From Candidatus Gottesmanbacteria bacterium (GTDB taxonomy: Bacteria; Patescibacteriota; Microgenomatia; UBA10105; UBA927), in NCBI GenBank assembly GCA_963711735.1, contig CAVQFA010000003.1:146971-210970 (forward strand): a stretch of 64,000 nt of DNA. Reading direction: 5' to 3'. The position numbers and the translations under genes were made by a program. The notes under the pieces are model-generated. The model saw only the letters and a program-made list of their open reading frames with translations, did no database searches and was not told where the DNA came from. Positions 1 through 64,000 of this stretch are shown here, piece by piece (positions within the stretch are counted from its first letter, which is position 1; each line of letters starts with the position of its first letter).

Positions 1-2
1 AC

Positions 3-842
3 ACCTTTGTTGAGGTTGTCAGGGTTTTAACCGACAGCGCGTTTGTGCAGGAGCTTCTGCCGAAAGTGACTGACCCCATCATCCGCCGCTACTGGACAGA
101 CCAGATTGCCCAGACTGCCGATTTTCACAAGTCCGAGGTTTTGGACTATATCGTCTCCAAATTCGGCAGGTTCGTCACCAATAAACTCATGAGAAATATC
201 ATCGGACAATCCCGGTCTTCGTTTGACTTCCGTAAGGTTATGGACGAGAAAAAAATACTCCTTATCAATCTGTCTAAAGGGAAAATAGGGGAGGAAAACA
301 GCAACTTCCTCGGGCTTATCCTCGTACCGAGGATCCTCATATCCGCCATGAGCAGGCAGGATGTTCCTGAAAATCAAAGGGAGGATTTTTACCTCTATGT
401 CGACGAGTTTCAGAACTTCGCGACCCCCGACTTTGCACAGATTCTCTCAGAAGCCCGTAAGTACAAACTCAATCTCATTGTCGCCAACCAGTTTATCGGG
501 CAGATGGAAGAGGAAGTGAAAAATGCGGTCTTCGGCAACGTGGGAACGCTTGTGGCATTCCGCGTCGGGGTGACGGACGCTAACTATCTCCAGCATGAAT
601 TCCAGCCGACGTTTAACGAAACAGACCTTATCAATATCGACAAGTTTAATGCGTATATCAAAACGACGGTCAAAAATGAACCGGTCAAGCCTTTTTCTCT
701 CGACCTCACGAAGGATATGAAAAGGGTGTCAAATGAGAAAAACCCCAACGTAGCTGCTGCGGTTATCCAGCTCGCGCGCCTTAAGTTCGGCAGGTCGCGT
801 GAGCTTGTTGAGGCGGAAATCTCCCAGAGGGCACGGCTATAA
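3..842 (+). CDS. VirD4/TraG-like T4SS coupling-ATPase paralog, C-terminal part (5' truncated at window edge)
   Basis: The reading frame is open from the first bases of the window. It aligns closely to the C-terminal 270 aa of the 723-aa protein at 17427..19598: shared 'DFYLYVDEFQNFAT...LSEARKY(K/R)LNL..ANQ(F/Y)IGQ' block and flanking residues. Confidence 0.7.
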   Translation, partial: TFVEVVRVLTDSAFVQELLPKVTDPIIRRYWTDQIAQTADFHKSEVLDYIVSKFGRFVTNKLMRNIIGQSRSSFDFRKVMDEKKILLINLSKGKIGEENSNFLGLILVPRILISAMSRQDVPENQREDFYLYVDEFQNFATPDFAQILSEARKYKLNLIVANQFIGQMEEEVKNAVFGNVGTLVAFRVGVTDANYLQHEFQPTFNETDLINIDKFNAYIKTTVKNEPVKPFSLDLTKDMKRVSNEKNPNVAAAVIQLARLKFGRSRELVEAEISQRARL

Positions 843-911
843 AAAAAGAAACTTGGGAGTTTAACGTTATAACTTACTTCTTATAACCCACAACTTATAA
901 CCTGGAACGTG

Positions 912-2900
912 TTATGGCACTATTTCCTGCCATCGGTATTGGACGTCTTTCATATCCTCCGGCATAGCAAAAATAAGTGCGGGGTTGTAGATAAACCCTT
1001 CTGCAGGAAAAGAGATATTGTCAGATAAATCCCTTTGAAAGTCGAAGCTGTTTGCAACAAACGTTCCTCTTCCGACAAACTGCTTGTCATCCGGAGGGTC
1101 GTTTCCCTTCGTTTCAAAAATCATCGTGCCGTTTGCGACATAAAGCCCGTCAACGCCACCCAATGCTGCGCCCGGTAACGCTTCCGGCGTTCTCCCGACA
1201 TCCTTATTTATTGTTATATTACCATTAACGATAAATGATATAAATGCGTCTGCGTTGTCCAGGAAAATTTTGTTGTGGATTGTCAGTGATGCCGTTCCGG
1301 CTTCTTTTCCGATGAGCACGATGATTTTACTGTCGGGGTCCGAAAATCCCCAAGCACCATCCGGGGTTGATAGGTTACCTTGAAATGAACAGATGCGTGT
1401 ATTCTCGTCGTCACCGGGCAAACAATTCCCAAAAGGTGGTAATTTTAAGTCGTTCCAATCAATCACAGGACCAACATCTACGGGTTCCGGTGATCCGAGT
1501 AAGGTGTAGAAATACGTAAAGTAATCCTGGGCGGGTTGAGGATTTAGACTATTAGCAAGCCAATTGAGAGGATCCGGCGGGGTATGCGAGTTAACGGACA
1601 CGCGGTCCGCTCCTTTATCTGTTCCGCCCAGGAGGGAAAAGTCGTAGTCCGATGAGGCGCCTCCATACTGCACGACCCCGGGCAGTCCGCTTCCTCCGTA
1701 TCTGCTGAAGTAGGAAAGCGGACTATTAACAGGCTGGTGTGAGAATATGCCAGCGCTGGAATACACGTCGCCTCCTGCCGTCTGGAACCACCCACTAGGA
1801 GGGATAAATCCTATTTCCCACGTCAACGGGGAATCCCCTGAGTTCATTATGCGGCTGGAAGATTGCTGTACATTACCAGGTGGAATGTTTTTATACACAC
1901 AAGAAAAAGGTGTGTAGTTGTCCGGAGGGGTTGGTTGTATGGTATATGGATATGCAACACCATACCCCATACCAGCTCCTACCCATGTTGCGTAAGTATT
2001 ATTTATAGACTCCCGTGTTCCGTGACCGCTTTCCAGGTTAAACGTTGTTGTTTGGTATGACGTTCCCCACTGACTATCGATGTCACCGTAGTTCACACAC
2101 GCTACGTTTGGAGATGAAAGTGTCCGCGCCCGCGCACGCACTAATGGCGTCGGGGTGGGGGTGTGAGTGGGAGTCGGGGTGAGGGTGGGTGGTATCGGAA
2201 CGCACCGAAACCACAAATCTACATACGCAAATCCAACTCCCGGGTCAACCGTAGGAATATAGAATTGTCTTGATGGTCCGTCCACCCACACATTGCCATC
2301 CTGGGCGGATGGGTGATTGGTGCAGTTGTCACACTGTGAATTTTCCGCTGTATATCCTTGCGGAGCCCCAAACAGCACAACGTATTGATTCCCCGGGGTT
2401 ACTTCACCAAGGGTCGTCATGTATGAATCTCCGTTGTTGGAAAGCTGAAATGTTTTACTATACCCGTCGTTAATTCCAACTATTGATACACTTGTAAGCG
2501 TCCCTGCCGGACATCCGGAGTCCCGCATTCCTTGAATGCGTCCCTGTAACCCGGCGGGCGGGGTGGTTCCGGGAGGTTCCGTACACGGGGTATCCCTGCA
2601 AGCCAGTCCGTTGCACGAGTCTATGTATTCATATTCAGGATAGGGCGGGTTGCACTGAAACCCCTGACACCCTACGTCTCCGGGTTCACAGCACCGGTCC
2701 CAAATCGGATGGCACTCCCCGCACTCGGGAAGCGCTGCGCAGGATGTTCCCGCGTTTGGATTGTCGTGACCGGAATCAGCGTCGTAATCTGCCCTTGACA
2801 GCCAGCACCACACTTCCCAACAATTCTCACCGGCTCCACACGGTGTACATTGTGCACGATCGCATTTGTTCACGCAGTATGGCCCCGGGCAGCATTGCAT
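912..2900 (-). CDS. large Cys-rich secreted/surface protein with PT linker (main body; likely continuous with ORFs up to 3533)
   Basis: 662-aa ORF with many C-x-x-C modules and a 'PTLTPTPTHTPTPTP' linker. It shares a reading frame with the signal-peptide ORF at 3132..3533. Confidence 0.55.
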   Translation of the reverse strand: MQCCPGPYCVNKCDRAQCTPCGAGENCWEVWCWLSRADYDADSGHDNPNAGTSCAALPECGECHPIWDRCCEPGDVGCQGFQCNPPYPEYEYIDSCNGLACRDTPCTEPPGTTPPAGLQGRIQGMRDSGCPAGTLTSVSIVGINDGYSKTFQLSNNGDSYMTTLGEVTPGNQYVVLFGAPQGYTAENSQCDNCTNHPSAQDGNVWVDGPSRQFYIPTVDPGVGFAYVDLWFRCVPIPPTLTPTPTHTPTPTPLVRARARTLSSPNVACVNYGDIDSQWGTSYQTTTFNLESGHGTRESINNTYATWVGAGMGYGVAYPYTIQPTPPDNYTPFSCVYKNIPPGNVQQSSSRIMNSGDSPLTWEIGFIPPSGWFQTAGGDVYSSAGIFSHQPVNSPLSYFSRYGGSGLPGVVQYGGASSDYDFSLLGGTDKGADRVSVNSHTPPDPLNWLANSLNPQPAQDYFTYFYTLLGSPEPVDVGPVIDWNDLKLPPFGNCLPGDDENTRICSFQGNLSTPDGAWGFSDPDSKIIVLIGKEAGTASLTIHNKIFLDNADAFISFIVNGNITINKDVGRTPEALPGAALGGVDGLYVANGTMIFETKGNDPPDDKQFVGRGTFVANSFDFQRDLSDNISFPAEGFIYNPALIFAMPEDMKDVQYRWQEIVP

Positions 2901-3073
2901 ATGCCCTGAGCTTCATTACATCCCCACTGGCAATTCCACTCGTTCGCCCACGACCCGGACGCACAGTACTGCTGCCAATCGCCACTGCAGCGATGTGCGT
3001 CCTCTCTACATTTACAAGTACCCCCAACACAGACTTCTCTGGGACTGTTACACAAATTACCTGCACAGCACAC
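2870..3073 (-). CDS. Cys-rich segment in alternate frame (probably part of the same disrupted gene)
   Basis: 67-aa ORF with the same Cys-rich composition, in a different frame, bridging the two flanking ORFs. Confidence 0.3.
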   Translation of the reverse strand: MCCAGNLCNSPREVCVGGTCKCREDAHRCSGDWQQYCASGSWANEWNCQWGCNEAQGICNAARGHTA

Positions 3074-3131
3074 CTGGTTGTATTCACCGCACGTGGGTTG
3101 CGAATTGTCTACACATTCATGATTCTCGCAG

Positions 3132-3533
3132 TCAAGTGATCCGTCGCACTATCGCCGAAAAACAACAAGATTCCCCCTCACGTCCGCAGTTTTGGACGCA
3201 CGTGTCTGAATAGTCGCACTCTAGATTACCATTACACTCATGACCATCACAACAGTCCTGTCCTGCGTAGCCGCAATTAGCAGTATTTTCGCATAAACCG
3301 GTATTACTGTTACATAATTGACCAGTAAGACAGTTAGTTACACTTTGGTCACAAAAGCCGCTAAACCAATAACAGTAATGTTCTTGAAATGCGTTATGAC
3401 AATGCGACGAGCAATTTGATTGTGTGTTGCATGTTTCTGCGTAAACCGGGAGGATTGGCGCTGTTAAAACCCCTGCCGCAACAACAAGAAACATCCAAAG
3501 AAAAAATGAGGTGACAAAAGATTTAATTTTCAT
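3132..3533 (-). CDS. Cys-rich secreted protein, N-terminal part with signal peptide
   Basis: N-terminus 'MKIKSFVTSFFLWMFLVVAAGVLTAPILPVYA' is signal-peptide-like, followed by Cys-rich repeats. Confidence 0.5.
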   Translation of the reverse strand: MKIKSFVTSFFLWMFLVVAAGVLTAPILPVYAETCNTQSNCSSHCHNAFQEHYCYWFSGFCDQSVTNCLTGQLCNSNTGLCENTANCGYAGQDCCDGHECNGNLECDYSDTCVQNCGREGESCCFSAIVRRIT

Positions 3534-3554
3534 TTTAGTAACGCGATAAACACT

Positions 3555-3974
3555 TTATGTCTGCCTGCACCCCCTTGGGCCTCTGTTTCGTATGTCATCC
3601 GGCCGGGAAGGAAACGGCTCGCTTGTGTTTTTATATACAAGCCACAAGGTATCACCAGCGCAAAACGCGGTTTGCCAGTCCTTTCCGCTGGACGGAAACA
3701 CGACGCGTTCGTTCCTCTTTTCACCCTGTTTATTAACGGTGATAACCACCATGGGTTTAGGAGGAGAGACTGTCAGCGACGAAGAACAAAAAAAACCCTG
3801 CTTAAAGGATAACGTGCGGGTGTTTGCGTTCCATGATACAGCCTTTACCTCAGCGACGCCATTGCTGTCCGGTTGAAAACATGATGCTTTTGAACGGAAA
3901 ACGAGCGCATACAGCACCGAAATGATGCTCCCGATTGTAAATATCAGAATGATTACTACGGACCATTGTTTCAT
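3555..3974 (-). CDS. small membrane-anchored hypothetical protein
   Basis: ORF with an N-terminal hydrophobic helix 'WSVVIILIFTIGSIISVLYALVF'. Confidence 0.4.
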   Translation of the reverse strand: MKQWSVVIILIFTIGSIISVLYALVFRSKASCFQPDSNGVAEVKAVSWNANTRTLSFKQGFFCSSSLTVSPPKPMVVITVNKQGEKRNERVVFPSSGKDWQTAFCAGDTLWLVYKNTSEPFPSRPDDIRNRGPRGCRQT

Positions 3975-4225
3975 ATGAGACAAGGAGAATCACGCATTCC
4001 TTTATTCTCTATTGTAATCATATATTCACTACACATGCAACATATCACCAAGAACAATGCGGGTGGTTTTTTCTAAATACTAAATGTGACATACAAAACG
4101 GGTTGTTTTGTTTGAAGCGGGATAAGTCGCCCTATAAATTATAAGTTGTTTACCGAAAATCTTAAAATCAGGAAAGGTACGTGGTTTGGGATTTCTGCTC
4201 TATTCAATTAAATTTTTATAGAATA

Positions 4226-6865
4226 CTAATGTTGGTATATCAAAAACGTAGGTATAATTATGGTGTTTAGATGATTGGGAGAGAGATTGTGATTATAATA
4301 TTGTGTATAATAGTCTGCGTAGTCTCCTGTCGTTGGCGTAGAATACGCAGAATAATACAGTTGGTTGTTAATCTCAATCATTCTCCTTGTGTATTCCCAA
4401 TGATTAATTGTTATAAGATTCTCGTACGTTGGATTTACCATCCCACTCACCCAAAACATAATACTGTCAATAGTATCAGAGGCATACAATGACAGAATAT
4501 CAATGGGGTAATCATGGGTGTCATTATTAATGTCTCCGTATATTCCGGAAAGGTCGTGGCCATAATGGAGCACTGTGTTTTCGTCAGGCATTCCCCAGAC
4601 CGCAAAAAGGCCTGTTCCGCTATTTTCCTGAAATGGCCTCATGAAATTACAGGAAACCAGGCTTAAATCGCGATTATGTGTGGATCCGCTCTTTGTATAA
4701 AAAGGCCTGTCTGCTATCCAATCACCTGAGTTATATGGGTTAAACGTGTTTCCGCTTGCCAGGAGTTCGGCCTGAAAATATGACATCTCGCGCGTGGTGA
4801 GGGCGTCCATGTAGGCTTCGCGGTCGGCATCAGGCATGCTGTAAATGTCTTTTAGTCGCCCGCATGCTCCTATGTCTTCGGTAATGCCAACCGCCGGTTC
4901 TGCGGACTGCCAGACGCCGTATTCAGGCAGGTAAACCTTCAGCGGATTGCCAACTTCATCATACACAACAAGGTCATGGTATTCGTCGCTCCAGCGGAGC
5001 CTTTCAGTGTCTACTGTAAGTGTTGCTTCCTGCCCGCTTCCTGATGTGAAGTCCGTGTACCTGATCGTTGCAGTCCCGTCCGGGTTTATTGTCGCTGCGT
5101 CGTGAGCTTCCCATCGTGGCACACCCGGGTTCATCTCCCGTCCCGGCTCTGCCCGGACGGACAGCGTCGCGCTTCCGTCCCCGTTTGCGGTATAGCTGTA
5201 ATCATGGTTGTACCCTTTGCTTTCAAGGTCCGCAACAAGGGTATCGACGTATGGTACAACATCGAACTCCGGAAGGGCGCCGATTGCTTTAAGCGTTTCT
5301 TCATTCGGAAGAGTTGATGCCTCGAGGTTGTACCAAAACTCTCCTGATGCGGGATTTCTGAATGCAAGGAGGTTTCCGCCCCCGTCCCGCACGACTGCGG
5401 TCCATACGCCGTTTACAACCTCAAGCCTGCGCACCACCGACCTGTCATACCCGTCTGTAATGTGAATGAAGTGATCAAACGTCCCTTCTCTCATGTCTGC
5501 GGGGTTGTAAAGAAGCGTTTCCTGGCCTTCCTGTCCTGATGCAGCCCACAGAATCCCCCTGTTGGTAAATCCTCCGATTGTCCATTCTCCCTGCCCATCC
5601 TGAACGCCCGTAAGGAAAACATCAGTGTCACTTCTGATGCCATCGGGCGAAGCAACGATCGTATATCCCTGAACCACAAGCTCTGCGGCAACGGCATTGT
5701 ACTGTGCAATGACGTTGGGCGCTGCGGACTCGGGGTTGTTCGGGTCAATCGGGAAAAACACGCTGTCTATCCTTATGTCCTGCAGGTTTTCGCGCACCAC
5801 AACAACGGGCGTTGGGGGCGCTTCGGTCGGAGAAGTGTCTGTCGGTGGTCCGCCGGAAAGGGGAGTGGGCAACGCATACGTCGGAGGAATGGTTGGTATT
5901 ATATCAGTCGGCGGTGTGGTGGGAGTCATCTCCACAAGGGTTGCGTCCGGAGGAGTAGGAGTGAGAAACTCGACTATACCGGAACACGCAACGCTCCCAA
6001 GCCCAAGAGCCGTAATTGCAAGAACTGTCCTTGTCGCTCTGGATGATGAAAATGTCTCGTGTGTCTTGAAAACTTGAGCGCTGTCTGTTTTTACATCCAT
6101 GGCTTGAGACGGACGGACTCCGGCGCTTCCGAGGTTGCTGATATAAAGAGCACCCGATCGAAATCTACTTTTTTGTTCTGGTTCTTTATCCTGTGTGTGT
6201 CTTGCCACCGTCCTGGGAGCGTTTGTTATTTCGTTTAAACGCGAGACAACAAGCTCTTCAACGTCTTTTTGTGTCAATGATATATTATTTAAAGCGGCTG
6301 TTTCTACCTCAAACGCAACTTCGCTTGCTACCGCAGAAGGTATTGCAAGCCCTTGGGGCATTCTGTTTCGCGCGTTTTCCCAACTGAGAACGGAAGCCTG
6401 AAACTTGACGTTTGCAGCCGCTAGTTTGGCTTTTTTTAGTATGGTTTTCTTCAATATTTTTTCGCTTGTCCGGATGGAACCATTCCAACCATCAAGCACG
6501 CGCTTTGCGGCAAGAGATCTTGCCGACTGAATCATGTGCCGCGTAGCATCTTGAAAATATTGTTTTTGTTCCTCAGAAATCCGCTCGCCGTTCAGTTCCG
6601 ATAAATACACTTCGTCGGGATTAAAAACAATCTTGGATCCGATGTGTACAACCTGCGTTGTTGTAAAGAGGTTTCCGTCGTTGCCCCTCCACAAACACTT
6701 AGTAATGTGACTGTTTTCTTGTATTGCCTCGACAAGGTCTTGTGGTGTGTGAACATATACGGGCCGCCCGTGTTTCTGTTCCAAAGGCGGTTGAAAGCGC
6801 TCAGTTGATAAAATGCCTTGGTGTTGTGGTGCGCTTGCCGTGCCAGCCTCAATGTGTGAAAGCAT
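4226..6865 (-). CDS. large membrane-anchored surface protein with Pro/Thr-rich linker (hypothetical)
   Basis: 879-aa ORF. Central TM 'TVLAITALGLGSVACSGIVEFL' is followed by a 'TPTPPDATLV..TPTTPPTDIIPTIPPT' linker and a large C-terminal domain. Confidence 0.6.
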   Translation of the reverse strand: MLSHIEAGTASAPQHQGILSTERFQPPLEQKHGRPVYVHTPQDLVEAIQENSHITKCLWRGNDGNLFTTTQVVHIGSKIVFNPDEVYLSELNGERISEEQKQYFQDATRHMIQSARSLAAKRVLDGWNGSIRTSEKILKKTILKKAKLAAANVKFQASVLSWENARNRMPQGLAIPSAVASEVAFEVETAALNNISLTQKDVEELVVSRLNEITNAPRTVARHTQDKEPEQKSRFRSGALYISNLGSAGVRPSQAMDVKTDSAQVFKTHETFSSSRATRTVLAITALGLGSVACSGIVEFLTPTPPDATLVEMTPTTPPTDIIPTIPPTYALPTPLSGGPPTDTSPTEAPPTPVVVVRENLQDIRIDSVFFPIDPNNPESAAPNVIAQYNAVAAELVVQGYTIVASPDGIRSDTDVFLTGVQDGQGEWTIGGFTNRGILWAASGQEGQETLLYNPADMREGTFDHFIHITDGYDRSVVRRLEVVNGVWTAVVRDGGGNLLAFRNPASGEFWYNLEASTLPNEETLKAIGALPEFDVVPYVDTLVADLESKGYNHDYSYTANGDGSATLSVRAEPGREMNPGVPRWEAHDAATINPDGTATIRYTDFTSGSGQEATLTVDTERLRWSDEYHDLVVYDEVGNPLKVYLPEYGVWQSAEPAVGITEDIGACGRLKDIYSMPDADREAYMDALTTREMSYFQAELLASGNTFNPYNSGDWIADRPFYTKSGSTHNRDLSLVSCNFMRPFQENSGTGLFAVWGMPDENTVLHYGHDLSGIYGDINNDTHDYPIDILSLYASDTIDSIMFWVSGMVNPTYENLITINHWEYTRRMIEINNQLYYSAYSTPTTGDYADYYTQYYNHNLSPNHLNTIIIPTFLIYQH

Positions 6866-6927
6866 AATAACCTATAGTATATACATACAGACCCCTTTTT
6901 GTCAATCCCTTTGTTCTCTTGACATAT

Positions 6928-6968
6928 ACCACATTTCTCTTTATATTGTGGATAACTTGTCCACACCC
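6928..6968 (+). promoter_or_regulatory. dnaA promoter (TTGACA, 17-nt spacer, TATATT) followed by DnaA boxes
   Basis: 'cTTGACAtataccacatttctctTATATTgTGGATAActTGTCCACA'. TGTGGATAA is the reverse complement of the TTATCCACA consensus. Confidence 0.55.
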
Positions 6969-6996
6969 TGCAACTCCTACCCGTTTTCAATTGTAT

Positions 6997-8364
6997 ATGG
7001 ATTTATCACTACTCTGGAAGGGGGCGCTTGCGGAAATTGAGCTGTCCGTGTCGCCCGCAGTCTACAAAACACACTTTGCGTCAAGCGAGCTTGTCTCGTT
7101 TGAAAGCGGGGTTGCAAGCGTCGGGCTTCCAAACCCGATGATGCGCACCATGGTCGAGACGCGCTACTACTCGCTTGTCAAGTCCGTCCTTGACCACCAG
7201 ACCAAACAAAATACGAGCGTTCTTTTTGTCCTGCACATGAAAAAAACGCGCATGTCGGACGCTGACGCGGGACCGTTATTTTCGCCTGTCAAAGACACAT
7301 TTGCCGGGCCCGACGCGGCATCCTCAGCCCGGAGGGCCCATATCCGGACGGATCTCACGTTTGACAGTTTTGCGGTGAGCTCGTCCAATCAAATTGCCTA
7401 CGCTGCAGCAACCGCCGTTTCTAAAACGCCGGGAGGAGCGTATAACCCGCTTTTTATCTACGGCGGGGTGGGGGTCGGGAAAACCCACCTCATGCACGCA
7501 ATTGCCAACGCGATGTTTACCAAAAAACCGGGAACGCGCGCAATTTACTGTATGGGAGAGGAGTTCCTCAATGATATTATCGAAGCCATTCAGACGAAAA
7601 CTGCCCGTCAGTTCAAGCAAAAATACCGGAGCGCTCAGCTTCTCTTGGTTGATGACGTCCAGTTTATCGCCGGCAAAACAACCGCTCAGGAAGAATTTTT
7701 TCACACGTTTAACGCGGTCCTCAGCGAGGGCGGCCAGGTGGTTTTAACGAGCGACCGCCAGCCCTCGGAAATCTCCCGTCTTGAAGATCGGTTACGGAGC
7801 CGGTTTGAAGGAGGGTTAATCGTTGATGTATCCCAGCCGGACTATGAACTCCGGGTGGCAATTGTCAACATAAAATCCGCCTCGCTTGGTCTCACTCTTG
7901 ATGCGGAGGCGGCACAGACAATTGCCGCCAACACGATGGACGCCCGCGCAATTGAAGGGTTCCTGCGGAGATTGACAACCGAACTTGCGGCCGGAAAACC
8001 GGAAATTACTACAGAGCTTGTTTCCTCGCTTCTCAAAAGCCGCGGGGTAACGATGGAAGAAAAAAGAGTTGCCAAGAGGGTGAGTGCAGGAGAGGTTCTC
8101 GAAACGGTCGCGTCTTTTTTTACCATCAAACCGACGGCAATCAGGGGATCCAAGCGCGACCGTCCGATTGCCCGTCCGCGCCAGATTGTGATGTACCTTT
8201 GTAAAACCGAGCTTGGCATGACGCTTGCTGATATCGGCGGGATCCTGGGCGGGCGCGATCATACCACCATCATGCACGGGGTGGAAACAATAACGAGGGA
8301 GTTGTCCACAGATACGCGTTTACGTGAGTCTGTTGAGGGGATAAAAAGGAAGCTGTGGGTATAA
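6997..8364 (+). CDS. dnaA: chromosomal replication initiator DnaA
   Basis: N-terminus 'MDLSLLWKGALAEIE'. Walker A 'GGVGVGKTHLMHAIAN', Walker B 'LLLVDDVQFIAGK', C-terminal DNA-binding 'DIGGILGGRDHTTIMHG'. Start placed at the internal ATG at 6997. Confidence 0.95.
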   Translation: MDLSLLWKGALAEIELSVSPAVYKTHFASSELVSFESGVASVGLPNPMMRTMVETRYYSLVKSVLDHQTKQNTSVLFVLHMKKTRMSDADAGPLFSPVKDTFAGPDAASSARRAHIRTDLTFDSFAVSSSNQIAYAAATAVSKTPGGAYNPLFIYGGVGVGKTHLMHAIANAMFTKKPGTRAIYCMGEEFLNDIIEAIQTKTARQFKQKYRSAQLLLVDDVQFIAGKTTAQEEFFHTFNAVLSEGGQVVLTSDRQPSEISRLEDRLRSRFEGGLIVDVSQPDYELRVAIVNIKSASLGLTLDAEAAQTIAANTMDARAIEGFLRRLTTELAAGKPEITTELVSSLLKSRGVTMEEKRVAKRVSAGEVLETVASFFTIKPTAIRGSKRDRPIARPRQIVMYLCKTELGMTLADIGGILGGRDHTTIMHGVETITRELSTDTRLRESVEGIKRKLWV

Positions 8365-8545
8365 TATGTTTCCCTTATCCACTTATCCACAAAACAAATT
8401 GCCTTATCCACCGACTTATCCACTGGCGTTTCCACATAAACCGGATGTTATTGCAGACTGCACAATCTTGCCGTTGACATACTCTCCCGTATTTCGTACA
8501 CTTTTCCACACTCCTACTATCTACTATTACTATTAATACATACAT
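8365..8545. promoter_or_regulatory. oriC: DnaA-box cluster plus AT-rich unwinding element between dnaA and dnaN
   Basis: TTATCCACT at 8375, TTATCCACA at 8383, TTATCCACC at 8404, TTATCCACT at 8416. AT-rich 'ctatctactattactattaatacatacat' lies before the dnaN start. Confidence 0.8.
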
Positions 8546-9655
8546 ATGAAACTTCACATTCTTCAGGAAAACTTACTTAAATGTTTACAGCGAACGGGAA
8601 GAATTGTCTCAAACAAACCACAGCTTCCTATACTTCAAAATATACTTCTCGAGACACAGGGTAACCTTCTCCATATAACAGCAACAAATATGGAAACAAC
8701 GGTTATGACAACCTCCGGTGCAAAAGTGGAAAAAGAAGGAGGGCTCTGTGTACAGGCCAAACTCCTCGCGGACCTCGTCTCTTCTTTGCCGCAGGAAACG
8801 GTTGTCCTTGAGGAAAAAGAGGGAGCACTTCTCGTTTCAACGACACGGACCAAAGCAACGCTTCCCGGCATCGGGAAAGGAGAATTTCCTCCGATGAACG
8901 TGCCAAAAAAAGAAAAACGCATGATGAAGGGAGATAAAGATATTCTGGAAGGGCTCGGAAAGGCTCTTTTTGCAGCAGCAACAGATGAGGGGAGACCGAT
9001 CTTAACAGGTGTAAAAATGGAGACAAAAGGGCAATCTCTCCTTTTGGCTGCCACTGACGGGTACAGGCTATCTGTGGTTACAATTTCTGACAAAACAGGG
9101 GAAGAGTTTGATTTAGTTGTCCCCGCGCGGGCTCTTATAGAGGTCCTTAAAATTGCAGGAGAAAAAGAGGAAGGGGAAGATGGCGTTGCTTTTACCCAGG
9201 CAGAAGACGGGCAGCTGACGTTTGTTATAGGGGACACCCGCGTCATGACGCGCATTTTGGACGGAGAGTATCCGGATTTCCGGAAAATCATTCCGAAAAC
9301 CCATACGACGCGCGCAGTATTTGATGCAGGCGTTTTTTCATCAGCCGTTAAATCCGCGGCAATTTTTGCGCGGGATAACGCAAACATCGTCCGTTTACAT
9401 ATAGAGAAAAACGGCATGACGGTGTCCGCCAACACGCCGCAGGTCGGGCAAAGCGCTATAGACGTGGACGCGACGGTTGAGGGCGACGGCGGAGACATAG
9501 CATTTAACAGCAGGTTTTTGACGGAGATGCTTGCAAACTTTCCCGGCGAGGAAATTGTTTTTGAAATGACGGGGTCTCTCAATCCCGGGGTATTTCATCC
9601 GGATAAAGACGATACCTACTTTCACATCATCATGCCGGTGAGGGTACAGGGATAA
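8546..9655 (+). CDS. dnaN: DNA polymerase III beta sliding clamp
   Basis: 'MKLHILQENLLKCLQRTGRIVSNKPQLPILQNILLE' and ~369 aa length typical of DnaN. Position immediately after dnaA. Confidence 0.93.
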   Translation: MKLHILQENLLKCLQRTGRIVSNKPQLPILQNILLETQGNLLHITATNMETTVMTTSGAKVEKEGGLCVQAKLLADLVSSLPQETVVLEEKEGALLVSTTRTKATLPGIGKGEFPPMNVPKKEKRMMKGDKDILEGLGKALFAAATDEGRPILTGVKMETKGQSLLLAATDGYRLSVVTISDKTGEEFDLVVPARALIEVLKIAGEKEEGEDGVAFTQAEDGQLTFVIGDTRVMTRILDGEYPDFRKIIPKTHTTRAVFDAGVFSSAVKSAAIFARDNANIVRLHIEKNGMTVSANTPQVGQSAIDVDATVEGDGGDIAFNSRFLTEMLANFPGEEIVFEMTGSLNPGVFHPDKDDTYFHIIMPVRVQG

Positions 9656-9669
9656 ATTATATAAAATAA

Positions 9670-10683
9670 TCACTTCGAAGACGGTTGCCCCGAAACAAGC
9701 GCAGTTATCTGAACAGGCTCCGTTTCGACAACCCCTTTACCACGAATAACATAAATTGGTAAAAGACGCGTCTGATTTGAAGAATAATAGTATGCAACTT
9801 CAATGTCGGTAACGGATATGTTTTTCGGAGCAGTTTTTAACAGAACAGGTTGAGCATTAGAAGACCCCACTAGGATATTTGATATTACAGAATGCCCGAG
9901 CATCAGATTATTGATGGCGTCTTGTGCTGAAATAACGGGAATTATACCCTTTTCTTCCGTCATTTCCGGAAGAATATACACCATAAACCCTATCGGTTCC
10001 TGGTTTGTGTTGAAACGGACCCACGCAGACGGCAGCTCAGCGTCTTTTACATATACAGGAACTCCTTGTAAAGACGCTTTAAAATCTACCTGAGCAACCG
10101 TTGCTAATGCAGATTTTGTTGTTTGAGTGTTTCCGCCGGACCCCGACTGAAAATATGTCGTTTTGCTGACAGAATATTGCAGGGATGGAGACAATAATCC
10201 CAACCCTTTTAAAAAAGAAAGCGCTGAGCTTTCGAGCTCTCCGGGTGATCTCATCCCTTTGGTGGAAGAGGTTGTGTTATTGATAAATGACACTTCCTGC
10301 GGATCACCGACGGAAGATAATGACTTTTTTTCTTTTGAATATAACATCATTTGTCCCCTTGTAGATTCTATGATTTTTGGTTGTTCGGTAAACCCGAGAG
10401 CAGCAGCCACGCGAGACAGAAGAGACGAAGCGTCCTTTTTTGACAGCACATACGAAGGTACGGCTGTGGGAAGTTGTGGTGTCTGATCAATAGTATAAAG
10501 AGGAATGTTGTTGACAACAGGCGTTGGAAAACGTGGGCGTTCAGACGGAAGAACCGTCGGTCGCGGAGCATTTATGCCCGGCTTACTCTGTCGGCGTTGT
10601 CCCAACCACGCGTTTAATACCCCGCCCAATATAAGCGCTACAACAAAAAGCGCACCAAGAAGAATAAGCTGTTTTTTTTCCAT
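9670..10683 (-). CDS. N-terminally anchored extracytoplasmic protein, last gene of the T4SS-like operon (possible VirB8-like role)
   Basis: Single N-terminal TM 'LILLGALFVVALILGGVLNAWL' followed by a ~300-aa domain. Position after the M23 hydrolase gene in the operon. Confidence 0.4.
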   Translation of the reverse strand: MEKKQLILLGALFVVALILGGVLNAWLGQRRQSKPGINAPRPTVLPSERPRFPTPVVNNIPLYTIDQTPQLPTAVPSYVLSKKDASSLLSRVAAALGFTEQPKIIESTRGQMMLYSKEKKSLSSVGDPQEVSFINNTTSSTKGMRSPGELESSALSFLKGLGLLSPSLQYSVSKTTYFQSGSGGNTQTTKSALATVAQVDFKASLQGVPVYVKDAELPSAWVRFNTNQEPIGFMVYILPEMTEEKGIIPVISAQDAINNLMLGHSVISNILVGSSNAQPVLLKTAPKNISVTDIEVAYYYSSNQTRLLPIYVIRGKGVVETEPVQITALVSGQPSSK

Positions 10684-10689
10684 ATGTCT

Positions 10690-13359
10690 TTACGGACAAC
10701 CGGCAGGCAGAAACGAAAAATCCGCCCCGCGCAGCTCATAGTGTAAATGTATTCCCGGACACCAGGACTCCCCACAGCCGGATCCATACGTCGACCCCGT
10801 TGCGTCCATAGTGCCGATTTCTTCTCCGGCATTAATTACAATGGGTGGTGTAGAGGGGTCATTATCGTGGGCGCTGTCATACGCCGTTTTTACTCTCGGG
10901 TCCACGGTTAATAAATGTGCGTACATTGTATAAAAGTTTGAACCCTCCGCACTCTTTGCAACCAGTATGACAAAATTACCATAACTTCCGTTTTCAAACG
11001 TGTTTGCGGGTATACCGTCGTGATATTGGGCAACAAATCCATCATGAGACGCGTATATTGGCGTTCCTTCGGCGTTGGCGATATCATATGCGTTGGCGTT
11101 TGAGTGGCTGAATGATCCGCCGGGAGATTGGGTAATCGTTCCGCTGGCAGGGCACGATGTGATTGTTGCTATAGGCGGCTCACCCTCTCCTGTATACGCC
11201 CATGACACAGGCACGCTGCTCCATGGTGCTCCGGGAACTTCAGGGCCTCCAGGGCCTGCCCCGACGGGTGCAATAAGGGCTGCATCACGGGCTATCTCCT
11301 GTGGAATTGTCCCTCCTGTTACCGATGAAAGACCCGGAACAAGTCCCGTAGAGAATAAAACAACACAAGCGATGATGGCAAGAGTTACGACAATTGGACC
11401 CTTATCTTCTTTAGGGAGAGTGCGTGTGCCTGTAAAATACTCAATACCGGCTTTGATGTATCTACCAATGAGGGGAAAAGCCTCACCGGTTTTTAATTTA
11501 TTAATGAAAGATGATCCGGCCCGGACAACAACATCTCCGACAACAAAACCCACAATTGCCCCGACAGGCCCTCCAAGCCAACCTATGGCTGATCCTATGA
11601 GTTTACCTAATGCGGTTGAACCGATTTTTGCTGAGATTCCGGTAATGAAAGTTGTAACAACTTTTTTAATTGCTGTCCCGGACGTCGTTTTTCCTGCAAC
11701 GCTAACAATTTCTTGTGTGGCTTTTTTTCCTGCACCCTTTGCTGTCAGCCGGAATACCCACTGAATAATATTACCTGTATCAAGTCCGAGAGACGGTCTG
11801 TCAGTTGTTTTCCTGTAACTTGCTCCTGCAAAATACACACGCAGAAGCTCTACTGTGTATATGACGGAATACCGCTCCTGTACGACAGAAAATACCGGCA
11901 TACCCCCCGTACCTGCTCCGGGAACGGGAAATGCGTATGGGAACACCTTCCTCCCGAGAAACATTGTTTTCAGAAGGCCAGCCGCAGCAGGTTCCGCAAA
12001 ACCCATTGTCCGTGGACCGGTAAGGACAGACATGAGAACGTCATCAACGGCACCACGCAACCCTTCAAGTTTGGGCTTAGGAACGCCGGCTATTTGAACA
12101 GAACGGAGTAGATCCCGGAAATCTTTTGAACCGGCAAGACTTGTACCGACAAGCTCGGCTAAACGCTCAGGTTTTGAGATGATGGAGCGAAGAGTCTCAC
12201 CAATAACCGCAGATTGAACATACATCTGTGCTTTTTCAGGGAGCAAACGCATTATTGCATCCGCTGTTTTTGCAGCGGGCGACGGAGAAAGAGACCGGAA
12301 AAAGGGGACCGGTGCGGATGCGGCAAGCCTGCGCGCGGAGTCGCCGTCAAGAGAAAGAGCGCGGACGGAATCGACAACGCCAATAGACGCATCAATTATG
12401 TGAGAGACTTCTGTTCCCTGATATGACGGTTCGTCTGCGACGCTTTTTACGGCAGCATAATAAACACCCGCACTTTCTGACTTCTCGGCTCCTTCTTCGA
12501 GCGACAGACGGGTCTGAAAAATATCTTCCTTCGAAGGAATCCGGTTGGGAAAAGCAGAGCGTAAAACGCGCGCATGCGCAATAATTTCTTCTCCATATAC
12601 TTTTTTATCTTTTGGTGTATAAGGAGTAAGAACAGCCGCCTCAACATATCCGACGCCGGGAGTTTTAATTATGGTTTCCATTTCCTGCGTAACTTCTTTT
12701 GCCGCAGCCCTTACGATTGTTTGTGCAACGGGAGGAGTTTGTGTGTGGGTTTGATCCTGAATTGTCTGAATCGCTGTTTCGGAAAGAGCATAGCATAAAA
12801 CGTCCCGTTCGTTCTGACCCGGAGCGACCTTTTCCAGTTGTTGCAGAAGCTCTGCCTCCTCACGTTTTTTAAGTTCATCCGCCACCCCCTCAGGAAGGAC
12901 TTCTGCATCCGGATGAGCGCGCCGTTCTATTCGCAACCTGTTTATGTATGCATCAACAAGCCGCCGGACGGATTCTGCTTCTAACCCCCTTTGTTTAACA
13001 GTCAGCGTCCTTGCTTTTTCATATTCTTCCTGAATAAGAGCAAGCTCAGCCGTTGGCACATAACTTTCCACATGCTGTTCAGCAGCCTCTTCACTTTTAT
13101 GAATCGTCAGAAGCCTGGAATGTATCTTACCGGAAAAATCATTGAACGCACGCGTAAACGCTTCGTTGTCAAATGATAACGGAGTAGCGTCTGTTGTGAT
13201 GGCGGAATAAAATTCTTCGTACGCCCTCCGGATTTCCTCGTCGGTTTGGGTTTGCGCGTAAAGGATAAGCTTGAGAGCCGACACTCCCAAAGACGACGGG
13301 GTTTCCGCAAGAACAGCAAAATCCAGGGCTTTTTCGGAGATATCAGTTTGATCTGCCAT
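10690..13359 (-). CDS. large membrane protein with C-terminal M23 (LytM-type) peptidoglycan endopeptidase domain
   Basis: C-terminus 'GTPIYASHDGFV...GNFVIL...YAHL...AGEEIGTMDATGSTYGSG...PGIHLHYEL' matches M23 motifs. Central TM helices are preceded by a ~550-aa N-terminal domain. Confidence 0.8.
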   Translation of the reverse strand: MADQTDISEKALDFAVLAETPSSLGVSALKLILYAQTQTDEEIRRAYEEFYSAITTDATPLSFDNEAFTRAFNDFSGKIHSRLLTIHKSEEAAEQHVESYVPTAELALIQEEYEKARTLTVKQRGLEAESVRRLVDAYINRLRIERRAHPDAEVLPEGVADELKKREEAELLQQLEKVAPGQNERDVLCYALSETAIQTIQDQTHTQTPPVAQTIVRAAAKEVTQEMETIIKTPGVGYVEAAVLTPYTPKDKKVYGEEIIAHARVLRSAFPNRIPSKEDIFQTRLSLEEGAEKSESAGVYYAAVKSVADEPSYQGTEVSHIIDASIGVVDSVRALSLDGDSARRLAASAPVPFFRSLSPSPAAKTADAIMRLLPEKAQMYVQSAVIGETLRSIISKPERLAELVGTSLAGSKDFRDLLRSVQIAGVPKPKLEGLRGAVDDVLMSVLTGPRTMGFAEPAAAGLLKTMFLGRKVFPYAFPVPGAGTGGMPVFSVVQERYSVIYTVELLRVYFAGASYRKTTDRPSLGLDTGNIIQWVFRLTAKGAGKKATQEIVSVAGKTTSGTAIKKVVTTFITGISAKIGSTALGKLIGSAIGWLGGPVGAIVGFVVGDVVVRAGSSFINKLKTGEAFPLIGRYIKAGIEYFTGTRTLPKEDKGPIVVTLAIIACVVLFSTGLVPGLSSVTGGTIPQEIARDAALIAPVGAGPGGPEVPGAPWSSVPVSWAYTGEGEPPIATITSCPASGTITQSPGGSFSHSNANAYDIANAEGTPIYASHDGFVAQYHDGIPANTFENGSYGNFVILVAKSAEGSNFYTMYAHLLTVDPRVKTAYDSAHDNDPSTPPIVINAGEEIGTMDATGSTYGSGCGESWCPGIHLHYELRGADFSFLPAGCP

Positions 13360-13389
13360 ACCACTCTCTATTATAGCGTAAACATCTCT

Positions 13390-15285
13390 CTATAATTTGT
13401 TCTGGGAAGTCTGTTCGACGGTAAAAATCGGGCGGGAGTTGTTTGTTTTTTTAGGTTGAATAATTTCCGGTGCGGGTATGGGTTCTTTCTTTTGAGGCAC
13501 AACCGTTTTTCTCTCCGCAATTTCCTGCGGTTTTGTCGTTGCTATGGCGTGTTCTTCGGGAGACGCGATGATCCGGACAGCCGCGTGAGCCGGGCCGGCA
13601 AAGAAAAGCCCTTCTCCGACGTCGGCAGAAAGAAGGAGGTGTTTTTCTCCCTCAGAAAGATAAAATATTTCCGCAACTTTATCTATTGCCGCTGAAGACT
13701 GTTTGAGCAGAAGCTGCATGCTTGAGTTTTGGATGATTGCCTTGCCGAGATCCTGTGACAGGAAATCTTCAACATCCTGGGTTATTGTTGTCACCCCGAG
13801 GTAATACTTGCGCGCGCGTTTGGCTATGGAGTTTAAAAATTGCGCTGAGTCGGGATACTTCATCATATACCAGGCCTCATCAACTATAAGGAGTCTCCGT
13901 TTAATGTCCCTTCGGATCCTGTTCCATATATAATCAAGGATGAGGTACATGGCGATAGGACGAAGTTCATCCTCAAGATCACGGATGGAAAAAACCGTAA
14001 GCTGATTATTGATGTTGACGTTGGTGTGTTGGTCAAATACACCGACAAGCGATCCTTTTACGAATTTTTCTATCCGGTCAGCAAGCCCCCGGGACACCGC
14101 ATCTTCCATACCGATGAGTGTTTTATATAAATCTTCTACCAAAGGAGGCTCGCGTGTATGGGTGGCCGGATCCGGCGTTATGCCTTTTTGCTTGTACGTG
14201 AGTATTAGAGCACGGTCAAGGATTGCATCTTCGCTCGGCGTAAGCTCGCCCATGACAACACGGAAAAACCCATGAAGCGACAACACTTTCTGGGAAAGTT
14301 CGCTTTCTCCGCTTATGCCTCCTGAGAGGGCAGTCAGATCAAAAGGATTTATTTTTGTTCCGGAGGAAAACGTAAACTGGATAAGAGTCCCTCCGAGAGC
14401 CTGGGTTAAAGGACCGTACTCATTTTCCGGATCAATGACGATAACCTCAGTGTTAAACATCATTGACCTGAGAATTTCAAGCTTAATGCAGTATGATTTT
14501 CCGGCACCGGATTTACCGAACACAACAGCGTTTGCGTTTTCAAGCGTAAAACGGTCAAAAATAACAAGAGATTCATTCCCCTCATTGATGCCGTAAAGGA
14601 TGCCCTCGTTTGCCGTCAGCTCTGATGTGGTGAATGGAAATGTAGTGGCAAGCGACGTGGTGTCCATATTGCGCGTAACAACAATCCTGTCCTGGGCCAT
14701 TGGAAGCGTTGTTTTAAATCCCTCTTCGGACTGCAGAAGAGTTTTTTTTGTCATAATCAGAAGTGAGGCGAGAGTTGCCTCAATCTGTTTTGTGGTTTTA
14801 TTAAGTTCCTCAATTGATTCAGCTGGAATGGTGATATAGAGTCCAAACTGGAAAAACCGTTCCGAGCCCTTGGCAAGCTCCTGTTGGAGAGAAAGCGCGT
14901 CCTCGAGAGCAACCTGTATGGAGGGTTCCACCACACGCCCGCGCTTGAAGTCCGACTGGATAGTGGCTTCCATTTCACCCACTTTCCGCTTGAGGTTTTC
15001 AAGAACCTCCTCAGAACGCGTCGGATAGATAAACATGGATATCTCGAGAGCATGGTTAAAAGAGATGATTGGCTCGAGCCAGTTGGCGCTTACGAACCTC
15101 GGGTACCCCGCAACAAAAAGTGTCCTGTGGTACTTTTCACCCACTTTTATATTGTCGAAATCTACCTCAATGGACGGAGGCGCGATAATGTCTGCTGTTG
15201 TCATCGGTCCGGTTGGTTCAGCTCCGGACGCGCTTTGTGTTTGATTGGGATTTATGATGGTGTCGAGCAGTTTTGGCAGGTTCAT
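13390..15285 (-). CDS. virB4: VirB4/TrbE/TraE-family type IV secretion ATPase
   Basis: Walker A 'VVFGKSGAGKSYCI', Walker B 'RRLLIVDEAWYMM'. N-terminal 'YHRTLFVAGYPRFVSANWLEPIISFNHALEISMFIYP' resembles Gram-positive VirB4 homologs. Confidence 0.8.
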   Translation of the reverse strand: MNLPKLLDTIINPNQTQSASGAEPTGPMTTADIIAPPSIEVDFDNIKVGEKYHRTLFVAGYPRFVSANWLEPIISFNHALEISMFIYPTRSEEVLENLKRKVGEMEATIQSDFKRGRVVEPSIQVALEDALSLQQELAKGSERFFQFGLYITIPAESIEELNKTTKQIEATLASLLIMTKKTLLQSEEGFKTTLPMAQDRIVVTRNMDTTSLATTFPFTTSELTANEGILYGINEGNESLVIFDRFTLENANAVVFGKSGAGKSYCIKLEILRSMMFNTEVIVIDPENEYGPLTQALGGTLIQFTFSSGTKINPFDLTALSGGISGESELSQKVLSLHGFFRVVMGELTPSEDAILDRALILTYKQKGITPDPATHTREPPLVEDLYKTLIGMEDAVSRGLADRIEKFVKGSLVGVFDQHTNVNINNQLTVFSIRDLEDELRPIAMYLILDYIWNRIRRDIKRRLLIVDEAWYMMKYPDSAQFLNSIAKRARKYYLGVTTITQDVEDFLSQDLGKAIIQNSSMQLLLKQSSAAIDKVAEIFYLSEGEKHLLLSADVGEGLFFAGPAHAAVRIIASPEEHAIATTKPQEIAERKTVVPQKKEPIPAPEIIQPKKTNNSRPIFTVEQTSQNKL

Positions 15286-15289
15286 ACTG

Positions 15290-16001
15290 TTATGATGACG
15301 GGTTTACCCCGGGCGATGTCGCGGGGTTTATTTTGGGCGCCTCAATGTGTCCGCCCTGGTTTTGTACAAGTCCGGCAGTGAGCGGCTGTCCGGGATTATA
15401 GATGGTAAAAAATAACTGTGACAGTTCGTCGTTTGTAAGCTGGTGGGCACGAAGTCCGAGCCTGGATACGAGACGGATAACATGATCTTTCTTCGGCGTA
15501 AGAACCGTGAGGGCTTTCTCGATAATATATTCTTTCGGATACGGCAACCCCCGCGCTTTTCCGCCAAAAAGCACTTTCGTGGATGTTCCAAGCTCCAGAG
15601 AGGAAAACGGGATGACCACATAAAACTTTTTATCCAGTACGTCTTTTTCTTTTACCGTTGACGCGACAAAAGTTTTATATGCATTGATACTGTTTTTCAG
15701 TTTTTGATTTGTTTGTTTACCCTCCTGATCATCAAGGAGCTTAAGGTAGGATGAGATATCTTTCCGTTGTGTCCGGACAAGTACTTGGATCGGAAAGGAC
15801 AGTGAGTTGAGAAGTCCCGCGTACGCATAAATGATTGCTTCGCGTTCCTTTTCGGACAAGCAACCCAAAATTTACGGCCGTTGTCGTGACGATCAACGTG
15901 CACGATCCGTCGGCAAATAGAACAATATCGCGGACTATGTCGTTTATTTCAGTAAAACGCTGTGTTGATGCTTTGATAGGAACAACTGGTTTTTGTTTCA
16001 T
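15290..16001 (-). CDS. T4SS-associated protein directly upstream of virB4, apparently frame-broken (ORFs 15741..16001 and 15290..15868)
   Basis: The 86-aa ORF 'MKQKPVVPIKASTQRFTEINDIVRDIVLFADGSCTLIVTTTAVNFGLL' continues in another frame as '...SEKEREAIIYAYAGLLNSLSFPIQVLVRTQ'. The break sits at the homopolymer run 'aaattttggg' near 15868. Confidence 0.45.
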
Positions 16002-16009
16002 ACGGGTAC

Positions 16010-17284
16010 TTATGTTTGATTTTGTCCGAATACTTCCTTGGCAAGTTTTTCCCTCGACAGCTCTTTTTGGCTTTTAGCAATAATCTCTATTGGAGGGAGC
16101 ACTGTACCGGAAAGTGTAATCTGTGCACGGTCGAACACAAACCGGTTTCTCGGATCTTCCACCTCGATAATATACGTGTTATTAGGCAGGGGGCTTGCGG
16201 CGGCAAACTGACCAAGGCGGTTTGTCTTAAGAGCACGAACCGGCACATCATCTTTATCCCGTACGGTAACCAGAACGCTTGGAAGCAAATTGTTTTCATG
16301 ATCCTTGATGATTCCCGTTACGACATTTGGAAACGTTGTGAGTTTCGGGAGTCCCGCCCGGATTGCGCTGTCCGGCGTTATGACATTAACCGATGGTTTT
16401 GAGGGCTGTTGCATTTCTTGTGCAACGCGGTTGGGTGTCTGCTGCGGTTTTTGTGTTTGTGCAGACGAAAGCTGGATACGGAGTTTTGTTATCTCGTCCT
16501 GGGTTTTGTTTTTATCCGTCAGAGCGCCCGTTAATTCTTTTTGAAGCTCTACGATACGCTGTTCGTTTTGTGTCTTTTTTTGCAGCTCTCCGCGAAGCGC
16601 AGAAAGTTCTTTTTTGAGAAGTTCCATCTCGGGATTTATTTCGGGAGTTTCCGCTTTCAGCGGGGTCGGTTCCGTCGGCACCTGTGTCTTATGAGTCGGA
16701 GGTAAAGGCGTCTTTACGCCTATCGGAGAAAAATTTTGAACACTCGGCATAGGCGTTGTTGTTGAAGGGGTTGTGCGTTTTACTTCAGTCTTTAGAGCCG
16801 GATTTTTGTTTTGCGTTGACGGAAAAAATCCCGGGAGCACTCCGGGAAAACGAGGTTGGGTTTGAGATGCTGATGGCGGAGGAAGGGTTGCCTCTTGTTT
16901 TGCAGAAGGTGTGTGATGTGTGACAGATCCCGCACTGTTACCCTGTGGTGGCTTGGTTGGAGATGCCTGCACAGGCTTTTGTGTCGGAGTCGGAACAACT
17001 TCGCGCTTCCACACATAGAGAGTCGGACTATAGATGCTCTTGATAAACGCGAGAATCCAGACATCCATCGGACGCTCTTCAATCGGAATAAACGCCAAAC
17101 CAAATCCAAGAAGAAACACCCCAACCCCGAGGGGGAAGGTAAAAATCACAGGGAGAGGAAGTTTATAGCATACATACCCGACAATGGCTCCGAGAGCTAA
17201 ATACCCGAACTGTTTGAGAGTCATGTCACCTATGAGGCGAAACTGAAAAGTAGTGACATTTTGCGGGACAGGATGTTGTTCCAT
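16010..17284 (-). CDS. membrane protein with 2 N-terminal TM, Pro/Thr/Gln-rich linker, coiled coil and C-terminal domain (VirB10-like architecture; hypothetical)
   Basis: 'LKQFGYLALGAIVGYVCYKLPLPVIFTFPLGVGVFLLGFGLAFIPI', then a P/T/Q-rich linker, then coiled coil 'ELLKKELSALRGELQKKTQNEQRIVELQKEL'. First gene of the minus-strand operon. Confidence 0.5.
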   Translation of the reverse strand: MEQHPVPQNVTTFQFRLIGDMTLKQFGYLALGAIVGYVCYKLPLPVIFTFPLGVGVFLLGFGLAFIPIEERPMDVWILAFIKSIYSPTLYVWKREVVPTPTQKPVQASPTKPPQGNSAGSVTHHTPSAKQEATLPPPSASQTQPRFPGVLPGFFPSTQNKNPALKTEVKRTTPSTTTPMPSVQNFSPIGVKTPLPPTHKTQVPTEPTPLKAETPEINPEMELLKKELSALRGELQKKTQNEQRIVELQKELTGALTDKNKTQDEITKLRIQLSSAQTQKPQQTPNRVAQEMQQPSKPSVNVITPDSAIRAGLPKLTTFPNVVTGIIKDHENNLLPSVLVTVRDKDDVPVRALKTNRLGQFAAASPLPNNTYIIEVEDPRNRFVFDRAQITLSGTVLPPIEIIAKSQKELSREKLAKEVFGQNQT

Positions 17285-17426
17285 ACGGTTGTTTTCGTAT
17301 GATCATTGTAGGTTTTACCTCGCATTGTTTGCAAGTAGGAAAAGCGCATCAGAATCGTGAAAACTCTACATTTTACTTTTCACGACATGTTCCCAACGGG
17401 AACACACGCTGTGATATCATACATAT

Positions 17427-19598
17427 ATGGATTCGCGAATACTCCTTGAAGTGAAAAACTCCCGCGATTCGGAGGAACCTGTTGTTGCTATGGAGCAGGC
17501 CCTTTCCGCCCTTGGATCGGGACACGGACGCAGGAATTTTCTGTCAGAACTTCTGTTTGGGTTGCACGACGATAAATGGATGTGTCTCGAGATAATTGTT
17601 GCCTCATCACGCATACATTTTTTCGTTTCACTCCCTCCGCATTTGGAGACTGCATTTGTAAGTCAGATAACCGCGGTATATCCCAAAATTACCCTTACTC
17701 CCGTGGGGGAGTATATAGAGAAACTTCTGTTATTGCCGCATGCGTCGGGGCAACTGGTGTTCGGAGCACCGTTTTACTACCCCCTCAAAACACATAAAGA
17801 CGTTGCAGACCTCGATACGCTGGCAGGCATCGTCGGCCAATTATCCCGTGTGCCCGACGACCAGTGCGTGCTTGTACAGTACCGGATATCTCCAGCAGGA
17901 TCATCATGGCGTCATACGGCCCAGTCAATCATAAGCAAGGGTATTCAGGATATGTCCTACCCCGAACGGACCAAAGCACACCCTCAGGCCCGCATCATCG
18001 AGAGAAAAGCAAGCGAAACCGGATATGAAACAGGCGTGAGAATTGTAGCAACCGCTCCGGATAAGGAACGCGCAGAAATACAGATGCAGTCGGTAGCCGG
18101 AGCATTCGGAATATTTTCGCTCGGGGAGGGAAACAGTTTGCAGCTCAAAGAACCGTTGTTTTGGCAGAAAACAAAGCTCGACAAAGCAATTACCCAAAGG
18201 AGCGGTTACCTTATCCCACGTAACCACGTTTTTTCCGTTTCCGAGCTTGCAACCCTCTGGCATCCTCCCGGACTTGCGCTTGCTGCGATAAAAAATATCG
18301 CGTGGGGAACGCGTTTGTCCGGCGAAGCACCGGAAAACCTACCCATTACAGTGGGTAAAGAAGAGGAAGATGCAAAAATAAACTTTTTTGCCCGTACGGA
18401 ATATAAAAACAAGCTTTCGACATTCGGTATTAAAAAAGAAGACAGGAGAAAACATGTCTATATGGTCGGAAAAACCGGCACCGGCAAATCAACCGTTATT
18501 GCCAACATGGCGATTAACGACATGAGACACGGAGAGGGTCTTGCGGTTGTTGACCCGCACGGGGATTTATGTGAAACGATTCTTGACTACGTGCCGTCAT
18601 TCCGGATCAATGATGTGGCATACCTCAATCCTTCCGATGTAGAATATCCGTTTCACCTCAATCCTCTTGAAGTGAAAAATTCCACTTACCGCGAGCTTGT
18701 AACTTCCGGAATCGTGTCGATTTTTTATAAACTGTACCACTACAGCTGGGGACCGAGGCTCGAGTATATTTTACGCAACGCCATCTCGACGCTTCTGACG
18801 GTTCCCGATTCTACGCTCCTTTCCGTGCCGGACATCCTCACCAACGATGCGTTCCGTGCAAAAACAATTGAAAAGCTTGATGACAGGGTGCTCAAAAATT
18901 TCTGGCTGAACGAGTTTAACAAGATGACGCCTCAGATCCGCATTGAATCCATTTCACCGATTCTCAACAAGGTCGGGCAATTTCTCACGTCCCAAACCAT
19001 CCGGAATATAGTCGGAAGTCCGGTGTCTACAATTGACCTTGAAACAATGATGAACGAAGGGAAAATCGTGATAGTTAATCTGTCGCAGGGTAAACTCGGT
19101 GAGGACTCAAGTGCGCTTCTCGGGTCCATGATCATCACTAAGTTTCAGCTTGCTGCTATGAACAGGGTGTATACGACGGAAAAAGAAAGACACGATTTTT
19201 ATCTCTACGTAGATGAGTTTCAGAACTTTGCAACAAACTCATTCATCAAAATTCTTTCCGAGGCGCGAAAGTACAGACTTAATCTCATGCTTGCCAATCA
19301 GTATATCGGGCAGATTGATGAGGAAGTACAAAAAGCGATATTCGGAAACGCAGGGTCTCTTATATCCTTCGGAGTCGGTGCGGCTGACGCACGGCTCCTT
19401 TCACGCGAGTTCGGTACGAAGTATACGGAAGATGAACTCGTTGCTATGGGAAATTATGAAATAGCACTCAAACTTTCTATCGACAATCACACATCCCATC
19501 CTTTTTCCGGTATGACGCTGCCGTTGCCGAAAAGCAAAAACCAAAACAGGGAAAAGGTCATCCGTGCAAGCCGCGAACGGTACTGCAAAAAGATATAA
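17427..19598 (+). CDS. VirD4/TraG/TraD-family type IV coupling-protein-like ATPase (T4SS DNA-binding domain family)
   Basis: Walker A 'YMVGKTGTGKSTVIANM', 'DFYLYVDEFQNFAT' and 'LSEARKYRLNLMLANQYIGQ'. No obvious N-terminal TM helices. Confidence 0.75.
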   Translation: MDSRILLEVKNSRDSEEPVVAMEQALSALGSGHGRRNFLSELLFGLHDDKWMCLEIIVASSRIHFFVSLPPHLETAFVSQITAVYPKITLTPVGEYIEKLLLLPHASGQLVFGAPFYYPLKTHKDVADLDTLAGIVGQLSRVPDDQCVLVQYRISPAGSSWRHTAQSIISKGIQDMSYPERTKAHPQARIIERKASETGYETGVRIVATAPDKERAEIQMQSVAGAFGIFSLGEGNSLQLKEPLFWQKTKLDKAITQRSGYLIPRNHVFSVSELATLWHPPGLALAAIKNIAWGTRLSGEAPENLPITVGKEEEDAKINFFARTEYKNKLSTFGIKKEDRRKHVYMVGKTGTGKSTVIANMAINDMRHGEGLAVVDPHGDLCETILDYVPSFRINDVAYLNPSDVEYPFHLNPLEVKNSTYRELVTSGIVSIFYKLYHYSWGPRLEYILRNAISTLLTVPDSTLLSVPDILTNDAFRAKTIEKLDDRVLKNFWLNEFNKMTPQIRIESISPILNKVGQFLTSQTIRNIVGSPVSTIDLETMMNEGKIVIVNLSQGKLGEDSSALLGSMIITKFQLAAMNRVYTTEKERHDFYLYVDEFQNFATNSFIKILSEARKYRLNLMLANQYIGQIDEEVQKAIFGNAGSLISFGVGAADARLLSREFGTKYTEDELVAMGNYEIALKLSIDNHTSHPFSGMTLPLPKSKNQNREKVIRASRERYCKKI

Positions 19599-19600
19599 AC

Positions 19601-20155
19601 ATGAACACCGTCTTATTCGGAGGGGCTTTTAATCCGCCGCACAACGGGCATCTCGCAATCGCCCAACAGGTGCTGGACTATTTTCCGTGCGATGAGTTGT
19701 GGTTTCTCCCGAACTACGGTCAGTCGTTTGAAAAGTCGGTTGCGCCTCCGGAGGACCGCCTTGCGATGACGCGGTTTTTGGTGCTTCCGAAGACGAAAAT
19801 ATCAACGATAGAGACAGATAATAAACTGAACGGTCAGACAATTACTCTCCTTACTCATCTCCCGCGCGGAAACAAATACACGTTCCTTATCGGGTCGGAT
19901 CAGTTGCCGTTGTTTCATAAGTGGGGTAATTGGCAGGAGCTGGTAAAAAAACTTCAGTTTTTAGTTTTTCCGAGGTACGGGTTTCCGGTTGAACCTCTAT
20001 ATCCGAATATGACTGTGCTTCAAAACGAAAACCTGATGCTTCTGAATATATCATCAACAAAAATAAGAGCCCGCGTCAAAGAGGGTTTGCCGATTGACCT
20101 GTTTGTGCCTCAGGGAGTTAAGGAGTATATTGCAGAACATAACCTCTATAAATAA
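19601..20155 (+). CDS. nadD: nicotinate-nucleotide adenylyltransferase
   Basis: 'VLFGGAFNPPHNGHLAIAQ' matches the (H/T)xGH nucleotidyltransferase signature of NadD; 184 aa. Confidence 0.88.
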   Translation: MNTVLFGGAFNPPHNGHLAIAQQVLDYFPCDELWFLPNYGQSFEKSVAPPEDRLAMTRFLVLPKTKISTIETDNKLNGQTITLLTHLPRGNKYTFLIGSDQLPLFHKWGNWQELVKKLQFLVFPRYGFPVEPLYPNMTVLQNENLMLLNISSTKIRARVKEGLPIDLFVPQGVKEYIAEHNLYK

Positions 20156-20159
20156 ATGT

Positions 20160-20957
20160 ATGAAGCAAATTGATCCGGAAAAGGAAATAGCAAACATAGT
20201 ATCGTTTATTACAAACGCATTTCAAAAAGCCGGGTTTACACGGGGGGTTATCGGTGTTTCCGGCGGAGTGGATTCTGCTGTTTCACTTGCGCTTGCAATC
20301 CGCGCACTTGGCGCGGAGAATGTATTTCCCGTTTTGCTCCCTCACGGTTCCCTGTCTACCCGCTCTACACTGGATGCGATGGAACTTGTCGGTTCACTTG
20401 GCATACCCAGAAACAACATAACACGAATTGATATAGAGCCTGCCGTCCGTGAAATTTCCAAATCCGATCCGGGTATGGACAGACTCCGGCGCGGAAATAT
20501 CATGGCGCGTGTGAGGATGACGTGCCTCTTTGATCAGGCAAAAAAAAGAAACGCTCTTGTCGTCGGAACGGAAAACAAGTCCGAGCACATGCTTGGATAC
20601 TTCACGCGGTTTGGTGATGAGGCAAGCGACGTTGAGCCCTGTATTCATTTATATAAAACCCAAATCTACAACCTTGCCCGGGCACTGAAAATTTCTGAAA
20701 CAATTCTGAAAAAAACTCCTTCTGCAGACCTTTATTTCGAGCAGACCGACGAAAGTGAGCTTGGATTTACCTACAAAGATGCTGATGAAATCATGTATTT
20801 ACTGTACGACGAAAAGAAAACGGAAGCAGAAGTCGTGTTGCGCGGATTTAGCGATGGGGTCGTAAAAAAAGTCAAGCTCCGGACAGAACAAAACGCGTTC
20901 AAACACAACATGCCTATTTGTTATGTTCCGTCACTATATGAAAAAATTGTCGGATAA
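20160..20957 (+). CDS. nadE: NH3-dependent NAD+ synthetase
   Basis: PP-loop 'GVSGGVDSAVSLALAIRALG' and 'LVVGTENKSEHMLGYFTRFGD'. Start placed at the internal ATG after the nadD stop. Confidence 0.85.
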   Translation: MKQIDPEKEIANIVSFITNAFQKAGFTRGVIGVSGGVDSAVSLALAIRALGAENVFPVLLPHGSLSTRSTLDAMELVGSLGIPRNNITRIDIEPAVREISKSDPGMDRLRRGNIMARVRMTCLFDQAKKRNALVVGTENKSEHMLGYFTRFGDEASDVEPCIHLYKTQIYNLARALKISETILKKTPSADLYFEQTDESELGFTYKDADEIMYLLYDEKKTEAEVVLRGFSDGVVKKVKLRTEQNAFKHNMPICYVPSLYEKIVG

Positions 20958-21034
20958 ATAGTTTACCCAAAACAGACAAGCAGATTGCGCTAATAGGATC
21001 GAAGAGATACAATTATTTATAATATCTTTGGCGT

Positions 21035-24000
21035 ATGGCAAAATCTATGAGTGAACGGGAACCAACATATACACCGGTAGCAAAAACCATAGAACGCATA
21101 TTAGTGGCAATTGCTAAGCCTGAAAACGCTGAGAAGGTGAAAAAACTTCGAAAAGAAGAAGCCCTGAAAAAAGCACAACAAAGACAGAAAGAAATTTTCA
21201 GCCGTTTTAATAGGGAAAAAAACACGACAAACCCGGAACAAAAAGGAATAAAGGATTATGGGGAAGAGGAAATCAGAAAAGCAAAAGAGATAACGGAAGA
21301 ACTGAAAAGCAGCGGCCAGCACGCATCAAGCAATAAGTGGGTAAGAGAAAACAGATATGGAATTTCTTCAACTCCCGACACTCTTTCCACAGCCAAAATA
21401 CAACTCGAGACAGCGAGAAAAATTGCAGGACATGATAATAGTCCTCTCGGAAACATAAACCCCGAGGACCTGCAGCACAGCTCTGTGGCGGCGTATGCGC
21501 TGGCAGAATGGTCCATGCTTCCTCCTGAATTGCGTAAAAATCCGAACGTCGCGCTTACACAGGCAGCCCGTCTGGCAGCCTCCGTTAACGCAGATATGAG
21601 CGTTGAGGAACTCAACGAAATCAGGAGGGTATTGAACGCCTTTAAAAGTGAAATACGCACGCTCCGCGATGACCCTGATCGCAAAGACGGATTTAACATT
21701 GAGGACCGGAAACTAGACAATATTCTTTCCGAAATGGTCGGAGGTATTGTGACGGACGACAAATTTGTCCTTTTTGATCCCGCAACAGAATTTACCGGAA
21801 CGCTTTCACTGGATCAATCAAATTTAAAAACCCTACTTCAGGATTATAATATACAATTAGACATTTTGGATCCAAACGATGACGAAGCCATAAAATTATT
21901 AGAAAAATTCAGACTAGAGCTTGCTGGAGGAACATACAGAAAGATAGATACAGACCCAAAAAACAAAAGCGGAACCCGAACTGTTCCCATTGACAGAGAT
22001 AAAGCAAGACCCTACATTGATAAGCTTAAAACAAAAATCGAAGAATTACAGGAAAAACAAAAAATAATGCGCCAGGAGCAGTATATCCAAGAAAGGGAAG
22101 CGCAGGAGAGCCAGATGTGGTTAAAACCAAGCGAGGAACTGCATTTCGGAGAGAATCCGGAGGAAGTGTTGGAAGGGTGGATGCGGCGAATATACGCAGA
22201 AAGATCCATGGGAACAGAAGACGTGGCAAATATGAGACTTAGACTGTTCCAATCATTTCTTGTTGGCGATACATGGAAAGCTCTCTATATTAAATTCCAT
22301 CCTGCTGAATTTCCTAAGGGAATGTCGCAGGCAAGGATAGATTCACACATTGAGAGCGTGAGGGAAAGATTGTTTGAATTTACAGAGAAATCAATGATGC
22401 TGAAATTTGCGGCATCATCCATTTGGGATGGGAGTAAAAATTTTGAACAGGCAGTTAACGTTTTACGGAGAGTAGGATCCCGCGGTTGGGAGATTGTATA
22501 TATGGGTAATAACGGTATGAACGGGAAAGCATACGAGATACTTGAAGAAGAACTGTCAATAGTAACAACCAATCCAAAACCGGGAGAAATGCCCCTCCGT
22601 TTATCTTCGGAACTTCTGGAGCGTGCGCTACAAAACACACGCAATCGTATTGAACGGAACAAAACGCAGTATAAAGAAATATTCGGTAAAAAAGTTACCA
22701 CCGAAGACATCAACCATTTTGTCCGTGCGGGTGAGGTGCTTGCCGACGTCAGGCAGAAAGTCGTTCTTGCTGTTATGCGCGGCAGGGGCCCCGGGGAGAG
22801 ACCGCTGTCTGACATAGAGCCTCCTTCATCATCATTTAGAAGCACCAGCTACGCGGAAAATATCGCCGCTGTTATGGACTGGTACCGGTATGGACCGGAA
22901 AAATGGGGATATTTAACTGAGGGGGCCAAACGCGAACTTGAGTTTTCCTGCGAATTCATGGGAACAATCAGCGGGTTTGACAGCACAGTTGATTTAGAGA
23001 TAGCAAAACTGCGCGCCGACGGATCGTATCGCACCGAACGGGATAAAACATTGAAAGAGCGGTGGGGTGAACACTATGAGAATTGGAAAGAGACGAAACA
23101 CATAGATATGCACCTCGCATCATTTGTAGCAGGAACAGGATTATCCGGTGAAATCGCAGATCAGGAATACCGCCGGTTGCTCATGGTCGGGTATGGCAAA
23201 AAACGGCTCGGAGAACTCCTTGAAATGTATGATGTAGATTCCAGTGGTTGGCGCATAGCAATGGTCCTCCAGGAAAACGTACGGTTTTTCAAGGACGCGG
23301 ACACTCGGGCGCTGGGTTACTGGCTCAGATACGCAGGTAACGACTTTTTACGGGCTGAGGCAGGAGAAGCAGATGATGTTTTCCGAAACGGCGCTCACAA
23401 TGCCCAAAAACAATTAGATGAAGTACGGTTTATAGAAAACGGAGTAACGCTTAAAGCCGAGTGGAATGATGATTTCAGCGTATATAACGTTCTGAAACGT
23501 ATCGGAAAATATGAAAGTCACTGGAACGGATTATGGTTATATGAGAAGGGAAACGAAGAGTTTGTTAACTGGTGGAACAGTGCACCTGTTCAGGAGGCAG
23601 CGCGGAAGCTGACGGGATTAGCGGGTGACGTGGATTATATTCAGGCATACCGGTCAGCTATAGAAAAACATTCGTTGATTATAGGTATAGGTGATAAAAC
23701 AAGTCTTCCTGTTGTCGATTATTCCGAAGGAATTGCCGGTTTAACTCCGGAACAAAAACGGGCAGTATCAAAGGCGTTCGGATGCAGCGTTAACCAGGTT
23801 GATACAAATCAGGCAGTACAGAACCACTTTTCATTTATGGGCGAGCTTTCCAAACAAGTGCTGAAAGACGAAGAACTTATGGCATTTAAAGACCCCCGGT
23901 ACCGCCAGTATTTCAAACGGACGCAATTTACCGGAGACGCGCGTCTCGGGATGATAGAGGACCTTGAACGTTTGCCGGAAGGAGCACCGGGAAGCACGGT

Positions 24001-24685
24001 CCGTACCGGCGCAAAAGCAAAATCCGAAGCAGAGGCAAAAATAAAACGGTATTCTACAATAAGTACCGCAGAGGGAGAGGGAAGCACGGATCAGATGGTT
24101 CGGGCTTGGAACGACCTATCTACGTTTGGCATGCAGCTGCCGATTTTGTTAAAAAGTATTTACGAAGCCACAAACGAAAAAACGTTACTTGAGGGTTTAA
24201 CTAAACTTGTGGGTACTGAAGAACCGTATGCCGGAAAACAGGATGCACTCCTGGCATCAACTGCAATTCTTGCAGGATACGGCCGGATGGGAAAAGTAGA
24301 GAGTTTTTGGGTCGATTTGTGGGGAATGGATAATCTGCCCTGGACAACAGAATCAAAAAGGTATCTGGGAGATATGGGGATGGTTTTACAGCATAGAGAC
24401 CTACACCAATTGAAGGAAAAGTGGGAGCTTATACAATCCCGGCTCGAACTTTATCCTGAGTTGAAACCGGTAGTTGAAGCACTTGATGGGTATTGGGGTT
24501 CGTCCTGGAAACGATTGGATGGCGTACGGAAGGGGCTTCCTTTTATGAAAGATGAAGTATTCTGGTTGATGCAGAGTAAAAACGCCGTATTCATCGGAGC
24601 CGGCATTCTCATTGCTTTACTTGGAAAAGAAGCATTTAGTTCTATGGGCGCTTCAACCAGCGGGGGCGAATCCCATCATTCTTAG
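21035..24685 (+). CDS. giant (1216 aa) Lys/Glu-rich hypothetical protein with C-terminal TM anchor
   Basis: Continuous 3.65-kb ORF. No signal peptide; C-terminal hydrophobic 'VFIGAGILIALLG'. No recognisable catalytic motif. Confidence 0.6.
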   Translation: MAKSMSEREPTYTPVAKTIERILVAIAKPENAEKVKKLRKEEALKKAQQRQKEIFSRFNREKNTTNPEQKGIKDYGEEEIRKAKEITEELKSSGQHASSNKWVRENRYGISSTPDTLSTAKIQLETARKIAGHDNSPLGNINPEDLQHSSVAAYALAEWSMLPPELRKNPNVALTQAARLAASVNADMSVEELNEIRRVLNAFKSEIRTLRDDPDRKDGFNIEDRKLDNILSEMVGGIVTDDKFVLFDPATEFTGTLSLDQSNLKTLLQDYNIQLDILDPNDDEAIKLLEKFRLELAGGTYRKIDTDPKNKSGTRTVPIDRDKARPYIDKLKTKIEELQEKQKIMRQEQYIQEREAQESQMWLKPSEELHFGENPEEVLEGWMRRIYAERSMGTEDVANMRLRLFQSFLVGDTWKALYIKFHPAEFPKGMSQARIDSHIESVRERLFEFTEKSMMLKFAASSIWDGSKNFEQAVNVLRRVGSRGWEIVYMGNNGMNGKAYEILEEELSIVTTNPKPGEMPLRLSSELLERALQNTRNRIERNKTQYKEIFGKKVTTEDINHFVRAGEVLADVRQKVVLAVMRGRGPGERPLSDIEPPSSSFRSTSYAENIAAVMDWYRYGPEKWGYLTEGAKRELEFSCEFMGTISGFDSTVDLEIAKLRADGSYRTERDKTLKERWGEHYENWKETKHIDMHLASFVAGTGLSGEIADQEYRRLLMVGYGKKRLGELLEMYDVDSSGWRIAMVLQENVRFFKDADTRALGYWLRYAGNDFLRAEAGEADDVFRNGAHNAQKQLDEVRFIENGVTLKAEWNDDFSVYNVLKRIGKYESHWNGLWLYEKGNEEFVNWWNSAPVQEAARKLTGLAGDVDYIQAYRSAIEKHSLIIGIGDKTSLPVVDYSEGIAGLTPEQKRAVSKAFGCSVNQVDTNQAVQNHFSFMGELSKQVLKDEELMAFKDPRYRQYFKRTQFTGDARLGMIEDLERLPEGAPGSTVRTGAKAKSEAEAKIKRYSTISTAEGEGSTDQMVRAWNDLSTFGMQLPILLKSIYEATNEKTLLEGLTKLVGTEEPYAGKQDALLASTAILAGYGRMGKVESFWVDLWGMDNLPWTTESKRYLGDMGMVLQHRDLHQLKEKWELIQSRLELYPELKPVVEALDGYWGSSWKRLDGVRKGLPFMKDEVFWLMQSKNAVFIGAGILIALLGKEAFSSMGASTSGGESHHS

Positions 24686-24702
24686 TAAATTCCTGTCAGT
24701 TT

Positions 24703-25212
24703 TTAACCTCCGTGTTGCTCTTGCTGTTCTCCGGCTTGTTTTGGTTGAGGTGGTGCAAGCTTAGGCCCTTTCAGATTTTTCAGGTAATACGCAGTTGATG
24801 CAAGCTGCATAACCGTTTGATAGGATGATCCTGCGGCTTGTCCAAGCGCTGCTCCGACCGGTACAACCTGTTTTGCTTTCAGACTTTCTTTGAATGCATT
24901 TATAAACTGCGGTATGAGTACAAGTACTGCGATAGAAAACAGGCTTGTAATTGTGTCAGGCGCCACTCCGTTGCCCATAAACAGAGGTGGAGCCCAAAGA
25001 GTTTGATTTTTTCCTCCGATAGAAGCAGAAGAAACTTGGGCCGTAAGTCCGTATGATATAAGCAGTGTGCCGGCGGTTATGGGAAACGCCATGAGGTTTC
25101 CGACAAGTCCGCGTATCCATCCTCCAAACGCGTTATTTCCCGGAATGGCACCGAAGAGAAGCTGTATAGGACCCAGCAGAAGTCCAAGTATGATTTGTAC
25201 GTAACACCCCAA
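24703..25212 (-). CDS. VirB6/TrbL-like protein, C-terminal portion (different frame; probable continuation of 25077..25973)
   Basis: Further TM helices and a Gln/Pro-rich tail 'PPQPKQAGEQQEQHGG', typical of TrbL C-termini. Overlaps the upstream ORF by 136 nt. Confidence 0.5.
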   Translation of the reverse strand: MGCYVQIILGLLLGPIQLLFGAIPGNNAFGGWIRGLVGNLMAFPITAGTLLISYGLTAQVSSASIGGKNQTLWAPPLFMGNGVAPDTITSLFSIAVLVLIPQFINAFKESLKAKQVVPVGAALGQAAGSSYQTVMQLASTAYYLKNLKGPKLAPPQPKQAGEQQEQHGG

Positions 25213-25973
25213 CAGCGTGAAAAAAATGCGGACGTCACAAACAGAAGGAAAATCGCTAAAAGAAAAAGGATTATAAGCGAAATCCCGCCAACACCAACCA
25301 GCGCAGCCACTGCGAGAAAAGGGACAATGGGCGCTGTTATTCCCAGACCCAACAGTATTACTCCCGCCGCAAGAGTCGATACTCCGCCGGCTACAATTGT
25401 AGGTCCTGGCCCAACCACATCTATGAGCATTCCAAACAGGCTACCGGCTCCGAGCGGAAATAATAAATCTATTCCATCCTTTAGCTTGGCACCGAGGAAC
25501 GCATTGATGACATCGGGTGTCACCTGGATAATTCCTGACTGACCAAAAAGTCCGATTACCAGAAGAATGAGAAGATACATTATATCAATGAGTATCGCAA
25601 CAATTGCATAAGAGAATGTGATGAGAAGAAGCGTCACGACTATTTTAGGCAGGGAATTTTGGACTGTAATTACCGTTTTAGGATCTATTTTTTTCCGAAA
25701 CATGATCATAAACCCAATAATAATCATGACGACAGCAGGAATGGCATACGATATATTTCTGAACACTTTCCACATAGGGAGAAGCGGAGCCAATCCGGCA
25801 AACCCGATTCCCTGAGCGTATGTTTGTTTGGGAATAAACCCGAGCGATTGTCCTGTGTCGTTTATAAAAGCGCTATGTGGACGCTGGAGGGCTTTGATAC
25901 ATTGGATAATTGAGTTTGTGAACCCCAACAAAGCACCGCTTTTTTTTTCACCCGTTCTGCATATTCGGATCAT
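25077..25973 (-). CDS. VirB6/TrbL-like polytopic membrane protein, N-terminal portion
   Basis: Multiple TM helices: 'AIPAVVMIIIGFMIMF', 'IVVTLLLITFSYAIVAILIDIMYLLILLVIGLF', 'GGVSTLAAGVILLGLGITAPIVPFLAVAALVGVGGISLIILFLLAIFLLF'. Confidence 0.55.
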   Translation of the reverse strand: MIRICRTGEKKSGALLGFTNSIIQCIKALQRPHSAFINDTGQSLGFIPKQTYAQGIGFAGLAPLLPMWKVFRNISYAIPAVVMIIIGFMIMFRKKIDPKTVITVQNSLPKIVVTLLLITFSYAIVAILIDIMYLLILLVIGLFGQSGIIQVTPDVINAFLGAKLKDGIDLLFPLGAGSLFGMLIDVVGPGPTIVAGGVSTLAAGVILLGLGITAPIVPFLAVAALVGVGGISLIILFLLAIFLLFVTSAFFSRCWGVTYKSYLDFCWVLYSFSSVPFREITRLEDGYADLSETSWRFP

Positions 25974-26295
25974 TTTTATACGTGCCTTCGGGAACAGTTA
26001 CACCTTCAACAGCGCCAAAATTTGTTCTGTAATGACGTTCATGATTATCAAGACTAGCGGAAAAAATGTATGACGATTTGTTTACGTTGCCGGTTTGGTC
26101 AGTAGCCTGCCTCCCTTGAGGGTAGCTCGTAGTCCAGTCGTTGGATTGTGCAAAGATCCGTGGTGAATGGACGGCAAACAATCCAATGAAAATAAGCATA
26201 ACCGCAACGGCCGTCTGTCGGAGGAAACATAAGCGACGCAATCTGTCAAAGGTATTCATATATGTATTATCCCAAAAACGTATAAGCGAAATCAA
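25948..26295 (-). CDS. small secreted hypothetical protein
   Basis: Signal peptide 'AVAVMLIFIGLFAVHSPRIFAQS'. Lies between the pilin array and the VirB6-like gene. Confidence 0.45.
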   Translation of the reverse strand: MISLIRFWDNTYMNTFDRLRRLCFLRQTAVAVMLIFIGLFAVHSPRIFAQSNDWTTSYPQGRQATDQTGNVNKSSYIFSASLDNHERHYRTNFGAVEGVTVPEGTYKNDPNMQNG

Positions 26296-26304
26296 GAAAA
26301 CTTT

Positions 26305-26625
26305 TCATGGTATTATCGTAATTGAAAATTTCGTTACGTCAACACCCGTGAATTCTTTGATAAGAAGAAGGATGAGATACGCAACTGCTATAATCACAAG
26401 CCCGATGATTGCTCCGGTTATCGTACCTTTTGCCTTTTCAAGCTTTTTCTGGTCGCCTCCCGCAAAGAGGAAGTTGAACCCTCCCATGACGAGCATGAGA
26501 AACAGTCCGATACCCGCAATGGCGATAATAAAACGGAGAACGTTTTCAAAAAGCGGCTCGAGACACGCAATCTGCGCCACATCATCGCCATTTGGAAGAC
26601 AACTACTCCAGTCAACAAACGCCAT
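26305..26625 (-). CDS. VirB2/TrbC-like T4SS pilin paralog 1
   Basis: Two hydrophobic helices flank the family motif 'MGGFNFLFAGGDQKKLEKAKGTITGAIIGLVIIAVAYLIL'. Own promoter and an upstream terminator. Confidence 0.7.
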   Translation of the reverse strand: MAFVDWSSCLPNGDDVAQIACLEPLFENVLRFIIAIAGIGLFLMLVMGGFNFLFAGGDQKKLEKAKGTITGAIIGLVIIAVAYLILLLIKEFTGVDVTKFSITIIP

Positions 26626-26704
26626 ATATTCTCATTATCACCCAGAAAATATATTTATACAAGAACACGGTAGGGTACATAATGTAGAGAATGCCACCAA
26701 AAAC

Positions 26705-26733
26705 CCCGCTTTTGGCGGGGTTTATCGAAATTC
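26705..26733 (-). terminator. Rho-independent terminator after pilin gene 2
   Basis: 'aaaaaCCCCGCttttgGCGGGGttt' is a GC hairpin flanked by T/A runs on both strands. Confidence 0.55.
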
Positions 26734-26741
26734 ACAAAAAA

Positions 26742-27116
26742 TTATGGTGTATACGGAAGAGGTATCTTTACTCCTGATCCCAAAAGCGTAATACCAAGGA
26801 ATTGCTGTACCAGCATCATGATTGCCCACGCTGCTCCGACAATAATAAGTCCGACAACTGCATGCGTGATTTTGTTGCGTGCTGCCTCCATACCGGACTT
26901 GTCGCCGCCCGCGGTGATCCATTGAATTCCGCCGAGAATGAGATAAAGAAACGCAAGAAGCGCAGCTATGATCATAAGCAAACCGACAGCGGCTCCGATA
27001 AGCTCACCCAGACTTGTGATCTTAATAAGTTCCGTGTTTCTGGTAACTGCTATTGTGCTGGGATCGTCCTGTGCATATATAACTGGTGCTAAGAAATTCA
27101 TACGTTCCTCCTTCAA
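26742..27116 (-). CDS. VirB2/TrbC-like T4SS pilin paralog 2
   Basis: 'LILGGIQWITAGGDKSGMEAARNKITHAVVGLIIVGAAWAIMMLV'. Confidence 0.7.
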   Translation of the reverse strand: MKEERMNFLAPVIYAQDDPSTIAVTRNTELIKITSLGELIGAAVGLLMIIAALLAFLYLILGGIQWITAGGDKSGMEAARNKITHAVVGLIIVGAAWAIMMLVQQFLGITLLGSGVKIPLPYTP

Positions 27117-27207
27117 TGTATACTATAGTTGATTATATCGTACCTCTAATTGTGTCGCAACTCTTCCTACTTTGTCAATACACGCAATATGAGATCAGGT
27201 GTACACA

Positions 27208-27627
27208 TCAGCACGGTTGTCCCGGTGCGCACGTTGGGGCGGGTACTCCCCCGGGTCCGACATTTGATGGAGAAAGAACGCTGGGAAAAGGAATGTTCGG
27301 GAAAGAAATTCCAAAAAATGTGCCAAGAAAAAGCATAATTGCCCAGACGGATCCCACAATGAGAAGGCCGACAATTGCATGCGTTATTTTATTCCGTGCA
27401 TCCTCTAGCTTCGCTTTGTCTCCGCTTGCTGTAATCCATGATATACCGCCAAGAAGGAGATATACGAGGGCAAAAATGAACGAGAATATAAAAAACGCAG
27501 CAATAAAAGCACCCAATAAAGATCCAAAAACTAAACCTCCGGTTGTATATTCACCCGGATTTCCGCTTCCGCCCAAAAACGAAGGTAAAACAGGATTTTT
27601 CAGTTGTGCTAAAAGATGTGTGCTCAT
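27208..27627 (-). CDS. VirB2/TrbC-like T4SS pilin paralog 3
   Basis: 'LLLGGISWITASGDKAKLEDARNKITHAIVGLLIVGSVWAIMLFL'. Confidence 0.7.
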   Translation of the reverse strand: MSTHLLAQLKNPVLPSFLGGSGNPGEYTTGGLVFGSLLGAFIAAFFIFSFIFALVYLLLGGISWITASGDKAKLEDARNKITHAIVGLLIVGSVWAIMLFLGTFFGISFPNIPFPSVLSPSNVGPGGVPAPTCAPGQPC

Positions 27628-27630
27628 ATA

Positions 27631-28065
27631 TTATGGTGTTCCTCCGCTTCCGGGCAGCTCAAGCTGTTGTATTACCGTTGCCGGATCTATAAGCGTGTCA
27701 AACCCGAAGAACATCCCGACAAGCGCGAGTATCGCCCAACCCGCAATAACGATGACAAGACCGATAAACGCGTTCGTTATTCTGTCTCTTGCCTGTTGGA
27801 GTTTTCCCTTGTCTCCGCCTGAGGTAAGCCAGTTCAAGCCTCCCACAAGGAACTGGAAGATAAACCAGATAAGTGCAGCAATTGTCATGATGCCGATGAT
27901 GGATGATACGACCTGAGTGACTTTGGTAAGTGCACTGACCGCACCGGCACTTCCTCTGCCTATAACATCGGACCCGATGTTTCCAAACGGACCTAACCCC
28001 CCTCCGCCAATCGTTCCGAGGTCAGTGCCAACAGGATCTGCTGCATAAATGTGTTCTGATATCAT
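27631..28065 (-). CDS. VirB2/TrbC-like T4SS pilin paralog 4
   Basis: 'FLVGGLNWLTSGGDKGKLQQARDRITNAFIGLVIVIAGWAILALV'. The gap to paralog 3 is 3 nt. Confidence 0.7.
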   Translation of the reverse strand: MISEHIYAADPVGTDLGTIGGGGLGPFGNIGSDVIGRGSAGAVSALTKVTQVVSSIIGIMTIAALIWFIFQFLVGGLNWLTSGGDKGKLQQARDRITNAFIGLVIVIAGWAILALVGMFFGFDTLIDPATVIQQLELPGSGGTP

Positions 28066-28068
28066 AAA

Positions 28069-28437
28069 TTAGTTACCCGGACCATATATTTTCGGATTCA
28101 GCATGAATCCGGGATCTCCGAATATCAGGTATCCGAAAAGTGCTGCCAGCACAAATGATCCGATGAGAATGACAAGTCCGATAAGCGACTGCCAGATTCT
28201 CGCCCAGGCAGCAGTGAGCGCCTTTGCATCACCTGCCGCCGTCATATACTGATATCCGGCTATTATAATATTAAAAAAAGCAAACGCCCCCGTCACGGAA
28301 AATATAAGGCGGAGAACGTTAGTCAGAAGCGCAATGATACCCGTGTTATAAGAGCCATACGACGCGTTCATGGGGTTTGTAACAGTGCCGATAACTGATG
28401 ATGCGTCTGCAAGCACTTGTATATAATTCATAGACAA
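28069..28437 (-). CDS. VirB2/TrbC-like T4SS pilin paralog 5 (more divergent)
   Basis: 'IIAGYQYMTAAGDAKALTAAWARIWQSLIGLVILIGSFVLAALFG'. Confidence 0.65.
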   Translation of the reverse strand: MSMNYIQVLADASSVIGTVTNPMNASYGSYNTGIIALLTNVLRLIFSVTGAFAFFNIIIAGYQYMTAAGDAKALTAAWARIWQSLIGLVILIGSFVLAALFGYLIFGDPGFMLNPKIYGPGN

Positions 28438-28447
28438 TAAATATGTA

Positions 28448-28759
28448 CTACGGCAATGGCGCCGAAAGGAGCGTCATGCCTGTTAATTTTTCCAATATTT
28501 GGACGATCCAGTACGATACGACAATCAGGATAAGACCCAGAACCGCTCCTGTTATCGTTTTTTGTCCCTGTTCGAGCTTTTTGGTATCACCGGCTCCAGC
28601 GCCCATTATAACGCCGAATCCGCCCAACACCAAGAGGAGGAAGGTGAGAACCGCCGCTAACATAAAAGCATTTTTTACGATGATGTTCACGAGATCACCA
28701 AATGATGCAATCGGAGACGGAGCAACGGTGCCAAGATCCAGAGCAAAAACACGGTTCAT
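28448..28759 (-). CDS. VirB2/TrbC-like T4SS pilin paralog 6 (first in operon)
   Basis: 'LLVLGGFGVIMGAGAGDTKKLEQGQKTITGAVLGLILIVVSYWIVQILEKL'. Confidence 0.7.
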   Translation of the reverse strand: MNRVFALDLGTVAPSPIASFGDLVNIIVKNAFMLAAVLTFLLLVLGGFGVIMGAGAGDTKKLEQGQKTITGAVLGLILIVVSYWIVQILEKLTGMTLLSAPLP

Positions 28760-28799
28760 ATCTACTAGTGTACGGAATCGGTAATTGCCTTGTCAATCC

Positions 28800-28848
28800 G
28801 TTTGCGCGGTATTTTTAGTTTGTCAAATAAGAGGTCTCATGCTATAGT
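28800..28848 (+). promoter_or_regulatory. sigma70-type promoter for the ECF sigma gene, in the divergent region shared with the pilin operon
   Basis: 'tTTGTCAaataagaggtctcatgcTATAGTtacaacGTGgaaaac': a -35 TTGTCA, a 17-nt spacer and a -10 TATAGT lead to a GTG start. Confidence 0.45.
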
Positions 28849-28854
28849 TACAAC

Positions 28855-29406
28855 GTGGAAAACAAGGAAGATACAAAAGAGATTGTTGCACGCATACTTG
28901 CCCGGGACAAAAACGCGCTTCTGAAATTTTACCGTACGTATGCGCCGCAAATCCGAAGGCATATCGCACATAAAATTCACGACCCTTCTGACGTAGAAGA
29001 AGTACTGCAGGATACCCTCTATGCATTTTTGGAAAGCATACGCGATTTTACGTATGCCGCAAGCATCCGGACATATGTATTTTCCATATGCCGCCATAAA
29101 ATTGCAGATTACTACCGGAAGCGTGAGATCAAACACGCTGTGTTTTCACGCATACCGCAGCTTGAAGCGCTCATCATGCCTCTCGTGTCGAGTGAAGAAA
29201 AGCTTGATGCAGAACTTATGTCTAAAAATGTAGTACAAACACTCGGTCGTTTAATGCCCGCTTACAAGGACGTGTTGTCGCTTCGGTATATTGACGGCAT
29301 GGCAGTTTCTGATGTAGCACAGAAGCTCGCGCTCACAGTTAAAAGCGCCGAATGCAAGCTGTTTCGTGCCAAAAAAGCATTTGTAAAAGCATTCATTGCA
29401 ACCTAG
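28855..29406 (+). CDS. ECF-type sigma-70 family RNA polymerase sigma factor
   Basis: Region 2-like 'LQDTLYAFLESIRDF...YVFSICRHKIADYYRKR'. Region 4 helix-turn-helix 'LSLRYIDGMAVSDVAQKLALTVKSAECKLFRAKKAF'. Confidence 0.75.
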   Translation: MENKEDTKEIVARILARDKNALLKFYRTYAPQIRRHIAHKIHDPSDVEEVLQDTLYAFLESIRDFTYAASIRTYVFSICRHKIADYYRKREIKHAVFSRIPQLEALIMPLVSSEEKLDAELMSKNVVQTLGRLMPAYKDVLSLRYIDGMAVSDVAQKLALTVKSAECKLFRAKKAFVKAFIAT

Positions 29407-29416
29407 AAAGATTTAT

Positions 29417-29647
29417 ATGTCTGACATAACGTACCGACACTTTGTTAAACGATGGCAGGAGGTAACGGATCTCCCGACACAAACAGTCGGACCGCTCACA
29501 CCCCTCTATAAATTTGTTGCATCCAGGCTCAAAACCATGCCGTGGTTTGCTCTCATTGTTATCAGCGTATGCGGGGTTGGTTTGCTTTATGTGCTTATCG
29601 GATCCACAATTACGCTCCTCACGTCCATTCTCCAGCGAGGGTTTTAA
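29417..29647 (+). CDS. candidate anti-sigma factor (small single-pass membrane protein)
   Basis: Immediately downstream of the ECF sigma gene. Single TM 'WFALIVISVCGVGLLYVLIGSTITLL'. Confidence 0.4.
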   Translation: MSDITYRHFVKRWQEVTDLPTQTVGPLTPLYKFVASRLKTMPWFALIVISVCGVGLLYVLIGSTITLLTSILQRGF

Positions 29648-29653
29648 GTCCCT

Positions 29654-30301
29654 TTGTACGACTATATATATATGGGCACCGGAACCGTTTGCGGAATTAT
29701 TGAAAGCGGGATTGGCTTTGTGAAGCACACTGCCGGACTCGTCACTAAACCGTACGAAACATACAGAAACATCGTTTTAAAAGAAGACATCCGTGAAATT
29801 ATCTATATCGGGTGTGTCGTCGGTTTGTATTTTGCCCTGGCATCTCTTATCAGGACAGCCGCATTCCGTCCGTTTTTACTCACAAAGCAATTTATTGTTC
29901 TTGCGGGAGGAGCGTTTGCGGGATATATGCTGGCCTCAGGTATGCTTTGGGTTTCCGGACGGATTCTGGGGGCACGTACCTCTTTGAAAACAGTAATGAC
30001 AGCATGGGGGTATTCGCTTCTGCCGACTGTCGCGTGGTTTATGATGACGTCTGTACTGTATATTGTTCTGCCGCCCCCGAGGACAACACACATAGCGGGT
30101 ATTGTATTTAGTGCGGTATATTTGACAATTTCTGTATCTATCCTGTTTTGGAAAGTAATATGTGCGTATTTAGCTGTCAGATTCAGCATGAAGTTTGATC
30201 TTGTGAGAATTTGTACGGTATACGCCATAACATTACCGGTTCTTGTGCTCTATAGCTTTGTCATGTACCGTTTAGGCATTTTCCGCATTCCATTTTTATA
30301 A
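29654..30301 (+). CDS. Yip1-like polytopic membrane protein
   Basis: About five TM helices; composition resembles YIP1-domain proteins. Confidence 0.4.
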   Translation: MYDYIYMGTGTVCGIIESGIGFVKHTAGLVTKPYETYRNIVLKEDIREIIYIGCVVGLYFALASLIRTAAFRPFLLTKQFIVLAGGAFAGYMLASGMLWVSGRILGARTSLKTVMTAWGYSLLPTVAWFMMTSVLYIVLPPPRTTHIAGIVFSAVYLTISVSILFWKVICAYLAVRFSMKFDLVRICTVYAITLPVLVLYSFVMYRLGIFRIPFL

Positions 30302-30305
30302 ATAT

Positions 30306-31517
30306 ATGAACACATCAAACAGAACCTTATCTCCGCACGCACAAATGAAGCTGCATATGATGGATTCTGCAAAAGACAGAAGATCGGTAGTTGAGAAAGA
30401 GCGCCGCGTTGTACTTCCTCAAATCGCAGCATTCAGTTTCGATGAGGATGTGGCGGGGAGCCACAACTGCGAAAACCTTATCGGAGGAACACAGATTCCT
30501 CTGGGGATTGCAGGGCCAATTCACATTAAACCCCGTGCGGATTATTTTATCCCTTTGGCAACGACAGAAGGTGCGCTTGTCGCATCAGTTAACCGCGGGT
30601 GTAATGCCATATCTCAAAGCGGTGGCGCATCAGTTTTGGTTGTCCGTGTGGGAGCTACCCGCGGGCCGGTATTTAAAGTGAAATCAATGGCCGAAAATTC
30701 GTCTCTGTATGATTTTATTTATTCAAATGAAGACACTATACGTAAAATTGCGGAATCTACATCACATCATTTAAAGTTATTACACATTGAAACAAACAGC
30801 GTTGGTTTGTACCGGTTTATCCGGTTTGTGTACGATACCAAAGACGCCATGGGGCTTAATATGGTTACTATCGCAACCGACGTGGTTGTTACATATATTG
30901 AAAAGGAAACCGGGGCAGTCTGTGTCAGTCTGTCCGGTAATTACTGTACGGATAAAAAAGCTTCATGGTTAAACGTGGTGAGTGGTAGGGGGTTTGAGGT
31001 ATGGGCGGAGGCGGTTATTCCGTCTGACATAGTACGCACCATACTAAAAACGACACCTCAGGCTGTTTATCAGACATGGCTGTCCAAGTGTATGATCGGA
31101 AGCGCCATGTCAGGGTCACTTGGATTTAACGCGCAGTATGCCAACATTCTGTCTGCACTCTTTATCGCAACCGGTCAGGATCCTGCACACGTGGCAGAGT
31201 GTGCGGTGGGAATTACGACGGCAGAAGTTGTTGGTGGCACATTGTCGGGTGACGATAAACAAAAAGAGAGTTTATATATGAGTATATATCTGCCGGACGT
31301 GATGGTGGGGACTGTCGGCGGAGGAACGGGACTTCCGACACAGAAAGAAGCACTGTCAATTCTGGGTGTGTCCGGAGGAAATGACGGAAAAAATTCGGAA
31401 AAGCTAGCTGAAATAGTCGGTGGCGCAGTGCTCGCAGGTGAAGTGTCATTCTTAGTCTCACTTTCTGAAGGTTCTTTAGCCCGTGCGCACATAAAACTGG
31501 GAAGAGGAGGGAAATGA
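30306..31517 (+). CDS. hydroxymethylglutaryl-CoA reductase
   Basis: 'ENLIGGTQIPLGIAGPIHIK', '...ATTEGALVAS' and 'DAMGLNMV' are HMGR catalytic motifs. The exact start is uncertain because several in-frame Met residues are candidates. Confidence 0.85.
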   Translation: MNTSNRTLSPHAQMKLHMMDSAKDRRSVVEKERRVVLPQIAAFSFDEDVAGSHNCENLIGGTQIPLGIAGPIHIKPRADYFIPLATTEGALVASVNRGCNAISQSGGASVLVVRVGATRGPVFKVKSMAENSSLYDFIYSNEDTIRKIAESTSHHLKLLHIETNSVGLYRFIRFVYDTKDAMGLNMVTIATDVVVTYIEKETGAVCVSLSGNYCTDKKASWLNVVSGRGFEVWAEAVIPSDIVRTILKTTPQAVYQTWLSKCMIGSAMSGSLGFNAQYANILSALFIATGQDPAHVAECAVGITTAEVVGGTLSGDDKQKESLYMSIYLPDVMVGTVGGGTGLPTQKEALSILGVSGGNDGKNSEKLAEIVGGAVLAGEVSFLVSLSEGSLARAHIKLGRGGK

Positions 31518-31580
31518 GTGATGAGTGGTCGGTTGTGAGCATAAACTCACAACCCACAACTTACAACTTACAACTCGATT

Positions 31581-32627
31581 ATGGTAGACATTATTTCATA
31601 CGGGACATATATTCCGAAATACCGGATCCGTACCGCGGATATTGCCGATGTTTGGAAAAAAAACGCGGACGAAATCATACACTCACTGGGAATAAAAGAG
31701 AAAAGTGTTCCGGCTATAGATGAGGATGCGGTGACAATAGCCATAGAGGCGGCTCTTGGGTGTTTCCGTGTGCAGAAAACCGGCAAACCGTCTGATACAG
31801 GAGCGTTGTTTGTCGGTTCTGAAAGTCATCCGTATGCCGTAAATCCCACCTCTACGATCGTAGGGGATTTTTTGGGTATCGGAAACAATTACCTCGCTGC
31901 GGATTTGGAGTTTGCGTGCAAAGCAGGAAGCGCCGGAATGCAGGCACTTGCCGGGCTTATCGCGTCCGGCCAATACGCGTTTGGTTTGGCAATCGGCGCA
32001 GATACCGCACAGGGAAGACCTCATGATGTTTTGGAATACACCTCAGCAGCGGCAGGTGCAGCGTTTCTTCTCGGAAAAACTGATGGTATAGCCCGATTAG
32101 TGGGATATACATCCTATTCCTCCGATACACCGGATTTCTGGCGCCGCGACGGTATCAGGTATCCAAGCCACGCCGGACGGTTTACAGGAGAGCCTGCATA
32201 TTTCACCCATGTGGTCGGTGCAGCAAGGCAATTGTTTGAAAGAGAGCACATTCAACCGGAAAAAGTGGATTACTGCGTGTTTCATATGCCCAACGGAAAG
32301 TTTCCCCGTGATGTAGCAAAGCGGCTCGGATTTACCCCGAAACAGTTAGCACCGTCCCTGACAGTTGATGCAATCGGCAACCCGTATTCTGCGTCATCGC
32401 TTTTGGGACTTGCCGCACTTTTGGATGTTGTCGAACCGAATAAAACGATCTTTATGGTGTCATACGGATCGGGAGCAGGCAGCGACGCGTTTTTATGGAA
32501 AACAACCAACCGGATACGCGATATACAAAGAAACAGAAAACACGAAAGATGTACCGTACATGATCAGACGGAAAACGAGTCGTATATCAACTACACGGAA
32601 TATTTAAAGAAAACAAATAAAATATGA
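31581..32627 (+). CDS. archaeal-type hydroxymethylglutaryl-CoA synthase
   Basis: 'MVDIISYGTYIPKYRIRTADIADVW...AIDEDAVTIAIEAA' and 'YGSGAGSDAF'. ATGA overlap with the thiolase gene downstream. Confidence 0.85.
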   Translation: MVDIISYGTYIPKYRIRTADIADVWKKNADEIIHSLGIKEKSVPAIDEDAVTIAIEAALGCFRVQKTGKPSDTGALFVGSESHPYAVNPTSTIVGDFLGIGNNYLAADLEFACKAGSAGMQALAGLIASGQYAFGLAIGADTAQGRPHDVLEYTSAAAGAAFLLGKTDGIARLVGYTSYSSDTPDFWRRDGIRYPSHAGRFTGEPAYFTHVVGAARQLFEREHIQPEKVDYCVFHMPNGKFPRDVAKRLGFTPKQLAPSLTVDAIGNPYSASSLLGLAALLDVVEPNKTIFMVSYGSGAGSDAFLWKTTNRIRDIQRNRKHERCTVHDQTENESYINYTEYLKKTNKI

Positions 32628-33775
32628 CAATTTCAATCATAGGCGCTGCAACGACAAAATTCGGAGAACTCTGGGACACGTCTCCCCGTACCCTTGCCGG
32701 GCGCGCGGCAATAGGTGCAATAGAAAACGCAGGTATCACGAGGAAAGACATTGACGGGTTGTTTGTTGGTAACATGCTGTCGGGCATTCTCGGCGGCCAG
32801 GAACACCTGGGAGCGTTTTTTTCTGAAGAACTTGGTCTGGGTGTGCCGGCATGTAAAGTAGAGGGAGCATGTGCATCCGGCGGACTTGCGGTTCATGCTG
32901 CGTATATAGCTGTTGCATCCGGTGAGTATGACACGGTACTGGTTCTCGGAATAGAAAAAATGACGGATTATAAACCGGAAGAAGTGGCAACTGCGCTTAT
33001 GGGGGCAGGGAGCGACGATGAAAGGATGGCAGGGGCAACGTTTCCGGGTTTATATGCGATAATGGCCCGCTCGCATATGGACATGTACGGAACCACACCC
33101 GAAGATCTGGCATCGGTTGCCGTTAAAAATCATTTTCATGCAAGTTTCAATCCCAACGCCCAGTTTCACGCGCTTTTAACCGTTGAACAAGTGCTTACGT
33201 CATCATGCGTTGCTGACCCTTTGAGGCTTCTGGATTGCTCTCCCATATCCGACGGTGCATCAGCAATCGTCATTACCTCCAAGGAGGGGAAAATAAGGAG
33301 AAAAGGAGCAATATCTATTGCCGCTTCGGTTGTGGCGACGGATTCGCTCGGACTGTTCGGACGGAAAAGTCTGACAGGGTTGTCTGCAACGGACAAAGCA
33401 GCCAAACATGCGTATGAAAAAGCAGGGATAGGGCCTAAAAACATTGATGTTGCAGAAGTGCATGATTGTTTTACCATCGCGGAAATTTTTGCTATGGAAG
33501 ATTTAGGAATATATAAAAAAGGAGATGCAGCCGGACGTATAAGCAGGGGAGAAACGAAACTTGATGTTTCCAAACATCTCGTCGTAAACCCTTCAGGGGG
33601 GCTTAAAGGTTGCGGACATCCGGTAGGGGCAACGGGAGTTAAACAAATTGCGGAAATTGTCGAACAACTCCGTGGAAATGCAGGGAAACGGCAGGTAAGC
33701 GGAGCGCATATCGGTCTGACACATAATGTCGGAGGAAGCGGAGCGACGGCAGTCGTGCATATATTAAAAAAATAA
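32624..33775 (+). CDS. acetyl-CoA acetyltransferase (archaeal-type thiolase)
   Basis: 'VEGACASGGLAVHAAYIAVASGEYD' carries the active-site Cys; 'NPSGGLKGCGHPVGATGV'. Confidence 0.85.
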   Translation: MTISIIGAATTKFGELWDTSPRTLAGRAAIGAIENAGITRKDIDGLFVGNMLSGILGGQEHLGAFFSEELGLGVPACKVEGACASGGLAVHAAYIAVASGEYDTVLVLGIEKMTDYKPEEVATALMGAGSDDERMAGATFPGLYAIMARSHMDMYGTTPEDLASVAVKNHFHASFNPNAQFHALLTVEQVLTSSCVADPLRLLDCSPISDGASAIVITSKEGKIRRKGAISIAASVVATDSLGLFGRKSLTGLSATDKAAKHAYEKAGIGPKNIDVAEVHDCFTIAEIFAMEDLGIYKKGDAAGRISRGETKLDVSKHLVVNPSGGLKGCGHPVGATGVKQIAEIVEQLRGNAGKRQVSGAHIGLTHNVGGSGATAVVHILKK

Positions 33776-33802
33776 TTGGATTACGTTAAGTAACTTAATT
33801 GT

Positions 33803-34103
33803 ATGATGAGTCCTGTTAAACTTTGGAGAAATCAGAAAAAAACACGGAAACTGGTTGACAAAACCGGCACGGTTATATCCTGGACTATTGTGCGCGTACC
33901 GCCCAGCGGTTTTGTGTCACAGGCTCCCTATGTTGTAGCGGTTCTTGAGCTTAACCGACACAAGCCGCATTATGTGCCAGCTTGCAGACTGCAGTGAAAA
34001 TGATGTGAAAACAGGACAGACATGCAGACTTGTAATCAGGAAAATCGGCGAACAGGGGACAGACGGGATTATACAGTACGGGATAAAAGCGAAGATTATA
34101 TGA
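33803..34103 (+). CDS. DUF35 OB-fold scaffold protein of the thiolase/HMGCS complex, with an apparent +1 frame break near 33966
   Basis: N-terminus 'TGTVISWTIVRVPPSGFVSQAPYVVAVLELNRHKP' in frame 0. The C-terminus 'IMCQLADCSENDVKTGQTCRLVIRKIGEQGTDGIIQYGIKAKII' reads in frame +1 and ends in an ATGA overlap with idi. Confidence 0.5.
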
Positions 34104-34657
34104 ATACGAACAGAAACGTGATAGTTGTAGACAATAACGATACTCAAATCGGAGAACTCGGTATTATAAAAGCCCATACAGGAGGCGGCACGCTTCATCG
34201 GGCTTTATCAGTTCTGTGCTTTCGGGAATCATCAGGGGGTCCTGAGATATTGCTTCAGAAACGGAGCAAGACAAAAACGCTTTGGGGTGGATTCTGGACC
34301 AACACCATTTGTACGCACCCGGCACCACATGAAACAACGGGAAGTGCGGGAGCAAGAAGACTGAAAGAGGAAATGGGGATTGATATTTCCGAAAAAAAAC
34401 TCACCTTTCTTTACTCGTTTGTCTACCGAGCGCAATACACAAAAACACTCAGTGAACACGAGTACGATCATATTTTTGCAGCTAAATGGAATGGGGCATG
34501 TGTGATGAATCCCAAAGAGGCAGATGACGCAAAATGGTCATCTTTGTCACGTCTCAGGAAAGATATGCATGGCAATCCTCATGTATATACTCCATGGTTT
34601 CATTTAATTATGAACGACAAGCGGACAGTACGGTATTTTGACAATATAACGGCATAA
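34100..34657 (+). CDS. idi: isopentenyl-diphosphate delta-isomerase, type 1 (Nudix fold)
   Basis: 'LHRALSVLCFRESSGGPEILLQKRSKTKTLWGGFWTNTICTHP...GSAGARRLKEEMGI'. Confidence 0.8.
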   Translation: MNTNRNVIVVDNNDTQIGELGIIKAHTGGGTLHRALSVLCFRESSGGPEILLQKRSKTKTLWGGFWTNTICTHPAPHETTGSAGARRLKEEMGIDISEKKLTFLYSFVYRAQYTKTLSEHEYDHIFAAKWNGACVMNPKEADDAKWSSLSRLRKDMHGNPHVYTPWFHLIMNDKRTVRYFDNITA

Positions 34658-34660
34658 CAA

Positions 34661-35362
34661 ATGACAACAAACACTAAACCCACGCATATCGCAATTATTA
34701 TGGACGGAAACCGGCGGTGGGCAAAAGCACACAATCTTCCGCCGATTGCCGGACATAAAAAAGTGGCAGATGATATGCTGGAACCTCTCATAGAACACGC
34801 TGCAAAAATAGGAATTAAGTATGTTACTCTCTGGGCATTTTCTACGGAGAACTGGCAGAGGGAACCGGCAGAAGTGCAGGGCATCATGGGGATATTGCGT
34901 AAATCCCTGAAAACATTCGGAGAGAGAATGCATAAAAAAGGAATACGGATACTGACAATAGGAGATCTGTCGCGTTTTGATACGGACATCCAAAAAACTA
35001 TTGCTGATCTGAAAAATCTGACCTGCAATAATAAAAAAATAACGGTTGTTTTTGCGCTCAACTACGGTGGCAGGGACGAAATTATCCGGGCAGCTCAAAA
35101 ATTCAATGACCTGCAATCGGCAACGCGCAACTTACAACTTACCTCTAATACATTTAGTGATTTTCTCGACACTAAAGGAATTCCTGATCCCGAGCTTATT
35201 GTAAGAACCGGCGGTGAGATGAGACTCAGCGGGTTTCTGCTCTGGCAATGCCAGTATAGCGAGTTATATTTTCCTTCCTGGTATATGCCGGAGTTCACAC
35301 CCGTTCGGCTGGATGAGGCAATTCATGAATATGAGCGCCGGACGCGGAGATTCGGGGCTTAA
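34661..35362 (+). CDS. uppS: undecaprenyl (isoprenyl) diphosphate synthase
   Basis: 'HIAIIMDGNRRWAKAHNLPPIAGHKKV...YVTLWAFSTENWQR' and 'RTGGEMRLSGFLLWQ'. Confidence 0.9.
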   Translation: MTTNTKPTHIAIIMDGNRRWAKAHNLPPIAGHKKVADDMLEPLIEHAAKIGIKYVTLWAFSTENWQREPAEVQGIMGILRKSLKTFGERMHKKGIRILTIGDLSRFDTDIQKTIADLKNLTCNNKKITVVFALNYGGRDEIIRAAQKFNDLQSATRNLQLTSNTFSDFLDTKGIPDPELIVRTGGEMRLSGFLLWQCQYSELYFPSWYMPEFTPVRLDEAIHEYERRTRRFGA

Positions 35363-35365
35363 TTC

Positions 35366-35740
35366 TTACGGAGTACCGGGAAACGTTTCCTGTATCGGTG
35401 TAAATCCAAGTATTGTTCCTGCAATCTGGACGATCCAGTATGCTGCGAAAATAAGGAAAAATCCCAAAAGCGCGTTTGTCAGACGCTGTTTGCCCGATTC
35501 CATTTTTTTAGCATCACCCGCAGCGGTAAGGAACGTGAACCCCGCGCTTATGAACATAAGAAGAACCCCGATTCCTGCTGCCGCAAATATATACGGCAGG
35601 GTCATATAAACAATATCACCGATGTGTTTGCCTCCGAATTTAGATGCGAACCCGGACATTTCGTTGGGATAGGGAACATCGGTATGTGTGCCGGGTGTAG
35701 GTCCGGGTAAATGTAATGCCTGTGCGAGCGTGTGATGCAT
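35366..35740 (-). CDS. VirB2/TrbC-like T4SS pilin paralog 7 (distal copy)
   Basis: 'FISAGFTFLTAAGDAKKMESGKQRLTNALLGFFLIFAAYWIVQIAG'. Confidence 0.65.
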   Translation of the reverse strand: MHHTLAQALHLPGPTPGTHTDVPYPNEMSGFASKFGGKHIGDIVYMTLPYIFAAAGIGVLLMFISAGFTFLTAAGDAKKMESGKQRLTNALLGFFLIFAAYWIVQIAGTILGFTPIQETFPGTP

Positions 35741-35744
35741 ATAA

Positions 35745-36592
35745 TTATCCGAATCCCGGTATGCCCAGGATGTCTAAACCAATAAGCCTCAGGATAAACA
35801 GAGAGAAGATAATAAGGATAAGTCCTGTGATAGCTGAGCCCACAAGTTCTTTGCCGGCATTGAGCTGTTCAGGATTACCGGCACTTGTCATAATCTGAAA
35901 CCCGCCAAGTATGATAAGAAGGAACGCAATTCCACCGCCAATCCCTATACCAAAGACGAGAAGCCTTCCGATAAATGCTGCCGGTGTTGTTTCGATACAT
36001 CCGATTGCCGTCCAGGAACCGTGTTTGTTAGTTCAAGCAATCGTAGCATTGCTGCGAGGACTGCCTGAACCAAGTATGACCCCGGGATATAATCGCAGAG
36101 CTGTTGTTACGCTCCCAGGTAAGGCGTACGGAATAATTGGAAGGATCAATGCATGTTTTATTAAAACACGAGCCGGCACTTCCCCCTTCACATACTAATG
36201 GGGATGTACAATCCGAATTATCATCGCAACAGACTATAGGAAGCGTGTCTCCGTCACCAGGATCGGGAACCGGTATAGTTACCTCTAATGTAGGATACGC
36301 TGTTGGGGTAACCTGATTGGCGAGTACACAAGGAAAATATAAATTTCCGACATCACCGATACAGTTCATCGGGCAACTCTCAACAGTCGGTATTTTGGCA
36401 ATCAGCCGGATTTGGTGCATACCCGGAAGCGCAGGTGTTATTGCTTGCTGCAACACAGGATGAACCCGTTGTGAGATAGAGCGTTTCGCAACAGAAAGTG
36501 TTGTCCGGAGGGGCGGCAAACGCATTGTTCACAAAAATAAACCCGGTCAGAAAAATGACGACAATAAATAGAGCAAAACGGATATATTTCAT
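35745..36592 (-). pseudogene. signal peptide + Cys-rich domain + pilin domain in three different frames (pilin paralog 8; fusion gene or pseudogene)
   Basis: Frame 1 reads 'MKYIRFALFIVVIFLTGFIFVNNAFAAPP...CQNTDC'. Frame 0 reads '...CPMNCIGD...CCDDNSDCTSPLVCEGG...QQCYDCLN'. Frame 2 reads '...GIGIGGGIAFLLIILGGFQIMTSAGNPEQLNAGKELVGSAITGLILIIFSLFILRLIG', which carries the pilin motif but has no start codon. Confidence 0.45.
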
Positions 36593-36671
36593 AAGGTATG
36601 TACGTCAAGTTATGTTTCAAGTGTATCAAAGGGATGATGGAAAAGGAAGATCTGGTAGAATAGGAGATACG

Positions 36672-38417
36672 ATGAAGAATAAAATATCCGGTTTGCGAAA
36701 CATCATATTTGTAATGAAGAATATTTGTCTTGTTATATTCACCGTAATTTTTACAACATACCTTCTTCGACATGCAACTATAGTCTACGCGCAGTCCTGT
36801 GATTCTTCCTGCGCGTCAACTGATGAGTGCCGCGATAAAATTGCCAAGTGCCAGGAGGCATGGAACATGATGGAGGCTGCCAAAAAGCCACACATCGACA
36901 CGCTCCGGAAAATGGAATCGGATATCGCAGCATTTCAGGCGCGCATAAAGATAATCGAAGCAGATCTTGTGAAAAAGTCTCAGGCTATCGCATCCGGCGA
37001 GGAAGAGCTGGGTGAGTACCTCGATCTTGCCGACCGGAGAATCCGCCGTTTTTACAAGCGTCACGCGATGTTTGATGTTCTCACACCGTTTTTATCCTCC
37101 TCCAATGTTGGTTTAGCCTTACGGATGCTCGGGTACCAGCAGGCAGTGACCAACGTCGATAAACAGTCAATTACGAAAACCGCCATCTCCGTACGGGATT
37201 TGGAAGAAAAAAAGTCTAGTCTTGAGCGGGAAAAAGAATCCCTTGCGTATATTAAAACGGAAACAGATAAGCGTGCCGTAAGTGTCCGGAAACTTGTCGG
37301 AGAAGCGGAAAGTTACCAGGGTCAGCTTACCGGCATCATTGCGAGTTTAACCGCCCAACAGACAGCAATCCTCTCCGCCAGATCCGGTGTGTTTACAACG
37401 AGTGTCGGTGATGTACCCCTCGCTGACGATCCCAACGCCAGCCCTTCGTACAATCCCGGATTTAGCCCGGCATTCGGAGGATTTTCCTTCGGAGCGTATA
37501 CGCACAAAAAAGGCATGAGTCAGTACGGGGCAAAAGGAAGGGCTCAATCCGGTCAAAATGCACGTGACATACTCAGGGCGTATTACGGTAAGGAGCCGGT
37601 TGGGAAAGACACCGGCGGGGATATATCCGTTTCCGGGTATGGCAACATGAATTTTGAAGACAGGTATCTTATGGGTATTGCGGAAATGCCGTCGGATTTC
37701 CCGAAAGAAGCACTCAAAGCACAGGCAATTGCCGCACGGTCATATGCATGGCGGTATAAAACAGGCGGACAGACGATCTGCACTACACAGGCATGCCAGG
37801 TATACAACGACGGTAAGGCAAACAACCCGCCCGGACCGTGGCGGGAGGCAGTGCAGGAAACGAAAGGGCAGATCATCGAAGACGTTGTTGCGTACTACTC
37901 GTCCACAACCGGCGGGTACCTCACGACGATGGGGTGGGATACGAAATGCGGTAATCAGGGATGCTGGACAGGGGATGCATACGAAAAAATTGCCAACTCA
38001 CCATGGTTTTATAAAGGCTGGTATACGGCAGACTATTACAACTCTTCCGGCAAATGCGGCAAAAGCCACCCATGGCTCTCACAGGAGGAATTTGCCGATA
38101 TCCTCAACGCCTGGCAGGTGAGGAAAAACGGAGGAGATTCGAGCCGTATCCTGCCAATTACGATCAACGAGTGTTCGATAAACGGCGCAACAGGCAATCC
38201 GTATTCTATGAGCGAACTTCGGAATATGGGAGGGTTCACGGGTGTGTCGGGTGTTTCTGTAACGTATAACTCTGGTGGCTATACCGACACGGTTACGATT
38301 CAGACAAACAAAGGATCAGTTTCCATTCCCGGAGGCGAGTTTAAAGAAGCGTTCAATTTACGTGCTCCGGGTTATATATCCATCCGTAGTTCTTTGTATA
38401 ATATCGAGAAAAAGTAG
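36672..38417 (+). CDS. SpoIID/LytB-domain protein with N-terminal TM and coiled coil
   Basis: 'HKKGMSQYGAKGRAQSGQNARDILRAYYGK' and 'ALKAQAIAARSYAWRYK...YYSSTTGGY'. Start chosen at the ATG at 36672, after the RBS 'taggaga'. Confidence 0.8.
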   Translation: MKNKISGLRNIIFVMKNICLVIFTVIFTTYLLRHATIVYAQSCDSSCASTDECRDKIAKCQEAWNMMEAAKKPHIDTLRKMESDIAAFQARIKIIEADLVKKSQAIASGEEELGEYLDLADRRIRRFYKRHAMFDVLTPFLSSSNVGLALRMLGYQQAVTNVDKQSITKTAISVRDLEEKKSSLEREKESLAYIKTETDKRAVSVRKLVGEAESYQGQLTGIIASLTAQQTAILSARSGVFTTSVGDVPLADDPNASPSYNPGFSPAFGGFSFGAYTHKKGMSQYGAKGRAQSGQNARDILRAYYGKEPVGKDTGGDISVSGYGNMNFEDRYLMGIAEMPSDFPKEALKAQAIAARSYAWRYKTGGQTICTTQACQVYNDGKANNPPGPWREAVQETKGQIIEDVVAYYSSTTGGYLTTMGWDTKCGNQGCWTGDAYEKIANSPWFYKGWYTADYYNSSGKCGKSHPWLSQEEFADILNAWQVRKNGGDSSRILPITINECSINGATGNPYSMSELRNMGGFTGVSGVSVTYNSGGYTDTVTIQTNKGSVSIPGGEFKEAFNLRAPGYISIRSSLYNIEKK

Positions 38418-38435
38418 TACAATAAAGCCGTTTGT

Positions 38436-39041
38436 ATGGCGCAAAACACGAATCCAATCAAAACAAAAGTAAGCCACCACACAATGCAACCGCTTGCATC
38501 CTACGCATTTCAGCCGGGCGGTATCCGCTTTGAAACGCAGGAAGCTGAGGAAACTGTTGAATTGTTTTTACGTCAGCATCCGATTGTCAATATCCCGTGG
38601 ATACTTGTTTCAGTGCTTCTTCTTGCCGCTCCCATTCTTCTCTTTCCGACACTCTTTATTGTTTTAAAAATTCCCGTTCCTCCCGGGCATATGATCGTTG
38701 CTATGGTGTTTTGGTATGTAGCAACATTTGGATTTATTCTTACCAATTTCCTCCATTGGTTTTTTAACATCTATATTGTGACAAACGAACGGATCGTTGA
38801 TATAGATTTTTTATACCTTCTCTATAAACACTCGACAGTTGCAGAACTTGCAAAAATTCAGGATATTTCATATACAGCCAGCGGAATTTTAGCTACAGTG
38901 TTTAACTATGGCAACGTAATGGTTGAAACCGCAGGAGAAATTCCAAGTATCGATTTTGAAGCAGTCCCGCACCCGGATAAGGTGGTAGAAACCATCCGTT
39001 CGCTTGCGGAAGCTGCCGGCTACCTTAAACATGATGTCTGA
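38436..39041 (+). CDS. hypothetical membrane protein
   Basis: ORF with three TM helices after a soluble N-terminus. Confidence 0.5.
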   Translation: MAQNTNPIKTKVSHHTMQPLASYAFQPGGIRFETQEAEETVELFLRQHPIVNIPWILVSVLLLAAPILLFPTLFIVLKIPVPPGHMIVAMVFWYVATFGFILTNFLHWFFNIYIVTNERIVDIDFLYLLYKHSTVAELAKIQDISYTASGILATVFNYGNVMVETAGEIPSIDFEAVPHPDKVVETIRSLAEAAGYLKHDV

Positions 39042-39249
39042 TTTAGTGCCATCGGCATTTCTTTTGTTAAAAATCGGAGTTATCATCGGGCTTACATTGT
39101 ATGCAGCATTTGCGTGGATCATTGTCCGGCAGGAAATGCTTATGGCAAACGTGCTCGAAGAGGGGTTTGAACCGATTCTCAGGATGCTCGCACTTATTCA
39201 CCTCGTTGCATCTGTGGGTGTCATATTCCTTGCATTTATTCTTCTGTAG
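39031..39249 (+). CDS. small two-TM membrane protein
   Basis: 'MMSDLVPSAFLLLKIGVIIGLTLYAAFAWIIV'. Confidence 0.4.
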   Translation: MMSDLVPSAFLLLKIGVIIGLTLYAAFAWIIVRQEMLMANVLEEGFEPILRMLALIHLVASVGVIFLAFILL

Positions 39250-39295
39250 CCTCATCGTTTTTTCAATTCTTCCCATATCCTGATATGATGGTGGT

Positions 39296-41131
39296 ATGAA
39301 GATCGTTTCCGACACCGCATCCGTTATCGGCAGCAGCAACCCTACTGTTTGGGGGCAGATACTCAACGGTAAGCACGGGCATGCAGTTGTTGAAGTGAGC
39401 GGTGAAGAACAGGAAGCGGCAAAACAGGGCATTACCCTTCTTGGTGAACTTGAAAAAATTCTGGCAAATCCCCAGCAAAATCCCGAAGATCTGAAAAAAA
39501 TTTCTGCCGATCTCCGTTATCCGCACGTGGTAACGATGATTCTTTGTATACCTGTCGGCAAAATCCTCTATATAACCCTTTCCGGTGAAGGTGGTGTGTA
39601 TCTCAAAAGAGGCAATAACGTAGCGGTTCTTCTCTCGGGTGAGGGGTTTATTTCAGGAGAAGTTCGGGAGAAAGATACGCTCATTCTTGCATCCAAAACT
39701 CTCTCCGCATACATAAAAGACTGCATAGCATCATTTGACCATCTGCCGGCTGAAGAGGCAGCAGAAAAACTCACGTACCTTATCAATTCACAACACGCTG
39801 AATGGTCAGGTGCAGCGCTTATTTATCAGGTTTCGTCGCTTGAAGAGGAACCTGTTGAAACAACGGAATTGCCGGAGGTAAAAGAACAGCCCATCCGGCG
39901 GAGAATTCCTGTATGGATGTCACGCAGGGTTGCCGTGCGTGTGTTTCATGATATCCGGAACGGCCGTATACCGTATAAAGAACGCATGAAGGAAGAAATA
40001 CGGACCATAACATCAAACAAGCGGAGAGTCCTTTCTGCTGTTTTTATATGTTGTGCTGTTATTTTTCTTCTGAGTGTAGTTCTTGGAATCAGGAAACAGG
40101 TAACGGACAAAGGGAACCGCGAAACGTCAGCAGTACTTACGGAAGCGCGGCACGCGTTTGAAGAAGGAGTCGCACTTCGTGACCTCAATACTATAAAAAG
40201 CAGGGAACGGTTCAAAGAAGCGCTGAAAGTACTTGACGCTGCAATAGCAAACAAGACTGTTCCGCCGAACCTCCGTCGTGAGGTAGACACTCTCAGACAA
40301 GACGTGGCAGATAACCTGTCCGTCGTATCAGCAGAGCGGAAGGTGACCCCGTCACTTTTTTTTGATGCGGAACTTTTGAAAAAAGGAGCGAGTGTGAAGA
40401 AAATCGCCAGGGTAAGCGATACGCTTATCATCCTTGACACAAGCGCGCGGACCGTCATAGCACTTTCCGTTGCCGACAAATCCGGTCGTATCATCGGCGG
40501 CGGGGAGTATGTACAGGGCACATCACTCATAACCGGGTATGACAACCGCGCATACCTTTTTTCTGACAACGGCATTTTTATACTGCCGTTTGAAGGAAAA
40601 GCAGATAAAAAACCCGTTATTGCCAAAAACGAAGGATGGGGGAAGATAGCGGCAATGAGTGCATTTGCCGGAAATCTGTATCTTCTGGACTCGGGAAAAA
40701 ACAGGATATGGAAATATATGGCTGTCGAAAGCGGAGGATTTAGTGATATGCGGGAGTATCTCCGTCCAGACACGCTTCCTGATTTTTCCGGCGCAACGGA
40801 CATGCAGATAAACGGATCTGTCTGGGTAAGCACAAGCACGCTGGGATTCTTGAGGTTTACGCAGGGGATGGAGGAGACGTTTGTGCCGACAGGGATTGAA
40901 GGACCGGAGCTTGGTAAAAACCTGTCCGTCTATACCAGCGACGACACCGAACGGGTATACGTGCTTGATAACGCCAACAAAAGAGTTGTGGTTTTCGGAA
41001 AAGACGGCATATACCAATCCCAATATGTATGGGAAGGAGAAATAAGCCCCACAGCGCTTGCGGTGTATGAGAAAGAAAAGATAATCCTTCTCGTTTCTGC
41101 GGGAAAAATCTATTCGTTTGCGTTACAATAG
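39296..41131 (+). CDS. hypothetical membrane protein with C-terminal beta-propeller-like repeats
   Basis: Central TM 'VLSAVFICCAVIFLLSVVLGI'. C-terminal repeats of the type 'LYLLDSGKNRIWKY / VYVLDNANKRVVVFGKDG'. Confidence 0.55.
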   Translation: MKIVSDTASVIGSSNPTVWGQILNGKHGHAVVEVSGEEQEAAKQGITLLGELEKILANPQQNPEDLKKISADLRYPHVVTMILCIPVGKILYITLSGEGGVYLKRGNNVAVLLSGEGFISGEVREKDTLILASKTLSAYIKDCIASFDHLPAEEAAEKLTYLINSQHAEWSGAALIYQVSSLEEEPVETTELPEVKEQPIRRRIPVWMSRRVAVRVFHDIRNGRIPYKERMKEEIRTITSNKRRVLSAVFICCAVIFLLSVVLGIRKQVTDKGNRETSAVLTEARHAFEEGVALRDLNTIKSRERFKEALKVLDAAIANKTVPPNLRREVDTLRQDVADNLSVVSAERKVTPSLFFDAELLKKGASVKKIARVSDTLIILDTSARTVIALSVADKSGRIIGGGEYVQGTSLITGYDNRAYLFSDNGIFILPFEGKADKKPVIAKNEGWGKIAAMSAFAGNLYLLDSGKNRIWKYMAVESGGFSDMREYLRPDTLPDFSGATDMQINGSVWVSTSTLGFLRFTQGMEETFVPTGIEGPELGKNLSVYTSDDTERVYVLDNANKRVVVFGKDGIYQSQYVWEGEISPTALAVYEKEKIILLVSAGKIYSFALQ

Positions 41132-41147
41132 CGGACATTCCGATGAT

Positions 41148-41591
41148 ATGAAAATAGTACACAAACGGGCTCTGTTTGACTATACGATTTCCGAAAGACT
41201 TGAAGCCGGCATCCAGCTTACCGGTGCTGAAGTTAAATCACTCGCCGGCGGACACGCAAGCCTCGAAGGATCATTTGTTCGGATTATGGGAACCGAAGCG
41301 TACCTCGTGAATGCCCAGATATTTCCCTACATTTATGCCCGTCCGGAGGGGTATGATCCTAAACGGACGAGGAAGCTTCTTGTCCATAAAAAACAGCTGT
41401 TGAGCCTGAAATCGAAGATTGAGGGCGCCAATTTGACCCTGGTACCCATTTCTTTATATAATAAAGGACCGAAATTCAAGCTCGAGATAGGTATAGGGAG
41501 AGGGAAAAAACAGTTTGAAAAGAGGGAAAAAAAGCGGAAAGAGGACCAGAAGAGGGAGCTCGAGAGGGATTTTCGGGGAAAGATAAAATAA
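41148..41591 (+). CDS. smpB: SsrA-binding protein
   Basis: 'MKIVHKRALFDYTISERLEAGIQLTGAEVKSLAGGHASLEGSFVRI'. Confidence 0.9.
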   Translation: MKIVHKRALFDYTISERLEAGIQLTGAEVKSLAGGHASLEGSFVRIMGTEAYLVNAQIFPYIYARPEGYDPKRTRKLLVHKKQLLSLKSKIEGANLTLVPISLYNKGPKFKLEIGIGRGKKQFEKREKKRKEDQKRELERDFRGKIK

Positions 41592-41695
41592 AGGTAGTCC
41601 TCCTGATCTTACCGTTCGCCTTAGTAGATTTCTACTGCGGCTCACGGAGCGATCCAAGGAGGACAAAAATCTAGCAATATTAACGATAGATTTTT

Positions 41696-42110
41696 GGGGA
41701 TGATTGATTCGACGGGAGTAGCTCATTGACAACCGCAAGCCGGCTTTTGATATGTAGCCGTAAAAGAAGTATCAAAAAATAATTGCTGATACAAAAGCAA
41801 AACTTCGCCAAGAACTCGCGGATCTCCGCGCATACTTCGGCGAATCTCCAAGAGCATACGCTCAGCTTTCATTAGCTGCGTAAACTCCTGTGGGACGTTT
41901 TCTAAGTTACCTTTTCCGGTTGGTGCTTGGAAGGCGGAAACAATAGCCGGGACACAGAAATCAAATTGACCGATTGATTTCGGAGAAAAAGGTCAACCCT
42001 TTCCGCAGTTGTCATGTCCATGAGTCATGCGGGAAGAATAACATGGACTACGCTTGTAGACGTTTGATATAAGCTCTTTCGGAACCGGGCTCAATACCCG
42101 GCATCTCCAC
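41696..42110 (+). ncRNA. ssrA: transfer-messenger RNA
   Basis: 5' end 'GGGGATGATTGATTCGACGGG'. 3' T-arm 'CCGGGCTCAATACCCGG' plus acceptor 'CATCTCCA' gives a G3:U70 pair. The internal ORF ends '...AYAQLSLAA' then TAA. Located directly after smpB. Confidence 0.75.
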
Positions 42111-42332
42111 AGCCGTAGCCGATCCGATTTCTAATCGGGAGGCGTACGGATGTGAATGCCCCACCTTCAGCGGGGCGCCACAGCCGGATTTTTTTTATTA
42201 TAATGCTTACGAATATGTGTGTCCCGAAGAAGGCGGACGCCACATTCCTCTTCTTATAAATACATTCTTAAGATAATCCCGGGATCATCACGTTTCCTCA
42301 CGACGATATGTATTTAATGTATCATTATATTC

Positions 42333-43025
42333 GTGGGTATTCTCGACATTCTTTTTCCCAAATGGTGTTACGGATGCGGCAAATTGGGAGCCTATATTTG
42401 TTCCGTGTGTGCGTCGCGCATCAGCATTATTGAGACGAATGAAGCGATATGCCCGGTTTGTCAAAAGGGGGCAATTGACGGGATGACACACCCGCGGTGT
42501 GCTACGAAGAAGGGAATAGACGGACTGACGAGCTTCTTTCGATACGATGGTATTGTCCGTAAGATCATCAAAGCAGTGAAATACCGGTATGTCTCGCATG
42601 CCGTTGAGGAATTGGTAAGACATATTCCCCCAACGTCGTACAATTTGCTCATGGTATTCCAAAAGTATCCGCCAACGATTTGTGTTCCGGTTCCTTTACA
42701 TCCGTCGAGATTTCGTTGGCGCGGATTTAATCAGGCAGAACTCTTCGGATCGGTTTTAGCTGACAAGCTGCATATACCCATGAGGAAGGATATGCTTATA
42801 CGGACACGCTTGACACTTCCGCAGGTGAATATGCATGACCGTAAAGAGCGTCTGAGTAACATGGATCACGTTTTTGCCGTCAGATTCCGCCGGCTGACTC
42901 CTCACGTCCGATGTGTTCTCCTTGTTGATGATATATATACGACCGGAGCGACACTCCGGAGCGCAGCCAGCGTGCTTAAAAAAGCAGGAGTACAACAAGT
43001 TTGGGCCGTAACAATCGCACGGTAA
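42333..43025 (+). CDS. comFC: ComF family protein (phosphoribosyltransferase-like competence protein)
   Basis: N-terminal Zn-finger 'CYGCGKLGAYICSVCAS...CPVCQKGAIDGMTHPRC'. C-terminal PRTase motif 'VLLVDDIYTTGATL'. Confidence 0.75.
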   Translation: MGILDILFPKWCYGCGKLGAYICSVCASRISIIETNEAICPVCQKGAIDGMTHPRCATKKGIDGLTSFFRYDGIVRKIIKAVKYRYVSHAVEELVRHIPPTSYNLLMVFQKYPPTICVPVPLHPSRFRWRGFNQAELFGSVLADKLHIPMRKDMLIRTRLTLPQVNMHDRKERLSNMDHVFAVRFRRLTPHVRCVLLVDDIYTTGATLRSAASVLKKAGVQQVWAVTIAR

Positions 43026-43066
43026 TTATTCTTGTATCACAAAGGTGAATTTGAGATACTGCACGT

Positions 43067-43711
43067 GTGAAAAACCACATCCGGCGTGTTGTTATTATTT
43101 CAAACGGACAATTGCGTCCATCCATTCTAAAACTGATTCATCCCGGGGATTTTGTTATCGGCGTAGACAGGGCGGCGTACTGGCTTATAGATCACGGTAT
43201 AATTCCGCAAGTGGCTATCGGCGATTTTGATTCAACAACACGGGAAGAAATGAAAGAAATCCGGAAAAAAGTAAAAATAGTACTTACGCATCCGTCCCAA
43301 AAGGATGAAACGGATACGGAGTTGGCATTGAAATATGCAGTGAATCTGAAACCCGAAAGCATTGATATGTATGGTGCGTTTGGTACGAGAATGGATCACA
43401 CAATTGCATCAGTTTTACTGTTGGAACCATATTCGTCGCACAATATACAAATAACAGCAGTGGATAATAAAAACAGAATTCAATTTGTTGAAAATACAAT
43501 AGTAATCAAAAAAGACGCATCACTCCCCTATTTTTCAGTGGTCCCGGTTTCAACGCACATAGTTATCAGCATATATGGATGCAAATATCCGGTGGTGAAG
43601 GCAACTTTCAAACGGGGACAAACCATAGGCATCAGCAACGAAACATTATCAAAACAGACCGTTTTGACGCTCCACAGCGGAAAAGTGCTTGTCATTCAGA
43701 GCCGGGATTAA
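43067..43711 (+). CDS. thiamine pyrophosphokinase
   Basis: 'VIGVDRAAYWL...AIGDFDS', 'KDETDTELAL' and 'GAFGTRMDHTIASV'. Confidence 0.8.
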   Translation: MKNHIRRVVIISNGQLRPSILKLIHPGDFVIGVDRAAYWLIDHGIIPQVAIGDFDSTTREEMKEIRKKVKIVLTHPSQKDETDTELALKYAVNLKPESIDMYGAFGTRMDHTIASVLLLEPYSSHNIQITAVDNKNRIQFVENTIVIKKDASLPYFSVVPVSTHIVISIYGCKYPVVKATFKRGQTIGISNETLSKQTVLTLHSGKVLVIQSRD

Positions 43712-43785
43712 TGGTGAAAACAAGGTAATCTTGATATAATCAACACGGATTTATACGTAAATTTAGCTTAATAACAAACATTATA

Positions 43786-43869
43786 GGAGAGTGGGCAGAA
43801 CGGTAATGCACAGGTTTGCTAAACCTGCAACGCGCAAGCGTTGAGTGGGTTCAACTCCCACACTCTCCG
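43786..43869 (+). tRNA. tRNA-Ser (anticodon GCU)
   Basis: Cloverleaf with acceptor GGAGAGT/ACTCTCC, anticodon stem-loop 'CAGGT TTGCTAA ACCTG', a long variable arm and T-arm 'GTGGGTTCAACTCCCAC'. Confidence 0.8.
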
Positions 43870-43890
43870 CATATATGGTATACTGGTTAA

Positions 43891-44367
43891 GTGGTTGAGT
43901 ACATAAGAAACCCAAATACAAACTGTTGTGTTTGCCATAAACCAGTATACAAAAGACCCTCACAAATTAAGTTAAATCACGGAAAAGTTTATTGTGGTCT
44001 TGAGTGTTATGGTATTTCTTGTAGAAGGGAAAAACCATGTATAATATGCGGGAAGCCTGTTTTGGCAGGATTAAATAAAAAAACGTGTAGTCGAAGCTGC
44101 TCGAACAAATTAAGAATAGGAACGCATTATCATGGAGGTTATTCACGAAGTAAAGTCAAAAATTACCAAAGTTTGAAAATGCGCTTGATTGCTCAAAGAG
44201 GGAAAAAATGTGAACGATGTGGATACGGGAAACTTGAAATATTACAAGTACATCACGTGAATAAAGATCGGAACAATAATGAATTGAGCAATTTGGAATT
44301 GATATGTCCTAATTGTCATTATGAAGAACATTTGTTACAAAAAAGTTGGATGAAAACGTTGGTTTAA
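43891..44367 (+). CDS. free-standing HNH endonuclease
   Basis: Multiple CxxC pairs and the HNH core 'CERCGYGKLEILQVHHVNKDRNNNELSNLELICPNCH'. Confidence 0.75.
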   Translation: MVEYIRNPNTNCCVCHKPVYKRPSQIKLNHGKVYCGLECYGISCRREKPCIICGKPVLAGLNKKTCSRSCSNKLRIGTHYHGGYSRSKVKNYQSLKMRLIAQRGKKCERCGYGKLEILQVHHVNKDRNNNELSNLELICPNCHYEEHLLQKSWMKTLV

Positions 44368-44377
44368 TAGTAAACAA

Positions 44378-44462
44378 GGAGGGTGGGCAGGACGGTAATG
44401 CGCGAGTCTTGAAAACTCGTGGGAGCAATCCCTAACAGGTTCGACCCCTGTATCCTCCGCCA
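44378..44462 (+). tRNA. tRNA-Ser (anticodon UGA), CCA encoded
   Basis: Acceptor GGAGGGT/ATCCTCC, anticodon stem-loop 'CGAGT CTTGAAA ACTCG', long variable arm, T-arm 'CAGGTTCGACCCCTG'. Confidence 0.8.
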
Positions 44463-44543
44463 AGTTAAACTTGGCTAGGACGTTTGATGTCTTGCGTTGA
44501 TATTTTTTGTTCCCTCCGAAGTCTTAGCGAAGGAGGACTTCTT

Positions 44544-44629
44544 TGGAGAGGTCGCATAGTTGGTCTAGTGCAGCAGTTTACTAAACTGCCGTAACGCAAG
44601 TTACCGCGAGTTCGAATCTCGCCCTCTCC
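44544..44629 (+). tRNA. type II tRNA (Ser-like acceptor) with apparent anticodon ACU
   Basis: Acceptor GGAGAGG/CCTCTCC, anticodon stem-loop 'GCAGT TTACTAA ACTGC', long variable arm, T-arm 'GCGAGTTCGAATCTCGC'. The anticodon assignment is unusual. Confidence 0.5.
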
Positions 44630-44714
44630 GCCGGGTTATCTAGCCACATTTTTAATCACAAGAGAAAGATACCCCTTCCCATCCGGAAAGCATAATAATT
44701 GATATAATGACAGC

Positions 44715-45782
44715 ATGTCCGAATTAATTGATGACCCCAATAGTGCAAGAACGGGTAATGAAATTTTTGATGAATCACCGACTTCAAACCCAGATGTTAC
44801 TGAGCCGGTTGATCAAACCCCTAAAAGAAGAAATATTTCTCTATTTCAATTACTTGTGGGAGCTCTTTTTGTTGTTTGTGTGGTGATAGGTGTAGTTTTA
44901 CTGATATTTTCCGAAAACGCGAATAAATCAAACGTTAAACCAAATGATATTACAGAACAGACAAATATAAATCCAACCCTTGGTACAGGATTTTCAGCAG
45001 TTATACAAACAACCACTACACCAGCAATAATTATTGCTCCTACGAGCACACCGAAAATTTATCATACGAATACACCAATAAATACACCTACGCGTGCTCC
45101 AATGCCCACACCAACTCCAACAAGAACACCACGCCCGCCAATTGTAAATATTTCATATCCGTCAGAGATGCAGGTCATTAACATGACAGAAAACCAACAA
45201 CTCTGTGTGGCAGACGTTCCAAACGGCGGTGACACGTCGGGAACAATGAGACGTCATAATATTAACGATGGAGGATGGAGTGGGTACACCCAGGTTTTTA
45301 CTCTATGTTTTACTCCAAACGAAGGCATTAACCGGATTCAACTGCAATATAAAAATTCGTACGGAGATGAATCGACACAATATACAAGACAGTTTGTATT
45401 TCACCGGATATCTCCGATGACTATTACGTATAGCGGGCAGGTGTTTTTAGATACAAACTGTAACGGAAATTTTGACAGCGGCTCGGAAAATTATATAAAT
45501 TTTTCAACAAAAATTAATATTCTGCAGATTCCAGGAGCTCAAACGCTCGCAACACCGACAACCGGTTTATCCGGAAACTGGAGTTTTTCTAAGCAGATAA
45601 TGGATAACGAATCTATTACCCTTCAGGCTGTTGTGGATTCCTCTATACCAGCGCCTTATGTTTTGTATCCGGATTCCGATAAACGGATTTTTAACCGGAC
45701 TTTCGATACAAATAACAGAAACATTTCCATTTTGCAACCTATTGTCACAACCACTATTTATACAACCATTTGTCCCCACTAA
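44715..45782 (+). CDS. N-terminally anchored hypothetical protein with Pro/Thr linker
   Basis: TM 'ISLFQLLVGALFVVCVVIGVVLLIF' and linker 'NTPTRAPMPTPTPTRTPRPP'. Confidence 0.55.
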   Translation: MSELIDDPNSARTGNEIFDESPTSNPDVTEPVDQTPKRRNISLFQLLVGALFVVCVVIGVVLLIFSENANKSNVKPNDITEQTNINPTLGTGFSAVIQTTTTPAIIIAPTSTPKIYHTNTPINTPTRAPMPTPTPTRTPRPPIVNISYPSEMQVINMTENQQLCVADVPNGGDTSGTMRRHNINDGGWSGYTQVFTLCFTPNEGINRIQLQYKNSYGDESTQYTRQFVFHRISPMTITYSGQVFLDTNCNGNFDSGSENYINFSTKINILQIPGAQTLATPTTGLSGNWSFSKQIMDNESITLQAVVDSSIPAPYVLYPDSDKRIFNRTFDTNNRNISILQPIVTTTIYTTICPH

Positions 45783-46036
45783 CGGAGATATATAGATTCT
45801 ACAAACGACACCGACACCTTACTTATGGTCTGTTCTTAAAAGCAGGAGAAGACTATTTTTGTTTTGTTGTGTGGGTCGAAAATAACATTTTTATAAGTAA
45901 AATCGGCATACTATACCCCAGAGAGAAATACCCCTATCCGTAATAGCTTCCAAAGCCGTCAGTGGACCGATTTCAGTGTAAACTTACGCTCTCCGTATTT
46001 TTGAAATAGACAGAGGAAATATATACAATAATTCTA

Positions 46037-46684
46037 ATGGGAAAAATTATCCCTCGTCTTCTCACTCTCAGCTTCTTCTTAAGTCTTGCTCCAAATGTAT
46101 ATGCCAATATGGCTTTACCACCATCATACTACTACGGTTCCAGCGTCTTTCTACTTCTTACAATGGTTATTTCAGATGCAATAGCACTTTGGTTAGCTCT
46201 GAAACTTGTTAGGGTAAAAATAAACAAAGTAAAATTTTTCATAGCCTTAATAACAACAGTAATACTGGGAATAATTGCTGACATTTCTTCGTTAATAATC
46301 ACGAATACGCTGCTTAATACTTTTTTCCCCCTCTTTAGCCGTTATCATCAGGGTTTTCTTAGAAAAGTTGACTATCTATTATTATTTTCACCCTCATCCT
46401 TTTATATGTTGGGGGTATCTTTGAATAACTTTACGTCTCATTTTCCGGAATATGTTCCTCCTCTGGGAGTAAGTTTGCTTATGATTTCTGCATTTATCTG
46501 TATTGCATGTTTTAACTTAATTCATAAAGCAATTTTTAAAATAAGTGCCAAACAAGCATTTTTAACCGCATTATTATTGGGAATATTTACCAATCCGGGT
46601 TGGGGTTTATATCCATATGCATTTATCGCCTGGATAATAATTTTAGGGATCATATTTATTTTTATAAAGAAAAATAAGCTCTAA
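46037..46684 (+). CDS. polytopic membrane protein (hypothetical)
   Basis: About six hydrophobic helices. Confidence 0.5.
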   Translation: MGKIIPRLLTLSFFLSLAPNVYANMALPPSYYYGSSVFLLLTMVISDAIALWLALKLVRVKINKVKFFIALITTVILGIIADISSLIITNTLLNTFFPLFSRYHQGFLRKVDYLLLFSPSSFYMLGVSLNNFTSHFPEYVPPLGVSLLMISAFICIACFNLIHKAIFKISAKQAFLTALLLGIFTNPGWGLYPYAFIAWIIILGIIFIFIKKNKL

Positions 46685-46730
46685 CGTAACTACGTTTCAT
46701 TAACAAACAGGTAATACTCAATTCCCTTTT

Positions 46731-48008
46731 TTGAATAATACGAGAGCAGATCAACGTTTTATGTTTTACTACCCCTGTTTTTTTGATATAACGTCAGTAG
46801 TGGTCAAACAAATACTTTTTGTCACTCTGATTGTCTTTTTGGCATCCTCCTTGTTTTTGACTGTCGGGGTATGGTTTCACTCGTATATAAAATATTGTTG
46901 TATACCAGTGTCTGCAATAATACCGCATCATGAGGCGGTGAAGGATAAACGAAAGGAAATGTTGAAAGTATTGGCAGCCAAAAGACCCATTACCCGCCGG
47001 ATTGTACTTCTTACGCCCGACCATTTCACTTTTCATCAACAGGCGATTTCTTACACTGACCGCAATTGGAACTTGTCAAACGGAATGGTGAAATTTGATA
47101 CACAAGCAAGGGGACTCATCGCAAGCGATATGCTTCTGGATGATCAGATTGCCCAGGATCATGGTATTTACAATGTGCTTCCGGATCTGAAGGATGCCTT
47201 TGGGCAAATATCCGTTATTCCTATTGCGATAGGTCAGTCAGTAAGCATATCTCGGTTAAAAAGATTATCTGAAAGAATAAGTACGTGGTGCAAAGACGAT
47301 TGTTTCGTTGTGGCGTCGGTAGATTTTTCTCATTACTTGCCAAGCGCGCTTGCTGATATCCACGACGAAAAAACCATACGCGACCTTACGAATTTTACGG
47401 TCAATTCCGGTGATGAGGTAGACAGTTATCAGTCACTTTGGATAGCAGAAGAATTTGCCAAATCACAAAACGCGTTCGTGTTCACGGTTTTTGCCCACAC
47501 CAACTCCGCCAAGCTTGAGAAAAATCGTGACGCAGAGTCTACAAGTCATGTGTTCGGTTGGTATAGAAGGAGACTATTTGGGAAGAAATTACCGGATATA
47601 TCCGGACAAACATTTCTTATAATGCATGACATAGGCGGAAATATGAAAAAGGAAAATTTGGGAGATAGATTTTTTTATGGTACAGATATAATGGATACGG
47701 TATTAGATGACCGATTTACCCGGAAGAATCTTATAGTAGAAGGAATATCCGGCAGGTCAAAAATTACTATTCCGGGTAACAACAAATTCATCCGTATCGG
47801 CTTGGGAGACGATATGGCAATAGCCGGTGATATAAATATAAATATCCTGAAATTAATTTTTCTCCCCATTTCCTTAGAGAGAGGACAACTCACGCTGATA
47901 AAAGGCGATGAAAAAACTCAAATTCTAAACAAGCTTTTTAGTGATTTGACGGAAAAGAACGGCTTTTCCAGTAATCGGTTTGAGGGAATCATTGAATTAC
48001 AGCTATAA
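46731..48008 (+). CDS. MEMO1 / AmmeMemoRadiSam-protein-B-like family protein with N-terminal TM (tentative)
   Basis: 'IIPHHEAV' and 'VVASVDFSHYLP' resemble the PHAGY and DLSH metal-site motifs of the Memo/LigB superfamily. Confidence 0.4.
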   Translation: MNNTRADQRFMFYYPCFFDITSVVVKQILFVTLIVFLASSLFLTVGVWFHSYIKYCCIPVSAIIPHHEAVKDKRKEMLKVLAAKRPITRRIVLLTPDHFTFHQQAISYTDRNWNLSNGMVKFDTQARGLIASDMLLDDQIAQDHGIYNVLPDLKDAFGQISVIPIAIGQSVSISRLKRLSERISTWCKDDCFVVASVDFSHYLPSALADIHDEKTIRDLTNFTVNSGDEVDSYQSLWIAEEFAKSQNAFVFTVFAHTNSAKLEKNRDAESTSHVFGWYRRRLFGKKLPDISGQTFLIMHDIGGNMKKENLGDRFFYGTDIMDTVLDDRFTRKNLIVEGISGRSKITIPGNNKFIRIGLGDDMAIAGDININILKLIFLPISLERGQLTLIKGDEKTQILNKLFSDLTEKNGFSSNRFEGIIELQL

Positions 48009-48051
48009 GATAGCCTACAATAAATAATATATAAAATAATATATAAAAAAC

Positions 48052-49863
48052 ATGAATCAAACCACAATTGAACCAAAAGCACCAGCTTCACCGCAAAACC
48101 AACCTGACGAAGCTACTCCACCCACGCCTCCACCCGTAACGACCACAAAAAACAACGCGCTTATACTTGGTGTCGCGCTGGGGTTTGTTCTTTCTTTAAT
48201 CGCAGTGGCGGCAATATATTTTTTCCTGATCAAACCGGAGCTCACAAAGATGCAGAAAAGCAGTGCAAAAAATAGAGATGAATTGTCTTTGGGAATTACC
48301 CCTCGGATTTCCGGTTTTCCGGGAAGTAATATAAATATCAGTCCCGCTCCGAGCGCTACACCATATATCGGAAAAAAGGACGGCACAATATGGTATAACA
48401 CGCAGAACAAAATTACTGCCATAAAAGTGTTTCAGATCAGCAAGAACGATGATGAAGGCGCAGCAGGATACGACACGAAAAACGCAGAGTTTTATGAAAT
48501 AGCCAAACTGGAAGACGGGGGAGTACTGATAGACAGTTTTATACCGTCAATTGGGCTCGGCGGAACGACATTAATCCGATTTATCCGCTATCCGGATGGA
48601 TATTCAGTTCTTACTAATTATGTAAATCAGTGGATTAAGGAAAGTCTCGATCAAATCGTTCTCGGAGAAGTTAAACGCGTTAACAGAAGCATTACGGGTA
48701 TAGAAACTCCACAGACGATTACAGTTAATGGAATTAAATTGAAGCTGGCTTCACCGGATCCTATCAGACTTGATAATCTGAAAAACAGTACGGTGTTGGG
48801 AAACACCGATTACGGTCAGGTGTATGTTATGTACGAACCGATTTTGGATAGTGACAGAATATTTGCCCGGAGTCTCTATGTAGCATTAAAAGACGGGTTG
48901 TTTGTACCGTATGTTTTGGATAAAATTGCCTCTTCGGACGATTTCATTCCGGAGATAACATGGAATGGTAATACAAAAAACATCAGTCGATTCCGTCAAA
49001 ATTTAGTAGCAAGTTGTGGGTTGGGCATGATGTATTCTTTGCCGGTCGTGAAAAAAGAATCACCGCTTTTATCCGGTAAAAATGAAATCGGAAGAACTGT
49101 ATCCGGTCAGCCGGTGTATCAACTGATGGATACCAGCAGTTTATTGGTTCAAGCTTTATATTCTAGCTATAAAATCGGACGGGATTATACAGGTGCTCCG
49201 CCTTATTTAACCTTTGATGAATTCACGCAAAAACGCAATCATTTTCTCTGGCAGGATTCGTTGGGTGACTGGCAGATTTTTGCTGATGAAAATTATGCTC
49301 CGATGGCTGAATGCGGCAAACCTGTCATATACCTGTATCCGACACAAACGCAACAGATAAACGTTCAGGTAGGAGCACAGCTACGTGTTTCCGATCCGAT
49401 ATATAAAGATAACGGTTGGTCTGTGATAGCATATCCGGACGGAACGATTAAATACAATGGAAAATTTTACCCCTATTTATATTGGGAAGGGTTGGGTGAT
49501 GGGGTTTATCCGGACATACGGTCATCAGGAAGCGTAATCAGGCAATCTGAACTGACTGCAAAAATTACAAAAGATCTGAAAACGTTGGGTTTAAACAGTA
49601 AGGAAATTGCGGACTTTATGGAGTTCTGGGTGCCAAAAATGCCAACCACACCATATGTGAGATTGACGTGGTTGGGTACACACGACATGGATGTATTAGC
49701 GCCACTTACTATCTCACCCAAACCGGACACAATTATACGCATATTTTTGGACTTTGCCGGTTTAGAAAAACCGGTGAATCTGAAGCCACAAGTATTATCG
49801 GGAGTTGCTCGGCATGGATTTACGGTTGTTGAGTGGGGAGGATTACTACTTGGCGATAAATAG
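48052..49863 (+). CDS. N-terminally anchored hypothetical extracytoplasmic protein
   Basis: Pro/Thr-rich start, then TM 'LILGVALGFVLSLIAVAAIYFFLI'. Confidence 0.55.
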   Translation: MNQTTIEPKAPASPQNQPDEATPPTPPPVTTTKNNALILGVALGFVLSLIAVAAIYFFLIKPELTKMQKSSAKNRDELSLGITPRISGFPGSNINISPAPSATPYIGKKDGTIWYNTQNKITAIKVFQISKNDDEGAAGYDTKNAEFYEIAKLEDGGVLIDSFIPSIGLGGTTLIRFIRYPDGYSVLTNYVNQWIKESLDQIVLGEVKRVNRSITGIETPQTITVNGIKLKLASPDPIRLDNLKNSTVLGNTDYGQVYVMYEPILDSDRIFARSLYVALKDGLFVPYVLDKIASSDDFIPEITWNGNTKNISRFRQNLVASCGLGMMYSLPVVKKESPLLSGKNEIGRTVSGQPVYQLMDTSSLLVQALYSSYKIGRDYTGAPPYLTFDEFTQKRNHFLWQDSLGDWQIFADENYAPMAECGKPVIYLYPTQTQQINVQVGAQLRVSDPIYKDNGWSVIAYPDGTIKYNGKFYPYLYWEGLGDGVYPDIRSSGSVIRQSELTAKITKDLKTLGLNSKEIADFMEFWVPKMPTTPYVRLTWLGTHDMDVLAPLTISPKPDTIIRIFLDFAGLEKPVNLKPQVLSGVARHGFTVVEWGGLLLGDK

Positions 49864-49943
49864 TTTTGGATTGTCTTGTTCTACTCGGGTTTTTCGATAA
49901 CCCAAAACAAACCCACTCTCTCCGCAAATAGTATAATAATCGC

Positions 49944-50429
49944 ATGTCCTCATTCGAAATCCGCAACAAAGAGACCTCCGATGATGAATGGATAAACCTT
50001 TTGTTAGAGAAACATTGGGGGTCGGTAAAAATTGTAACAAGAGGTAAGGTTACATACGCAAATCGTATCCTTGGATTCATTGCGTCTGTTAATGACGAAC
50101 CGGTCGGACTCATTACCTATCAGATTGGAAAAGACGCTGTTGAAATAGTTACACTAAATTCCAAAAAAGAAGGTATTGGTATCGGAACTGCGTTAATACA
50201 TGCGGTGGTGAATACGGCAAAAAACCAAAAATGTAAAAGGGTCTGGGTCATAACGACAAATGATAACCTGTCTGCTATGACTTTCTATAAAAAAAGAGGG
50301 TTTTCATTGAAAGCCATTCATAAAAATGCGATTGAAAAGTCCAGAAAGTTGAAACCGGAGATACCGATGATTGGAATGGGAGGAATACCGATAAAGGATG
50401 AAATAGAGTTTGAAATAATAACGAACTGA
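49944..50429 (+). CDS. GNAT family N-acetyltransferase
   Basis: 'GIGIGTALIHAVVNTAKNQKCKRVWVITTNDNLSAMTFYKKRGF' is an acetyl-CoA-binding motif. Confidence 0.75.
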   Translation: MSSFEIRNKETSDDEWINLLLEKHWGSVKIVTRGKVTYANRILGFIASVNDEPVGLITYQIGKDAVEIVTLNSKKEGIGIGTALIHAVVNTAKNQKCKRVWVITTNDNLSAMTFYKKRGFSLKAIHKNAIEKSRKLKPEIPMIGMGGIPIKDEIEFEIITN

Positions 50430-50539
50430 CTATTAAACGTTTCAAAGCAGACGAAGAATTACTTTCTCATAGCGCGTCCTGAAGACGGGAAGCCCCAGCG
50501 GCATTGCATTGAAACTCCAAAGAACGGTATACTGGTTTT

Positions 50540-51058
50540 ATGGAGAACGACACCCCAAACGACCCGGAAAAAATGAAAATCGAAGAGCTTCTGAGGTGGA
50601 CAGCTCCATCCCGTCTTTTCAAAAAACGGGATAAAGAATACTTTACCAACATAGGTGCGATTGTATTTCTCCTTATCATTATTCTCGTATTTGCCCGTGA
50701 ATACATGTTTATCCTTGCAGTCCTGTCTATCGTATTTTTCATCTATACCATAAGTACGGTACCGCCGGAGGATATAGAGCACAGAATTACAAATTTAGGT
50801 ATCGAAAGCACTGGACATTTCTATAGGTGGGAAGAGCTCGCTGAATTTTGGTTTGAAGAACAGTGGGGTCAGGTGAAAATGGTTCTGGCTCCCATAATGG
50901 GCTCCAGGATAATACTCCTCCTCGGATCAGTCGATAAGAAAAAAATGCGTGAGATTGTATCTAAATATATTCCGTTTCGCGAACAACCCCCTTCATCTTT
51001 TGTCGATAATGCAGCCAAGTGGCTGACAGAGAAAGTTCCTCTTGATAAACCTTCGTAA
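50540..51058 (+). CDS. hypothetical membrane protein
   Basis: ORF with two adjacent TM helices. Confidence 0.45.
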   Translation: MENDTPNDPEKMKIEELLRWTAPSRLFKKRDKEYFTNIGAIVFLLIIILVFAREYMFILAVLSIVFFIYTISTVPPEDIEHRITNLGIESTGHFYRWEELAEFWFEEQWGQVKMVLAPIMGSRIILLLGSVDKKKMREIVSKYIPFREQPPSSFVDNAAKWLTEKVPLDKPS

Positions 51059-51097
51059 CTGGCTACAGAACCGAGTAAAGTGATAAAATACCGATAC

Positions 51098-51169
51098 GCT
51101 CCCGTAGTTTAACGGATAGAATAGGGGTTTGCGGAACCTCTGATCGCAGTTCGATTCTGCGCGGGAGCG
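51098..51169 (+). tRNA. tRNA-Arg with apparent anticodon GCG
   Basis: Acceptor GCTCCCG/CGGGAGC, anticodon stem-loop 'GGGGT TTGCGGA ACCTC', T-arm 'CGCAGTTCGATTCTGCG'. The body is near-identical to the tRNA-Arg(CCG) at 53406. Confidence 0.6.
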
Positions 51170-51212
51170 CACGAGAAATTTCTTGACAAGGTACGAGTCT
51201 AGAAATTTCCGT

Positions 51213-51340
51213 GCTCTGAGGAGTGGTAACGACGAAGAGCAACATTATAACGTTTGAAATGGCTCTGAGGAGCGTTAGCGACGAAGAGCGACCTTGATTA
51301 ATGTACCGCTGAGTTGCGATTAGCGACGAAGAGCGACATT
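51213..51340 (+). repeat. three tandem ~34-nt repeats with core 'TTAGCGACGAAGAGCGAC' downstream of tRNA-Arg (locus A)
   Basis: 'gctctgaggagtggtaacgacgaagagcaac', 'gctctgaggagcgttagcgacgaagagcgac', 'ctgagttgcgattagcgacgaagagcgac'. Confidence 0.7.
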
Positions 51341-51507
51341 TCAGATAAGAAGGTGGGGTGTCGGAGTGGTTAAACGGCCAGGTCTCGTCCCAGAAGTATG
51401 TTTCCGAATTGAAAATTCGGAATACAACTTCGGGATCCCGTACACTAAGCCAAATCTGAAAGATTTGGCAAGTGGTACGGGAATAACCTTAGTAGTGCGG
51501 AGAGGTG

Positions 51508-51583
51508 TGCCGAATGGTAAGGCACTGGTCTCGAAAACCAGCGTCCTGAAAGGGACTTGCGAGTTCGACTCTCGCCCTCTCCG
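51508..51583 (+). tRNA. tRNA-Ser (anticodon CGA)
   Basis: Acceptor GGAGAGG/CCTCTCC, anticodon stem-loop 'CTGGT CTCGAAA ACCAG', long variable arm, T-arm 'GCGAGTTCGACTCTCGC'. Confidence 0.75.
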
Positions 51584-51633
51584 CACTATCAGGGAGGCAC
51601 AGGTTCGAATCCTGTATCCTCCGCCTAGCAATT

Positions 51634-52170
51634 ATGAAAATTATTGTTGCCTCGACAAATCCGACGAAGATCAATTCATCAAAAATGGGTTTTATCCGCA
51701 TGTTTCCGGACATTAATGAAATTTTTATCAAAGGAGTATCCGTGGACTCCGGCGTCAGTCATCAGCCGATGAGCGACGAAGAGACGTATAAAGGAGCGGT
51801 GAACCGCGCAGGTGAGGCGAAAAAACAAATTCCGGCAGCAGACTATTGGGTGGGGATAGAAGGCGGATGCGAGGAGCTGGACGGATCCATGGAGGCATTT
51901 GCATGGATTGTGATATTGGATAGAAAAGGAAAAAAAGGCCAGGGGAAAACCGGTACGTTTATCCTGCCGAAAAAAGTTGCGGATCTTGTCCGGCAGGGTG
52001 TCGAACTCGGTGAAGCGGACGATATCATATTCAAACGGAAAAATTCCAAACTCCAGAACGGCGCAGTGGGTATTCTCACCGACAATGCACTGGACCGGAC
52101 GAGATATTACCGGGAAGCGGTTATTTTAGCACTGATTCCGTTTAAAAATTCTAAACTTTATGAACGTTAA
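51634..52170 (+). CDS. inosine/xanthosine triphosphatase, YjjX family
   Basis: 'MKIIVASTNPTKI...GVSVDSGVSHQPMSDEETYKGAVNRA...ADYWVGIEGG' aligns to YjjX-type non-canonical NTPases. Confidence 0.7.
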   Translation: MKIIVASTNPTKINSSKMGFIRMFPDINEIFIKGVSVDSGVSHQPMSDEETYKGAVNRAGEAKKQIPAADYWVGIEGGCEELDGSMEAFAWIVILDRKGKKGQGKTGTFILPKKVADLVRQGVELGEADDIIFKRKNSKLQNGAVGILTDNALDRTRYYREAVILALIPFKNSKLYER

Positions 52171-52963
52171 ACGCATACTTCTTACGGGGGATGACGGATA
52201 CAATGCCATAGGAATCAGGCTTCTTGTCCATATTTTGAAACACAAATACGATCTGTCCATTGCAGCGACCCGCGACCAGATGAGTGGAGTCGGTGGTCAT
52301 TTATCTTTACAACATGGAGGCCGATGGGGAGAAACCGAAGTTGACGGAGTTCCCGCGGTTTGGTACGAGGGATATCCGTGTGATGCGATGGAGTGTTCAG
52401 TCGCGTATTATAAAAAAGAATTTGATGTGGTCATCTCCGGAATTAATTTGGGTATAAATGTCGGAGGTGCCATCGTATCATCCGGAACATATACTGCTGC
52501 AATACGGGCCGTAAATCTGCACCTTGCTTCCAAAGCCCTGGCATTAAGCTGGCACAGTCCGGCATCATTGTGGCATACCAGTCACAACGGAAAAGAGGAG
52601 TTAGAAAAATATAAGGTGTATCCCGGTCAGACAGCAGGAGAAGTTTTGGATCTCGCAATCGCCAACGCATGGTGGGGGGCAGATATATTAAACGTTAATT
52701 TCCCGGCGAAACCTTCCCGTACTATCCGTTTTACAAAAGGATTACCTGATCTGCGTAACTTTTTTACGTATCCGATTCCCAGAGATTATAAAACAAAAAC
52801 ATACCGGTATCCCAATGACGGAATCAGAACAAAACCAACAAAACAATTGATGTATGATACGGAAAGCCTGCTTGCGGGGTATATATCCGTTACACCGTAC
52901 AAGGCGGACAATCTGGATGAGAGCGTATACACACGACTTAAAAGGAAGGTAATTACACTATGA
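52160..52963 (+). CDS. surE: 5'/3'-nucleotidase SurE family
   Basis: 'KRILLTGDDGYNAIGIRLL' is the SurE N-terminal metal-binding motif. Confidence 0.7.
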   Translation: MNVKRILLTGDDGYNAIGIRLLVHILKHKYDLSIAATRDQMSGVGGHLSLQHGGRWGETEVDGVPAVWYEGYPCDAMECSVAYYKKEFDVVISGINLGINVGGAIVSSGTYTAAIRAVNLHLASKALALSWHSPASLWHTSHNGKEELEKYKVYPGQTAGEVLDLAIANAWWGADILNVNFPAKPSRTIRFTKGLPDLRNFFTYPIPRDYKTKTYRYPNDGIRTKPTKQLMYDTESLLAGYISVTPYKADNLDESVYTRLKRKVITL

Positions 52964-53373
52964 CCATCACAATTTGCGGAAGCATGCAGTTTCACCGGGA
53001 AATGATTGAAACAAAGAAAATTCTCGAACTGGCTGGACATACGGTTTATATCCCAAGCGGCGCAACGGATTATTCCCGGAACGAGTTTTATACGAAAACC
53101 GACGAGGAAAAAATACTCATCAAGGTAGAGCATGACCTTATACGGGAACATTTCCGGCTTATCGGCAAGTCCGATGCGATTCTCGTTCTCAATTATGAAA
53201 AGAAAGGGATTGCCGATTACGTCGGCGGCAATACATTTCTGGAAATGGGATTTGCCTACGGAACGGGGAAAAAGATATTCCTTCTCCATGGTGTTCCTCA
53301 GATGGAATACAGTACGGAAATGCACGCAATGCAGCCAATCGTGATACATGGGGATCTGTCAAAAATATCCTAA
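52960..53373 (+). CDS. nucleoside 2-deoxyribosyltransferase-like Rossmann protein (tentative)
   Basis: 137 aa, 'TICGSMQF...ILVLNYEKKGIADYVGGNTFLEMGFAYGTGKKIFLL'. ATGA overlap with surE. Confidence 0.35.
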   Translation: MTITICGSMQFHREMIETKKILELAGHTVYIPSGATDYSRNEFYTKTDEEKILIKVEHDLIREHFRLIGKSDAILVLNYEKKGIADYVGGNTFLEMGFAYGTGKKIFLLHGVPQMEYSTEMHAMQPIVIHGDLSKIS

Positions 53374-53405
53374 ACAGCATACATTCGCTGTATAATACAT
53401 ACCAT

Positions 53406-53477
53406 GCTCCCGTAGTTTAATGGATAGAACGCGGGCCTCCGAAGCCTGTAATGGCAGTTCGACTCTGCCCGGGAGCG
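53406..53477 (+). tRNA. tRNA-Arg (anticodon CCG)
   Basis: Acceptor GCTCCCG/CGGGAGC, anticodon stem-loop 'CGGGC CTCCGAA GCCTG', T-arm 'GGCAGTTCGACTCTGCC'. CCA encoded. Confidence 0.8.
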
Positions 53478-53509
53478 CCATTTTAAACGCAACAAACAGC
53501 GTTTAAAAT

Positions 53510-53616
53510 GGCTCTGAGGAGCATTAGTGACGAAGAGCAACATTGATTCTGAGTTGCGATTAGCAACGAAGAGCAACGTTGGGTGTGAGTCGCAATCAGC
53601 GACGAAGAGCAACAAT
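53510..53616 (+). repeat. three tandem repeats of the same 18-nt-core family downstream of tRNA-Arg (locus B)
   Basis: 'gctctgaggagcattagtgacgaagagcaac', 'ctgagttgcgattagcaacgaagagcaac', 'gtgagtcgcaatcagcgacgaagagcaac'. Confidence 0.7.
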
Positions 53617-54195
53617 ATGAAACACATTGTCAATCTCATTTTCGAAGCAGCGGTATTGAAGCGCCTGCAAAGGACCGGCTGGCAAATCCTCGGCGACAAT
53701 CAGGAATCCGTCGGTGAACACTCCTACATGACTGCAGTCATTGGATATTTGCTGGCCCGCATGATTTCGAAACCCAAACGGTCTATTGATCTGGAGAAAG
53801 TTCTCCTTATGAGCATATTCCATGATTTCCATGAGGCACGGACCGGTGATGTGGATAAGATATCAACATTTTATGTTACGCGGGATGAAGGTCGTGCAAA
53901 CGATGACATTTTCAGTACAACAGACCCTGAAATGGCAGACACGCTCGTTGAATACGAGAAGAGGGAATCACCTGAGGCGAAGATCGTCTATGAGGCAAAC
54001 ATCGTAGCGCTTCTGGTAGAACTGAAAGCACTGCAGGAAAAGGGGAATAGAAATGTGGATGATTGGATAGAGGGAAACTGCAAACGTCTGCGTATCCCTG
54101 AGGCGAAACAGTTAGCGAAGGAAATATGTTCGTCAAACACCCAGGATTGGTGGAAAGATATACGGAAAAAGCTCCACAAGTCATTTGCCGCGTGA
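53617..54195 (+). CDS. HD-domain hydrolase (YfbR-like 5'-deoxynucleotidase family)
   Basis: 'ESVGEHSYMTAV...IFHDFHEARTGDV' is the HD metal-binding motif. Start set at the ATG at 53617; the upstream ORF extension is a translation of the repeats. Confidence 0.7.
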   Translation: MKHIVNLIFEAAVLKRLQRTGWQILGDNQESVGEHSYMTAVIGYLLARMISKPKRSIDLEKVLLMSIFHDFHEARTGDVDKISTFYVTRDEGRANDDIFSTTDPEMADTLVEYEKRESPEAKIVYEANIVALLVELKALQEKGNRNVDDWIEGNCKRLRIPEAKQLAKEICSSNTQDWWKDIRKKLHKSFAA

Positions 54196-54268
54196 AGTAC
54201 ACCGTAGCATCCACGCATCCGCCATTATTTTCAGTTATCCCCCTGTTGCCGAAAACATTCCTAATACA

Positions 54269-55198
54269 TCAGAGATATCCGCAGCGGACGAAGGGTATAT
54301 AGAAATATCCGAACAGAGTCAGAAAAGGCTTGTGTTTTATGGTGCATATAAAAATGCCCCGCGGAAAATACACCCGAATAAGTTCTTCAGAATATGGTGT
54401 AGGGGTAGGAAATATAACAGGTGTTGGTGTCGGTGTTTCGTTAACTGACGGAGTCGGAGTAGCAGTAGGTTCAGGAGTTGGTGTTGCTGTGGGTTCAGGA
54501 GTCGGTGTCGGAGATTGAATCGGGATTTCTGTCGGAGTTGGTGTGGGTTCAGGAATCGGTGTGGGTGTGAGAGTTGGCAATATAGTGGGTGTTGGAGTTG
54601 GTGTTAAAGTCGGTGTTGCGGAAACGGATGCACTGTTTTGAGGATCCGGAACGGTTCTTAGAATGAAATCATCCGCATTATTATCAGTATCCTGCATACT
54701 GATCCGCTCAATACTTTGGTTTGCGGGTGGATTAGTCGGGAACGGGGAAGATTCATAATCTGCTGCTGTCCCGAACCCCACTTTATCAACGAGCGTTATC
54801 CCCGCATCGCTGTAGAGAAGCACTGCATAGTTATTTTTCAGAGCATTGCTGGGTGCAGAATAGGGAATATCCAGAGGAACGCTCTCGTTGTATCCGCTTG
54901 AATGTCCGATAAGAAAAAATCCATGAGTTGGAATTGTTCCGTTGAGTACCGCCACGAGATTTTCCTCCGTACCGCTAGAATTTTTCCTTCGGAGTCTCCA
55001 TCCGCTCATGATAATTTGAGATGAAGTGGGATTGTACAACTCAACAAATTCGTCGGTATCGGTTTCACCGGATATCTGGACTTCGGAAATAACAAGTGAT
55101 GAGGAAGCGGAAAGTATAGGGGTGGGAGAACGGAAAAACAGAAAAGCCACGATTAAACCAAAAAGACACACTGCACAAATGGGCAGAATTCGGCGCAT
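54269..55198 (-). CDS. secreted lamin-tail-domain (LTD) protein with Pro/Thr-rich C-terminal tail
   Basis: Signal/TM 'ICAVCLFGLIVAFLFF'; 'LVISEVQISGETDTDEFVELYNPTSSQIIMSGWRLRR' is LTD-like. Long 'TPTPEPTATPTPEPT' tail. Confidence 0.65.
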   Translation of the reverse strand: MRRILPICAVCLFGLIVAFLFFRSPTPILSASSSLVISEVQISGETDTDEFVELYNPTSSQIIMSGWRLRRKNSSGTEENLVAVLNGTIPTHGFFLIGHSSGYNESVPLDIPYSAPSNALKNNYAVLLYSDAGITLVDKVGFGTAADYESSPFPTNPPANQSIERISMQDTDNNADDFILRTVPDPQNSASVSATPTLTPTPTPTILPTLTPTPIPEPTPTPTEIPIQSPTPTPEPTATPTPEPTATPTPSVNETPTPTPVIFPTPTPYSEELIRVYFPRGIFICTIKHKPFLTLFGYFYIPFVRCGYL

Positions 55199-55315
55199 AT
55201 GGTGTGATGATATGTGCGCAAAATATTTTCGTCAACGCGTAAAATCCTATGAGGCTTGACACTCTGTCCGTTTCCTTCGTGTATCGGGTATAATACAGGA
55301 TATTAGTCAAACAGT

Positions 55316-55401
55316 GGAGAGGTGTGATAATTGGTAGTCGCCTCGCTTGGAAAGCGAGTGTCCCCGTAAGGGGATTAGGGGTTCGAGTCCCCTCCTCTCC
55401 G
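55316..55401 (+). tRNA. tRNA-Ser (anticodon GGA), CCA encoded
   Basis: Acceptor GGAGAGG/CCTCTCC, anticodon stem-loop 'CTCGC TTGGAAA GCGAG', long variable arm, T-arm 'GGGGTTCGAGTCCCC'. Confidence 0.8.
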
Positions 55402-55954
55402 CCATCCTTCACTGTAGCTACGGATTAGCTACGCTGAGTGTCCTATACTTACATTATAAAAACCGGAAAAATGTAATGCATATTACGCATTTCATATATA
55501 TAATCTCACCTCAATAATGTAATGGACTTCGCTGAACTATTCTCAACTATACGATACATTCAGTGTACCTAAGTTGAGATAGACAATAACGAGAAGCATC
55601 GTGTGATACCATCTAGATTTAATATCTATCAGACACTTCTTCTTGAACTATCTCAACTTAGGCACAATAAATAAACTTATGAATATATCGCTTGATATTC
55701 CAGTGAGAGGTTATAGCCAGAGCAATGATCATCAGATCGGAGAAAGTATACATGACACATTTACGGCAAACGGCGGTATAGTTTGGGAGAATCTGGTAGT
55801 GGCAAAAGAAACTGCTCAAAGTTGGGTGAAAAAAGCCTACAGAGGAAGTATAATGCACGATTTTGTTGTGTTGTTCACATCACCGGTTTTATAGAGGAAC
55901 AACCCACAAACAGAATTGAAGTTACGTTATAATAACATCCCGAAATATTTACCT

Positions 55955-56815
55955 CTATTTCTTCACCGCGCTATGAGCATAGTACCCGAAAAGCCCGAGT
56001 TTAATTCCTTCTATAGACATCCTCATTGACACGGCATTATCCGTCACAGCACGACAAAATGGTAACGGTATGCGGCGAGACAGGGAAATGAGGAATTTAT
56101 TCTTCCGGAGAATGTTTTTCATCCTTTGTAAAGAATGCCCTACTGCCTGCGTTTTATCTTCAACCTTTGTAATTTTAAATTCAGACGCCCGTATCGCACG
56201 GGTCATTGCATCATAGGTGATAAGTTCTTTCAGGTGGAATCCCCGGCAAAAAGATGAATAAATATTTTTTTCTATCCTGTCATTTGGTATCCGTTTGGAG
56301 TATCCATCTGTAATGAAAAGCACTCCGTTTGATTTCAGTATCCTATACGCTTCTTTCAGAAATTCGTTTTTAGGGTATGCATAACAGATACTTTCAATAC
56401 CAAACACTGCATCAAATGATGCCGGCGGAAACGGGGTATGGCAGTAATCTGCAACGAGAAACTTCGTGAGAGAAGAAACGTTATTCTTTTTGGCATTTTG
56501 GAATGCCGACTGTACCTGCTCCGGCGTAATGGAAATTCCGGTAAGCCGTGCCCCTGTGTGCTTGGCAATATAGATTGATGCTCCGCCCACACCGCAACCG
56601 GCATCAAGAACACGCATACTCTTTGTTATTTTCTCTGCGTTTATGACATAGCGGTACTGGTTGATGATGGACTCATCGTCGGATTTGGTTGATGTGTCCC
56701 AAAATCCGTAGTGAAGCCCGAGGGATTCCGGAGAATACCAGAAATATTTATACAACCACTGACTGTTTTTGTAATATGATGCAATCTCAGAGACATAACG
56801 GGAATTAGTTTTCAT
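55955..56815 (-). CDS. class I SAM-dependent methyltransferase
   Basis: 'VLDAGCGVGGASIYIAKHTGARLTGISI' is SAM-binding motif I, and motif II 'ASFDAVFGIES' follows. Confidence 0.75.
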   Translation of the reverse strand: MKTNSRYVSEIASYYKNSQWLYKYFWYSPESLGLHYGFWDTSTKSDDESIINQYRYVINAEKITKSMRVLDAGCGVGGASIYIAKHTGARLTGISITPEQVQSAFQNAKKNNVSSLTKFLVADYCHTPFPPASFDAVFGIESICYAYPKNEFLKEAYRILKSNGVLFITDGYSKRIPNDRIEKNIYSSFCRGFHLKELITYDAMTRAIRASEFKITKVEDKTQAVGHSLQRMKNILRKNKFLISLSRRIPLPFCRAVTDNAVSMRMSIEGIKLGLFGYYAHSAVKK

Positions 56816-56920
56816 ATTTTGAGATAATTGCGTGCATCTATATTTATATAATATACACTCTCAATGTATAATATGCCGGTACGCATACAGGATACAAATG
56901 ACAGAGTATAAAATAACACC

Positions 56921-57982
56921 ATGATCAGCAAAGACTTTGATGAATACAAAATCCGGATGAGTGCATTCCTCACAGCCTTTTTTGCCCAAAAGACGCCACA
57001 GTACGTTCACTTTCCCATGGACCGTGAAGCATTCTCTGCACTGGGGGAGTTGGTGTGCCGCGGGAAAATGTACCGGGGAGCAATACTTCTTGCTGTGTAT
57101 CAGCTGTTAACTGACAAACCGGATACGGAAAGTGCACTCACTGTCGCATCAGCGCTTGAGTTGTTTGAAACAGGTGTACTTATCCAGGATGACGTAATGG
57201 ATAAGGATGAAACCCGCCGGGGTTTGCCGGCCATGCGTGTGCATTTCAGTACGGCAGTAAAGGAAATAGAATCTTCTCAAGCCCGGCAATTCGGTGATAG
57301 CGCAGCTATGTGCATAGGAGACATCGCTTACTTTCTTTCATACGAAATGATAAGCACGCTAAATTTGCCACCGCAAAAAAAATCAGAAATACTGCGCATA
57401 TTTTCACGCGAGATGACAGCTCTGTGTCTCTCTCAGATACAGGACATGTATCTGTCCCTGGCAACCCGCCCGGTAACCCGGAAAGAAACGATTGATATGT
57501 ATACCGGAAAAACAGCACGGTATACGTGGATACTGCCTATTTCCATTGCGCTCGTTTTATCAGGAAAACATGATGAAATGGGAGTACTTTCCGAACAGAT
57601 CGGAAAATCAGCGGGAATTTTGTATCAGCTTGTGGATGACGGAATCGGATTATTCGGAGATGTAAACGCAACAGGCAAGCCCTCAGGAGGTGATATCCGT
57701 GAGGGGAAAAAGACGCTCTACTGGCACTTCGCAAGGGAGTTGCTGAAAGGGAAAAACAGGCAGGCATTTGACAACCTGTACGGCAAAAAAAAGATCCGTG
57801 CTGAGGAAATTGACAATATAAAAAATCTGGTGAAAGCCTGCGGGGCATATGATAAAGTGGAATCACTCAAACAGGCGTATCTGAAAAAAGCCCAGAATGA
57901 CATATCCTCTTTGCCTCTGACGGATGAAAAAAAACAGAAACTGATTACGCTCGTGAATTTCGTAAGCGCAAGGAAAAGATAA
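56921..57982 (+). CDS. polyprenyl diphosphate synthase (trans-isoprenyl diphosphate synthase family)
   Basis: First Asp-rich motif 'LIQDDVMDKDETRRG' and second 'QLVDDGIGLFGD'. Confidence 0.85.
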   Translation: MISKDFDEYKIRMSAFLTAFFAQKTPQYVHFPMDREAFSALGELVCRGKMYRGAILLAVYQLLTDKPDTESALTVASALELFETGVLIQDDVMDKDETRRGLPAMRVHFSTAVKEIESSQARQFGDSAAMCIGDIAYFLSYEMISTLNLPPQKKSEILRIFSREMTALCLSQIQDMYLSLATRPVTRKETIDMYTGKTARYTWILPISIALVLSGKHDEMGVLSEQIGKSAGILYQLVDDGIGLFGDVNATGKPSGGDIREGKKTLYWHFARELLKGKNRQAFDNLYGKKKIRAEEIDNIKNLVKACGAYDKVESLKQAYLKKAQNDISSLPLTDEKKQKLITLVNFVSARKR

Positions 57983-58029
57983 TACCGGATTTATAATAGA
58001 TATTGTGAAGAGTTTATAACGTCACCATT

Positions 58030-59292
58030 ATGATAAACGTACATACGAAAACTTATGACGTTGCCATTATAGGCGGGGGAGCGGCGGGCATGATGGCTGC
58101 ACTGTCCGTCAGACACCACCATCCGGATTATTCGGTATGTATACTAGAGCGTTCCGGCGAGGTTGGTCGGAAGCTGACTATTTCCGGTGCGGGACGCGGA
58201 AATCTCACAAATATTCACATTGCACACAATCCGTCATCCGGCTACTTCGGAAATTCCGGTCTTGTTTCATCCGTATTTTCCCAATTCGGATACGACGCAT
58301 GTGTTGCGTTTTTCAATGACATAGGAATTCCGCTTTTTGAGGAAATGAAATCCGGCCGGGGAAAACTGTTTCCCGTTATAGAGAATGCCAGGACAGTACG
58401 GAATGTGCTTGTTGAAACGATGAAGGAAAACGATATCAGCGTGTTTTTTGACGCCAACGTTACGGATATACGGCGGGATAATGGCTTGTGGAATACCAAG
58501 ACTCAGGGATCTTCGTATCAAGCCCGTTATCTGATCGTTACAACAGGAGGAAAAACATATCCGGCATTCGGGTCCGACGGGTCAGGATACGCTCTTTTGC
58601 AAAATCTGGGACATACGATCGTTACGCCTGTCCCGAGCGCTGTTCCTCTGGTTTCCAAAAATCCTCTTTCTCACCTTCTGCAGGGAGAGAAGATGGTCAT
58701 GAAAGCAACGGTGATTCTGTCAGGCAAGAGAGTGGCATCATCCGTCGGGGACGTCATTTTCACCCAGTATGGTCTGTCCGGTTCCGCGATTCTGGATATA
58801 AGCAGAGCCGTATCCATACGGATAAACCGCGAAGGGAAGACCGATACAGAGGTGGAACTTTCTTTTTTTCCGGAGGATTCCAGAGGAGAAACGGAACAGC
58901 TTCTGAAAAAACGTTTCTTATCTCATCCTGACCGTACCGTGCCTGCCTGTCTTTGGGGTTTGCTCACAGTGAAAGGCGCAAATGCGGTATGTGAAGTAAG
59001 CGGTATTCCGAAAGGGAAACTCGCACGCGATGTGTCTCCGGATGATATGGTTCGGATCGTCTCAGTCCTTACCGCATACCATATTTCCGTTGCACAGACG
59101 CGGGGATGGAATGAAGCGGAATTTACTGCCGGAGGAGTAGATGCAAACGAAATTAATCCGCGCACCCTAGCATCAAAAAAAGCGGAAAACCTGTATGTTG
59201 CCGGTGAGATTCTGGATGTTGACGGACCTGTCGGAGGGTACAATCTCTCATGGGCATGGGCATCCGGTTTTGTTGCAGGAAAATTGTCATGA
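58030..59292 (+). CDS. NAD(P)/FAD-dependent oxidoreductase, HI0933-like flavoprotein family
   Basis: 'YDVAIIGGGAAGMMAA', 'ISGAGRGNLTN' and C-terminal 'LYVAGEILDVDGPVGGYNLSWAWASG'. Confidence 0.75.
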   Translation: MINVHTKTYDVAIIGGGAAGMMAALSVRHHHPDYSVCILERSGEVGRKLTISGAGRGNLTNIHIAHNPSSGYFGNSGLVSSVFSQFGYDACVAFFNDIGIPLFEEMKSGRGKLFPVIENARTVRNVLVETMKENDISVFFDANVTDIRRDNGLWNTKTQGSSYQARYLIVTTGGKTYPAFGSDGSGYALLQNLGHTIVTPVPSAVPLVSKNPLSHLLQGEKMVMKATVILSGKRVASSVGDVIFTQYGLSGSAILDISRAVSIRINREGKTDTEVELSFFPEDSRGETEQLLKKRFLSHPDRTVPACLWGLLTVKGANAVCEVSGIPKGKLARDVSPDDMVRIVSVLTAYHISVAQTRGWNEAEFTAGGVDANEINPRTLASKKAENLYVAGEILDVDGPVGGYNLSWAWASGFVAGKLS

Positions 59293-60012
59293 CAGGAAAA
59301 ATTCTCCTGAAATCCGGAAAAGCTCATCCCGGCACCTCTTCTCTTGAACTGTTTTTACGATAAGGATAGTATGCGTTGCCCCGTCAATTTCCGTGTAATG
59401 GTTATGTGACAGCTTTTTATACATTTCTTTCACCCCGATAGGTATGACTCTGTCGAGTGATCCGTATACCACATGTATTTTCCCCGGATAGCGGGACAGG
59501 GCGGAAAATGCAGGGGAGTTTTTCCAGCTTTCCGTCTTCCGGATTTCTCCTGTAAACTTTTCATTAAGCGGTAGATTTTCTGCCGGCTTACCGTATGCCG
59601 CAGCAGAATAAAGGAGCAAACCTTTAGTCTCTGGAAAAATCGTTGCAAGCTTAGACGCGACATGTCCGCCCATACTGGCGCCCGCAATAAAAAGCGCATG
59701 CGGGTTAATTAATTTGTCGGACAAAAGAAATCTATACGCAGAGGAAGCATCGCGGAGTCTGTTTTCAAGCGTACCATCCTCAAATATTCCCTCACTTTTC
59801 TCACACCCGCGGAAAGAGAAAAAGAGACTGGCAAATCCGTAACCGGCAAGAGACTGTTGCCATGGGGCGAAACGGCCGGAAAGCACCCGTCCGCCTCCGT
59901 GCAAAAAAAGAACAGCAGGAAACGGTTTATTTCCGTCCGGGAGAACGAGATTTCCGGAAATCTTGAGGTTGTCGGAAGGAAATGTTACAGTCATTGAAGC
60001 CATTGTACACAA
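59287..60012 (-). CDS. alpha/beta hydrolase (dienelactone hydrolase-like)
   Basis: 'AVLFLHGGG' and the nucleophile elbow 'GASMGGHVAS'. Confidence 0.6.
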   Translation of the reverse strand: MCTMASMTVTFPSDNLKISGNLVLPDGNKPFPAVLFLHGGGRVLSGRFAPWQQSLAGYGFASLFFSFRGCEKSEGIFEDGTLENRLRDASSAYRFLLSDKLINPHALFIAGASMGGHVASKLATIFPETKGLLLYSAAAYGKPAENLPLNEKFTGEIRKTESWKNSPAFSALSRYPGKIHVVYGSLDRVIPIGVKEMYKKLSHNHYTEIDGATHTILIVKTVQEKRCRDELFRISGEFFLS

Positions 60013-60109
60013 ATACCCAAAATATTCAGAAATATTTGGGTATATATGTATCTAATCAGATTTTTCTTCCGGGTATCGCGGAATGTAAATCTGAATAAGA
60101 TACACATAT

Positions 60110-60598
60110 ATGATTACCTGTACATTTGAAAAAGCCCTGCCTGATGGACGTGGACGATCTGCACATCTGCGCCATGTAGTAGTCCACGCAATTGTAGAGA
60201 GGGACGATTCCCTGCTTTTGGTTAAGCGTGCAGATCACTTATTGGAGGGCGGGAAGTGGTCACTGCCTGCAGGATTTTTAGATCGGGATGAAACCGCTGC
60301 CGAGTGTGCCCTCCGAGAGCTTAGGGAGGAAACAGGATGGGAAGGGGAGATTATCAAGCTGTTTCGAATAAATACAAATCCGAACCGACCGCATGAAGAC
60401 AGGCAAAACGTAGCATTTGAATACCTGATTAAACCCACACGTCAGTCCGGCGTACCGGACAACGAATCCTCAAAAATCGAATGGATTCCCATAAATAAAC
60501 TTCTGCCGTTTGACGAATTTGCGTTTGACCACGGAGAAAGTATCCGGTTATTCCTCAAATACCTGAAAAATCCCTCCGGCTATCCCATCATAGAATAA
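60110..60598 (+). CDS. Nudix hydrolase
   Basis: Nudix box 'GKWSLPAGFLDRDETAAECALRELREETGW'. Confidence 0.8.
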   Translation: MITCTFEKALPDGRGRSAHLRHVVVHAIVERDDSLLLVKRADHLLEGGKWSLPAGFLDRDETAAECALRELREETGWEGEIIKLFRINTNPNRPHEDRQNVAFEYLIKPTRQSGVPDNESSKIEWIPINKLLPFDEFAFDHGESIRLFLKYLKNPSGYPIIE

Positions 60599-60605
60599 GC
60601 TCTGT

Positions 60606-61694
60606 TTACTCGAGATAATCGCGGAGTCTTTTGCTGCGGCTGGGGTGCCTGAGTTTTCTCAAAGCCTTCGCTTCTATCTGGCGGATACGTTCCCGGGTAA
60701 CACCGAAAAGCGCACCGACTTCCTCCAGTGTCCGCGGACGTCCGTCTTCAAGCCCGAAACGGAGTATAAGTACCTTCTTCTCCCTGTCAGAGAGTGTGGC
60801 AAGCACTTCCTCCATGTGTTCTTTGAGAAGCTGACGGCTGGTCTGGTCAAACGGCGACGGTCCCTGGTCGGATATAAAGTCACCGAGATGCGAATCTTCC
60901 TCATCTCCGACGGGAGTTTCGAGACTCGTAGGTTCCTGGGATACTTTCATAATCTCCCGGACTTTGGTTGTGTCCACTTCCATGATTTTGGCGATTTCCT
61001 CCGGCTGCGGTTCGCGTCCAAGATCCTGCATGAGCCGGCGGGAAGCCCGCGCAAACCTGTTGATCGTCTCTACCATATGAACCGGGATGCGGATTGTGCG
61101 TGCCTGATCGGCAATGGCGCGTGTGATTGCCTGGCGGATCCACCAGGTCGCGTATGTGGAAAATTTATATCCTTTCCGCCAATCGTATTTTTCTACAGCG
61201 CGGATGAGTCCCTGGTTTCCTTCCTGGATAAGGTCAAGGAGGCTCATTCCGCGGCCGATATACTTTTTTGCGATTGAGACGACGAGACGGAGATTGGATT
61301 CCGTCAGTTTCTTTTTTGCTTTTTTGTCACCCTTTTCGTACCGTTTCGCGAGAGAAATTTCATCGGCGAAAGTGAGAAGCGGAATTCTTCCTATTTCTTT
61401 GAGGTACATCCGCACCGGATCAGATACACCTTCGGAGCTTGCCTTTACGAGAGCTTCTATTTCTTTTTCAAGATCCGCAATGCTTTTGGATGCTTCCCGT
61501 TCTTCATCCTGGGATGTGGTTTCAAACACATCGATATTCGCACGGATGAGTTTGTTATAGAGCTCGTCGAGATCCTTGATGCGGTCTTCGGGTTTGGGGT
61601 AGAGGTAGAGGATGTCATCCTGTGTAACAAATCCGTTGCTTTTTCCTTCCTTGAGAAGATCGGAAGCAGATGTGATCGTGCGCATTTTAGCCAT
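60606..61694 (-). CDS. rpoD: RNA polymerase sigma factor, primary sigma-70 type (short form)
   Basis: Region 2.4/3 '[29 protein letters not shown]' and region 4 '[27 protein letters not shown]'. Confidence 0.9.
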
Positions 61695-61803
61695 ATATGT
61701 AACCGTAAACCTTCGCCTGTATCCGCGTATATGTCAGTTTTTTCTAAAACAAACATATCGCATATCAAACAAACGGTTTCGCTTGATACGTGCCGAAATT
61801 ATA

Positions 61804-63609
61804 TCAGATTGAGGTGGTCTTTTCCAAGACCCGAAGTTCTTCCGTGAGTTTTGCAAGTTCCCCCTGGGATGACTGACCGTTTTCAGCCTCATTACCGCTC
61901 TGTTTTGCGGTATCACCGGTGTCGTTTGTGAGGTCACGGATTTTTTTCCGGATGACGTATTTGCGCAGTTCTTTCACTGTTTGAATCCACGCACGGGCAG
62001 TAGCCTCATCATTCTCCGTGTCAGACAGGTCCGTGAGAAACGCCTCATCAAAAACGGGGATAAGCTCTTTCGGAAGGCTGTCGGCAAACGTTGTTGCAGT
62101 AAACACATCCTTGGACGACAGGTGGGCGCTGAGTGCTTCCAGAATCCGCCGGATGGCCGGATGTGAAAATTCCGCAATACCAAACGATTCCTGAAGATCC
62201 TCAAAAAACTCTTTGGTTTTTGTCTGGAGTATATATGCAAGAATAAGAAGTTCAAGCTGTTCCTGCTGATTTTTCTGCGGCTTTTGATCTTCAGCCTCTT
62301 TATCGTCAGTTTTGCGCGGATACTCTGTTTTTGACGTACGTGCGGATTTCTTCATCGCATCATTGATGGTCGTCTCTGAAACATCGAGCACTTTTGCCAG
62401 TTTTTTCAGGTAATGTGACTGTACAACCGGATTGTCGATATCGGAGATAACCGGCAGAAGTTCGTCACCCACCTTTTTTTTGCCGTATGCGCTTGCAACA
62501 TCGTATCTGCGGAGTGCCGAGTGCAGGAAATAATCGTATATGGGTATGGCAGTTTGTATAGCCTTTTTAAAAACCGAGGGGCTTTCGCGGACCGCTTCAT
62601 CAGGATCCTTACCCCCCGGAATTTCTATAACCGAAAGATCCAACCCTTCATTTCCAGCAATGGCAATTCCCCGGCGGGACGCTGCATCGCCTGCAATGTC
62701 CGCGTCGAGAGCAAAAATGACTTTTTCGGCAAAGCGTTTGAGAAGCTGGACATGCTGCTCGGTGAGCGCAGATCCTTTTATGGCAACCGCATTGGTGATT
62801 CCCGCCTGGAATGACGATATGACGTCAAATTCTCCTTCCATGACAATGGCCGTATTTTCTTTTTGAATTGAAGCTTTTGCAACATCAAGCCCGAACAGCA
62901 TATGTCCTTTGGTATAGAGCGGTGTTTCCGGAGAGTTGATGTACTTTGCCTCTTTTGCCTTCGGGTCCAGAAGCCTGCCGGAAAAACCGATGGTTCTTCC
63001 CCTGTGGTCGCGGAGAGCAAACATGATCCGTCCGCGGAAACGGTCATACCCGCCGCGTGCTGACGGGATAATAAGACCGGACTGAGAGAGAAACGTTTCG
63101 TCGTATCCTTTTTTCCGTAAAAACCTGAGAAGCCCGTCCCAGCTGTTTGGACTGTATCCGACCATGTATGTTTTTGCTGTTTTGTCCGACACGCCGCGTG
63201 AGGAGAGGTATTCGCGCGCTTTTTCACCAAGCGGGTGGGAGGTCAGGAGAAAGTGGTAGTACTCCGAAGCCAAATGATGCGCTTCAAGCATGCGCTCCTT
63301 AGTCTTTGCCTCCGGCGTATCACCGCTTCGCCGTTCGAGTTTCACTCCGGTTTTTTCAGCCAGTGTTTCGAGCGCTTCCATGAAATCCACATGTTCATAC
63401 TCCATCACCCAGTCAATGGCAGTGCCTCCCTTGCCGCATCCGAAGCAGTGAAACGTTCCCCGCTCGGGAGAGACGATAAACGACGGCGTTTTTTCGCTGT
63501 GGAACGGGCAGAGTGCTTTATATGTCCGTCCGGCTTTTTTAAGCTTTACGCGCGCACTGATAAGGTCGACTATGTTTATCCGTGCCTTGATTTCATCTAT
63601 GTCACTCAT
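61804..63609 (-). CDS. dnaG: DNA primase
   Basis: Zinc-binding 'CPFHSEKTPSFIVSPERGTFHCFGCGKGG' and TOPRIM 'VMEGEFDVIS...DAD'. The start is probably the 'MSDIDEIKARINIVDLI' Met. Confidence 0.9.
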   Translation of the reverse strand: MSDIDEIKARINIVDLISARVKLKKAGRTYKALCPFHSEKTPSFIVSPERGTFHCFGCGKGGTAIDWVMEYEHVDFMEALETLAEKTGVKLERRSGDTPEAKTKERMLEAHHLASEYYHFLLTSHPLGEKAREYLSSRGVSDKTAKTYMVGYSPNSWDGLLRFLRKKGYDETFLSQSGLIIPSARGGYDRFRGRIMFALRDHRGRTIGFSGRLLDPKAKEAKYINSPETPLYTKGHMLFGLDVAKASIQKENTAIVMEGEFDVISSFQAGITNAVAIKGSALTEQHVQLLKRFAEKVIFALDADIAGDAASRRGIAIAGNEGLDLSVIEIPGGKDPDEAVRESPSVFKKAIQTAIPIYDYFLHSALRRYDVASAYGKKKVGDELLPVISDIDNPVVQSHYLKKLAKVLDVSETTINDAMKKSARTSKTEYPRKTDDKEAEDQKPQKNQQEQLELLILAYILQTKTKEFFEDLQESFGIAEFSHPAIRRILEALSAHLSSKDVFTATTFADSLPKELIPVFDEAFLTDLSDTENDEATARAWIQTVKELRKYVIRKKIRDLTNDTGDTAKQSGNEAENGQSSQGELAKLTEELRVLEKTTSI

Positions 63610-63666
63610 AACACCCGAAGGATACCACATAGGGAAGGGAAAATCGAAGGTGGGGAGAACTCTTTA

Positions 63667-64000
63667 TTATTCGGCCGGTGCCGTACCGTAGATGATCACC
63701 CGCGTGCCTGGATTGTCCTTGTTTGTCCGGACCGACGGTTTGCCGTCCAGATCCGGTTGAGTCCAGTAATAGATTTTTTCCGCCTCTTCTGTTTTCATAT
63801 TGATACACCCGTGGCTCATGGGGTGTCCGAAGTTGCTGTGCCAGTATGTGCCATGGATGCCGTACCCGCGCCAGGTAGGAATTTCATTATTGGAAAAAAA
63901 CATGGTGTACGGAACGTTCGGGAGATTGTAGTACGTACCCCATGCTTTATTTCCCCCGGTCATTCTCGTATACCGGAGTTTTATCCAGATGGTAAACTCA
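63667..64000 (-). CDS. L,D-transpeptidase (YkuD) catalytic-domain protein, N-terminus outside the window
   Basis: 'GYGIHGTYWHSNFGHPMSHGCINM' holds the catalytic His/Cys motif. The ORF stays open beyond the 3' edge of the window. Confidence 0.6.
   Translation of the reverse strand, partial: EFTIWIKLRYTRMTGGNKAWGTYYNLPNVPYTMFFSNNEIPTWRGYGIHGTYWHSNFGHPMSHGCINMKTEEAEKIYYWTQPDLDGKPSVRTNKDNPGTRVIIYGTAPAE

Follow-up and report, generated by a model that had tools for sequence, protein, structure and literature searches.

Tandem hairpin repeats downstream of two tRNA-Arg genes in a Candidatus Gottesmanbacteria bacterium

Two tRNA-Arg genes of a Candidatus Gottesmanbacteria bacterium are each followed by a hairpin and by an array of short tandem repeats, with genes of nucleotide sanitation further downstream. 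The question raised by this arrangement is what the repeats are and whether they serve the genes that follow them. A sequence-only reading of the region had proposed repeated operator sites for a shared regulator, a structured leader RNA or REP-like elements. We examined these proposals in the whole stretch of DNA analysed, a 64-kb window within a 567-kb contig, and all unit counts given below hold for this window.

Six repeat units at two tRNA-Arg loci

The features at the two loci are the following, with positions counted from the first nucleotide of the window.

51098..51170, + strand: tRNA-Arg (anticodon GCG), without encoded CCA (ARAGORN; Rfam tRNA, 56.6 bits)
51170..51213, + strand: hairpin H1 (CACGAGAAATTTC...GAAATTTCCGTG), adjoining the 3' end of tRNA-Arg(GCG) (RNAfold)
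51213..51243, + strand: unit U1, type A; GCUCU-GA-G-GA-GU-GGUA-AC-GA-C-GA-AGAGC, then AAC; 49.2 bits; -9.8 kcal/mol, z -3.45
51251..51262, + strand: relic of an H2-like 3' arm (CGTTTGAAATGG, for CGTTTAAAATGG in H2), from the repeat comparison with array 2
51262..51292, + strand: unit U2, type A, exact 18-mer core; 55.7 bits; -11.8 kcal/mol
51306..51337, + strand: unit U3, type B, exact 18-mer core, upper stem GUUGC/GCGAC; 50.0 bits; -11.2 kcal/mol
51767..51783, + strand: core look-alike CGATGAGCGACGAAGAG in the NTPase_I-T ORF, matching in 16 of 17 nt (family D4)
53406..53480, + strand: tRNA-Arg (anticodon CCG), with encoded CCA (ARAGORN, Rfam)
53479..53510, + strand: hairpin H2 (CATTTTAAACGC...GCGTTTAAAATG), a perfect 12-bp stem that starts within the tRNA CCA (RNAfold)
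53511..53541, + strand: unit U4, type A; 56.7 bits; -9.6 kcal/mol
53546..53577, + strand: unit U5, type B (GUUGC/GCAAC); -10.4 kcal/mol, z -3.9
53582..53613, + strand: unit U6, type B (GUCGC/GCGAC), weak lower stem; 50.7 bits; -8.3 kcal/mol
53617..54195, + strand: HD_3 / YfbR-like phosphohydrolase ORF (Pfam, homologs)

The hairpins reported after each tRNA-Arg gene were recovered by RNAfold (H1, 51170-51213; H2, 53479-53510), as were the three units per locus: searching the 64-kb window for the 18-mer TTAGCGACGAAGAGCGAC with up to three mismatches returned six matches, all of them at the two loci, against a chance expectation of 0.03. The arrays occupy 51213-51337 (array 1) and 53511-53613 (array 2), with all units on the plus strand. 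The details required revision. The 18-nt core had been assigned to five of the six units, but it appeared exact only in U2 and U3, three other units carrying two mismatches and one carrying three; the part that is invariant in all six is the 9-nt ACGAAGAGC, which is followed by a nearly invariant R-A-C. Likewise, the start-to-start period, given as about 34 nt, measured 49 and 45 nt in array 1, and in array 2 both intervals were 36 nt. When the six units were used to build a covariance model (R1), which was run over the 64-kb window with filters off, they scored 32-57 bits against 10.9 bits for the next best place in the window, and nothing else was found. Copies of the core scattered over many random sites, which had been named as the mark of a generic REP-like element, were not seen within the window.

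Each unit consists of two conserved blocks, YTGAG (5 nt) and ACGAAGAGCRAC (12 nt), and of variable segments of 11-12 and 7-8 nt that are mutually related and self-complementary, and the 5' arm, the loop and the spacers vary among the six. A hand count over the six-unit alignment gave 4 variable columns of 15 in one arm versus 7 of 12 in the other, a contrast between arms that is not significant. Every unit can also be read as AGYRAC-GAAG-AGCRAC, that is, as two hexamers 10 nt apart and hence at one-helical-turn spacing.

In the 64-kb window the arrays accompany both tRNA-Arg genes (2/2), none of the five tRNA-Ser genes and not the tmRNA gene. The two tRNA-Arg genes are 81% identical to each other overall, with nearly identical 3' ends. 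By eye, a promoter-like extended -10 box, TGTATAAT, can be recognised about 10 nt 5' of tRNA-Arg(CCG), and GATAAAAT at a similar distance upstream of tRNA-Arg(GCG). H2 lacks a T-run, and no terminator-like site was found in the region, nor 3' of H1 or H2. The downstream genes had been correctly identified, since Pfam assigned them to NTPase_I-T (YjjX family), SurE and HD_3/YfbR-like. Their position immediately after the arrays holds for one locus only. Array 2 adjoins the HD start codon at 53617, with a gap of about 3-6 nt after U6, whose GAAGAG lies 7 nt upstream of the HD ATG. In array 1, about 290 nt of tRNA-related sequence separate the units from the NTPase_I-T ORF (at 51634), and comprise an orphan tRNA-Ser 5' half, two hairpins, an intact tRNA-Ser(CGA) and a tRNA 3' fragment.

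A hairpin common to all six units

Internal stems had been noted in some of the units. Such stems exist, but they are parts of a single hairpin common to the six units, which are imperfect palindromes of 28-32 nt. In each unit the plus strand, on which the tRNAs and the downstream genes are also encoded, is predicted to form a rod of about 12 stacked layers, with a lower stem, a tandem G·A/A·G, an upper stem and a loop of 4-5 nt. The lower stem reads GCUCU/AGAGC in U1, U2 and U4 and is weaker in U3, U5 and U6, being weakest in U6. Above the G·A/A·G mismatches come a G:C pair, a variable layer and two further pairs before the loop. In type A units (U1, U2, U4) the upper stem contains a second tandem G·A, which in type B units (U3, U5, U6) is replaced by U:A, U·G or C:G pairs.

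The fold is more stable on the plus strand. Single units reached -8.3 to -11.8 kcal/mol (z -1.9 to -3.9) on this strand and -3.3 to -8.2 kcal/mol on the minus strand; the two whole arrays gave -59.6 vs -39.6 and -51.3 vs -43.0 kcal/mol, with plus-strand z values of -5.1 and -6.4. In the six-unit alignment 81.7% of the stem cells were paired, vs 30-50% when the partners were slid, and two stem pairs changed on both sides (the loop-closing C:G to U:A, and an upper-stem pair that appears as U:A, C:G or U·G). The covariation score obtained from these six related sequences was reached by 22 of 500 shuffles, so that covariation across the units supports the fold in a manner that is suggestive but no proof. 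The repeat family as such is real and statistically solid, with a consistent hairpin fold on the plus strand. Given its G-U pairs and G·A mismatches, the design is better suited to RNA, or to the top strand, than to duplex DNA. On the other side, the 3' arm (ACGAAGAGC, then R-A-C) is conserved beyond what the fold needs, which could reflect sequence-specific recognition.

This last feature leads to the proposal that each array offers a row of sites to be bound by a sequence-specific DNA regulator, for example of the winged-helix type, or for an RNA-binding protein, co-controlling both transcription units. The invariance of ACGAAGAGC and near-invariance of R-A-C, while 5' arm, loop and spacers vary, would fit such sites, as would the hexamer pair at one-helical-turn spacing and the location of the arrays just 5' of genes or tRNA. 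However, the conservation could be a mere consequence of young age, the G-U pairs and the strand asymmetry point to RNA and not to duplex DNA, and the arrays lie downstream of the tRNA promoters, with array 1 preceding tRNA-Ser sequences instead of the NTPase ORF. Together with the comparison of relatives described below, these points make the proposal unlikely.

Syntenic relatives and the spread of the units

By its proteins the window belongs to a Candidatus Gottesmanbacteria-like CPR bacterium. Loci L148, L149, L151, L153, L156-L158, L161 and L162 were compared with it. The syntenic relatives read have proteins 59-72% identical to those of the window and retain the tRNA-Arg genes. The closest non-self proteins overall share 65% identity with HD, 72% with the upstream protein of 172 aa and 86% with the NTPase. 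The order tRNA-Arg(GCG)...tRNA-Ser(CGA)...tRNA-Arg(CCG)->HD is kept in L148, L149 and L151, the last of which also retains SurE and the 137-aa gene, and the tRNA-Arg(GCG) of L148 is identical to the copy in the window. No units were found at loci with the same tRNA order (L148, L149, L151, L161, L162), nor at the HD, NTPase or SurE loci of L148, L149, L151, L153, L156-L158 and L162. The closest relative by NTPase (86%) is represented by a JGI contig of 4383 bp and by Logan SRR29605724; its locus L156 stops short of the tRNA-Arg flanks.

These comparisons speak against operator sites of a shared regulator. Relatives with tRNA-Arg(CCG)->HD and with tRNA-Arg(GCG)...SurE have no units, the NTPase gene is missing from L148, L149, L151 and L153, and tRNA sequences part array 1 from the NTPase gene in the window itself. 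Since the orthologous loci were free of units in every relative read, there is no signal of a conserved regulon, and the arrays are not a conserved regulator of nucleotide-sanitation genes. The units look young and lineage-specific, as judged from their absence from each relative read. Absence of the core from all relatives had also been put forward as a possible sign of an assembly artefact; it is indeed absent from all those read, but the existence of two diverged copies, about 90% identical, argues against an artefact.

In relatives without units the tRNA genes and the next gene are tightly spaced. The HD ATG of L148 lies 5 nt after the CCA of tRNA-Arg(CCG), and in L162 tRNA-Arg(GCG), tRNA-Ser(CGA) and the SurE ATG are spaced by 11 and 3 nt. 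This spacing argues for co-transcription and shows that the arrays are insertions. Many over-called HD homologs start with translated tRNA 3' ends, and therefore the adjacency of tRNA and HD genes is widespread. The hairpins that precede the arrays have different histories. Homologs of the H1 5' arm follow tRNA-Arg(GCG) in L151 and L161 (CATTGACATTTCTT and CATTGAAATTTCTT), so H1 is ancestral, unlike the units, and H2 is missing from L148, L149 and L151.

The start sites of the HD homologs also bear on a coding interpretation, in which the units would encode MALRS(V/I)SDEE peptides or a TKSN-repeat N-terminal extension of HD, or would be a decayed fragment of an SDEE-coding gene. The peptide translations reported earlier are correct: the arrays contain two mini-ORFs of 12 codons each, with shared start and stop positions, which translate as MALRSVSDEERP and MALRSISDEEQH, each followed by a stop codon. 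In addition, array 2 shares its reading frame with the HD ORF (GTG 53527), and the 16/17-nt look-alike in the NTPase gene codes for PMSDEE. Nevertheless, no Shine-Dalgarno sequence was seen on reading the sequence before either ATG, both ATGs lie at 3' ends of stems (the H2 3' arm in array 2, a predicted long-range stem in array 1), and three of the four differences between the mini-ORFs are non-synonymous. Array 1 shifts frame between units (49, 45), and HD homologs start at the MK(H/N)... position, the longer calls being translated tRNA. As for the NTPase look-alike, its similarity ends at 17 nt, the same 20 nt are found in the 86%-identical L156 and 4 of 150 shuffled unit sets gave such a window match; it is probably not a repeat unit but conserved coding sequence. 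A second core look-alike lies at 3773, antisense to an ORF. We regard a coding role of the units as extremely improbable.

The two arrays appeared to share a larger module. Positions 51251-51299 and 53500-53548 are 90% identical (family D3), and 51309-51340 and 53549-53580, which include U3 and U5, 91% (family D9). Array 1 holds a relic of the H2 3' arm without a matching 5' arm, and the two stem substitutions between the copied modules are both pairing-neutral (G:C to G·U, and U·G to U:A). The identity of about 90% in the module against 81% in the tRNA genes, along with the relic of the H2 arm, suggests that the module was copied between the loci. Such a module would comprise the H2 3' arm, a type A unit and a type B unit, transferred from one locus to the other, and further units may have arisen by local tandem duplication; duplication and inter-locus copying are thus the probable mode of spread. 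The placement after tRNA-Arg genes only is unlike that of a freely dispersing repeat, and would require that the insertions were targeted or that homology between the tRNA-Arg genes helped the copying. A repeat that was purely neutral would explain neither this restriction nor the invariant 3' arm, and because of these two features a specific binding site and an element targeting tRNA-Arg both stay alive as rival explanations.

According to the latter, the arrays would be the scar of a mobile element that targets the 3' end of tRNA-Arg, either as attL/attR arm repeats or as a MITE or IS200/IS605-like hairpin element. Both loci sit exactly at near-identical tRNA-Arg 3' ends, their surroundings are remodelled (the disrupted tRNA-Ser(CGA), the tRNA 3' fragment, the NTPase gene that is missing from L148, L149 and L151), and homing endonuclease genes occur among the tRNAs both in the window and in relatives. 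Against this, our Pfam scan of the window, which covers ORFs of at least 130 aa, revealed no integrase, transposase, Y1_Tnp/RAYT or reverse transcriptase among them. No displaced tRNA-Arg 3' fragment was found, the only matches being the two intact tRNA-Arg 3' ends, and neither terminal inverted repeats nor target duplications were seen on reading the sequence. The units are all in direct tandem, and the flanking genes are syntenic housekeeping genes. Arm repeats of an att site were rejected for want of an integrase in the scanned window ORFs and of a duplicated tRNA 3' fragment, and we consider a mobile-element origin in general quite improbable.

Known repeat systems and a possible role of the arrays

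Searches of metagenomes, viruses, phages and plasmids returned no further members of the family. With Rfam gathering scores only the tRNAs and the tmRNA passed, and E-value scans of small regions yielded noise. A GTDB scan with a poorly chosen pattern, ACGAAGAGCRAC..ACGAAGAGC, matched at least 118 loci; among the matches listed the spacings were nearly all multiples of three, and the four loci read proved to be T-K-S-D coding repeats in high-GC genomes. In JGI metagenomes the pattern CTGAG..AGYRACGAAGAGCRAC gave 29 loci, made up of an unrelated MWW* contig repeat and single coding matches; three pattern scans of IMG/VR gave nothing or two coding chance matches, and phages and plasmids searched by blastn contained no match. 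Within the window, four unannotated ORFs had no sequence match in the PDB, and PADLOC found no toxin or other match among eight flanking proteins.

Among known repeats, the units are closest in kind to REP/BIME elements and to stem-loop families such as BOX of Streptococcus pneumoniae (PMC2267715), in that they are imperfect palindromes of about 30 nt in non-coding DNA. The likeness extends to their tandem modular arrays and to their species- or lineage-specific distribution, with co-transcription presumed for the present loci. All six units have the form of a REP-type hairpin, an imperfect palindrome of about 20-40 nt. The earlier suggestion of REP-like elements is to this extent borne out, but the resemblance has its limits. 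REP units often form inverted pairs, whereas the six units here are all in direct tandem; within the 64 kb they are confined to two loci, each behind a tRNA-Arg gene; and REP systems have a RAYT gene and a GTAG-type head, neither of which was found here, the RAYT search covering window ORFs of at least 130 aa. On the scale of a genome, REP sequences are dispersed in tens to hundreds of extragenic copies; the count for the units is two loci in the 64-kb window. Tandem G·A mismatches built into a conserved design set the units further apart from REP.

Three other types of array or catalytic RNA offer partial likenesses, and in principle the units could be TIGR-like guide RNAs, a ToxI-like antitoxin array or hammerhead-like units that cut the co-transcript. 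TIGR arrays, which usually count 5-15 units of 36 nt, stand adjacent to a gene for the Nop-domain protein Tas and contain two alternating repeats of 8-12 nt (edge and loop), kept apart by two spacers each about 9 nt long; such systems occur commonly in CPR bacteria (Faure et al. 2025, PMC12045711). The 36-nt period of array 2, which equals that of tigRNA and of ToxI units, the CPR host, the alternation of conserved and variable blocks and the CUGA/GA motifs recalling box D and the K-turn are all reminiscent of this system. We nevertheless rejected a TIGR array, as there is no Tas nearby (the Pfam scan of window ORFs from 130 aa upwards found no Nop domain), the variable segments, of 11-12 and 7-8 nt, are homologous and pair with themselves, unlike 9-nt spacers, each array holds only three units, the periods of array 1 are 45-49 nt and no terminator follows.

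Antitoxin arrays of type III systems (ToxI, CptI, TenpI) consist of 2-6 direct repeats of about 34-45 nt co-transcribed with a downstream protein gene. The tandem direct repeats in front of a protein gene in array 2 recall this arrangement. In our case, however, an HD phosphohydrolase and tRNA/NTPase genes lie downstream instead of an endoribonuclease of the ToxN/AbiQ/CptN/TenpN type, no terminator stands between array and gene, and the array is missing before the same genes in relatives, so that an antitoxin array was rejected as well.

The type A sequence CUGAGGA-G...C-GAA resembles the hammerhead core CUGANGA...GAAA, and a stem I-like pairing GGCUC/GAGUU is possible between neighbouring units. 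The best alignment to the RAGATH-1 hammerhead (RF03152), covering UGAGGAG...GACGAA in U4, scored 18.4 bits, far under the threshold of 56.3 bits, and a larger Rfam scan gave no hammerhead match. The hammerhead was rejected on account of its faulty core: C3 is deleted or, in the other register, position 17 is a G; the A15.1:U16.1 pair is missing; stem III aligns poorly; and G8/A9 are absent from the type B units, half of the six. Taken together, a guide RNA, antitoxin or ribozyme identity is very improbable.

Some further readings were discarded. A CRISPR interpretation was tried and rejected. A K-turn (CUGA...GAAGA) was dismissed since its non-canonical stem is unpaired in most units and the symmetric tandem-GA hairpin folds instead. 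Mimicry of the tRNA-Arg acceptor stem (GCUC/GAGC+G) was rejected because local alignment of the units to all tRNAs was no better than that of shuffles (p 0.14-0.97). The units thus belong to none of the known repeat-RNA systems tested.

At about even confidence, we favour the view that the units are young, lineage-specific, non-coding tandem hairpin repeats in two tRNA-Arg trailers, for which transcription, spread and a generic effect on RNA are deduced from their context. The arrays would be transcribed from the tRNA promoters within tRNA-tRNA and tRNA-mRNA co-transcripts, as suggested by the promoter-like boxes, the lack of a terminator-like site in the region and the position of the next gene a few nucleotides after the tRNA in relatives. 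Once the tRNA is excised, stable hairpins could remain 5' of the downstream RNA and act as a generic spacer or barrier that influences how the RNA is processed or degraded, an effect also proposed for REP and BOX. Roles suggested for repeats of the REP/BOX type include RNA stability, termination and processing. In array 2 it is U6, the unit with the weakest lower stem, that puts GAAGAG 7 nt ahead of the HD ATG. Any RNA effect is most likely at most generic, on stability or processing. A structured leader RNA, as initially envisaged, is upheld in part, in that a single hairpin type exists on what is probably the transcribed strand, but nothing shows a specific regulatory role. There is only a slim chance that the GA-mismatch hairpins are specific punctuation or signals defining 5' ends, with a dedicated protein or nuclease reading ACGAAGAGC.

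If the favoured reading is true, the arrays are an ordinary lineage-specific structured repeat, for which riboswitch, operator or guide-RNA array would be wrong annotations, and would provide an example of hairpin repeats arising and spreading between the trailers of paralogous tRNAs in a CPR bacterium with a reduced genome. If the hairpins were instead specific signals, they would represent a novel kind of element for RNA processing or stability, bound up with the tRNA-mRNA co-transcripts of CPR bacteria, and a specific factor reading them would offer a handle on the processing of such transcripts. The context is perhaps more interesting than the repeats themselves, as only 3-8 nt lie between a tRNA or tRNA-like helix and the start of the next ORF, which suggests tRNA-punctuated transcripts in these CPR genomes.

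Look-alikes of the repeat core and an unrelated metagenomic repeat

Outside the two arrays, two 17-nt segments of the window resemble the unit core, with one mismatch each:

51767-51783, within the NTPase_I-T ORF, coding a PMSDEE motif
3773-3789, antisense to the ORF at 3555-3983

The former is also present in L156, the short locus of the closest relative. Any such match was yielded by 4 of 150 shuffled unit sets, and a relationship of these look-alikes to the repeats is unproven. A conserved repeat of ~190 nt containing CTGAGTGAAAAAGCAACGAAGAGCAAC, unrelated to the units, was found in many metagenome contigs (loci L119, L121, L122, L130, L133, L134, L140, L144 and L146, on MWW* and Ga0209512 contigs). 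L121 and L122 carry it twice each, in direct orientation and ~8 kb apart; the repeat resembles mobile-element ends.

The tRNA cluster and the NTPase gene

Between the first array and the NTPase gene lies a disrupted tRNA-Ser(CGA), distributed over the following segments:

51352-51387, 5' half: acceptor, D arm and anticodon stem to position 35
51499-51584, intact but different tRNA-Ser(CGA)
51599-51628, T-arm and acceptor fragment, 90% identical to the tRNA-Ser(TGA) 3' end

Downstream of the 5' half come two long hairpins within ~110 nt, then the intact gene, and finally the T-arm/acceptor fragment. The 5' half is closer to the tRNA-Ser(CGA) of L148 and L151, syntenic loci of related genomes, than the intact window copy is, with a GGTGGGG end exactly complementary to CCCCACC in the acceptor 3' strand of the 86%-identical relative L156. 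As a whole, the 51351-51632 segment folds into a structure closed by an acceptor-like stem (-130.6 kcal/mol, z -7.9). The arrangement may reflect an insertion event or a replacement of the tRNA gene.

Homing-endonuclease genes are interspersed among the tRNA genes in the window as well as in the related loci L149 and L151, and this cluster seems to be a preferred target of selfish insertions. The homing-endonuclease genes and other genes noted nearby are:

41696-42112, tmRNA gene; its predicted tag peptide, ADTKAKLRQELADLRAYFGESPRAYAQLSLAA, is long
43891-44367, HNH homing endonuclease
44545-44632, tRNA-Ser, anticodon ACT (ARAGORN)
L149 1555-1815 and 4796-5782, L151 852-1145 and 2886-3146, GIY-YIG/LAGLIDADG homing endonucleases

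An unmodified A34 is unusual in bacteria; the T arm and acceptor of tRNA-Ser(ACT) share 96% identity with those of the tRNA-Ser(CGA), at 51559-51584. In the window, smpB (41118-41591) adjoins the tmRNA gene.

The NTPase_I-T (YjjX-like) gene itself (51634-52170) is missing from loci L148, L149, L151 and L153 of related genomes, where tblastn gave no match. SurE is preceded in L151 by a different 127-aa gene, and in the closer relative L156 the NTPase gene adjoins SurE.

Secretion genes and the origin region

The window also carries type IV secretion-like genes (45-842, 13390-15285, 16010-17284, 17427-19598), encoding two TraG/VirD4-type coupling proteins, a VirB4-like ATPase and a PrgI-family protein. 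Both TraG/VirD4-type genes have in common a 140-nt repeat with 75% identity (441-580 and 19251-19390). Since these secretion-like genes flank dnaA-dnaN (6919-9655), the window probably holds the replication origin region. Tandem repeats of 24/54 nt at 54450-54618 encode a low-complexity PT-rich linker within another ORF:

54269-55198, minus strand, Lamin Tail Domain protein

ORF starts immediately downstream of tRNAs

In these genomes (L148, L162 and the window), gaps of 3-8 nt separate a tRNA or tRNA-like helix from the start of the following ORF:

L148 6057-6069, ATG of the HD phosphohydrolase 5 nt 3' of CCA
L162 990-1008, SurE ATG 3 nt 3' of the tRNA-Ser discriminator
Window 51626-51636, NTPase ATG 8 nt 3' of the tRNA 3' fragment

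Such short distances suggest that Gottesmanbacteria produce tRNA-punctuated co-transcripts and near-leaderless mRNAs.
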